Source: a virus
Taxonomy: Duplodnaviria; Heunggongvirae; Uroviricota; Caudoviricetes
IMG/VR virus record: IMGVR_UViG_3300012942_000032
Coordinates: 122,282-156,730 of that record
Direction: 5' to 3' (one strand)
Length of the DNA: 34,449 bases
Position 1 is the first letter of the stretch. Each line of letters opens with the position of its first letter. The translations under genes and the position numbers were made by a program. The notes below the pieces were generated by a model. That model had not been told where the DNA came from. It saw nothing but the letters and a program-made list of their open reading frames with translations, and searched no databases. Of this stretch, positions 1 through 34,449 are shown piece after piece.

Positions 1-590
1 CAGAACTGAACCGTGAGGTTGTTCGTACAATCTACACTGTTGCTCAGCAAGGTGCACAATTTGCTTCAACTCCTGGTACCTTCGACCTGCAGAATGATGC
101 AGACGGACGTTGGGCAGTTGAACGCTACAAGGGTCTGCTATTTGCTATCGAACGTGATGCTAACGCAATTGCTATTAACTCACGTCGTGGTAAGGGTAAC
201 ATCCTGATTACTAGCTCGGACGTTGCTTCGGCACTTGCGATGGCTGGTATTCTTGATTATGCTCCTGCCCTAGATGGTATGGTTGATCTTGATGTTGACG
301 CTACCGGTGCAACCTATGCTGGTAAGGCTGGTCGCTTTAAGGTATATGTGGATCCGTATGCAGGAGCCGATGGTTACTGTGTGGGCTTCAAGGGTGCTAA
401 CCAGTATGACGCAGGTCTGTTCTACTGCCCATACGTGCCGCTACAAATGGTTCGCGCTACTGACCCAACGAACTTCCACCCTGCACTGGGCTTCAAGACA
501 CGTTATGCAATTGTGTCGAACCCATTCACCAACATCAACGCTGGTGGAAACGTGTACTACCGCAAGGCTCAAGTGCTGAACTTGATCTAA
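1..590 (+). CDS. gp23: Major capsid protein gp23, C-terminal part (5' truncated by window; frame starts at nt 3)
   Basis: Frame from nt 3 reads ELNREVVRTIY...GRWAVERYKGLLFAIERDAN...RRGKGN...DVASALAMAG...KVYVDPYA...AGLFYCPYVPLQMVRATDPTNFHPALGFKTRYAIVSNPF, typical T4-like gp23; stop at 588-590. Confidence 0.97.
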   Translation, partial: ELNREVVRTIYTVAQQGAQFASTPGTFDLQNDADGRWAVERYKGLLFAIERDANAIAINSRRGKGNILITSSDVASALAMAGILDYAPALDGMVDLDVDATGATYAGKAGRFKVYVDPYAGADGYCVGFKGANQYDAGLFYCPYVPLQMVRATDPTNFHPALGFKTRYAIVSNPFTNINAGGNVYYRKAQVLNLI

Positions 591-614
591 GCTACAGTTC
601 AACAAACTGTTACG

Positions 615-641
615 AAAAGCCCGCTATACGCGGGTTTTTTG
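615..641 (+). terminator. Rho-independent terminator after gp23
   Basis: aaaaGCCCGC-tatac-GCGGGT followed by a T run, 25 nt after the gp23 stop. Confidence 0.9.
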
Positions 642-688
642 TTGGCTCAAAATCAGTTAAACTAAGAGCCTTGGAAGAGGAGCTCTGC

Positions 689-991
689 ATGTATCCTGAT
701 TGTGAAGTCGATATTAAAGTTCTTGGTGGTCTTCCTGTTACCGTGAAGGTTTGGATTCAATCTGAAGATCCAGAAGTAGGTATTTTCTATCCCTATATTG
801 AAGATTATATTCTGTGCCATCACAAGACAGGTAAACCTCATACTCAATGGATCTATAATAGAATTGAGAAAGATGGATCAGATAAAGTATATGATGCAAT
901 CTGGGAAGCTTTAGAAGAGTCAAAAAGACAGGCAGAGATGGATGCTGCAGAAGCAAGGTATGAAGATAGGGATTTCTACGACTATTGGTAG
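689..991 (+). CDS. Hypothetical protein (~100 aa, acidic)
   Basis: ATG at 689 preceded by GAGGAG (677-682), preferred over the TTG at 671; no recognisable motif. Confidence 0.65.
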   Translation: MYPDCEVDIKVLGGLPVTVKVWIQSEDPEVGIFYPYIEDYILCHHKTGKPHTQWIYNRIEKDGSDKVYDAIWEALEESKRQAEMDAAEARYEDRDFYDYW

Positions 992-1020
992 AAAATTGGT
1001 GATTTTTAGGCTTTGTAAGC

Positions 1021-1070
1021 TATTGAAAAGATTGGATAAAAATTAGCAGAAAATACCAATCTTTTCAATA
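1021..1070. repeat. Perfect 15-bp inverted repeat in AT-rich intergenic DNA
   Basis: TATTGAAAAGATTGG (1021-1035) / CCAATCTTTTCAATA (1056-1070), 20-nt spacer. Confidence 0.9.
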
Positions 1071-1110
1071 AAATGCAGTTTTGTAGGTTCTATGTGTAAG
1101 TGGAGTAATC

Positions 1111-1677
1111 ATGCTAAAAAATGCCACGTTAATTGGAATTCATGGGAAGATGGGAGCAGGTAAGGACACTCTCGCGACTGTCATTCATGCACTACGCCCT
1201 AGGATGTATAAAAGCAATTCTTTTGCTAGACCTTTGAAAGAAGGTGTCATGGCAATGTTTGGATGGGACAAGATTCATTTAGAGGATAGAAGTCTTAAAG
1301 AATCAATTGATCCGTTTTGGGGATTCTCGCCTAGAAAGGCAATGCAATTGCTAGGTACGGAATATGGACGCAAAGGTCTTACAGATGATATCTGGATCAA
1401 AGCTGCTGAGAAATATTATCAGAAGTCTCTAGAAACAGGTATGGGCGTTATTATGACTGATGTCCGTTTTGAGAACGAAGCAGCTTGGATTCGTTCTAAG
1501 ACCAATAGTATCTTAATTCATGTCATAGATCCTAATGCACCTTATGTTGACCCTAAAACTCTGCATCCTAGTGAACAAGGAATTGAGTTTAAAGGTGGTG
1601 ATATTCATCTGATGAACGATAAGAACTCTGGTGTAGAAGGTCTTTGGAGTTCAGTGGTCAAATTACTAGAAGATTGA
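1111..1677 (+). CDS. gp1: Deoxynucleoside monophosphate kinase (T4 gp1-like)
   Basis: P-loop GKMGAGKDT, FARPLKE, SPRKAMQLLGTEYGR, TDVRFENEA, HPSE; GGAG RBS upstream. Confidence 0.92.
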   Translation: MLKNATLIGIHGKMGAGKDTLATVIHALRPRMYKSNSFARPLKEGVMAMFGWDKIHLEDRSLKESIDPFWGFSPRKAMQLLGTEYGRKGLTDDIWIKAAEKYYQKSLETGMGVIMTDVRFENEAAWIRSKTNSILIHVIDPNAPYVDPKTLHPSEQGIEFKGGDIHLMNDKNSGVEGLWSSVVKLLED

Positions 1678-1683
1678 TGTTGC

Positions 1684-1720
1684 TGGCTAAATACTTGAAA
1701 TTCAATCAGGTGTTTAGCCA
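1684..1720 (+). promoter_or_regulatory. Putative late promoter (CTAAATA, 1687-1693) inside the 5' arm of a hairpin that occludes the endolysin RBS
   Basis: TGGCTAAATACTTGA (1684-1698) pairs with TCAGGTGTTTAGCCA (1706-1720): 15 bp with two G-U pairs, covering the AGGT RBS and the A of ATG. Confidence 0.75.
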
Positions 1721-2160
1721 TGCAAATTTCACAAGCTGGTACTAATCTAATCAAGCAAGAAGAAGGATTTAGATCAGACGCTTATCAGGATGGTGGTGGT
1801 GTCTGGACTATAGGATATGGTTCTACTAGAATCAATGGTCGCCCAGTCACAAAGGGCGACAAAGTAGACGAACCTACAGCTCTTCAAATGTTGATCACTA
1901 AGGCTAACTCCGATCTTTCGGAGGTTTCTGCTGTTCTAAAAACCAATTTGAATCAAAATCAGACTGATGCAATTGCATCGTTTGTGTATAACATTGGTCT
2001 GGGGCAATTTAAATCATCAACTCTTTTGAGCAAACTGAATGCAAGTGATTTTGCAGGTGCAGCTGATCAATTTGCACGATGGATCTACGATAATGGTAAA
2101 GTCGTAAATGGACTAATTCGTCGTAGAGCTCAAGAAAGAGCTTTATTCTTGAAGGCATAA
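1720..2160 (+). CDS. Endolysin, glycoside hydrolase family 24 (phage lysozyme)
   Basis: Catalytic E-x8-D-x5-T pattern EEGFRSDAYQDGGGVWTIGYG; SFVYNIG, GLIRRRAQERALF; no N-terminal SAR segment. Confidence 0.93.
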   Translation: MQISQAGTNLIKQEEGFRSDAYQDGGGVWTIGYGSTRINGRPVTKGDKVDEPTALQMLITKANSDLSEVSAVLKTNLNQNQTDAIASFVYNIGLGQFKSSTLLSKLNASDFAGAADQFARWIYDNGKVVNGLIRRRAQERALFLKA

Positions 2161-2161
2161 T

Positions 2162-2644
2162 ATGTCTGATACGAAAACGTTTAACAGAAATTCTGCTCTA
2201 GGGACTTCATTTAAACTTGAAATCCCTGGAATGGAACAACTGAACTATTTTGTTCAGAGCACATCTTTGCCTAGCGTTTCTATGAATGGTATAGATTCGC
2301 CTTACAAGAATAATCAGGGTGCTTTACCATCTAACAGAATTGACTATGAACCTGTTTCATTTGAATTCATGGTAGATGAAGATTATGATAACTATGATTC
2401 TTTAAGATTATGGATGCACAGAATTGAAAGAAACAATAGACCACTGATCCAAGAACTTGCGGATATTAGTTTGTTTCTAACCAGTTCTAATAAATTGATC
2501 AATAAAAAGGTTGTTTTCTATGGTGCTTTTCCTGTATATTTGACTGAAATTCCTTTAGCATCTGACACAGATGATGCTAATCCAGTTAAATGCACGGCAA
2601 TCTTTAGATTCCAATATTTTGAAATTCAGAAAGTAACAGTCTGA
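2162..2644 (+). CDS. gp3: Tail tube terminator/completion protein (gp3-like)
   Basis: FKLEIP...YFVQSTSLPSVS...IDYEPVSFEFMVDEDYDNY...WM pattern; position between gp23 and uvsY as in T4-like phages. Confidence 0.8.
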   Translation: MSDTKTFNRNSALGTSFKLEIPGMEQLNYFVQSTSLPSVSMNGIDSPYKNNQGALPSNRIDYEPVSFEFMVDEDYDNYDSLRLWMHRIERNNRPLIQELADISLFLTSSNKLINKKVVFYGAFPVYLTEIPLASDTDDANPVKCTAIFRFQYFEIQKVTV

Positions 2645-2651
2645 GGTAATA

Positions 2652-3077
2652 ATGAAACTTGATGATATTTTGAAGATGATTGAAGTAGATTCAATCATCG
2701 ACAATGCTCAGCTTGACCAAGAATCGCTAAAAATCCCACAACTTCATGGTAAATATTACAAAGTATTCATAGAAGAGCTTAGAGTTCTGAAAGGATATGA
2801 TAAAGATTATAATGCTTTGAAGCGTGATAGAACAGAGTATTATTTGGGCAAATCTTCAGATGAAATCTATAAAGAAGAACCTTTAGATCAGAAGATTATT
2901 AAGCAAGATTTAGATCTTTATCTAGAAGCAGATGACAAGCTTTCAACATTGAGAGCAAAGCGTGATATGCAGAAAGCTAAGGTTGAGATGGTTGAAGGTT
3001 TCATCAAATCACTCAACAACCGAGGTTTTCAAATTAAAAATGCGATTGATTTTTTACGTTTCAAAAATGGCTTTTAA
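2652..3077 (+). CDS. uvsY: Recombination mediator UvsY
   Basis: DSIID...LDQESLKIPQLHGKY...YLEADDKL...NRGFQIKNAIDFLRFKNG; lies upstream of uvsW. Confidence 0.9.
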   Translation: MKLDDILKMIEVDSIIDNAQLDQESLKIPQLHGKYYKVFIEELRVLKGYDKDYNALKRDRTEYYLGKSSDEIYKEEPLDQKIIKQDLDLYLEADDKLSTLRAKRDMQKAKVEMVEGFIKSLNNRGFQIKNAIDFLRFKNGF

Positions 3078-3753
3078 ATCATATACTTACATCATGGGTT
3101 GGCGTCATCTTGACGTTTGGTATTATGGTGTAAGGACAGCAAATAAAGTCTCGCCTATTGAAGACTTTTGGAAAGTATATAAATCATCTTCTAAAATTGT
3201 CCATGAGTATATTGAGGCGAATGGTGATCCGGACGTATTAAGAATTCATAAAGAGTTTTCTTCTAAACAAGATGCTATAGATCATGAAAGAAAATTCTTG
3301 TCAAAAGTTAATGCTGCTCAATCTGACAGATGGTTAAACCAATGTAATGGGTATTCTGATAAAGGAGTTTTGAATCTAGAATGGTCAGATGAGCGTAGAA
3401 AGAAGTTAAGTTTAGCTATGATAGGTCGTTCGAATATGGGCGGCAAAAAGCATAGTGAAGAAACTAAAAAGAAGATGTCTGAATCCGCTTTGAATTTGGA
3501 GAAATTGACTTGTCCGCATTGTGGTAAGTCTATGGCTAAGAAATTTGCTTCCAGATATCACTACGATAAGTGCTCTGTTTTAACAGGTAAAAAGCATCCA
3601 GGAGTGATGACTGGAAGGGCTCATTCTGAAGAGTCTAAAAAGAAGATTGGTGAAGCTAATTCTAAATATATTGGAAGAAAAGCAAGCGAAGAGACTAAAG
3701 CTAAGATGCGAGAGTCTCACATAAAACGATTGACGGAAAGTTCTAAACTTTAA
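3067..3753 (+). mobile_element. Free-standing GIY-YIG (Seg-like) homing endonuclease with NUMOD3 repeats
   Basis: Likely start ATG 3067 (MAFKSYTYI...WYYGVR...YKSSS...HERKFL...WLN); three NUMOD3-like repeats (HSEETKKKMSES, HSEESKKKIGEA, ASEETKAKMRES) and CPHCGK; overlaps the uvsY end. Confidence 0.85.
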
Positions 3754-3779
3754 TAGCGTCAATCATTATTAAAGTTTAG
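3743..3779 (+). promoter_or_regulatory. 13-bp hairpin between the endonuclease stop and the uvsW RBS
   Basis: CTAAACTTTAATA (3743-3755) / TATTAAAGTTTAG (3767-3779); the 3' arm includes the start of the AGG RBS of uvsW (ATG 3788). Confidence 0.6.
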
Positions 3780-3787
3780 GTTGATGT

Positions 3788-5158
3788 ATGGCTGATATCA
3801 TTATTCATTATCAAAATCAAATCAAATGTAGACTAGAGTGTAGTGGAGGCATCGCATATGAAATTGCGGAGGCCTTTTCTTTTTATGTGAAGGGGTATAA
3901 ATTCATGCCCCAATACAAATCTGGTCGTTGGGACGGTCGCATCAAGATGTTTGATGTTAGAACCAGGCTATTTCCGAGAGGTCTGCTTCCTCGTTTAGTG
4001 GAATGGTGTTCTAATAATGATTATGTCATCAAGATTGATTCTGATGATAAAGCAAAATTTAGACCTCAGGTAGAGTACGACATTGCTTTCTTAGATAATT
4101 GGAAGAAATATGGAAAACTTGAACCTAAATCATATCAGAAATCATCAATTGAAACTGCGCTGAAGCAGAATCAGACATTGATCCTTAGCCCAACGGGATC
4201 AGGAAAGTCTTATGTAATCTACATGATTGTTAGATATCTTCTGGAACATACAAAAGAAGATATTCTTATCACAGTGCCTACTACATCACTCGTAGAACAG
4301 TTATACAGTGATTTCAATGATTATGCAGTGGATTGGAATGTAGAGAATTACGTCACTAAGATCTATTCTGGTAAGGAAAAGAATACTAAACACAGAGTGA
4401 AGATCAGCACATGGCAAAGTATCTACAAACTGCCCTCGAGTTGGTTCTCTAGATTTGGAGCTTATATCTGCGATGAAGCACATGGTGCAGATGCAAAGTC
4501 TATTAGTTCTATTGTAGATAAAATTCCTGATGCTCCAATCAGAATTGGATTAACAGGTACACTTGATGGTTCCAAACTCCATGAATTAGAGATGCTTTCT
4601 AGATTTGGAAATCTATTTGTTGCAGCGACAACAAAAGATCTTATGGATTCAGGCGATCTTGCAGAACTTGATATCAGATGTCTAAAGATTAGATATTCTG
4701 ATGATGACGTAAAATTGGTTAAGAGTTTAGACTATCAGGGAGAAATAGATTTCTTGGTTTCTAACGAAAGACGAAACAATGTTTTGGTTAATGCTGCTTT
4801 GAATGAACCCAAGAATGTGCTAATGCTGTTCAATTTTATTGATAAGCATGGTGCAAAATTGTATGATTTATTGAAAGCAAAGGCAGATCAATACAATAAG
4901 AAGATCTACTATATCCATGGTGGCATTGAAGTAGAAGATCGAGAAAGAATCAGGCAGCTTTTGGAGAAAGAGAATCCTATTGTTGCAAGAGAAATTGAAT
5001 TTGATGGTTTTTCTTTGCGAATACCTTTAGGTACTCAAATTCAATTATCAGATAAGTCGTTTAAACCTGTTGATAAAATAAATATGTTTGATGACATAGA
5101 CGATGATTGGATTTCTGATGCGAGAAAGAATAAAAAGTTTATTGAAAGAAAAATATGA
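3788..5158 (+). CDS. uvsW: UvsW SF2 helicase, N-terminal fragment (split gene)
   Basis: YKFMPQYKSGRWDGRI, Walker A SPTGSGKS, VPTTSLVEQ, STWQS, DEAH, GLTGT; ends after RERIRQLLEKE plus a ~60-aa extension, without motifs V/VI. Confidence 0.93.
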   Translation: MADIIIHYQNQIKCRLECSGGIAYEIAEAFSFYVKGYKFMPQYKSGRWDGRIKMFDVRTRLFPRGLLPRLVEWCSNNDYVIKIDSDDKAKFRPQVEYDIAFLDNWKKYGKLEPKSYQKSSIETALKQNQTLILSPTGSGKSYVIYMIVRYLLEHTKEDILITVPTTSLVEQLYSDFNDYAVDWNVENYVTKIYSGKEKNTKHRVKISTWQSIYKLPSSWFSRFGAYICDEAHGADAKSISSIVDKIPDAPIRIGLTGTLDGSKLHELEMLSRFGNLFVAATTKDLMDSGDLAELDIRCLKIRYSDDDVKLVKSLDYQGEIDFLVSNERRNNVLVNAALNEPKNVLMLFNFIDKHGAKLYDLLKAKADQYNKKIYYIHGGIEVEDRERIRQLLEKENPIVAREIEFDGFSLRIPLGTQIQLSDKSFKPVDKINMFDDIDDDWISDARKNKKFIERKI

Positions 5159-5936
5159 TTTAGATTTTTCTGAATATGTAGATTGGTGCCTAGATAGGAA
5201 TTATGAAGGTGATGAATATTCTGAAAATCATCATATTTTACCTGTATGTGAATTTCCAGAATATTCAAAATGTGAATGGAACATTATTACATTAAAATAT
5301 TCTGATCATAAAACTGCCCACATAATCCTTGCAGAAATTTGCCCTATCAGAAAATTTGTGAGACCGCTCAATTGGTTTAGTAGAGAAAAACATTCAGAAT
5401 TACTTTCCATAGCAACTAAGAATTCATGGATTGAATTCAAAAAGAGTAATTCTTATGATGGATGGAGAAAAATAAGATCTGAACATGCTAAAACTCAATC
5501 TAAAGATAGAATGTCAGAGATGAGTAAGAAAAGACATTCTAATCTACCTGAGGGCTATATCTCTAATCATTTTAAGACATTATGGAAGGATCCTGAGTAT
5601 AGAAAATCTTTGACAGAGAAGATTTCTAGATACAGAAAATCTGAAGAGGGAAGAAAAAGGGCTTCTGAATTGTCTAAGGAAATGTGGAATAAAAGAGATG
5701 ACGAATTTAGAAAAAGATTTTCGGAACAAATGTCTCAAATAAATCAAGATCCAGCATCAAAAAAGAAAAATTCAGATAAACAAAAAGAAAGATGGGCAGA
5801 TCCTTTCTACAGAGAAAAACAAATAGAAATTAGACGATCTAGGAATTATCATTGGTACAATGATGGTAATAAAGAGCTAAAATCCCAAGAATGCCCTGAA
5901 AATTTTGTAAAGGGTAGATTAAAGAGAAGAAAATGA
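5118..5936 (+). mobile_element. HNH (Mob-like) homing endonuclease inserted within uvsW
   Basis: YSENHHILP...WNIITLKYSDHKTAHIIL is the Mob-type HNH core; long basic helical region; C-terminal WYNDG...CPENFVKGR. Start is either ATG 5103 or 5118; stop overlaps the ATG of the uvsW 3' fragment (ATGA 5933-5936). Confidence 0.85.
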
Positions 5937-6271
5937 AACCTAAAAGAATTAAGGAGATTGAAGGCGCAAGTATTTTACTTGCGTCGTATTAGTAAGGAAC
6001 ATTCTCAACAGGTCTAAATGTTAAGAATCTACATACGGTGATATTCTGTCATCCATTCCAAGCTAAGATTAAAAACCTTCAATCAATAGGTCGAACAATT
6101 CGTGTGTCCGCTGGGAAAGACAAAGCAACATTGATTGATATTGCAGATGATCTAGTCTACAAGACAAAGAAAGGTGTAGAAAAGATCAATACTACAATGA
6201 AGCATTTTATTGAACGTCTAAAGATTTACCAAAGCGAAAGATTCACATACAAGATCATAAATCTGTCTTAA
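5933..6271 (+). CDS. uvsW: UvsW C-terminal fragment interrupted by in-frame TAG TAA (5990-5995); recoded or pseudogenised
   Basis: Single frame from ATG 5933: MKPKRIKEIEGASILLASY**GTFSTGLNVKNLHTVIFCHPFQAKIKNLQSIGRTIR...DIADD, matching T4 UvsW IIVASYGVFSTG...LQTIGRVLR. The ORF track only catches it from GTG 6038. Confidence 0.85.
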
Positions 6272-6296
6272 CAAACGATTCACAAGAAGGTATAAT
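6268..6296 (+). promoter_or_regulatory. Sigma70-type promoter
   Basis: TTAACA (6268-6273), 17 nt, TATAAT (6291-6296), directly upstream of ATG 6302. Confidence 0.7.
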
Positions 6297-6301
6297 AAGA
6301 T

Positions 6302-6751
6302 ATGACAGAAGAGAATTTACAAGAAGAACAACTGTCTCAGGTACAAGAAGATCTTGTTGATGATTTGCCTGGTTTGATCAAATTATTCCATTTGGTAAAT
6401 GGCGAAGTAATCATTGCTACCGTTGAATCATATACAAGTGAATTTGCTCTTGTTTGGAGAGCTTACACACTTCACAGAAGTTATGATGCGATGGGGAGCC
6501 TTTTAGGTTTTGATATGAAACCTTATCTATCTGATTTGATAGATGATGACGAAATTGTTCCTTTGAATCTAAAGTTGGTCTTGTCTGTAGTTCCTCCGTC
6601 GATGGACCTGATGAAATATTACATTGCCTCGAGTCTTATTCCAGAAGAACTCTTAGGTGACGAAAATTTTGATGAGTCAGGTGCTGAGGATCTTCTTCAA
6701 GAAGAAGAATTTAAGACTGAGCAAGGTGCAAAGAAGCGCACCTTGCATTAA
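6302..6751 (+). CDS. Hypothetical protein, possible Sm-like fold, conserved upstream of gp55 in T4-like phages
   Basis: IKLFHLVNGEVIIA...PY...YY pattern; acidic termini. Confidence 0.55.
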   Translation: MTEENLQEEQLSQVQEDLVDDLPGLIKLFHLVNGEVIIATVESYTSEFALVWRAYTLHRSYDAMGSLLGFDMKPYLSDLIDDDEIVPLNLKLVLSVVPPSMDLMKYYIASSLIPEELLGDENFDESGAEDLLQEEEFKTEQGAKKRTLH

Positions 6752-6761
6752 GAGGTTGCGC

Positions 6762-7223
6762 ATGGCAAGACAAAAACAAAATTATGTAGACAAGGAAGCA
6801 TTATACAGATCTATTGTAGCATGGAAAAAAGAATCAGCTGAAAGATCTGAACAAGGACTTCCGCCTAAGAGAATGCCTAATGATATTGGTATTGCTATCA
6901 AGAAGATATCAGAAGGAATTGGTTCTCGTCCTAATTTTAGAAACTACACATTTGTAGATGAGATGATTCAAGATGGTATTGTAGATGCCGTCAGATCTGT
7001 GAATACGTTCAACCCAGAAAAGTCACAGAATCCTTTTGGCTATTTTAGTCAGGTCATTTGGTATGCTTTCTTAGGTCGTATTGAAGTAGAAAAGAAGATT
7101 CAGAAGGCCAAGATTGATAGTATGATGGATCCTACTCAAGATTTCTATGATCAGATGAATGGAGATGACCATAATATTGATCGTGGTGAACTTTTAGATT
7201 TCTATTACCAAGGGAAGGTATGA
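6762..7223 (+). CDS. gp55: Late transcription sigma factor gp55
   Basis: Start ATG 6762 after AGAGG; NYVDK...RPNFRNYTFVDEMIQDG...FNPEKSQNPFGYFSQVIWYAFLGRIEVEKK; C-terminal LLDFYY resembles the clamp-binding tail. Confidence 0.93.
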   Translation: MARQKQNYVDKEALYRSIVAWKKESAERSEQGLPPKRMPNDIGIAIKKISEGIGSRPNFRNYTFVDEMIQDGIVDAVRSVNTFNPEKSQNPFGYFSQVIWYAFLGRIEVEKKIQKAKIDSMMDPTQDFYDQMNGDDHNIDRGELLDFYYQGKV

Positions 7224-8290
7224 TGGAAATTGCTATGATCACAGATCAGCATTTCGGAGTTCGTAACGACTCGAAATATTTTCTTGACAATTATGAAAAA
7301 TTCTATTCAGAAGTGTTCTTTCCTACTTTAGTAGAAAGGAACATTAAGCATTTGTTGATTTTAGGTGATACTTGGGAAAATCGCAAGACCCTAAATCTGA
7401 ATACCTTTGTTCGTGCTCAAGAAATGTTCTTTGATAAGCTTCAAGATCTTGGTATTGAAGTCAAAATCATTTATGGTAATCATGATGTTTTCTATAAGAA
7501 CAATAATGGTGTGAATAGCGTAGATATGCTTGGAAGAATTTATTCCAACGTAGAAGTTATTCCCACGCATAAAGTAGTAGAATTTGATGATCTGAAAATT
7601 GGTCTTCTATCTTGGGTCAATAACGAAAACTTCCAAGATAGCATGGAATTCATTAAGACCGCAGATTGTTCCATTTTGTGTGGTCATTTTGAGATCAAAT
7701 CTTTTGACATGATTAGAGGTGTTGCATGTGAGCATGGATTCGATAAATCAATTTTCGATCGTTACGAAGCCGTCTATTCTGGACACTTTCATACAATCTC
7801 TACGGACGGGCGCATCCTTTATATTTCTAATCCTAGCCAGACAAATTGGTCGGATTTCGGTCTAAAGAAGGGTTTTAGAATTCTTGACACGAAGACGAAA
7901 GAATTAACCTTTATCCAAAATCCATTTGACGTCTATGCCAAAATCGCATATACTGATGAAATAGATGTAATCAATTTTGATTACTCAGAATATAGTAACA
8001 AGATTGTTCGTGTCTACATTCAATCATTTGCACAATCTAACCAGCAGAAAGTAAATCTGTTTATTGAGCGACTCAATCAGTTTGCTCATGCAACAGATGT
8101 CTTTGAGATTGATGAATCAATGGCTGGTGGAGAAATGAATTCTGAAGGTGTTGATTTTGCTGATACTTCCCAAGTGATTAATCAATACATCAATGATGTT
8201 GTAGACAGTGAACTTGTAGATAGAAACAAATTGCTCATGATGTTTATGGATTTGTATCATGAGGCAAGTAATCAGGTAGATATTGAATGA
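7220..8290 (+). CDS. gp47: Recombination endonuclease gp47 (Mre11/SbcD-like)
   Basis: Metallophosphoesterase motifs TDQHFG, LGDTWENRK, GNHD, GHFE, SGHFH. Confidence 0.95.
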   Translation: MMEIAMITDQHFGVRNDSKYFLDNYEKFYSEVFFPTLVERNIKHLLILGDTWENRKTLNLNTFVRAQEMFFDKLQDLGIEVKIIYGNHDVFYKNNNGVNSVDMLGRIYSNVEVIPTHKVVEFDDLKIGLLSWVNNENFQDSMEFIKTADCSILCGHFEIKSFDMIRGVACEHGFDKSIFDRYEAVYSGHFHTISTDGRILYISNPSQTNWSDFGLKKGFRILDTKTKELTFIQNPFDVYAKIAYTDEIDVINFDYSEYSNKIVRVYIQSFAQSNQQKVNLFIERLNQFAHATDVFEIDESMAGGEMNSEGVDFADTSQVINQYINDVVDSELVDRNKLLMMFMDLYHEASNQVDIE

Positions 8291-10008
8291 TTATTCATTT
8301 CCGTAAGGTTAGATGGAAAAATATTCTAAGTTATGGTCAGACATTCACAGAAATTCTTTTAGATAGAAGTCCTAGCACCCTGATTACAGGTGAGAACGGT
8401 ACGGGAAAGTCCACCGTTCTTGAAGCTATTTGTTTTTCTCTGTTTGGAAAACCCTTTAGAAAGATCAACAAAGACCAATTGATCAATACAAAAAACGGCA
8501 AAGGGCTTCTAACAGAGATTGAGTTTGATGTAGGAAATGATTCCTATTTGATTCGTCGTGGCATTAAGCCAAATATCTTTGAGGTTTATAAGAATGGGCT
8601 TCTGCAGAATCAACCAGGTGCAAATAGAGATTATCAATCTACTTTAGAATCTTCAATTCTTAAATTTGATTATAGCTCATTTACACAGATTGTTCTTGTT
8701 GGCAAAGCAACTCATGTTAGTTTCATGAAGTTGAATTCTGGACAGAGACGCCAATTTGTTGAGCAGATTCTAAATCTAGCAGTATTCAGCACAATGAATA
8801 AGCTTCATACTCAGAAGCTTTCTGCTTTGAAAGAATCTTTGATGGAAATGAAATCTGATATTTCTGTTGCTCAAGAGAAAGTCAATATCAGAACCAGGCA
8901 CATTATTCAGCTTGAAAGAGAAGCTTTGGAAGCTGCTGATCAAGAGATTGAAAAAATCAAGGTTTTGCAGTCTGAACTTTCAACTGAAATTAATGATCTT
9001 TTAGATAGAAAGAGTGATCTATTTTCCCAATTAGTTGAAGTAGATGGGGAGATTGGAAGTCTAAAATCAAAATCAAAGACTTTGAATGGGATGCAAGGTA
9101 AGCTTACATTCAAATCTGATGATATCAGCAAGCAGATTAAGCAGATTTCTGATCAAGATGTTTGTCCTACTTGCGGACAGGATATCACTGACGATTTTAA
9201 ACATGATAAGACTCATTCACTTCAAAATCAACTAGATCAATTGCAGGTTGCTCAGACAGAAATTTCTGAGAAGATAGTAGATCTAGATTCTAAGATTGCA
9301 GAAATAGAAAAGAAGATTTCTCATAATGAAAAGTATCAACGAGAAATTGCTGCAATTGAAGCTTTGATTAAGGATAAGAAGAATCAGATTTCTAGACTTG
9401 AAGGTTCAATGGTTCAATCTAGATCTTCATCTGTTGATAAGATTCAAGAAGAGAAAGATATTCTTGATGCTCTAGAAAAAGAACTTGCAGATTTGCAAAG
9501 AAAAAGAGCCCACTCTGCATCAGAACTGGAATATTACAATCTGATGTCTAATATGCTGAAAGATAATGGAATCAAAGCTACAATTATACGCCGCTTTATC
9601 CCAATCATCAATCATTACATCAACTCTAACTTGGCACGCCTTGGTTTCTTTGCGAAATTTAGTTTGGATGAAAATTTCGAGGAAACTATTCAGGCTCGTG
9701 GCATTGATACGCTGAGTTACAATAACTTTAGTGAAGGTGAAAAACTTAGAATTGATATGTCAATTTTGCTTGCTTGGAGAGAAGTAGCTAAGCTTCAGAA
9801 TAGCGTCAGTACAAATCTTCTATTCTTCGACGAAGTATTTGATGCTTCTCTTGATGGCGTTGGAACAGAAGCACTTGCAATTCTTTTGAATGAAATGAAA
9901 CAGACAAATATCTTTATCATTTCCCATGCACCAGAAAAGATTGCAGATAAAGTAAGAAGCCAAATCATTTTTCATAAGGAAAATGGATTTAGTCGCATGA
10001 AAGCATGA
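8287..10008 (+). CDS. gp46: Recombination ATPase gp46 (Rad50/SbcC-like)
   Basis: GENGTGKST, coiled coil with CPTCGQ hook, FSEGEKLRID, FDEVFD, IISH. Confidence 0.96.
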   Translation: MIIHFRKVRWKNILSYGQTFTEILLDRSPSTLITGENGTGKSTVLEAICFSLFGKPFRKINKDQLINTKNGKGLLTEIEFDVGNDSYLIRRGIKPNIFEVYKNGLLQNQPGANRDYQSTLESSILKFDYSSFTQIVLVGKATHVSFMKLNSGQRRQFVEQILNLAVFSTMNKLHTQKLSALKESLMEMKSDISVAQEKVNIRTRHIIQLEREALEAADQEIEKIKVLQSELSTEINDLLDRKSDLFSQLVEVDGEIGSLKSKSKTLNGMQGKLTFKSDDISKQIKQISDQDVCPTCGQDITDDFKHDKTHSLQNQLDQLQVAQTEISEKIVDLDSKIAEIEKKISHNEKYQREIAAIEALIKDKKNQISRLEGSMVQSRSSSVDKIQEEKDILDALEKELADLQRKRAHSASELEYYNLMSNMLKDNGIKATIIRRFIPIINHYINSNLARLGFFAKFSLDENFEETIQARGIDTLSYNNFSEGEKLRIDMSILLAWREVAKLQNSVSTNLLFFDEVFDASLDGVGTEALAILLNEMKQTNIFIISHAPEKIADKVRSQIIFHKENGFSRMKA

Positions 10009-10027
10009 TACAGGATTGATAACCCTG

Positions 10028-10056
10028 TTGATATTGGGCTTGGATTAACGTATAAT
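10028..10056 (+). promoter_or_regulatory. Sigma70-type promoter of the gp45-44-62 operon
   Basis: TTGATA (10028-10033), 17 nt, TATAAT (10051-10056). Confidence 0.75.
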
Positions 10057-10095
10057 TCAGGCTCAGATGTAGTAATAACAACCATGGAGTATATG

Positions 10096-10740
10096 ATGCA
10101 ACGTAAGACTATTGAAGTGTTGAAGAATTTTGCCTCGATCAATTCGGGTTTAATTTTTAAGAAGGGCAGTAAGCTTCGCACTATTTCTGTGATGAAGAAC
10201 ATTTTTGCGGCAGCTGAAGTGCCTGACGAGTTTACTCGTGAGTTTGCAATTTATGATCTGAATGAGTTTCTTTCGACTCTGAGCTTGTTTGATGCGCCTG
10301 ATCTGGAATATAAGGAAGATCATATTCTGATCAAGTCTGGGCGTTCTCGTGTGAAGTATTTTTATAGTTCGCCGAGCGTTGTAGTTGGGGCTCCTGATAA
10401 GGATCTTCCATCACTTGAAGAAAATCTTTCTTTCAGTATGTCGAAGGAAGCACTTGATGAGCTTGTGAAGGCTTCGTCTGTAATGAAGCTGAAGGAACTT
10501 GCTATCTCGAATAGTGGCATTAAGGCATTCAACAAGTCATCGGTAGGCAATCAGTATAATGCTGAAGTTGAAGATCTTGTTGTTGCAGATGGTGCACCTG
10601 AGCGCGAGTACATTTTGAAGATTGAAAATATCAAACTTCTTCCTGGTTCGTATAGTGTAAAGGTGACTGCACGGTTTGTTGAATTCCGTAGCACTTCTGA
10701 GGAAGGTCTGGTTTACTTCGTAGCAGTAGAGTCTGATTAA
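10096..10740 (+). CDS. gp45: Sliding clamp gp45
   Basis: TIEVLKNFASINSGLIFKKGSKLRTIS...FAIYDLNEFLS...YFVAVE; start could be 10093 or 10096 (GGAG at 10086). Confidence 0.93.
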   Translation: MQRKTIEVLKNFASINSGLIFKKGSKLRTISVMKNIFAAAEVPDEFTREFAIYDLNEFLSTLSLFDAPDLEYKEDHILIKSGRSRVKYFYSSPSVVVGAPDKDLPSLEENLSFSMSKEALDELVKASSVMKLKELAISNSGIKAFNKSSVGNQYNAEVEDLVVADGAPEREYILKIENIKLLPGSYSVKVTARFVEFRSTSEEGLVYFVAVESD

Positions 10741-10741
10741 T

Positions 10742-11185
10742 ATGCTAGTAAGCCCATCAATTGCCCAGGATTTCCAAGCATTGATGGGCTTACTTGTTTC
10801 TCTCAATCACAATAGACGCAGATCTCTTGATCCCAGGATTGAAGAAGCATTAGGCCCATCAAATTATCTTCGTGATTTTTGCACTATCAGAGTTAATATT
10901 GGTAGATGCACAGGAAAGACGCATTTTATTCAGAGTAATGCAACGGATGATGATTTTATTATTGTCCCAAATCTCAATATCAAACAATTCTATGTGGAAT
11001 CTGGTTTCTTGAAGACTAGAGTGTCTACAATTAGTTCTCCTATTCCTGGAAAACCTCCGGAGAAAGTGAATGTGTTTTATGTTGATGAGCCAAGTTATTG
11101 TTTCAAGACCAAAGAAAGTCTTGACAAATTCTATGATCTAGCTGCACAGTATCAGGCTCATACTATTGTTATGGTTGGAGAGTAA
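10742..11185 (+). CDS. Hypothetical protein with P-loop-like motif
   Basis: GRCTGKT resembles a Walker A; VFYVDEP resembles a Walker B. Confidence 0.5.
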   Translation: MLVSPSIAQDFQALMGLLVSLNHNRRRSLDPRIEEALGPSNYLRDFCTIRVNIGRCTGKTHFIQSNATDDDFIIVPNLNIKQFYVESGFLKTRVSTISSPIPGKPPEKVNVFYVDEPSYCFKTKESLDKFYDLAAQYQAHTIVMVGE

Positions 11186-11187
11186 TA

Positions 11188-12132
11188 ATGAATATCGGTG
11201 AGAAATACCTTTGGTGCGAGCAATACAGGCCTCATAAGATTGAGGATACTGTACTACCTCCTAGAATGAAAGAATATTTTCAGAAGATGGTAGATAAAGG
11301 TGTTCTGGAAAACATGACACTTGTTGGTGGTCCAGGCACAGGAAAGACTACTGTTGCTCGCGCAATGTGTGAAGAAATGGGTATTGATTATATTCTGATC
11401 AATGCTTCTGAAAATGGTAACATTGATACCATCAGAACTACCGTAAGGCAATTTGCTTCTACAGTAAGTTTTACAGGTGGTATTAAGTGTATCATTCTGG
11501 ACGAGAGTGATTATCTGAATGCACAGAGCGCACAACCTGCACTTCGTGGAGCTATTGAGGAATTTGCAGAGAATTGTCGTTTTATTTTTACGGCCAATTA
11601 TGCAAATCGAATTATTGATCCGCTGAAATCGAGAGCACCTGTAATTGAATTCAACTTCACCAAGGAAGAAAAGAAGAGTCTTGTAATTCAGTTCGACAAA
11701 CGTATCAAGCAAATTCTAGATGAGCAGAATGTTACTTTTGACAAAGTTGAACTTGCTCAGCTTGTCATGAAGAATTTTCCTGACTTTAGAAAGACACTTA
11801 ATCTGTTGCAGCGTTTCTCGCATTCTGGTCATCTAAATATTACCTCAATGACAGGTTTAGATGATGATCGTTTGAAGGAACTTGTAGGATTCTTGAAGTC
11901 TAGAGAATTTGGAAATGCACGTCGTTGGGTTGTAGAAAATATGGATAACGATGGCGCAATGGTACGAAGAGCACTATATGATAAGATGTTTGATCATGTA
12001 TCTCCGGATTCCATCCCGCAGCTAATTCTTCATCTGGCAGATTACGATTACAAAGAATCATTTGTTGTTGATAAAGAGATCAACATGGTTGCTTTGATTG
12101 TGAACTTGATGGCTGATATCAAGTTCAAGTAA
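11188..12132 (+). CDS. gp44: Clamp loader large subunit gp44
   Basis: LWCEQYRP, GGPGTGKTT, INASENG, ILDESD, FIFTAN, SR, PDFRK. Confidence 0.96.
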   Translation: MNIGEKYLWCEQYRPHKIEDTVLPPRMKEYFQKMVDKGVLENMTLVGGPGTGKTTVARAMCEEMGIDYILINASENGNIDTIRTTVRQFASTVSFTGGIKCIILDESDYLNAQSAQPALRGAIEEFAENCRFIFTANYANRIIDPLKSRAPVIEFNFTKEEKKSLVIQFDKRIKQILDEQNVTFDKVELAQLVMKNFPDFRKTLNLLQRFSHSGHLNITSMTGLDDDRLKELVGFLKSREFGNARRWVVENMDNDGAMVRRALYDKMFDHVSPDSIPQLILHLADYDYKESFVVDKEINMVALIVNLMADIKFK

Positions 12133-12160
12133 TTCGTAAATATAGATGAGGATGTTTGTT

Positions 12161-12550
12161 ATGAGCTCAGAAAAGAAATTGACGCCATTCGACATTACCT
12201 CAAACATCAATGAAAAGAAAGATTATTTGGACGTTCAAGATGTTGGGTATGACGCCTATGTGATAAATCGAGTGATGTCAAACACCGCTGATAGCGTGTT
12301 GTTTGCGAATGAGATGAATCAGTATTACTCCCTTCCTAAAGATCAACAATACGCATTCTATTATTATGGTCTTCCTAAGAAGAAGAGATTTGGCAAGTGG
12401 CACAAAAATCAAGATGATAAAGAAGCCCTTGAATTGATCCAAGAGTATTATGGATATAGCCGTCACAAAGCAAAGGATGTTTTGAATTTGCTCCGCCCTC
12501 ATCTTGATAATATCAAGAATGAATTGGATAAAGGCGGTCGACATGGCTGA
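12161..12550 (+). CDS. gp62: Clamp loader small subunit gp62
   Basis: PFDI...YVINRVMS...FANEMN...QYAFY...KKKRF.KW...YYGYS..KA; ATG 12161 follows GAGGA. Confidence 0.88.
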   Translation: MSSEKKLTPFDITSNINEKKDYLDVQDVGYDAYVINRVMSNTADSVLFANEMNQYYSLPKDQQYAFYYYGLPKKKRFGKWHKNQDDKEALELIQEYYGYSRHKAKDVLNLLRPHLDNIKNELDKGGRHG

Positions 12551-12971
12551 AAACATTGAAGTAAATGATTTAATGGATGACTTCTTTGAGATTGAACCTC
12601 TGGATACAGATCAATTTCTTAAGGTCAAAGAAACTTTGACTAGAATCGGTATTGCTTCTAGGAAGAAAGGTGAAGAAAAACCTACATTATGGCAATCATG
12701 TCATATTCTTCATAAGAGAGGTAGGTATTTTATTTGTCACTTCAAGCAACTCTTTTTGCTTGATGGCAGAACTAGGGTTACTAATTTTGATGATGAAGAC
12801 TACGATAGAACAGAATATGTCGTATCCTTGTTAGAAGAATGGGGTTTGGTAAAATCCATTTTTGAGATCAGTAAACCTAAAGTTAATGTAGTAGTGATTC
12901 CTTACAATAAAAAGAAAGAATGGAATCTTTGTTCAAAGTACACTATTGGAGAAAAGAATGTCCAGCACTGA
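12543..12971 (+). CDS. regA: Translational repressor RegA
   Basis: FLKVKETLTRIGIASRK...LWQSCHILHKRGRYFICHFKQLFLLDG...EWNLCSKYTIG. Confidence 0.95.
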   Translation: MAENIEVNDLMDDFFEIEPLDTDQFLKVKETLTRIGIASRKKGEEKPTLWQSCHILHKRGRYFICHFKQLFLLDGRTRVTNFDDEDYDRTEYVVSLLEEWGLVKSIFEISKPKVNVVVIPYNKKKEWNLCSKYTIGEKNVQH

Positions 12972-13620
12972 TATGATTGAAGAAACCCCTGTTTTAGATA
13001 AGAAGAAAAACAATAAGAAAGATAAGGCGCCAGTTGATCTAGGTCCTGTCAATCTTCAAGAAGCAAGTTATTCTGAGAGTCCTGTAAGGGATCCTCTAGA
13101 TCTAAAAGTTCATAAGCTCTTTGCTAGAGTAATGACACCTGAATATAAGTCTGATGAAGCTGCTTGTTTTGATCTTCATGCGTTCTTAGGAAATGATATT
13201 CAGGTTGTAAAGGGCTATAATGCTAAGAATTTCGAGCTGAATATTACAGTTCGAGAAAATATTGAAGATGATGAGCGTTATATTCTTCTCCAACCAGGTG
13301 ATCGTGCTCTAATTCCAACTGGTATCATTTTTGATATGGCGCCTGGATCTAAGATGCACATTTACCCGCGCTCAGGTACTGCACTAAAGAAGGGATTGAA
13401 TCTAGCCAATGGTGTTGCAGTTATTGATTCAGATTATACTGATCAGACGTATATTCTAGTGACGAATAACACGAGTGTCAGAATGCGTATTGTGCATAAT
13501 GAGCGAATTGCCCAGGCAGAAGTGGTGCCTTCGTATCGTGCAATTATTTCTTCTTCGAATAAGAAGCCTGATCAGAAGGGCAATCGCACTGGTGGTTTTA
13601 ATTCGACGGGAACCAGATAA
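12958..13620 (+). CDS. dut: Trimeric dUTPase
   Basis: Motifs AACFDL, LIPTG, PRSG, VIDSDY, RIAQ, RTGGFNSTG. Confidence 0.92.
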   Translation: MSSTDMIEETPVLDKKKNNKKDKAPVDLGPVNLQEASYSESPVRDPLDLKVHKLFARVMTPEYKSDEAACFDLHAFLGNDIQVVKGYNAKNFELNITVRENIEDDERYILLQPGDRALIPTGIIFDMAPGSKMHIYPRSGTALKKGLNLANGVAVIDSDYTDQTYILVTNNTSVRMRIVHNERIAQAEVVPSYRAIISSSNKKPDQKGNRTGGFNSTGTR

Positions 13621-13964
13621 TGGAAACGAATTTGATTGCAAGAATTTGTCATGAAGCAAATAGAGCTATTTGCGAGGCAAATCGAGATTATTCCCAAGTA
13701 GATTGGAATGATGCAGAAGATTGGCAAAAAGATTCCGCAATTCGAGGCGTACAGTTTGTCCTTGATTCTCCTGATGTGACAGTAGAAGATCTACATAATA
13801 ATTGGTGTAGAGATAAGGTTAGAGATGGATGGGAATATGGCGAAGTAAAAGATGCTGTAAGAAAGACTCATCCTTGTCTGGTTGCTTATCAGAAATTGCC
13901 TACAGAACAGCAATTGAAAGATAAAGTGTTTCGTGGTATTGTTAACCTACTAAAAGGTATTTGA
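13620..13964 (+). CDS. RyR (ryanodine receptor repeat) domain protein
   Basis: LHNNWCRDKVRDGWEYGEVKD...KTHPCLVAYQKLPTEQQLKD is the characteristic RyR pattern. Confidence 0.85.
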   Translation: METNLIARICHEANRAICEANRDYSQVDWNDAEDWQKDSAIRGVQFVLDSPDVTVEDLHNNWCRDKVRDGWEYGEVKDAVRKTHPCLVAYQKLPTEQQLKDKVFRGIVNLLKGI

Positions 13965-13965
13965 T

Positions 13966-14229
13966 ATGATTAAGATTGCCTACACGAAGTTTGGCACCAT
14001 TATGGGTGACTTTGAAGAGAAGATGTCTGGTGGTTGGGTTGTATCTGATCCTGTGATGGTCAGTGCTACTCCACAGTCTGTAGGGCTTTTTCCTTTCCTA
14101 GCAATCACTGAGAGTAAGTCTGTTACGATTTCAGAAGCAGATATTAATTTTGGTGAGATCTTTGAACCTGCTTTAGAGCTTCGTAATCATTACAGTTCTC
14201 AATTTGGAAGTGGTATTCAGCTTCGATAA
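13966..14229 (+). CDS. Small conserved T4-like phage protein (possible Sm-like fold)
   Basis: Beta-rich pattern ...DPV...GLFPF...SVTI...LRNHYSSQFGSGI, typical of small ORFs upstream of gp43. Confidence 0.55.
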   Translation: MIKIAYTKFGTIMGDFEEKMSGGWVVSDPVMVSATPQSVGLFPFLAITESKSVTISEADINFGEIFEPALELRNHYSSQFGSGIQLR

Positions 14230-14236
14230 TTAAGAT

Positions 14237-14282
14237 GACCCTCCCCTCTGCGCATCCGTGTACGGGAGGGTTCTTTTGATTT
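14237..14282 (+). terminator. Probable intrinsic terminator before gp43
   Basis: ACCCTCCC (14238-14245) / GGGAGGGT (14264-14271) with an inner TGCGC/GTGTA stem, followed by TCTTTTGATTTT. Confidence 0.7.
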
Positions 14283-14353
14283 TGATAATGGTCTATAAAT
14301 CGCATTGATTTAAGGAACAAAAAGCCTTATCATATGCGCTTAAGGAGAATTGA

Positions 14354-16891
14354 ATGTTCTATACGTTTGTTGAGAAACAAGGTAATAAAGTCTTTCATAG
14401 ATTTGTTGATAACAACCAGAAAAGACGTCAAGAAGTAGTTTCTGAATTTCCCATTGAACTTTACATGCCTGGAAATAGGCATGATTCGTTGTCTTTGACA
14501 GGCACGAAACTATCAAAGGTAGATTTCAATAGCATCGATGAAGCAAGTGAATTCGTCAGAAACTATAGCAATGTAACTGATATCTATGGACAAACTTCTA
14601 TTGCTCATCAGTTTATCAAAGAAAAATATCCTAATGACATTGATTTTAACTTCAAGAAGTTTGTAATCTTAAACTTCGATCTAGAAGTTGAGCATGATAA
14701 TGGGTTTCCTCAACCAGAGGATGCAAATGATGTTATCATGAGTGTATCTATGAAGGTATTTGGACGAGATCAATGGATCACTTTAGGTTTCAATGATTAT
14801 GAGCCCAAAAGATCTAATGATATCTATTTGCGTTGTAAAGATGAAAGAGATCTTTTGACGAAGTTTATTGGATTTTGGAAAAGAATTAATCCTGATATTA
14901 TTACAGGATGGAATATTGAAGAATTCGACATTCCTTATTTGATCAATCGAATGAATAAGGTCCTTGGCGAGAAGATTACCAAGGAATTGAGTCCATTTTG
15001 TAATGATGCTCGAAATGTAATCAAAGAATACAATGTGAAAGGTGGTGGCAAGAGTTATAGGATTCTTGGTATCACGACAATTGATTATTTGCCTCTTTAC
15101 AAGAAATATTCACCTGATAAGAGAGAGTCTTATAGATTAGATTATATCGGTGAAGTAGAGGTAAAAGAAAAGAAGGTTGATTATTCAGAATATGATAACA
15201 ACCTGATGCGTTTGATGCGAGAGAATTTTAATAAGTTCATCACATATAACGAGCAGGACGTTAATCTAGTTGAAAAGATTGATGATAAGCTCCAGTTTAT
15301 GATGCTTGCGATCAAGGTTGCTCTGATGACAAAGAGCAGATTCCAAGAGATTTTCGGGACAGTGAAGATTTGGGATAATTTGATCTACAATATGCTTAGC
15401 AAAGATAATATTCAGATTCCTCCATCGAAGTATTTTGATGAAGATGATGAAAGCTTTGTTGGTGCTTATGTGAAGGATCCAAATCCTGGTGCATATGATT
15501 GGGTTGTCTCTCTTGACTTGACATCGCTGTATCCGTCTATTGTTAGAATGTATAACATGAGTCCTGAGACTATCTTTGATCACGCTCAGGGTAACATCAA
15601 TTGGATGATGTCAATGAAGGCACTGGACAAGAGTATTGTCCTTGATCTTTATAACAAGAATCTAGTAATGGCTGCAAATGGTTCCACGTACAAGAAGGAC
15701 ATTGAAGGTATTCTACCTAAAGCAATGACAATGCTTTTCAACGAGCGCAAGCGTTATAAGAAAATGATGCTTGAGGCTAAGAAGGAAAAAGAAAAGTACA
15801 TTGAAGATGGTGGTAAAGACGAAGACTTTTTAGAAGCAATTTCCAATAAGATTGCAATGCTTGATGCAACTCAACAAGCACTGAAGATTATTGCAAACGG
15901 CGGCTATGGTGCGATTGGTAACAAAGCATTCAGATATTTTGATCCGAACATTGCTGAAGGTATCACTCTAACTGGTCAGATGACAATTCGGTTTATCAAT
16001 GATCGAATGAATGTATTCTTGAATGACTACTTTAAGACCAAGGATGTTGATTACGTTATTACGACAGATACAGATTCGATGTATATCTATCTAGATCTCT
16101 TGATTAAGAGAGAAGGGACAAATGATATGCAAGGAAATGTCGATCTTATTGACAATTTCGTGAAGAATCATATTGAGCCTTACCTTGCACAAGAGTTCCA
16201 ACGCCTAAGTGATTATGTGAACGCTTCAAAGAATTTGATGGATATGAAGCGAGAAGCAATTGCATCGCGTGGAATTTTCCGCGGTAAGAAGAACTATATC
16301 ATGGACGTATATGACAATGAGCATGTTCGTTATCATGAACCTGTGATCAAGATGGTTGGTGTTGAATCTAGGCGAACTTCTACTCCTATGATTGTTAGAA
16401 AGGAGCTTGAAGAATGCTATAAGGTAATGCTTCGCAGTAGTAACAATGAAGATCTATTGAAAAGGATTGAGTCATTTAGAAAGGTATTTGATACAGAGCC
16501 GGTGGATGTTATTGCATTTCCTAGGGGTGTTTCAGATATTGGTAAATGGTTGACAAATGATGCTCCACACTTCAAGAAGGGGACGCCAATCCATGTTAAG
16601 GCAGCGATTATTCACAATGTTATTGTCCGTGGCGATACAGAACTTTCAAAGAAATATGAGTGTTTACGAGATGGCGCTAAGATTAAATGGATTTATCTGA
16701 AGGAACCAAACCATCTAAGGTCTAACGTGATTGGATTTAGTTATCAATTACCGAAAGAATTTGATATGGACAAATTCATTGATAGAGGTCTACAATTTGA
16801 GAAGGCATTCTTAGGACCTGTCAATTCATTTGCAACCTTGTTGAAATGGAAAGTAGAAAGAATTGCATCTTTAGAGGATTTATTTGCATGA
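14354..16891 (+). CDS. gp43: Family B DNA polymerase gp43
   Basis: Exo motifs FDLEVE, GWNIEEFDIPY, YNEQDV; Pol motifs SLDLTSLYPS, KIIANGGYG, TDTDS, KKNY; C-terminal SLEDLF clamp-binding tail. Confidence 0.98.
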   Translation: MFYTFVEKQGNKVFHRFVDNNQKRRQEVVSEFPIELYMPGNRHDSLSLTGTKLSKVDFNSIDEASEFVRNYSNVTDIYGQTSIAHQFIKEKYPNDIDFNFKKFVILNFDLEVEHDNGFPQPEDANDVIMSVSMKVFGRDQWITLGFNDYEPKRSNDIYLRCKDERDLLTKFIGFWKRINPDIITGWNIEEFDIPYLINRMNKVLGEKITKELSPFCNDARNVIKEYNVKGGGKSYRILGITTIDYLPLYKKYSPDKRESYRLDYIGEVEVKEKKVDYSEYDNNLMRLMRENFNKFITYNEQDVNLVEKIDDKLQFMMLAIKVALMTKSRFQEIFGTVKIWDNLIYNMLSKDNIQIPPSKYFDEDDESFVGAYVKDPNPGAYDWVVSLDLTSLYPSIVRMYNMSPETIFDHAQGNINWMMSMKALDKSIVLDLYNKNLVMAANGSTYKKDIEGILPKAMTMLFNERKRYKKMMLEAKKEKEKYIEDGGKDEDFLEAISNKIAMLDATQQALKIIANGGYGAIGNKAFRYFDPNIAEGITLTGQMTIRFINDRMNVFLNDYFKTKDVDYVITTDTDSMYIYLDLLIKREGTNDMQGNVDLIDNFVKNHIEPYLAQEFQRLSDYVNASKNLMDMKREAIASRGIFRGKKNYIMDVYDNEHVRYHEPVIKMVGVESRRTSTPMIVRKELEECYKVMLRSSNNEDLLKRIESFRKVFDTEPVDVIAFPRGVSDIGKWLTNDAPHFKKGTPIHVKAAIIHNVIVRGDTELSKKYECLRDGAKIKWIYLKEPNHLRSNVIGFSYQLPKEFDMDKFIDRGLQFEKAFLGPVNSFATLLKWKVERIASLEDLFA

Positions 16892-17955
16892 AGAGTTTAA
16901 CAGATTATTTGGCGGCGACAGGTAACGAGTTCGCCGCCATTGCAGAAGATGGTATTGCAGCAGGTGATGTATCAGGTTTCATTGACACAGGTTCATATTC
17001 ACTCAATGCTTTGATTTCTGGAAGCTTGTATGGTGGTATTGCTAGTGGTAAGGGACTAGGACTTGCGGCAGAGTCAAGCGTTGGTAAGACTTTCTTAGCT
17101 TTGGCAGCAGTTTATCAGTTCCTGAAGCTTAATCCCGATGGTTTGGTCATTATTTTTGAATCGGAATCTGCTATTTCAAAGAAGATGATGCAAGAACGTG
17201 GTCTAGATACTACCAGGATTGGTGTTGTTCCTGTAGTGACCTTGCAAGAATTCCGTAATCAGGCTATTAAGATCATTTCTAATTATGAGAAAGAAGATCC
17301 TAAGAAGCGCAAGAAGTTAATGTTTGTTCTTGACTCTTTAGGCATGCTTTCCACTGATAAGGAAATTACAGACGCAGAAGAGGGCAAGAATGTTAAGGAT
17401 ATGACTCGCGCTTCTCTTGTCAGATCTGCATTCCGTGTCATTACTTTGCGTCTTGGTCGTGCTGATATTCCGTTGATTATTACTAATCACGTCTATGCGA
17501 ATGTTACTTCATTTGTTGGTGGTAACGAAGTTTCAGGCGGCGGCGGCTTCAAATATGCTGCTTCTACTATTCTTACCATGACGAAAGCTCAGGATAAGGA
17601 TGGTGATACTGTTAGGGGCGCAATTGTGACCTGTACGACATACAAGTCACGTCTGACACAGGAAAAGCTGAAGGCAAAGACACGTATTTTGTATAAGGGT
17701 GGACTTGATCGTTATTATGGTCTTCTACCTATTGCAGAAGAAGCGGGTGTTGTACGTAAGGTTTCCACCAAATACGAATTCGTTGATGATGGTACCAAAG
17801 CATTTGAAAAATCTATCAATAATGATGGGGCTAAGTATTGGACCAAATCACGATTGGAAGCCGTTGAAGAATATGTGAAGGTGAAATTTACATATGATTC
17901 AAGTCAAGAAGGCGATGAAGAAGTAGAAGATAATGAAACTGAAGCAAACTCTTAA
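16888..17955 (+). CDS. uvsX: RecA-like recombinase UvsX
   Basis: IDTGSYSLNALISGSLYGG, AAESSVGKTF, VLDSLGML, ITNHVY, GGGGFKYAAS; ATGA overlap with the gp43 stop. Confidence 0.95.
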   Translation: MKSLTDYLAATGNEFAAIAEDGIAAGDVSGFIDTGSYSLNALISGSLYGGIASGKGLGLAAESSVGKTFLALAAVYQFLKLNPDGLVIIFESESAISKKMMQERGLDTTRIGVVPVVTLQEFRNQAIKIISNYEKEDPKKRKKLMFVLDSLGMLSTDKEITDAEEGKNVKDMTRASLVRSAFRVITLRLGRADIPLIITNHVYANVTSFVGGNEVSGGGGFKYAASTILTMTKAQDKDGDTVRGAIVTCTTYKSRLTQEKLKAKTRILYKGGLDRYYGLLPIAEEAGVVRKVSTKYEFVDDGTKAFEKSINNDGAKYWTKSRLEAVEEYVKVKFTYDSSQEGDEEVEDNETEANS

Positions 17956-17984
17956 TTGAGTTTGCTTCGCAATTTTGTTATAAT
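17941..17984 (+). promoter_or_regulatory. Sigma70-type promoter of the deazaguanine cluster, overlapped by an 11-bp inverted repeat
   Basis: TTGAGT (17956-17961), 17 nt, TGtTATAAT (-10 at 17979-17984); GAAGCAAACTC (17941-17951) / GAGTTTGCTTC (17958-17968). Confidence 0.7.
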
Positions 17985-18024
17985 ACCTCTATCCGTAATA
18001 AACCACTGAAGGATAAAAACAATA

Positions 18025-18690
18025 ATGAGTAAGACTGATCACAAGTTGGGCGCCGAAGTTAATCTTTATCTGTCTGAGCAAGGAGTTCAGACACCTATGA
18101 CAGAGCTTATTTTCGAGCCTGAAGATGAAAAGATTGATCAGATCAAAGATAAGATGACAGAAATTCTGACTATTCTGGGACTTGATCTTGATGACGATTC
18201 TTTAGCTGAAACTCCTCTCAGAGTAGCAAAGATGTTTGTGAAGGAACTTTATTGGGGTCTAAGCCCTGACAGGTTCCCTAAGTGTACGACCGTAGCCAAT
18301 AAGATGGGTTACGATGAAATGGTTCTTGAGAAGAACATTAAGGTGATGTCAGATTGCGAACATCATCTTAGAACCATTGTAGGTAAGGCGCATGTTGCTT
18401 ACATTCCTAAGAACAAGGTTTTGGGTCTAAGTAAGTTGAATAGAATTGTAGATTATTTCTCACGTCGCCCTCAAATCCAAGAGCGTCTTGCAGAACAGAT
18501 CTATCATGCACTTGTCTATATTCTTGGAACTGATAATGTTGCTGTGATCATTGATGCAGAGCATTTCTGTGTCAAGCAACGTGGTATTCAAGACGTTGGT
18601 AGTTCAACTGTAACGAGCAAGTTAGGTGGAGTCTTTAAGAAAGATCCTTCTACTCGTGCAGAATTTATGAATTTAGTGAAGCAGGTTTGA
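18025..18690 (+). CDS. folE: GTP cyclohydrolase I
   Basis: ETPLRVAKMF, CEHH, HVAYIP, GLSKLNRIV, RPQIQERL, HFCVKQRG. Confidence 0.97.
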   Translation: MSKTDHKLGAEVNLYLSEQGVQTPMTELIFEPEDEKIDQIKDKMTEILTILGLDLDDDSLAETPLRVAKMFVKELYWGLSPDRFPKCTTVANKMGYDEMVLEKNIKVMSDCEHHLRTIVGKAHVAYIPKNKVLGLSKLNRIVDYFSRRPQIQERLAEQIYHALVYILGTDNVAVIIDAEHFCVKQRGIQDVGSSTVTSKLGGVFKKDPSTRAEFMNLVKQV

Positions 18691-18691
18691 T

Positions 18692-19165
18692 ATGAAGCGT
18701 GAGTACTCTACGGGTACTCATGACAAGAATCCAGACTTTTTCATAGGCAAGGAAGTAGAACATACACTTGCCTATGAAAAACTGACCTTATTTTGTCATG
18801 GTGAACTTACCCTTGATCAAATTCTAGAAAAACTAGAAGATTATGATTCGATTGATCACATTTATTTGAATCATAATCATACCCCTTTGAAAGACCGTAA
18901 TAATAAGATCTACAGTTTATTAGATCTTGGTTATTATGTTACCTACGAAATTTGTGTAGGTACAAATCGTCTATATCTAGAGCATGATAGATTGATTCAT
19001 CTATACTCGTTGGTAGTCCCCAAAGCGAATTGGAAGAATCTCTATATCAAGATTGATGATGAAGATTTTGATGATACAAATCCAGGCGTATGGACATTTT
19101 ACGCTCCACAATTAAAAGATCACTTTACGCCATGGTCGGCGTACCAGGATGACGAAATTCTATGA
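18692..19165 (+). CDS. Hypothetical protein embedded in the deazaguanine cluster
   Basis: Translationally coupled on both sides; motifs FFIGKEVEHT, HIYL, KIDDEDFDDTNPGVW, FTPWSAY; function not recognised. Confidence 0.7.
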   Translation: MKREYSTGTHDKNPDFFIGKEVEHTLAYEKLTLFCHGELTLDQILEKLEDYDSIDHIYLNHNHTPLKDRNNKIYSLLDLGYYVTYEICVGTNRLYLEHDRLIHLYSLVVPKANWKNLYIKIDDEDFDDTNPGVWTFYAPQLKDHFTPWSAYQDDEIL

Positions 19166-20430
19166 GTAATTGGGATTATGTGATGTCGGGGATGGCATAT
19201 ACCATCTTCAGACGTCAAACTTTTGAAGATCAAGTTTTAGTTGAAAAACTTAGATCTATGATGACCAAAATGAATTCGTTTTTGCCTGGTCATAATATGT
19301 GTGTTCTTTTCAATGGATATCAAGAAAAGAACCTTGGAGAGATGCTTCACAAGATCTTTGACAATACTACAGAATATTATGTAGATTCTGGTGGTCTGCA
19401 GATGGTGACTTTAGGTATTGATATTACTCAGGCTCAAAAGAGAGAGATTTATCAAACTCAAGGCACAATGGGTAATTTCTGTATGTCGTTTGACGAAATT
19501 CCAGTCAAGCTTTTATCAGAAAGATCTACATTCCATGATACAAGTTCTCGTCTTTTTGACGTGGAAAGATTTGATGAATGTGCTAGACTCTCAGGGCAGA
19601 ATCTAAAAGACCAAATTCTTTACTTTAAAGAAATGGGTTCTGATGCAAAGCCGTTTCTGATTGTCCAAGGTAATGATTTTTCATATTACCAGAGATGGAC
19701 TGACCTTGTATTAGAAGAAGTTGGTCATGAACTATGGGATCATATCGGAGGTCTTTCTGTAGGTGCTGCTGCACTAGGTCAAGGAGAATTCCAAGATTAC
19801 AAGAGAGCATTCTTTGCTTCTGCGTTAGAAATGCCATCACATATTAAAGAGCATATCCATTTACTTGGTGTAGGTGCTGTAAAGCGTCTGGCTCCTATGG
19901 TTGCCCTGAAGCACGGTGGACATTTTAATGGAGCAAAGATCTCTTATGATTCGACTACTCATACTTCAGGTCTGAGCATGATGCAATATCAGATGGGAAA
20001 CAGACTTTCTACCTTCAAGTATGGAATGCTCAAAGAGTTTCCGGTAGTGTCTGATGATATCTGCGCATTTGCAAGAAACACTTTTGATGTTGAGCTTGAC
20101 CCGGAATACCTAAAGAGCACATACTTAGACAACAGGGAAACCTACTTTAGCAAATACACCGAAAATCGAGAAGCTGATTTTCAAATTGCAAAGTTCTGTA
20201 CTCTTTTCGCTTCTGTAAAGAACTTTATGGTTGCACTTGATCATATTGATAGGAATTTTGAAGGTCTTTACGATGTTGTAGGTCACAAGAATTACGGTCG
20301 TGCTTTATCCTTTTCTAAGATCAAAGATGAGCAAGATTTTAATGAGTGGTGCAAATACAACGAAAACGGATTGAGAAGTAAAGGTGTAACTTCTTCACAA
20401 AATGTAACAAGTCTAGAGGATTTATTTTGA
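19162..20430 (+). CDS. dpdA: TGT-family guanine transglycosylase (DpdA-like, DNA 7-deazaguanine insertion)
   Basis: TGT motifs in order: VDSGGLQ, SFDEIP, IVQG, IGGLSVG, HLLGVG, YDSTT; lies between folE and queE. Confidence 0.82.
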   Translation: MSNWDYVMSGMAYTIFRRQTFEDQVLVEKLRSMMTKMNSFLPGHNMCVLFNGYQEKNLGEMLHKIFDNTTEYYVDSGGLQMVTLGIDITQAQKREIYQTQGTMGNFCMSFDEIPVKLLSERSTFHDTSSRLFDVERFDECARLSGQNLKDQILYFKEMGSDAKPFLIVQGNDFSYYQRWTDLVLEEVGHELWDHIGGLSVGAAALGQGEFQDYKRAFFASALEMPSHIKEHIHLLGVGAVKRLAPMVALKHGGHFNGAKISYDSTTHTSGLSMMQYQMGNRLSTFKYGMLKEFPVVSDDICAFARNTFDVELDPEYLKSTYLDNRETYFSKYTENREADFQIAKFCTLFASVKNFMVALDHIDRNFEGLYDVVGHKNYGRALSFSKIKDEQDFNEWCKYNENGLRSKGVTSSQNVTSLEDLF

Positions 20431-20777
20431 TGGCAAAGCAAACGTTTATTCAGGTCAAATTTCAGAAGGAAGGCATTCACAAGTATCCTGATGCTCCTGA
20501 TGAAGTAGCTTTTCTTCGATATCCGCATCGTCATATGTTTCATTTTACTGTGACAGTAGAAGTTTTTCATGATGATCGTGACATTGAATTCATTCTATTG
20601 AAGCGTGAATTGGAAAGCCTTTACGATACCGGAGTTCTTGAACTAGATTATCTGTCGTGTGAAATGATTGCAGATGATCTTTATGAATACATTGAAAATG
20701 CTTATCCAGGTCGTCGCACTAAGATTGAAGTATTTGAGGATGGAGAAAATGGAGCAGTTTGCCTCTATGGTTTCTAA
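20430..20777 (+). CDS. T-fold QueD-like protein with LxxxHRHxF motif (DpdL-like)
   Basis: LRYPHRHMF in place of canonical QueD CxxxHGH; SCEMIA and EDGENGA match T-fold C-terminal motifs. Confidence 0.75.
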   Translation: MAKQTFIQVKFQKEGIHKYPDAPDEVAFLRYPHRHMFHFTVTVEVFHDDRDIEFILLKRELESLYDTGVLELDYLSCEMIADDLYEYIENAYPGRRTKIEVFEDGENGAVCLYGF

Positions 20778-21795
20778 GAGAGCAATCCATCTAGTTCAAT
20801 TAGAATCGATCGAGACCCGCTACACTAAACAGTGGCGGTATCATCTTCCTGATCTAATGAGCAACAATGGATTCTATGTCTTTGAGTATTATGGCGCTGA
20901 ACTAGATCCAGTAGCATCGCCAGGTGCGTTTCTTAATTGGTCTTCTACAAACTATTTCAAGTCATCCCAAGGCATGAAAATTGCTAAGGCATTTGATAAT
21001 GGAAGAGTTCATCCTGGCGATGTTTTCTTGTTCACGGACTTCTGGAATCCGGTTGTCATCATGGTCAAGTATATGTCTGTAATGATGAATATTCCTGTTA
21101 AGATCATAGGTCTTGCGCACGCAGGATCATATGATGAATGGGATTGGTTAGGTAGACAGACTAGAAATAATGATCATTGGGTGAAGACTACAGAAGGTGC
21201 AATGACTTCATGCTATGATGCGGTTGTTTTTGCTACTCATTTTCATAGGGAAATGTTCCAAGTAATTGCTAATGAGTATGGTGGTATTACTGATGAAGTG
21301 ATTGCTGGTTTTCCTATGGAGTATATTAAGGGAATTGCAAAACCTTCATATGAAAAACAAAATATGGTACTTTTCACTCAAAGGAATGCACCTGAGAAGC
21401 AGCCTTGGTTGTTTGATAAGCTTGCAAGAGATCTGAAAGATACTGGTATTACCTTTGTTAATGTGCAAGATCTGAAATGTTCTAAGGAACAGTATCATGA
21501 GTTTTTGAATTCTGCAAAGCTTGTGGTGTCATTTGCTCAACAAGAGACATTAGGTATTACACCTTATGAAGCTTTAGTCTGCGGTTGTGATATTCTAGTG
21601 CCAAACAGATTGTCCTACAGGGAAATGTATTCTCCTGATTTTAGATACAATCACGATGAAGAAGTTGCAGAGCTAGTACTCGAGAAGCTACAATATTTTG
21701 ATAGTTCGAGAGAGAAAATTCAAGCAGAAGCAGATAGAGTAGGTTCTATCTTTTTCAGTTCTGAAAAATTAATCAATCTATTAAAGAGTATTTGA
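20767..21795 (+). CDS. GT-B fold glycosyltransferase (GT4-like)
   Basis: HAGSYD, RNAPEKQPWLF, donor-binding QQETLGITPYEALVCG; likely start ATG 20767. Confidence 0.85.
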   Translation: MVSKRAIHLVQLESIETRYTKQWRYHLPDLMSNNGFYVFEYYGAELDPVASPGAFLNWSSTNYFKSSQGMKIAKAFDNGRVHPGDVFLFTDFWNPVVIMVKYMSVMMNIPVKIIGLAHAGSYDEWDWLGRQTRNNDHWVKTTEGAMTSCYDAVVFATHFHREMFQVIANEYGGITDEVIAGFPMEYIKGIAKPSYEKQNMVLFTQRNAPEKQPWLFDKLARDLKDTGITFVNVQDLKCSKEQYHEFLNSAKLVVSFAQQETLGITPYEALVCGCDILVPNRLSYREMYSPDFRYNHDEEVAELVLEKLQYFDSSREKIQAEADRVGSIFFSSEKLINLLKSI

Positions 21796-22691
21796 TGAAG
21801 ATTAGAACGAGTGAAGTTTTTAGATCTTTTCAAGGAGAAGGTCTAAGAACTGGTAAGCTAACAATTTGGGCGCGGTTGATGGGTTGCACCTTGAATTGTG
21901 ATGGTTTTGGGCAGAAAGATCCCACAGATTCTTCCTCCTATATCCTGCCTTATAAAGAGTTTGATGTTAGCACTGTAAAGAAGATGGAAGATCTTCCTGT
22001 ATTCCAGTATGGATGTGATTCATCATATTCTTGGAGTGCAAGATATAAGCATCTAGCAATTGATTATACTGAAGAATCTCTTGCAGAGAAGATCAAGAGT
22101 TTGCTACCTGATGGCAATTGGGAGCATTCAAAGACAGGCAATGAAATTGATCTGTGTTTCACTGGCGGCGAGCCTATGATGCAACAGAAGGCAATTGTTG
22201 CGACTGCAAAGAAAGTAGGTGCTCTTGATGGTCTTTATTCTGGTCCTGGTACAATACAGTTTGAGTCGAATGCAACGGTTCCTTTAACAGATGAATTCAT
22301 TAGGTTTGCTGAAGAATTCCATCAACAGGAAAAGAGGCTTTGTTTCAATGTATCGCCAAAGCTATTCACAGTTTCAGGTGAACAACCTAAGAAAGCGATG
22401 AAACCTGATGTCATTGCAAGCTATTTTGCTTTGACTGATCATTATGGATGCTTGAAGTTCGTTGTCGATGGTACTCAACGCTGTTGGGACGAGCTTGATG
22501 CAATTGTTGAAGAACTCAGAAATAAGTGGTATCTAAATGTCCCTATCTACATTATGCCAGTTGGCGCAACGCTTGAAGCTCAAGGCAACTCTGATGTTAT
22601 ACCAGGTATCGTCGATGCCGCCATTGATCGTGGATACCATATCTCTGCTCGTGTGCATGTCTACATCTTTGGTAATAGGCTAGGTACCTGA
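21792..22691 (+). CDS. queE: 7-carboxy-7-deazaguanine synthase (radical SAM)
   Basis: SEVFRSFQGEG, RLMGCTLNC...GCDSSYSW, FTGGEP, VSPK, RVHVYIFGN. Confidence 0.92.
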   Translation: MMKIRTSEVFRSFQGEGLRTGKLTIWARLMGCTLNCDGFGQKDPTDSSSYILPYKEFDVSTVKKMEDLPVFQYGCDSSYSWSARYKHLAIDYTEESLAEKIKSLLPDGNWEHSKTGNEIDLCFTGGEPMMQQKAIVATAKKVGALDGLYSGPGTIQFESNATVPLTDEFIRFAEEFHQQEKRLCFNVSPKLFTVSGEQPKKAMKPDVIASYFALTDHYGCLKFVVDGTQRCWDELDAIVEELRNKWYLNVPIYIMPVGATLEAQGNSDVIPGIVDAAIDRGYHISARVHVYIFGNRLGT

Positions 22692-22693
22692 GG

Positions 22694-23074
22694 ATGTTGA
22701 ATCTTGAAAATGTTATTTGGAATCCTGGTGATTGTCCTCTTGATTCTGAGCGCAAAATCGTTATTGATTTCAAAGCTTGGAAACGAATGGAAGACTCGAT
22801 AAGTGAAGGGAATAATTCTCCTGTATTGACATTCAAGCAATCGTATGATTCTTGGATGGTGAATAATTTTAAGGAGGATTTCTGTATCACATTCATTAAG
22901 AAGAATGGTGAAGAAAGAACTCTTTTAATCACCCACGATGTTCCAGAAGATAAGAAACCTAAAGGAATCAAACCTTCGAAAGAGAATGATGAAATTCTAA
23001 GAGTTTTCGTGAAAGATCTTCAAGAATGGAGATCTATTAGGTATGATTCTATTTTGACATTGAGGTCTGTATGA
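22694..23074 (+). CDS. Protein with C-terminal WYL-like/SH3 beta-barrel domain
   Basis: ITFIKKNGEERTLLIT...VFVKDLQEWRSIRYDSI. Confidence 0.65.
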   Translation: MLNLENVIWNPGDCPLDSERKIVIDFKAWKRMEDSISEGNNSPVLTFKQSYDSWMVNNFKEDFCITFIKKNGEERTLLITHDVPEDKKPKGIKPSKENDEILRVFVKDLQEWRSIRYDSILTLRSV

Positions 23075-23358
23075 AGAAATTCAATTATACCATTATTGCG
23101 GCACAAGAAGATGAAGAGTATGGTGCTGCTGTCGCAGTAAAGACTACAGATTATCCAGATCTAATTTTCTCCTTTGCTAAAATTCATCCAGGAAAAGATG
23201 AATCTGGAAATTCATTCATTGATTATGAAGGATCTATTCTAGGCAAAAATGATCTAAATGATGATCTAAATGAATACATGAATGAACTTTTTATGTGCCT
23301 TCTCACAGAGAATACGGATCTGAATATTGAAGACTTGTTCCCAGCAGACCAAGTATAA
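23071..23358 (+). CDS. Hypothetical protein (position of T4 gp40-like genes, just upstream of gp41)
   Basis: Coupled ORF, acidic; homology not established. Confidence 0.5.
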   Translation: MKKFNYTIIAAQEDEEYGAAVAVKTTDYPDLIFSFAKIHPGKDESGNSFIDYEGSILGKNDLNDDLNEYMNELFMCLLTENTDLNIEDLFPADQV

Positions 23359-23382
23359 TAAACCCTTGGACTGGGAGTAGGC

Positions 23383-24765
23383 ATGATTTCAAATGAAAGA
23401 TTAATTTTGTCATCGCTTGTGAAAAATGAGCGATATATGAGAGCTGTTTTTCCTTTTTTGCGTTCTGAATTTTTTAGGGATTCAGCAGAAAAGAGAGTCT
23501 TTGAATTAGTTGGCGATTACCTAAGCAAGTACAATTCGTGTCCTAATAAATCATCGTTATCTATTTTGGTAACGAATGATATGTCTTTGAATGAAAAGCA
23601 GACAACAGAAGCTGCTGATATTGTGGAAGATATTTTTGATATCATTCCACCTTCAAACGAAGAATTTTTGATTACCACCACAGAAGAATGGTGCCAGAAT
23701 CAAGCTGTTCATAATGCAATTGATACTGCAATTAGCATCTATCAAGGTGAGAATGATAAGTTATCAGTTAATGTAATTCCAGATCTACTTAAAGAAGCTA
23801 TTGGAATGAGCTTCGATGTTAAGGTAGGCATGGATTTTGACGATGATGCTTTGATTAGATGGGAATTTTATACTACACCAGAAAATAAGATTCCTTTTGA
23901 TATTGATGTTCTAAATGAAGTAACATGCGGCGGCGTAACTCGAAAGACATTGAACGTTCTGACAGCTGGTGTGAACGTTGGTAAGACAATGTCTTTGATC
24001 CATCTTGCGGCAGCCTATAAGAAATTAGGTTTGAATGTTCTTTACTTCTCGTTGGAAATGCGAGAAGAAATGATCATGCAAAGAATGGATGCAAACATTC
24101 TGAAGATCGCAGTTAACGATATTGTTTCTCTGGGACAAGAGCGTTATATCAATAGAATTGAGACACTCAAGCTAAAGACTCATGGAAAGCTGAAGGTCAA
24201 AGAGTTTCCACCTGGTACTGCATCTGCTGCACATTTTAGACACACGATCAATGAACTCAGATTAAAACAGAACTTTGTACCTGATGTCATTATTATTGAT
24301 TACTTGACGATTTGCGCATCTAGCAGAATGAAGTATGGTGTTCAGGGTTCTTACTTCTATTACAAAGCGGTCGCAGAAGAACTTCGTGCGCTTGCTGTAG
24401 AAACGAATACTGTGATGTGGACTGCTGCACAGTTCAATCGTGGTGGTATGGCAGCAACAGAAGTGGGCATGGAAGACCTGGCAGAATCTGTTGGTATTGC
24501 TCAGACAGTTGATGGCATGTGGGCAATTATTAGAACAGATGAGCTTGATCAGGTAGGTCAGTTGATGGTCAAGCAACTGAAATCTAGATATGCAAACAAG
24601 GCAGTAAAAACTAGGTTCACGATCGGCGTTGATATTGATAAGCAAACATTATTTGACGTGACACAATCGCAACAAACCGATATAATACAACCTGAGCAAT
24701 TAAGAGCACCCAGTCAATCTGAATTGAAAAACAGATTTATGGGCATGAAGATGGACGAGGATTAA
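23383..24765 (+). CDS. gp41: Replicative helicase gp41 (DnaB-like)
   Basis: AGVNVGKT, YFSLEM, IKEFPPG-like KVKEFPPG, IIIDYL, AVAEELRALA, TAAQFNR, AESVG, KQLKSRY. Confidence 0.96.
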   Translation: MISNERLILSSLVKNERYMRAVFPFLRSEFFRDSAEKRVFELVGDYLSKYNSCPNKSSLSILVTNDMSLNEKQTTEAADIVEDIFDIIPPSNEEFLITTTEEWCQNQAVHNAIDTAISIYQGENDKLSVNVIPDLLKEAIGMSFDVKVGMDFDDDALIRWEFYTTPENKIPFDIDVLNEVTCGGVTRKTLNVLTAGVNVGKTMSLIHLAAAYKKLGLNVLYFSLEMREEMIMQRMDANILKIAVNDIVSLGQERYINRIETLKLKTHGKLKVKEFPPGTASAAHFRHTINELRLKQNFVPDVIIIDYLTICASSRMKYGVQGSYFYYKAVAEELRALAVETNTVMWTAAQFNRGGMAATEVGMEDLAESVGIAQTVDGMWAIIRTDELDQVGQLMVKQLKSRYANKAVKTRFTIGVDIDKQTLFDVTQSQQTDIIQPEQLRAPSQSELKNRFMGMKMDED

Positions 24766-24767
24766 TT

Positions 24768-25811
24768 ATGGGCGGTAATGCAGTTATCAATGGATACTCG
24801 GCTCAACCTATTCCTAATATTAGAAAGGTTACTGAACCACTCTTACGTGATCTGAAGTGGTTGCTTGCACAATTTGGAGATCATCAATTCCATCTGCATC
24901 CTTCGGGTAGCACAGAATATCTATTCAATGAATTCTTGCAAGAGTATTCAGAAGATGGATGGGGTTCTTGTAAGGAAACATTCGGCGATCTAGATTTCAT
25001 GTTTGACAAAGAAGATTATGATAGGTTCTACAATCTTCTTAAGAATACTTTAGAACTAAGAGATGGTATCGTAGGTAACGGTTTTATCCTTTTAGGTATT
25101 CAGAAAACGGATCAGATCATTACTATCTGGATGTGGAATAATAGAGTAATTCAGATTGATTTTGAACCTGCGGAGTTTGTTGGTGGTTCCCCTACAGAAT
25201 GGGCCTTGTTTTCTCACAATTCAGCATCAGATGATATTGAAAGAGGTGTGAAGGGTGTATTCCATAAGCATCTTTTAAGGGCACTGAATGCGCCTGATGT
25301 TAAAGATGTTCTGATTAAGAATTCTAAAGGTTTCAAAGAAACGAAATCAGCAGAATATGCCATGTCGGTGACAGGATTAAGGCGAAAATTGTTTCCTGTT
25401 ATGGTTCAATCAAAGCATAAGAACAAAGAACATTTGATGGTAGATGGTAAGCTTGTCTATCATGAAGTTAACGGCAAGAATTGGGTAACTGATCTAGGTA
25501 TTATCTTTTCCTTCTATTTTGGGAAAGATAAAACTCATACTGTCAATCCAAACAGAATGTGGTCTTTTGTTTCTCTTCTTGAAATGTTGAAGGAAACGAA
25601 GGGTGCATATGATCGACAATTGATTGCGAATGGATTTGTGAATACTCTATGGGGCAAAGGTGCACAGAAGCTCTATAGAAATAATGACAAGAAAGATGAA
25701 AAAGAGAAACGAATTGCTCTTAAGATTCTGACTGATATCTTTGAAATTCCTTATACAACATGGGACCATATTGCAGATGACTACTATGGACGGGAAACGT
25801 CGGAACATTAA
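24768..25811 (+). CDS. Pol-beta-superfamily nucleotidyltransferase-like protein
   Basis: MGGNA start, PSGS...FGDLDF (GS-x-DxD) and third acidic residue in IQIDF; KGVFHK. Confidence 0.65.
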   Translation: MGGNAVINGYSAQPIPNIRKVTEPLLRDLKWLLAQFGDHQFHLHPSGSTEYLFNEFLQEYSEDGWGSCKETFGDLDFMFDKEDYDRFYNLLKNTLELRDGIVGNGFILLGIQKTDQIITIWMWNNRVIQIDFEPAEFVGGSPTEWALFSHNSASDDIERGVKGVFHKHLLRALNAPDVKDVLIKNSKGFKETKSAEYAMSVTGLRRKLFPVMVQSKHKNKEHLMVDGKLVYHEVNGKNWVTDLGIIFSFYFGKDKTHTVNPNRMWSFVSLLEMLKETKGAYDRQLIANGFVNTLWGKGAQKLYRNNDKKDEKEKRIALKILTDIFEIPYTTWDHIADDYYGRETSEH

Positions 25812-26604
25812 TCATTTCGACGAGATGTCTAACAAAGATTTCATCAAGTTCATGAATGAGGCGGAGGGTTATTTGAATGCTCCACCTCTGAAAGTAAACT
25901 TGAAATTAGATGGATGTCTTGTATCTTTTGGAATGGATGAAGATGGTCGCATTTGGTTAAAATCTGGCAAATCTAAAAAGATCTACGATGAAGGTGCATT
26001 CTGGAAATACACTCAATCCAAGATTGCTTTTGATCGTAATTCCGAAGATAATCAGAAGCGACTTAAAAGAGCGTCTGATTATGATTATTTCTTAGGATAT
26101 CTTAAGAAGAATGAGATTGGTTTGAAACCTGGTGATTTTGTTGTAGGTGAACTTTTCAATCGTTTCGGTGCCGTTCTTTCTTGTGGAACAGGTATGGCTT
26201 CTAGATTGAAATTTGTTCATCTAGAATACTTGGCTTCTGAGTTTCCTAAACATTACACGATCTATATCTATAACACAAATACGAATCTAGAAAGTAAGAT
26301 CTTTGATACGATTGAATTTAGAGATCCATGTATTTGGGTTGGCTTTCAACATCTTTCAGAAGACCTGATGAATATCTGGAAGACTTTCAAGAAAGACCTT
26401 AGTGCATCTAGGCTTACAAAACATGCTTCATGGATCCTAAAGAAGATTAAAGAAGATATTTCAAAAGAGATCTACAAGTATCATGTGAAACAAGCATCGA
26501 AGTTAGGTGCTTGTGAAGGAATCGTTATTATGCCTGTTCCTGAGAATGGGAAAATGTGGAAGATTATTAATCCTTCATTTCGTGAGATGGTTAAGAAATC
26601 GTGA
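25786..26604 (+). CDS. RNA/DNA ligase-like covalent nucleotidyltransferase
   Basis: Motif I KLDG, GELF (III), EGIVI (IV), WKII (V); start uncertain (25777 or 25786). Confidence 0.65.
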   Translation: MDGKRRNINHFDEMSNKDFIKFMNEAEGYLNAPPLKVNLKLDGCLVSFGMDEDGRIWLKSGKSKKIYDEGAFWKYTQSKIAFDRNSEDNQKRLKRASDYDYFLGYLKKNEIGLKPGDFVVGELFNRFGAVLSCGTGMASRLKFVHLEYLASEFPKHYTIYIYNTNTNLESKIFDTIEFRDPCIWVGFQHLSEDLMNIWKTFKKDLSASRLTKHASWILKKIKEDISKEIYKYHVKQASKLGACEGIVIMPVPENGKMWKIINPSFREMVKKS

Positions 26605-27128
26605 ACAATATATCGTTGATGGTTGGTCGTTTTCAGCCTTGCATGCACAAAGGTCACTTGCAGATGATCAAGGACATGAAATATCGTCCTTGTGTCGTCA
26701 TGATTGATGCTCCAGGCACTTCTCAAGATAAGAATAAAAATCCTCTGACTTGGGATGAACGTTATGATATTATCCAAGAAGCTTTGTTTCCGACATATGG
26801 AGACGAAGTAATGTTCTATGAGTATCATAATGGTTATATTCCCGATATCATTAGAATGTTGAGAGAAGATGATTTCGATGTCAAGGAACTTATTGCAGGC
26901 CCTGATAGGATTGCTGAATACAAAAAGAAGGTAGATAGACTCAACCAGCTACTAAATACTTCAGATAAAATCAGCCTTGAGTATGTTGAGGCTAGACGTA
27001 TAACCAGTTCTACTGAAGTGCGCGCGGCGATTCGTGATAATGACGTCAAGACGTTCAAGTCATTGACACACCGAAGGAATTGGGACTATTTCGATTTTCT
27101 AAGAGAGAAGCTATCCAATGACAGATAA
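26601..27128 (+). CDS. HIGH-superfamily (cytidylyl/adenylyl) nucleotidyltransferase
   Basis: VGRFQPCMHKGH, KNPLTWDER, AGPDR, SSTEVRAAI. Confidence 0.85.
   Translation: MNNISLMVGRFQPCMHKGHLQMIKDMKYRPCVVMIDAPGTSQDKNKNPLTWDERYDIIQEALFPTYGDEVMFYEYHNGYIPDIIRMLREDDFDVKELIAGPDRIAEYKKKVDRLNQLLNTSDKISLEYVEARRITSSTEVRAAIRDNDVKTFKSLTHRRNWDYFDFLREKLSNDR
26952..26961 (+). promoter_or_regulatory. Possible late promoter upstream of the His-rich gene
   Basis: CTAAATACTT, identical 10-mer to the endolysin late-promoter candidate at 1687-1696. Confidence 0.4.
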
Positions 27129-28815
27129 GATTCAGTTAAAGAGTTTCAATGATTTCCTAAATGAGAGTGTGGTCGCTGCTAAGCCAGAACCTAAGATTGA
27201 ATCTGCTCATTATGAGGCAGCTCAAAGAAGCTTTAAATTAGGTCACATTAAAGAGCATCACAGTTCTATGGCTGAACACCATGCCGAACTAGAGATGCAT
27301 TACGATGATCTAGGTAATAACAAGATGTCAGAAGCACATGGCAAAGCTGCTCATGAGCACATGATGAAAGCTGCCGCAGCAAAGAATAAAGATCATTTTG
27401 ACGAATCTGTAGAAGCGTTTAATGAGACCATGGATTCTTTGTTTGAAGATCATCTTCCAGATAGTTCTCATATTTCAAATGCTCATGCGCATCTTTGGGC
27501 TGCTACAAATCATCTGAAGAATAAAGATGTAGATGGTTTTCATAATTCAATGATTTCATATCATACGAATATGGCAAAGCATCACTCACAAGCATTTGGT
27601 GATCATCTCGATAAGAGTACAGAGCTTAGTAAATCTGACCCTAATGAAGCTAAAACTCATGAAGATCTAGCTTGGGCGCATTCCGCTGCCTACGATCATC
27701 ATAAGCAGGTTGCAAAGCAACATTCTTCATATCTTAAGAAGAAGGGACGTCTATTGAAGGAAGATGTTCGTCTTGAACTAGAATCCTTAGCTGAATCTCT
27801 GTCACCTGAAGCTAGAGAAGATGCAGGTAAACAACAAGCATCGGTGGCAAAGAAAGCCACCGATGAAGCTTCTAAGCTTGTTGATGATCAAGCATCTGCA
27901 AGCCAAAATGGTGGCTCAGATAAGAGTAACCTGAAGGAAGATATTGGTATCGGTGCTGTCGATGGTTCTTCTGCTCCTTTCAATTCGGCAACAGAAAATA
28001 ATGTTGCTAGAAAGGATATGATTCTTGGTCCTATGGCAAAGAGAAAGAAGAATATCAACGAAGCTAAGTTGAACCCAGCAACCAGACCACCGGCTGCTCC
28101 TACACAATCTAAGTCTAATGATAGTCTTCCAGATAAGAGAAAATCTCTTGGAAAGCTGAAGGAAGATTTAGATGCTGTAGAATCTGATTTTCTAAATGAA
28201 AGCGAGCAAGGTGAGAAGAATATCGCTGATGCTAAGAAACATTTAGATTTATCCAAGAAGCATCTACAGAAAGCAGAAGCTACTGACGGTGCAATATCTT
28301 TCAAAACTCACATGCGTGAGCACCATAGAAATTTGAGCATCCACCATCAAATCATGTCTGATCACCATATGGACAAATATGATGAGGCTAAGAAAGAGGG
28401 TGATCATCAATCTCAAGAATTCCATGCTAGTAAAGTAGATCATCATAATGAAGCTGGTAGGAAGCATGTAGAATTGTTCCACGATTATCAGGGAACTAAG
28501 TTGTATGAAGATGGCGATTTTCCAGATAAGACAACTATGTTAGATAAGACTCTAGTAGAGGATGCTTATAAGAGTGCATCATATGCTTCTGTTGCTGCTA
28601 AGCATAAATTCCAAGTCAAAGGACCTTCTCAGACTCACGTCTTTACCCATTCAGATCATGGAACTCTTAATGTGAATCGTGAAAACGATACATGGGAACA
28701 TAATTCTGCGAAACCTAACACAAGAGAGAAGGGCAAGGTTACTTCTGGTAAGGGCTCTGAGGCTCTTGATAGACATCTAAGACAGAATGCTACTGCTAAG
28801 CAGGTTCATATCTAA
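27118..28815 (+). CDS. His-rich, internally repeated protein; putative internal head protein
   Basis: N-terminal LKSFNDFLNE resembles T4-like capsid-targeting leaders; about ten (L/I)xE sites; two to three His-rich helical repeats. Confidence 0.6.
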   Translation: MTDKIQLKSFNDFLNESVVAAKPEPKIESAHYEAAQRSFKLGHIKEHHSSMAEHHAELEMHYDDLGNNKMSEAHGKAAHEHMMKAAAAKNKDHFDESVEAFNETMDSLFEDHLPDSSHISNAHAHLWAATNHLKNKDVDGFHNSMISYHTNMAKHHSQAFGDHLDKSTELSKSDPNEAKTHEDLAWAHSAAYDHHKQVAKQHSSYLKKKGRLLKEDVRLELESLAESLSPEAREDAGKQQASVAKKATDEASKLVDDQASASQNGGSDKSNLKEDIGIGAVDGSSAPFNSATENNVARKDMILGPMAKRKKNINEAKLNPATRPPAAPTQSKSNDSLPDKRKSLGKLKEDLDAVESDFLNESEQGEKNIADAKKHLDLSKKHLQKAEATDGAISFKTHMREHHRNLSIHHQIMSDHHMDKYDEAKKEGDHQSQEFHASKVDHHNEAGRKHVELFHDYQGTKLYEDGDFPDKTTMLDKTLVEDAYKSASYASVAAKHKFQVKGPSQTHVFTHSDHGTLNVNRENDTWEHNSAKPNTREKGKVTSGKGSEALDRHLRQNATAKQVHI

Positions 28816-29240
28816 TGCTTATGAGCTTTGAAGAATTTCTTTCAGAAGATGCAAAAATCCCAAATATCAATAAGAGTTTGGGTAAGATGCGTCATGGAAT
28901 GCCTCAATTAGGAAAATTTGAGGCATTCCAGGCTGACCTCAAGAAGAATAATATTGGAACAGCTAAGGAATCTATAGAGCCTAAGAAGCTAATTCCTACA
29001 CAAAAGAATTTCAATCAAGAGAAAGTTGATCGTCTAAAAGATGATGGTTGGGATTCTAAACCTATTATTGTTTCCAAAGATAATTATGTTGTAGACGGTC
29101 ATCACAGATGGCTTGCTGCGCACCAGAAAGGTCAGAAGATCAAATGTCTGGTAATTGGAAGGAATTGTGAAGATCTACTTGATTTCCTAGACGGAAAGAA
29201 GTATGTCATTAAAAAGAAGATTAATGAGGAAACAGAATGA
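28815..29240 (+). CDS. ParB/Srx-like domain protein
   Basis: MPQL, LIPTQK, PIIVSKDNYVVDGHHRWLA; N-terminal MSFEEFLSE leader. Confidence 0.8.
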   Translation: MLMSFEEFLSEDAKIPNINKSLGKMRHGMPQLGKFEAFQADLKKNNIGTAKESIEPKKLIPTQKNFNQEKVDRLKDDGWDSKPIIVSKDNYVVDGHHRWLAAHQKGQKIKCLVIGRNCEDLLDFLDGKKYVIKKKINEETE

Positions 29241-29998
29241 GTTTACCAGTAGTAAAGGTATCCAAATATAATCTAGAAATTCCGGAACTAGGTAGGACGA
29301 TCAAGTATCGTCCTTTTTTGACCGGTGAACATAAGATATTGCTCACTGCAATTGAGTTCAAAGATGAAATTGCTCTTATCAATGCGCTTGTTGATATTGT
29401 AGATGCTTGCACTTTCAAAGAACTCGATATGACAAAGCTCCCTATGCATCTTGTTGATTATATCTTCCTGAAGATCTACACCAAGTCTGTAGGAGCGAAG
29501 AGTCCAGCAGTCTATCAATGTGTGAATTTGGTTAATAAAGCACCTGAAGGTTCAGATGAAGAACAAATTGAACCATGTAATGCAAGATTTAATCTTTTCC
29601 TAAATCTAGACGATTCTGAAATTTTCTATCCTGAAGGATATGATGCTAAGAAGACCATCATGGTAGACGATGAAGTTGGAATTAAACTACGAATTCCTTC
29701 TTTTGAAGATTATAGGAATGTTGATTTTTCAGGCACATTTATTGATATTACCGATCAATTCATCTTGGCTTGTATTGAATACGTCTTTGACAAGGATAGC
29801 ATTCGTAGACCTGGAGAAGATTTTACTCCTCAAGAAATGATCAAGTGGTTAGAAGGTGTAGAATCTAGAGTTATTGAAGAGATTGGTGATTTCTTTAGAG
29901 ATCTACCTTATCTAGGTTTGAATGTAGACATTACCTGTCCTGATTGTGGTAAAAAAGAGCACATCGAACTCAAGGGCCTAGAAGATTTTTTCGTCTAA
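29237..29998 (+). CDS. gp26: T4 gp26-like baseplate hub/tail assembly protein
   Basis: MSLPVV...IKYRPFLTGEHKILL...DYIFLKIYTKSVG...CPDCG...LKGLEDFF. Confidence 0.82.
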   Translation: MSLPVVKVSKYNLEIPELGRTIKYRPFLTGEHKILLTAIEFKDEIALINALVDIVDACTFKELDMTKLPMHLVDYIFLKIYTKSVGAKSPAVYQCVNLVNKAPEGSDEEQIEPCNARFNLFLNLDDSEIFYPEGYDAKKTIMVDDEVGIKLRIPSFEDYRNVDFSGTFIDITDQFILACIEYVFDKDSIRRPGEDFTPQEMIKWLEGVESRVIEEIGDFFRDLPYLGLNVDITCPDCGKKEHIELKGLEDFFV

Positions 29999-30165
29999 TC
30001 GTACCCTCTGGTGAACTTCTTGATAAATTAGAGACTATCAATCTAATTGTTCAAGAACATGAATACAGTAGGGAGTCGCTTCTAGAGATGCCTCCCTACG
30101 AGTTTGAATTAACTGTTATGATGATCATGAAGAATTTAGAGAACAAAAAGAAGATCATACAGTAA
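29989..30165 (+). CDS. gp51: gp51-like ORF with no start codon, probably expressed by -1 frameshift from gp26
   Basis: -1 frame open from 29953 to TAA 30163-30165: FRLIVPSGELLDKLETINLIVQEHEYSRESLLEMPPYEFELTVMMIMKNLENKKKIIQ; no ATG/GTG/TTG before 30088; slippery T TTT TTC at 29986-29992. Missing from the ORF track. Confidence 0.7.
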   Translation, partial: FRLIVPSGELLDKLETINLIVQEHEYSRESLLEMPPYEFELTVMMIMKNLENKKKIIQ

Positions 30166-30182
30166 TCAGAGAGGTACGTTAA

Positions 30183-33035
30183 ATGGCAATTCCATCGATC
30201 TTATCTACTGCAGGGCGCCTAGCTGGGAGCGTAGGTAAGAAAGCTCTTACGACTGGAAAGAACATTGCCTCTTCTAAGGAATTTCAGCGTCTTAAGGATA
30301 AGGCAGTAGAAAGAGCGCCTGGTGCTCTTTGGCATGCTGCGGGCGGACATAAGGTTCCTATTTTAGACGCAGGTTTCAAGTATCTCGATAAGATGCGTAT
30401 CAATTCTTATCGAGAGAATAAGAAGCGTCAGAAAGATATTGATGACCAAAGAAGCAAGTTTGATGCTTGGGCGTCTGCTTGGGGAAAGAATAATTCTGCT
30501 CAGACCAAGGCTCAACAAGCTTCACAAAGACGTGCTCAAGCTCAGATTTCTAATCAATCAAAGATCCTAGAAAATCAAGCTAAGAATCTGACCGTTGAAA
30601 CAAGAAAGATTCTTCAGGCTCAAACAAAGCTTCTAGGTCAAGAGCAGGGCAAGATTGTTAAAGCTCTTGAACACCAAACTAAACTTCTTGAGCATCAACA
30701 ACAAGAGACGAAAAAGTCTACAGATGAAAGCATCCGTAGATTGACCCATCAGCGTCAAGAAGAAAAGACTGAAAAAGCAAAGAAAGAGAATAGACGCAGA
30801 CAGAGACGCGCCCAAAAAGAGGGAGATGCTGTTCTTCATAAATCCAGCCAAGGTATTCTACTTCAGATTGCTTCTGATATCAGAGACATTAAAAGCATTC
30901 TAGGTAGTGGGCATTTTGGTTCTGGAGGTCAAAAGGAAGAATCAAGTTCTGGCGGTGGACTTGGAAGTATTGTAGAAAATCTTGTCGGTGATTATGTTGC
31001 CAGAAAAGCTGGCGGCTTCGTTTTGAAGGGTGCCGCAAAGATCTTCAAGAGAGCAAAACCTGCAAGAGCAATCAAGGGTCTTCTAGAAGGCGGAAAATCT
31101 TTAGTTTCTGGTGCTGCGAAGAAAGTTCTTCGCTGGAATGGATCTAAGTGGGCTGGAAAGGAACTTGCTACCATTGCTGGTAATGGGGCTAAAGCAACAA
31201 GAGTTTCAGGTCAACTTGTGAGAGATGCAATTCCTCTTGAAGGTGAAGTAATCAAGAGAATTGGATATGATGGTGCAAAGACAGCCGAAAAGGGTATTCC
31301 TGCCGTATTATCTGCTTCTAAGGCACTGACGACAACGGCAGGCGCGGCTGCTAAAGGTGGTTTAAAAGCCGCTGAAGGTACAGTAGGAACTGGTATTGCA
31401 GCGATTGCTAGATCGGGCGCTGTCGAAAAGAGTCTTGCAGAAAAGGGTTTAAAGGTTGCAGGAAAAGGACTCGTTAAAGAAGGTGCAATTAAAGGCATTG
31501 CTAAGCTAGGTGGTAAGGAATTAGGTAAAACTCTTCTGAAGAAAGTACCTATTATCGGTCTTCTTGCAAGCGTAGGATTTGGTATCAATAGAGCTATCCA
31601 TGGAGACTGGGTAGGTGCAGGCATGGAAGTCGCTTCAGGTGCAGCAAGTACCATTCCAGGTGTAGGAACTGCGGCATCTCTAGGTATTGATGCCGCACTC
31701 ATTGCGCGTGACATTAAAAAAGGTGCAGATGCGGATAAGAAGGGCGAGGAACCTGCTCAAACTCCACCTGCAAGTCCAGCTGCAAAGCCACCTGGTGCAA
31801 TTAAGAAAGATACACCTAAGCCTATCGTAACACCGACAGTAAAGCCTTTGGCAGCTACAGTGAAAGCAAAGGCTTCTGCTGCAACGAGCGATGATGGTTC
31901 TTCACAACAGAATAATACCGTTGCTGCTACTTTGGCGGCAATGCTTTCTGCTATGACTGATGAAAAGGTTGGTATATTCATCAGACCTGCGAAGGATTCT
32001 TTAGACGATCAAGGGCAAGGTCCTGGAATTCCTGGTGGTTATGATTCTTCTGGAAATCCATCATTCAATGCTGCTGGAAGCAATGGAAAGAATCTGAGAC
32101 CTACTTTAACTCCTGGTCTTTCTTCATCTACAAATAGATTGATGCCAGAAGGTAGTATTACGCCTATGGGCACTTTGGGAGGCAAGGGACGCATGCCTGC
32201 AGATATTCCTTTCTCCGCCGATGGTCAATTACCTGGTCTTTCTAAGGCTCAGACACAAGCTCTTGCATCTGATACTGCCTATACTGAATCTAGAGGTAAT
32301 ATAGGAGTTGAGAACAAATATGGATACATTGGAAAGTATCAATTTGGTGCTGAAGCTCTTGCAGATCAAGGTTTAGTAGACAAAGATAAGCTTCTGGAAG
32401 CAAAGAAGAAAGCAGGAAAGGATTGGTATTCAGGTGGACAAACCAAATTCCTAGATGATTCTCAAAATTGGTCGCTGAAGGGAGGAAAGAAAGCTTTCTT
32501 AGGCGATGAGAAGATTCAAGATGATGCTTATATGAAGTTCACTAAGAAGAATATCGAATCTGGCTTCAAATCAGGAGCTTTGAATTACAATTCTTCTGCA
32601 GAAGATATTGGTGCCTATGCTAAGGCAGCGCATCTGAAGGGTGTAGGAAACGCTAATAAGCTATTCTTAAATGGTCAAGCATCATATGACGCGAATGGAA
32701 CTAGCACGGCAACCTATGCTGCTCAAGCTAGAAGTGCGATTGCGCACGCTGGAAATGCGAATCCATCATTAATCAATGGTGGTCAAAGTGATAAAGCTAT
32801 GGCAATGTCACGTCAACCTACTTCACATGCAGAAACATTAACGAAGCAACAGAATGAAATTGCATCAGCTTCTAAGAATCAGCAACCTATAATTGTTCCT
32901 GTTCCACAACCAGCACCTGCCCCACAGAAAGCTTCATCAGGACCTGCAGGTGTTCAGGGTGCAATGATTTCTAGAAACCCTGATTCGTCTATTAGACGAC
33001 TAACAGACGCAACAATGAGCGCATCAATTTCCTGA
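30183..33035 (+). CDS. Tape-measure/gp29-like tail protein with C-terminal lysozyme-like domain
   Basis: Long Ala/Gly/Lys-rich helical protein with coiled coil and hydrophobic hairpin (IIGLLASVGFG...IDAALIARD); ESRGN...GYIGKYQFG transglycosylase-like motif; follows gp26/51. Confidence 0.72.
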   Translation: MAIPSILSTAGRLAGSVGKKALTTGKNIASSKEFQRLKDKAVERAPGALWHAAGGHKVPILDAGFKYLDKMRINSYRENKKRQKDIDDQRSKFDAWASAWGKNNSAQTKAQQASQRRAQAQISNQSKILENQAKNLTVETRKILQAQTKLLGQEQGKIVKALEHQTKLLEHQQQETKKSTDESIRRLTHQRQEEKTEKAKKENRRRQRRAQKEGDAVLHKSSQGILLQIASDIRDIKSILGSGHFGSGGQKEESSSGGGLGSIVENLVGDYVARKAGGFVLKGAAKIFKRAKPARAIKGLLEGGKSLVSGAAKKVLRWNGSKWAGKELATIAGNGAKATRVSGQLVRDAIPLEGEVIKRIGYDGAKTAEKGIPAVLSASKALTTTAGAAAKGGLKAAEGTVGTGIAAIARSGAVEKSLAEKGLKVAGKGLVKEGAIKGIAKLGGKELGKTLLKKVPIIGLLASVGFGINRAIHGDWVGAGMEVASGAASTIPGVGTAASLGIDAALIARDIKKGADADKKGEEPAQTPPASPAAKPPGAIKKDTPKPIVTPTVKPLAATVKAKASAATSDDGSSQQNNTVAATLAAMLSAMTDEKVGIFIRPAKDSLDDQGQGPGIPGGYDSSGNPSFNAAGSNGKNLRPTLTPGLSSSTNRLMPEGSITPMGTLGGKGRMPADIPFSADGQLPGLSKAQTQALASDTAYTESRGNIGVENKYGYIGKYQFGAEALADQGLVDKDKLLEAKKKAGKDWYSGGQTKFLDDSQNWSLKGGKKAFLGDEKIQDDAYMKFTKKNIESGFKSGALNYNSSAEDIGAYAKAAHLKGVGNANKLFLNGQASYDANGTSTATYAAQARSAIAHAGNANPSLINGGQSDKAMAMSRQPTSHAETLTKQQNEIASASKNQQPIIVPVPQPAPAPQKASSGPAGVQGAMISRNPDSSIRRLTDATMSASIS

Positions 33036-33587
33036 TGCGCTTTTTTCATTGATCTTTTTGAACTGATCGTTCTGAGTATTGATTATTGTAGTCAGTTTGT
33101 CTGTCCAGGCTTTGCAAGCACGGAGTCTTTCGAGGTACTGGTCTGATTCTCCAGCGAAACTCCAAAGAAATTGGCTAGTCTCTTCAGAAAGTAACCCTGA
33201 TCCGGAATTGGATCCGATACTGCTGCCGGTGCCGTTGGAACCTGGGCTGGTTGTGCTAGGACTGCTTTTGTGGGTGCCTGGGTCGCGCAGGCGCTTATTG
33301 TCAGCAGCGAGCTTAGCAACATCGCCTTGAAGACTGTTGATGCGGTCTTTGTATTCATTATCAATATCTCCTCTAGCATTAGCTAGATCTAATTCTGCTT
33401 GGTTTTTAGCTTGATTAGCATCAGCTAATGTTTTATCTGATTTCTGATTCAGAGCATCTATTTGGATCTTTTGTTGACCTGCATCATATTTGCTTGTGTA
33501 ATGATACGTCATCCAACCAGAAGCTCCTGCTCCTACTACCAAGCAGATTAAGGCAATCAGAATATAATTTTTGATATTCTCTATCAT
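33024..33587 (-). CDS. rz: Inner-membrane spanin (Rz-like)
   Basis: N-terminal TM segment (YILIALICLVVGAGASGW), coiled coil, late Cys (RLRACKAW); contains a nested lipoprotein ORF. Confidence 0.85.
   Translation of the reverse strand: MIENIKNYILIALICLVVGAGASGWMTYHYTSKYDAGQQKIQIDALNQKSDKTLADANQAKNQAELDLANARGDIDNEYKDRINSLQGDVAKLAADNKRLRDPGTHKSSPSTTSPGSNGTGSSIGSNSGSGLLSEETSQFLWSFAGESDQYLERLRACKAWTDKLTTIINTQNDQFKKINEKSASGN
33092..33358 (-). CDS. rz1: Outer-membrane lipoprotein spanin (Rz1-like), fully embedded in Rz
   Basis: ATG at 33358 with GAGGAG RBS; signal MNTKTASTVFKAMLLSSLLTISA-C (lipobox ISAC) and Pro/Ala-rich mature part. Confidence 0.82.
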   Translation of the reverse strand: MNTKTASTVFKAMLLSSLLTISACATQAPTKAVLAQPAQVPTAPAAVSDPIPDQGYFLKRLANFFGVSLENQTSTSKDSVLAKPGQTN

Positions 33588-33979
33588 AAGTGATTTAGAT
33601 TATACCTCAGTTCTGTATCTTTTAGAATGTCAACCATAATTCGGTGTGGTTCTACTTCTGTACCATCAGAGAAATTATAGCATCTTAAGAACATCAGAAT
33701 TGCTTTGATCACACTAAACTGGATATCTGTGCAGATGATCCTGAATAACAGATTAGTGGTTTTGATGCCGAACGCATTAAGAGATACAATAACATTATTA
33801 AGAAGGAGTTTTTCATTTAATTGCCCCGACTTAATGAATCTAGAAACCATTTTCTTGGCGGTTAGAACATTATTGATATCTTTTTCAAATTCTTGTGTGT
33901 TAAAGAAAGAAGAGCGATTGGAATAGGTTTTCTTTCCAATCGCTCTTAGATCATCACGAGTATAACGAACTGAACTCAT
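33584..33979 (-). CDS. Conserved T4-like phage hypothetical protein
   Basis: EFEKDI...GQLNEKLLLNNVIVSLNAFG...LF...KAILMFL pattern, recalled from T4-like genomes (DUF7207-like, unverified). Confidence 0.55.
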   Translation of the reverse strand: MSSVRYTRDDLRAIGKKTYSNRSSFFNTQEFEKDINNVLTAKKMVSRFIKSGQLNEKLLLNNVIVSLNAFGIKTTNLLFRIICTDIQFSVIKAILMFLRCYNFSDGTEVEPHRIMVDILKDTELRYNLNHL

Positions 33980-33998
33980 AAAACCTCAAAGGTGTAGA

Positions 33999-34449
33999 TT
34001 AAGCGGCACTAGCAGTTTGGGCGTCAACTTCAGGATATGCAGTTGTACCATCATCCGTTGTGTAGCTGACTACAATCTTGTACTTGGTATCTTCTGTTAG
34101 ACCTGTAATTGCTTTAGTGGTCGTTCCAGTGGCAACCGCAAACGGGCTACCATCTACTTCTACAGGATTATCTGGATCACTGATATCCGAAATATCGACC
34201 GAGTAACCAGTTACCGTTGCGTCTGGAGCAACCCAGTTAACCGTCAAACCAGTATCAGTGATAGACGCTACTGTAGGCTGAGCATTACCATTCGAGTCTA
34301 GGAATGAATTTGCGCCTGCATTAGGCTTGTAATTCGGCACTACGGCAATATCAAGTGCTTCAAAAGTTCCAGGCTTATAAGAAACAACTTGTTCACCCGT
34401 CTGTGGATTAGCCCAACCGATCTTAGTAGCCGTAGGCTCAAGAGGTGTA
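33999..34449 (-). CDS. Fibronectin type III domain protein, 5' truncated; possible capsid decoration protein
   Basis: Frame stays open from 34340 to the window end (…TATKIGWANPQTGEQVVS…); FN3 pattern ITDTGLTVNWVAP...GYSV...ITGLTEDTKYKIVV. Confidence 0.7.
   Translation of the reverse strand, partial: TPLEPTATKIGWANPQTGEQVVSYKPGTFEALDIAVVPNYKPNAGANSFLDSNGNAQPTVASITDTGLTVNWVAPDATVTGYSVDISDISDPDNPVEVDGSPFAVATGTTTKAITGLTEDTKYKIVVSYTTDDGTTAYPEVDAQTASAA

Follow-up and report, generated by a model that had tools for sequence, protein, structure and literature searches.

Organization of the uvsW locus

The window, by which we mean the whole stretch of viral DNA analyzed (34,449 nt), derives from a source phage represented by a single contig of 156.7 kb, and contains a T4-like phage gene block in the order uvsY - uvsW - gp55 - gp47 - gp46. 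Within this block, the following features were identified.

3788..5158, + strand: uvsW N-fragment, 456 aa, comprising the N-domain and helicase motifs I-IV (Pfam UvsW_N, ResIII, DEAD)
5103..5936, + strand: free-standing Mob-type HNH homing endonuclease, 277 aa (phrog_12434, 3e-19; phrog_655)
5933..5989, + strand: mini-ORF of 19 codons, comprising an N-terminal extension (NTE), MKPKRIKEIEGA, and the motif V homologous replacement SILLASY
5953..5956, + strand: internal Shine-Dalgarno-like GGAG, within AAGGAG 5951-5956, 6 nt 5' of the hairpin
5963..5985, + strand: 5' hairpin of 10 bp with a UUU loop, arms 5963-5972 and 5976-5985, one G-U pair
5987..5989, + strand: TAT (Tyr), last sense codon ahead of the stop and proposed take-off codon
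5990..5995, + strand: coding gap TAG TAA (TAG 5990-5992, TAA 5993-5995), of which TAA is the proposed near-cognate landing triplet
5996..6271, + strand: uvsW C-fragment, 91 codons and a stop, comprising the rest of motif V, motif VI and the C-terminus

The N-fragment aligns with residues 2-400 of T4 UvsW and carries a C-terminal extension (CTE) of ~57 aa, starting at about position 4982, that is absent in the T4 protein. The endonuclease ORF overlaps the CTE out of frame across 5103-5158; its product shares 28% identity with MobC-type genes of T4-like phages and 36% identity with the endonuclease found in the same slot of a related allele (L023), and its TGA stop shares bases with the start of the mini-ORF at 5933 (ATGA). 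From this ATG the mini-ORF encodes the peptide MKPKRIKEIEGASILLASY, ending in ILLASY. The C-fragment opens at GGA 5996 (GTFSTGLNVKNLH...) and closes at TAA 6269-6271. Together, mini-ORF and C-fragment align with residues 398-497 of T4 UvsW (PDB 2oca), with the two stops as the sole gap. The point of insertion is thus in uvsW just ahead of helicase motif V, and not at the Toprim site of a topoisomerase gene.

The original prediction, made from the sequence alone, had placed TAG TAA inside uvsW motif V directly after a 10-bp hairpin, and this held in every element. Its claim that no in-frame start precedes GTG 6038 also held: the first 14 codons of the window C-fragment contain no start codon, and GTG 6038 is the next one in frame after the gap.

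A coding gap shared by ten uvsW alleles

Relatives recovered by a protein search with the N-fragment were aligned together, and fell into three kinds. The first comprises ordinary UvsW proteins of ~495 aa without an insert, of which P0002 is the closest (81% identity). The second consists of ~12 clusters of ~456-aa proteins ending in a CTE of the window type, and the third of ~12 clusters of ~573-aa fused proteins, in which the same ~75-aa segment lies in frame just before ILLASYG. At the DNA level, we examined the contigs of nine truncated forms and one locus found by DNA pattern. In those contigs gene callers had either missed the C-fragment or placed its start internally. A stop-initiated insert at the identical ASY/G junction was found in nine further alleles, which stem from different sequencing projects and assemblies. 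The gaps, with that of the window, are listed below.

TAGTAA, 6 nt: window; take-off codon TAT
TAGTTAA, 7 nt: L023, L098, L113, L115; take-off codon TAT
TAGCTAA, 7 nt: L024, L112; take-off codon TAT (TAC in L112)
TAGCTAG, 7 nt: L111; take-off codon TAT
TAGCTTAG, 8 nt: L025; take-off codon TAT
TAACTC, 6 nt: L026; take-off codon TTC

Gap lengths are therefore 6, 7 (seven alleles) or 8 nt, such that all three frames are used, with resumption always at the Gly codon. The mini-ORF is exactly 19 codons long in 10/10 gapped alleles, and the take-off codon (TAT, TAC or TTC) always encodes the residue that precedes this Gly in intact UvsW. A zero-frame stop is present in every gap, the first triplet being UAG in nine alleles and UAA in one (L026). 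In 9/10 alleles a stop directly before the resumption point closes the landing frame; in the 7- and 8-nt alleles this is the TAA or TAG adjoining the Gly codon. The last gap triplet matches the take-off codon at two of three bases in all ten alleles and is never cognate: it is UAA or UAG in nine, and CUC in the allele where take-off is at UUC.

The uvsW gap is hence a family trait and not a private lesion of the window. Gaps of 6, 7 and 8 nt exclude readthrough, suppression and a single +1 or -1 frameshift as a common explanation. Sequencing error and chance are likewise excluded, short of inspection of raw reads, by the nine gapped assemblies. As a side observation, the N-terminus of protein P0232 hints at a UAC-landing variant, seen only at the protein level and without the corresponding DNA.

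Association of the gap with an endonuclease cassette

After the gap, the closest intact relative of the window is L022, whose protein is 99% identical over this region and whose DNA reads ...TCT TAC GGC ACA... without an insert. Homology between the two stops after EKE(N/D) and restarts at GGA 5996; where L022 has the parental (D)NCILLASY, the window has the extension, the endonuclease, MKPKRIKEIEGA, SILLASY and TAGTAA. The SILLASY codons of the window are identical to the parental-type CILLASY codons of L022 at 16 of 21 nt. The cassette order is thus CTE, Mob-type HNH endonuclease, NTE, homologous replacement and gap.

The gap is limited to split alleles. None of ~180 unsplit uvsW loci carries one, and no stop was present near the junction in the ungapped set, which comprised 21 loci and 160 further IMG/VR uvsW loci. 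Some split alleles (L027/L028, L183, and those of proteins P0123 and P0130/P0133) also lack the gap; here ...ILLASY-GT... is contiguous and the hairpins are weaker. P0123 is a close relative of the gapped L115 and reads ASY-GT contiguously, so that precise loss of 7 nt gives the protein expected from the hop. Other decay states were observed in the family: the endonuclease may be intact, frameshifted or lost, the gap may be lost, and the halves may be re-fused. Among the gapped alleles, six have lost the endonuclease entirely and in one more it is frameshifted.

Purifying selection on the start-less downstream ORF

The post-gap ORF remains open for 91-99 codons to the natural C-terminus in 10/10 alleles, and no ATG, GTG or TTG is conserved across the ten within the first 14 codons after the gap. 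In pairwise comparisons, post-gap pN was 0.01-0.35 versus a pS of 0.24-0.97, the latter mostly saturated. The pN/pS values were 0.044/0.60 for L024 and L112 and 0.009/0.24 for L098 and L113, and the window C-fragment compared with L022 gave a pN of 0.014 and a pS of 0.80. These data demonstrate that the post-gap ORF is under purifying selection in gapped alleles. That it is also translated is likely, an inference from comparative evidence made without protein data.

Since the nearest relatives of the window (81% identity) do not carry the cassette, no date can be put on the insertion in the window itself, and the intact state of its C-fragment is not by itself proof of selection after the gap arose. 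Across the family, divergence of the CTE (24-65% identity) tracks that of the helicase core, indicating that the cassette is old in these lineages and that selection postdates the gap. In the endonuclease-less clade formed by L024, L112, L098, L113 and L115, gap, hairpin and ORF are all kept at a pS of 0.6-0.9. The co-divergence of the CTE, the losses of the endonuclease and the existence of this diverged clade disfavour a fresh invasion of a healthy gene.

RNA signals upstream of the gap

The window hairpin alone has a predicted energy of -13.9 kcal/mol, and in a 66-nt context it gives a z-score of -3.4, with 0/200 shuffles folding as well. Comparison of the 33 nt preceding the take-off codon, or the equivalent region in ungapped alleles, yielded hairpins of -13.3 to -16.0 kcal/mol in 10/10 gapped alleles versus -0.6 to -8.5 kcal/mol in 21 ungapped ones. 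The conserved hairpin and the take-off codon are separated by 0-1 nt in the ten alleles, and by 1 nt in the window. The hairpin is wholly 5' of the take-off codon, the gap being too short to hold a stem-loop, and no conserved structure was found 3' of the gap.

GGAG is invariant in 10/10 alleles, though the residue of codon 7, to whose encoding its first G belongs, varies among K, R, T and E. Folding of the hairpin leaves GGAG 5-6 nt 5' of the stem base, a spacing that would suit pairing with the anti-Shine-Dalgarno. The 40-nt block containing GGAG, hairpin, take-off codon and stop has 60-100% nucleotide identity (mean 85%), compared with means of 68% for the first 120 nt after the gap and 62% for the 17 nt before the block. 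In the comparison of L025 with L111, the block is identical at 40/40 positions, whereas the flanking C-fragment DNA is 66% identical and the CTE 28%. Among conserved residues, third positions are invariant in 3/7 mini-ORF codons versus 0/19 downstream (Fisher p ~0.014), and the third positions that do vary within the mini-ORF remain synonymous.

One stem pair covaries (A-U to G-C), and the upper stem of the window has been rebuilt in a new register at the cost of two amino-acid changes. Covariation statistics for the shared lower stem are weak, with 4/7 pairs never varying and support resting on one pair. Both hairpin and GGAG are under constraint at the nucleotide level. A further sequence, TAAGGA or TAAGGT, follows the first stop in 7/10 alleles.

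The extensions as a probable intein relic

In an AlphaFold model of a fused homolog (pLDDT 88.9), the insert forms four strands, a helix and one strand leading into the motif V strand, and the split point maps to the loop ahead of that last insert strand. A separate model of the insert domain (pLDDT 74.5) was searched against 48,161 PDB representatives; inteins or Hint domains made up 20 of the 22 top matches, with low Z-scores. The best match was PI-PfuI (Z 5.5, rmsd 3.8 A over 66 residues), followed among others by the gp41-1 intein (Z 4.8) and the NrdJ-1 split intein (Z 3.9); the insert corresponds to about half a Hint domain. AlphaFold DB clusters agree with these matches. In sequence-based searches, Pfam found nothing in the insert domain, and HMMER with the CTE alone against 1.8 billion representatives returned two spurious matches, including a PYRIN-repeat protein.

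The start of the CTE has no conserved nucleophile, and the insert has neither a TxxH motif nor an HN ahead of the junction. The only splice-type residue present is a C, T or S at +1, which is Ala in most gapped alleles. With the splice residues missing, protein splicing is not expected of the extensions. From the structural models, and given their low Z-scores, we consider it likely that the extensions are the relic of an intein, which would now serve only to dock the two halves, much like the CTE and NTE tails of split nrdA and gene 39/60.

The arrangement, as predicted from these models, probably represents something close to a decayed fractured gene (Dassa et al. 2009, PMC2677866). As in fractured genes, neither half has changed its place or order, the endonuclease gene stands free between the two, and its stop codon overlaps the start of the second half; a C, T or S comes directly after the insert (in the uvsW fused forms and the window), and the modelled extensions recall a Hint fold, though only through weak structural matches. 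The uvsW extensions differ in totalling only ~70-75 aa, about half a Hint domain, and in having no catalytic residues, and fractured genes themselves contain no coding gap.

Two related candidates were tried and rejected. A group I intron found no support in an Rfam scan of 4700-6400 with E up to 10, which returned noise only and no Intron_gpI, and the endonuclease flanks are protein-coding extensions conserved in fused homologs. An active intein is incompatible with the missing splice residues and the out-of-frame endonuclease.

Proposed mechanism of the hop

We propose that a mobile cassette has split uvsW and that the second half of the protein would be made via a programmed translational hop. 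The anatomy of the site, its conservation and the selection on the downstream ORF are shown above; that a hop takes place, that hairpin and GGAG contribute to it, which triplet is used for landing and any immunity function are inferred and have not been demonstrated. The reading that best accommodates the comparative data, and the likely one, is a programmed 6-nt hop of peptidyl-tRNA-Tyr from UAU to UAA, for which there is no experimental demonstration.

In this model, ribosomes would begin at ATG 5933, translate 19 codons, and pause once UAU, paired with peptidyl-tRNA-Tyr, occupies the P site and UAG (UAA in L026) the A site. Instead of terminating, the ribosome would slide 6 nt, and the tRNA would re-pair with the near-cognate UAA via the first two bases. 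Decoding would restart at GGA, giving a 110-aa fragment with a native motif V, ...ILLASYGTFSTG...; the junction peptide expected from a 6-nt hop off UAU is ...EGASILLASYGTFSTGLNVK, with ASY-G. The driver would be the hairpin: at take-off its 3' arm would still be inside the ribosome, the 5' arm and loop having emerged, and refolding at the mRNA exit would pull the message 6-8 nt forward. GGAG may pair with 16S rRNA and thereby set the landing register. Across the family, landing would occur on the last gap triplet (UAA or UAG for Tyr, CUC for Phe UUC). The protein halves would then associate non-covalently via both extensions as a small Hint-like domain, and the inserted bases probably also spoil the endonuclease target, by analogy with T4 MobA. 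These steps lean on the phiHau3 terminase case (PMC10732093) and on a proposal in which forward bypassing is driven by pairing of the mRNA as it exits (bioRxiv 10.1101/2024.12.09.627546). The 24 tRNAs of the genome include tRNA-Tyr(GUA) and tRNA-Phe(GAA), and no suppressor tRNA is among them.

A bolder reading goes further, and we find the evidence for it too balanced to favour or discount it. As parts of a single claim, the 5' hairpin and the upstream GGAG would act as spring and ruler of a distinct minimal class of bypass, in which a stop-stalled ribosome is moved 6-8 nt onto a near-cognate stop triplet, the whole being carried at the 3' terminus of a homing-endonuclease cassette that has an intein relic as its basis.

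Three caveats apply to the hop. All gapped alleles come from uncultured phages, and there are no protein, reporter or ribosome-profiling data; the landing triplet is merely near-cognate and is itself a stop codon; and the ten alleles share ancestry, so the association of hairpin and gap does not represent ten independent events.

The original prediction had regarded the site as an independent miniature of the gene 60/MobA bypass in another gene. This is supported comparatively by ten alleles in three frames, the gap-specific hairpin, the invariant GGAG, purifying selection and the matching cassette, while translation across the gap has not been demonstrated. The suggested re-pairing of UAU with UAA fits the family, in which the last triplet is UAA or UAG in 9/10 alleles and CUC accompanies UUC. 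Protection of the target from the endonuclease by the 6 nt has analogy as its only support, and the claim of a basic nascent-peptide signal is unsupported; the segment more closely resembles the first strand of the intein-relic domain joining the halves. The prediction had also raised the question of co-occurrence of the gap with the HNH gene, and the gap was found only in split alleles, six of them without the endonuclease. Further lesions in the C-terminal part of relatives, which it had named as a refutation, were absent from all ten alleles.

Alternative explanations

The most serious rival is that the gap simply kills the second half, leaving no functional UvsW and a C-fragment that is a not yet decayed pseudogene after a recent endonuclease invasion. 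Two stops in tandem with no start after them speak for it, as do the closest relatives of the window, which do not carry the cassette, and MobA-type insertions are often recent (bioRxiv 10.1101/2022.08.31.505936). In T4, uvsW is non-essential, so a dead gene could persist for a time. Against this, ten alleles at saturated synonymous divergence contain no second lesion in 91-99 codons and have a pN far below pS, the CTE has co-diverged with the core, six endonuclease-less alleles retain gap, hairpin and ORF, and hairpin and GGAG are constrained at the nucleotide level. We therefore regard the pseudogene reading as unlikely. Less likely still is removal or neutralization of the 6-8 nt in the RNA, for example by cleavage and ligation near the hairpin, after which ordinary translation would suffice. 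The conserved hairpin does adjoin the gap, RNA repair enzymes are common in T4-like phages, and a gap of variable length is as compatible with this reading as with hopping. However, to our knowledge no mechanism precisely excises 6-8 nt, no conserved structure 3' of the gap and no Rfam match was found, 4700-6400 contains no group I intron, and the near-match between the take-off codon and the last gap triplet would have no role.

An independent start of the C-fragment after the gap, by termination-reinitiation or at a non-canonical start served by the SD-like TAAGG, with the mini-ORF as a coupling leader, is similarly improbable. TAAGGA or TAAGGT behind the first stop in 7/10 alleles, and the coupling of the mini-ORF start to the endonuclease stop (ATGA), could be taken in its favour. 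It is contradicted by the absence of a conserved in-frame ATG, GTG or TTG in the first 14 codons and of an SD-like sequence there in L026. Its product would also be missing ILLASY, a strand of motif V whose protein sequence is conserved in the mini-ORF (synonymous changes only), and the mini-ORF always ends exactly on the residue preceding Gly. Finally, stop readthrough, a suppressor tRNA, an alternative genetic code or an assembly error can be all but dismissed. The gap is in frame (6 nt) if the window is considered alone, but relatives have 7- and 8-nt gaps, no suppressor is found among the 24 tRNAs, TAA and TGA end neighbouring genes normally, and ten independent assemblies agree.

Comparison with known bypass systems

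Efficient natural bypassing is known mainly from T4 gene 60 and its homologs, yeast mitochondrial elements and one Streptomyces phage candidate. The bypass principle and the cassette logic are thus already known; the novelty lies in the host gene, in a gap that is very short and variable in frame, in signals confined to the 5' side and in landing on a near-cognate stop, with the hop itself remaining an inference.

T4 gene 60 contains a 50-nt bypass within a MobA HNH homing-endonuclease element (Manning and Atkins, bioRxiv 10.1101/2022.08.31.505936; Bonocora et al. 2011, cited there). In both systems a Mob-family HNH gene splits a conserved DNA-metabolism gene, and ORF1 bears an in-frame CTE that overlaps the endonuclease out of frame. 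ORF2 consists of a unique NTE, replacement host codons and a stop-initiated gap ending at or next to the landing codon, with UAG after the take-off codon and a conserved Shine-Dalgarno-like element. The decay series is also shared: the endonuclease can become a pseudogene or disappear while the gap persists, the gap can be lost from genes that stay split, and the halves can fuse secondarily. The differences are nonetheless substantial. The host gene is uvsW, not a topoisomerase gene; the gap is 6-8 nt rather than the 20-50 nt of the gene 60 type; and, in place of a take-off stem-loop within the gap, uvsW has a hairpin lying entirely 5' of the take-off codon. The SD-like element of gene 60 is in the gap, whereas the uvsW GGAG is upstream of the hairpin, and the landing codon is matched in gene 60 but near-cognate (UAA or UAG for Tyr) in uvsW. 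The NTE is ~12 aa in uvsW against 44-45 aa in gene 60, the uvsW CTE and NTE look like an intein relic, and the uvsW site has no experiments behind it. The 2022 survey (bioRxiv 10.1101/2022.08.31.505936) called the gene 60 cassette unique and did not mention uvsW, and a full-text literature search linking uvsW with bypass returned replication-fork papers only.

In the large terminase gene of Streptomyces phage phiHau3, which is essential, gaps of 10 nt are crossed by bypass and not +1 frameshifting, as established by mass spectrometry in E. coli (PMC10732093). The short gap (~10 nt) in a phage gene and the proposed stimulators, a 5' stem-loop and an internal Shine-Dalgarno, resemble those of uvsW. 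Unlike in uvsW, the phiHau3 take-off relies on UUA, a rare codon (which was a stop in the variant tested), with a proposed regulatory role, no homing-endonuclease cassette or split gene is described, and the host belongs to another phylum. Spontaneous tRNA hops of +5/+6 that cross a stop codon are known from E. coli (Weiss et al. 1987, cited second-hand) and are inefficient and low-level. They share with the proposed uvsW hop a peptidyl-tRNA that leaves a sense codon, passes a stop and re-pairs downstream independently of frame; however, they were seen in synthetic contexts with matched codons, whereas the uvsW site is natural and conserved, with dedicated signals.

If true, the hop would be a second endonuclease-linked bypass, in another gene and with a far simpler signal set, consisting of 19 codons, GGAG, one hairpin, a stop, 0-2 spacer bases and a UA-purine triplet. 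Such a compact system would be suited to studying how refolding of the mRNA where it leaves the ribosome drives sliding in the forward direction, would mean that landing on near-cognate stop triplets is possible, and would support the repeated evolution of bypass cassettes as homing-endonuclease self-protection. It would also carry a warning for annotation, as such genes are miscalled as pseudogenes or left uncalled, which is the case in most contigs examined. The apparent intein ancestry would connect inteins, tailed split genes and bypass as three routes by which a gene survives invasion by an endonuclease.

Occurrence in sequence databases

Searches of deposited phages gave only 60-73% DNA matches, to helicases of Stenotrophomonas, Xanthomonas and Synechococcus phages, and neither the CTE nor the cassette was found in any deposited phage. 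The endonuclease protein query found nothing in IMG/VR, and the window C-fragment alone as query gave no match. The profile search returned mostly contig-end fragments of full-length genes, hence no prevalence count is given. With the hairpin pattern, there were 0 matches in IMG/VR, none of 42 matches in GTDB genomes was real, and one of 82 in JGI metagenomes was real, namely L098. A genome-wide heuristic scan for a hairpin, a stop and a start-less ORF recovered the uvsW site only, the one other match being an ordinary gene leader.

Variants of the split uvsW architecture

The split uvsW arrangement was not confined to alleles that carry the stop-initiated gap. A marine-type uvsW locus from IMG/VR (L183) is split around positions 1480-1830, with the N-terminal extension MKPDKV..., and it has neither a gap nor a strong hairpin; the split architecture therefore reaches beyond the gap-carrying clade.

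Seven related proteins (P0057, P0064, P0068, P0069, P0096, P0100 and P0118) are full-length UvsW of 571-596 aa, in which the Hint-like insert of approximately 75 aa is retained in frame on the 5' side of motif V and is followed by a C, T or S residue. These proteins may be secondary fusions of split alleles, or they may represent the ancestral state, a degenerate intein kept as a domain.

The endonuclease of the gapped allele L026 (positions 3801-4690) is split over two frames, into pieces of 219 aa and 90 aa. Despite this lesion, the gap, hairpin and C-fragment are all intact. As inferred from sequence alone, this allele resembles an intermediate stage of endonuclease decay.

A 93-aa protein from a 42.7-kb JGI contig (P0232) has the called N-terminus LRPIRY-GTFSTG, which is the +1-frame translation expected from the 3' arm of the hairpin common to gapped alleles followed by TAT TAG. 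On this match, the gap of the allele would be 7 nt long, with the sequence TAGGTAC, and would end in a cognate Tyr codon, a possibility inferred from the protein N-terminus alone and unverified in DNA.

Endonuclease slots in the uvsW gene block

A second endonuclease slot lies between uvsY and uvsW, where the window ORF overlaps the end of uvsY:

3067-3753, + strand: free-standing homing-endonuclease-like ORF, 228 aa, with three NUMOD3 motifs and a phrog_314 match

This slot is polymorphic among relatives. One contig of a close relative (P0002) carries a 219-aa NUMOD3 ORF at this place, and the slot is empty of any such ORF in L022, the closest intact relative of the window.

Two gapped alleles carry ORFs between a gp55-like gene and gp47, each recognized by a faint Pfam match:

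L023, 7466-8146: SegE-like GIY-YIG ORF
L026, 5983-6371: SegE-like GIY-YIG ORF

Unlike these two loci, the window has no SegE-like GIY-YIG ORF in that interval, which constitutes a further polymorphic endonuclease slot in the same gene block as uvsW.

tmRNA and tRNA genes

Outside the window, the source phage genome contains an ARAGORN-called tmRNA gene adjoining a cluster of 24 tRNA genes:

G000:C1 (source contig), 59838-60195, - strand: tmRNA gene (asterisk-marked call), tag peptide ending ...YAVALAA

A phage-encoded tmRNA may bear on the handling of stalled or terminating ribosomes.
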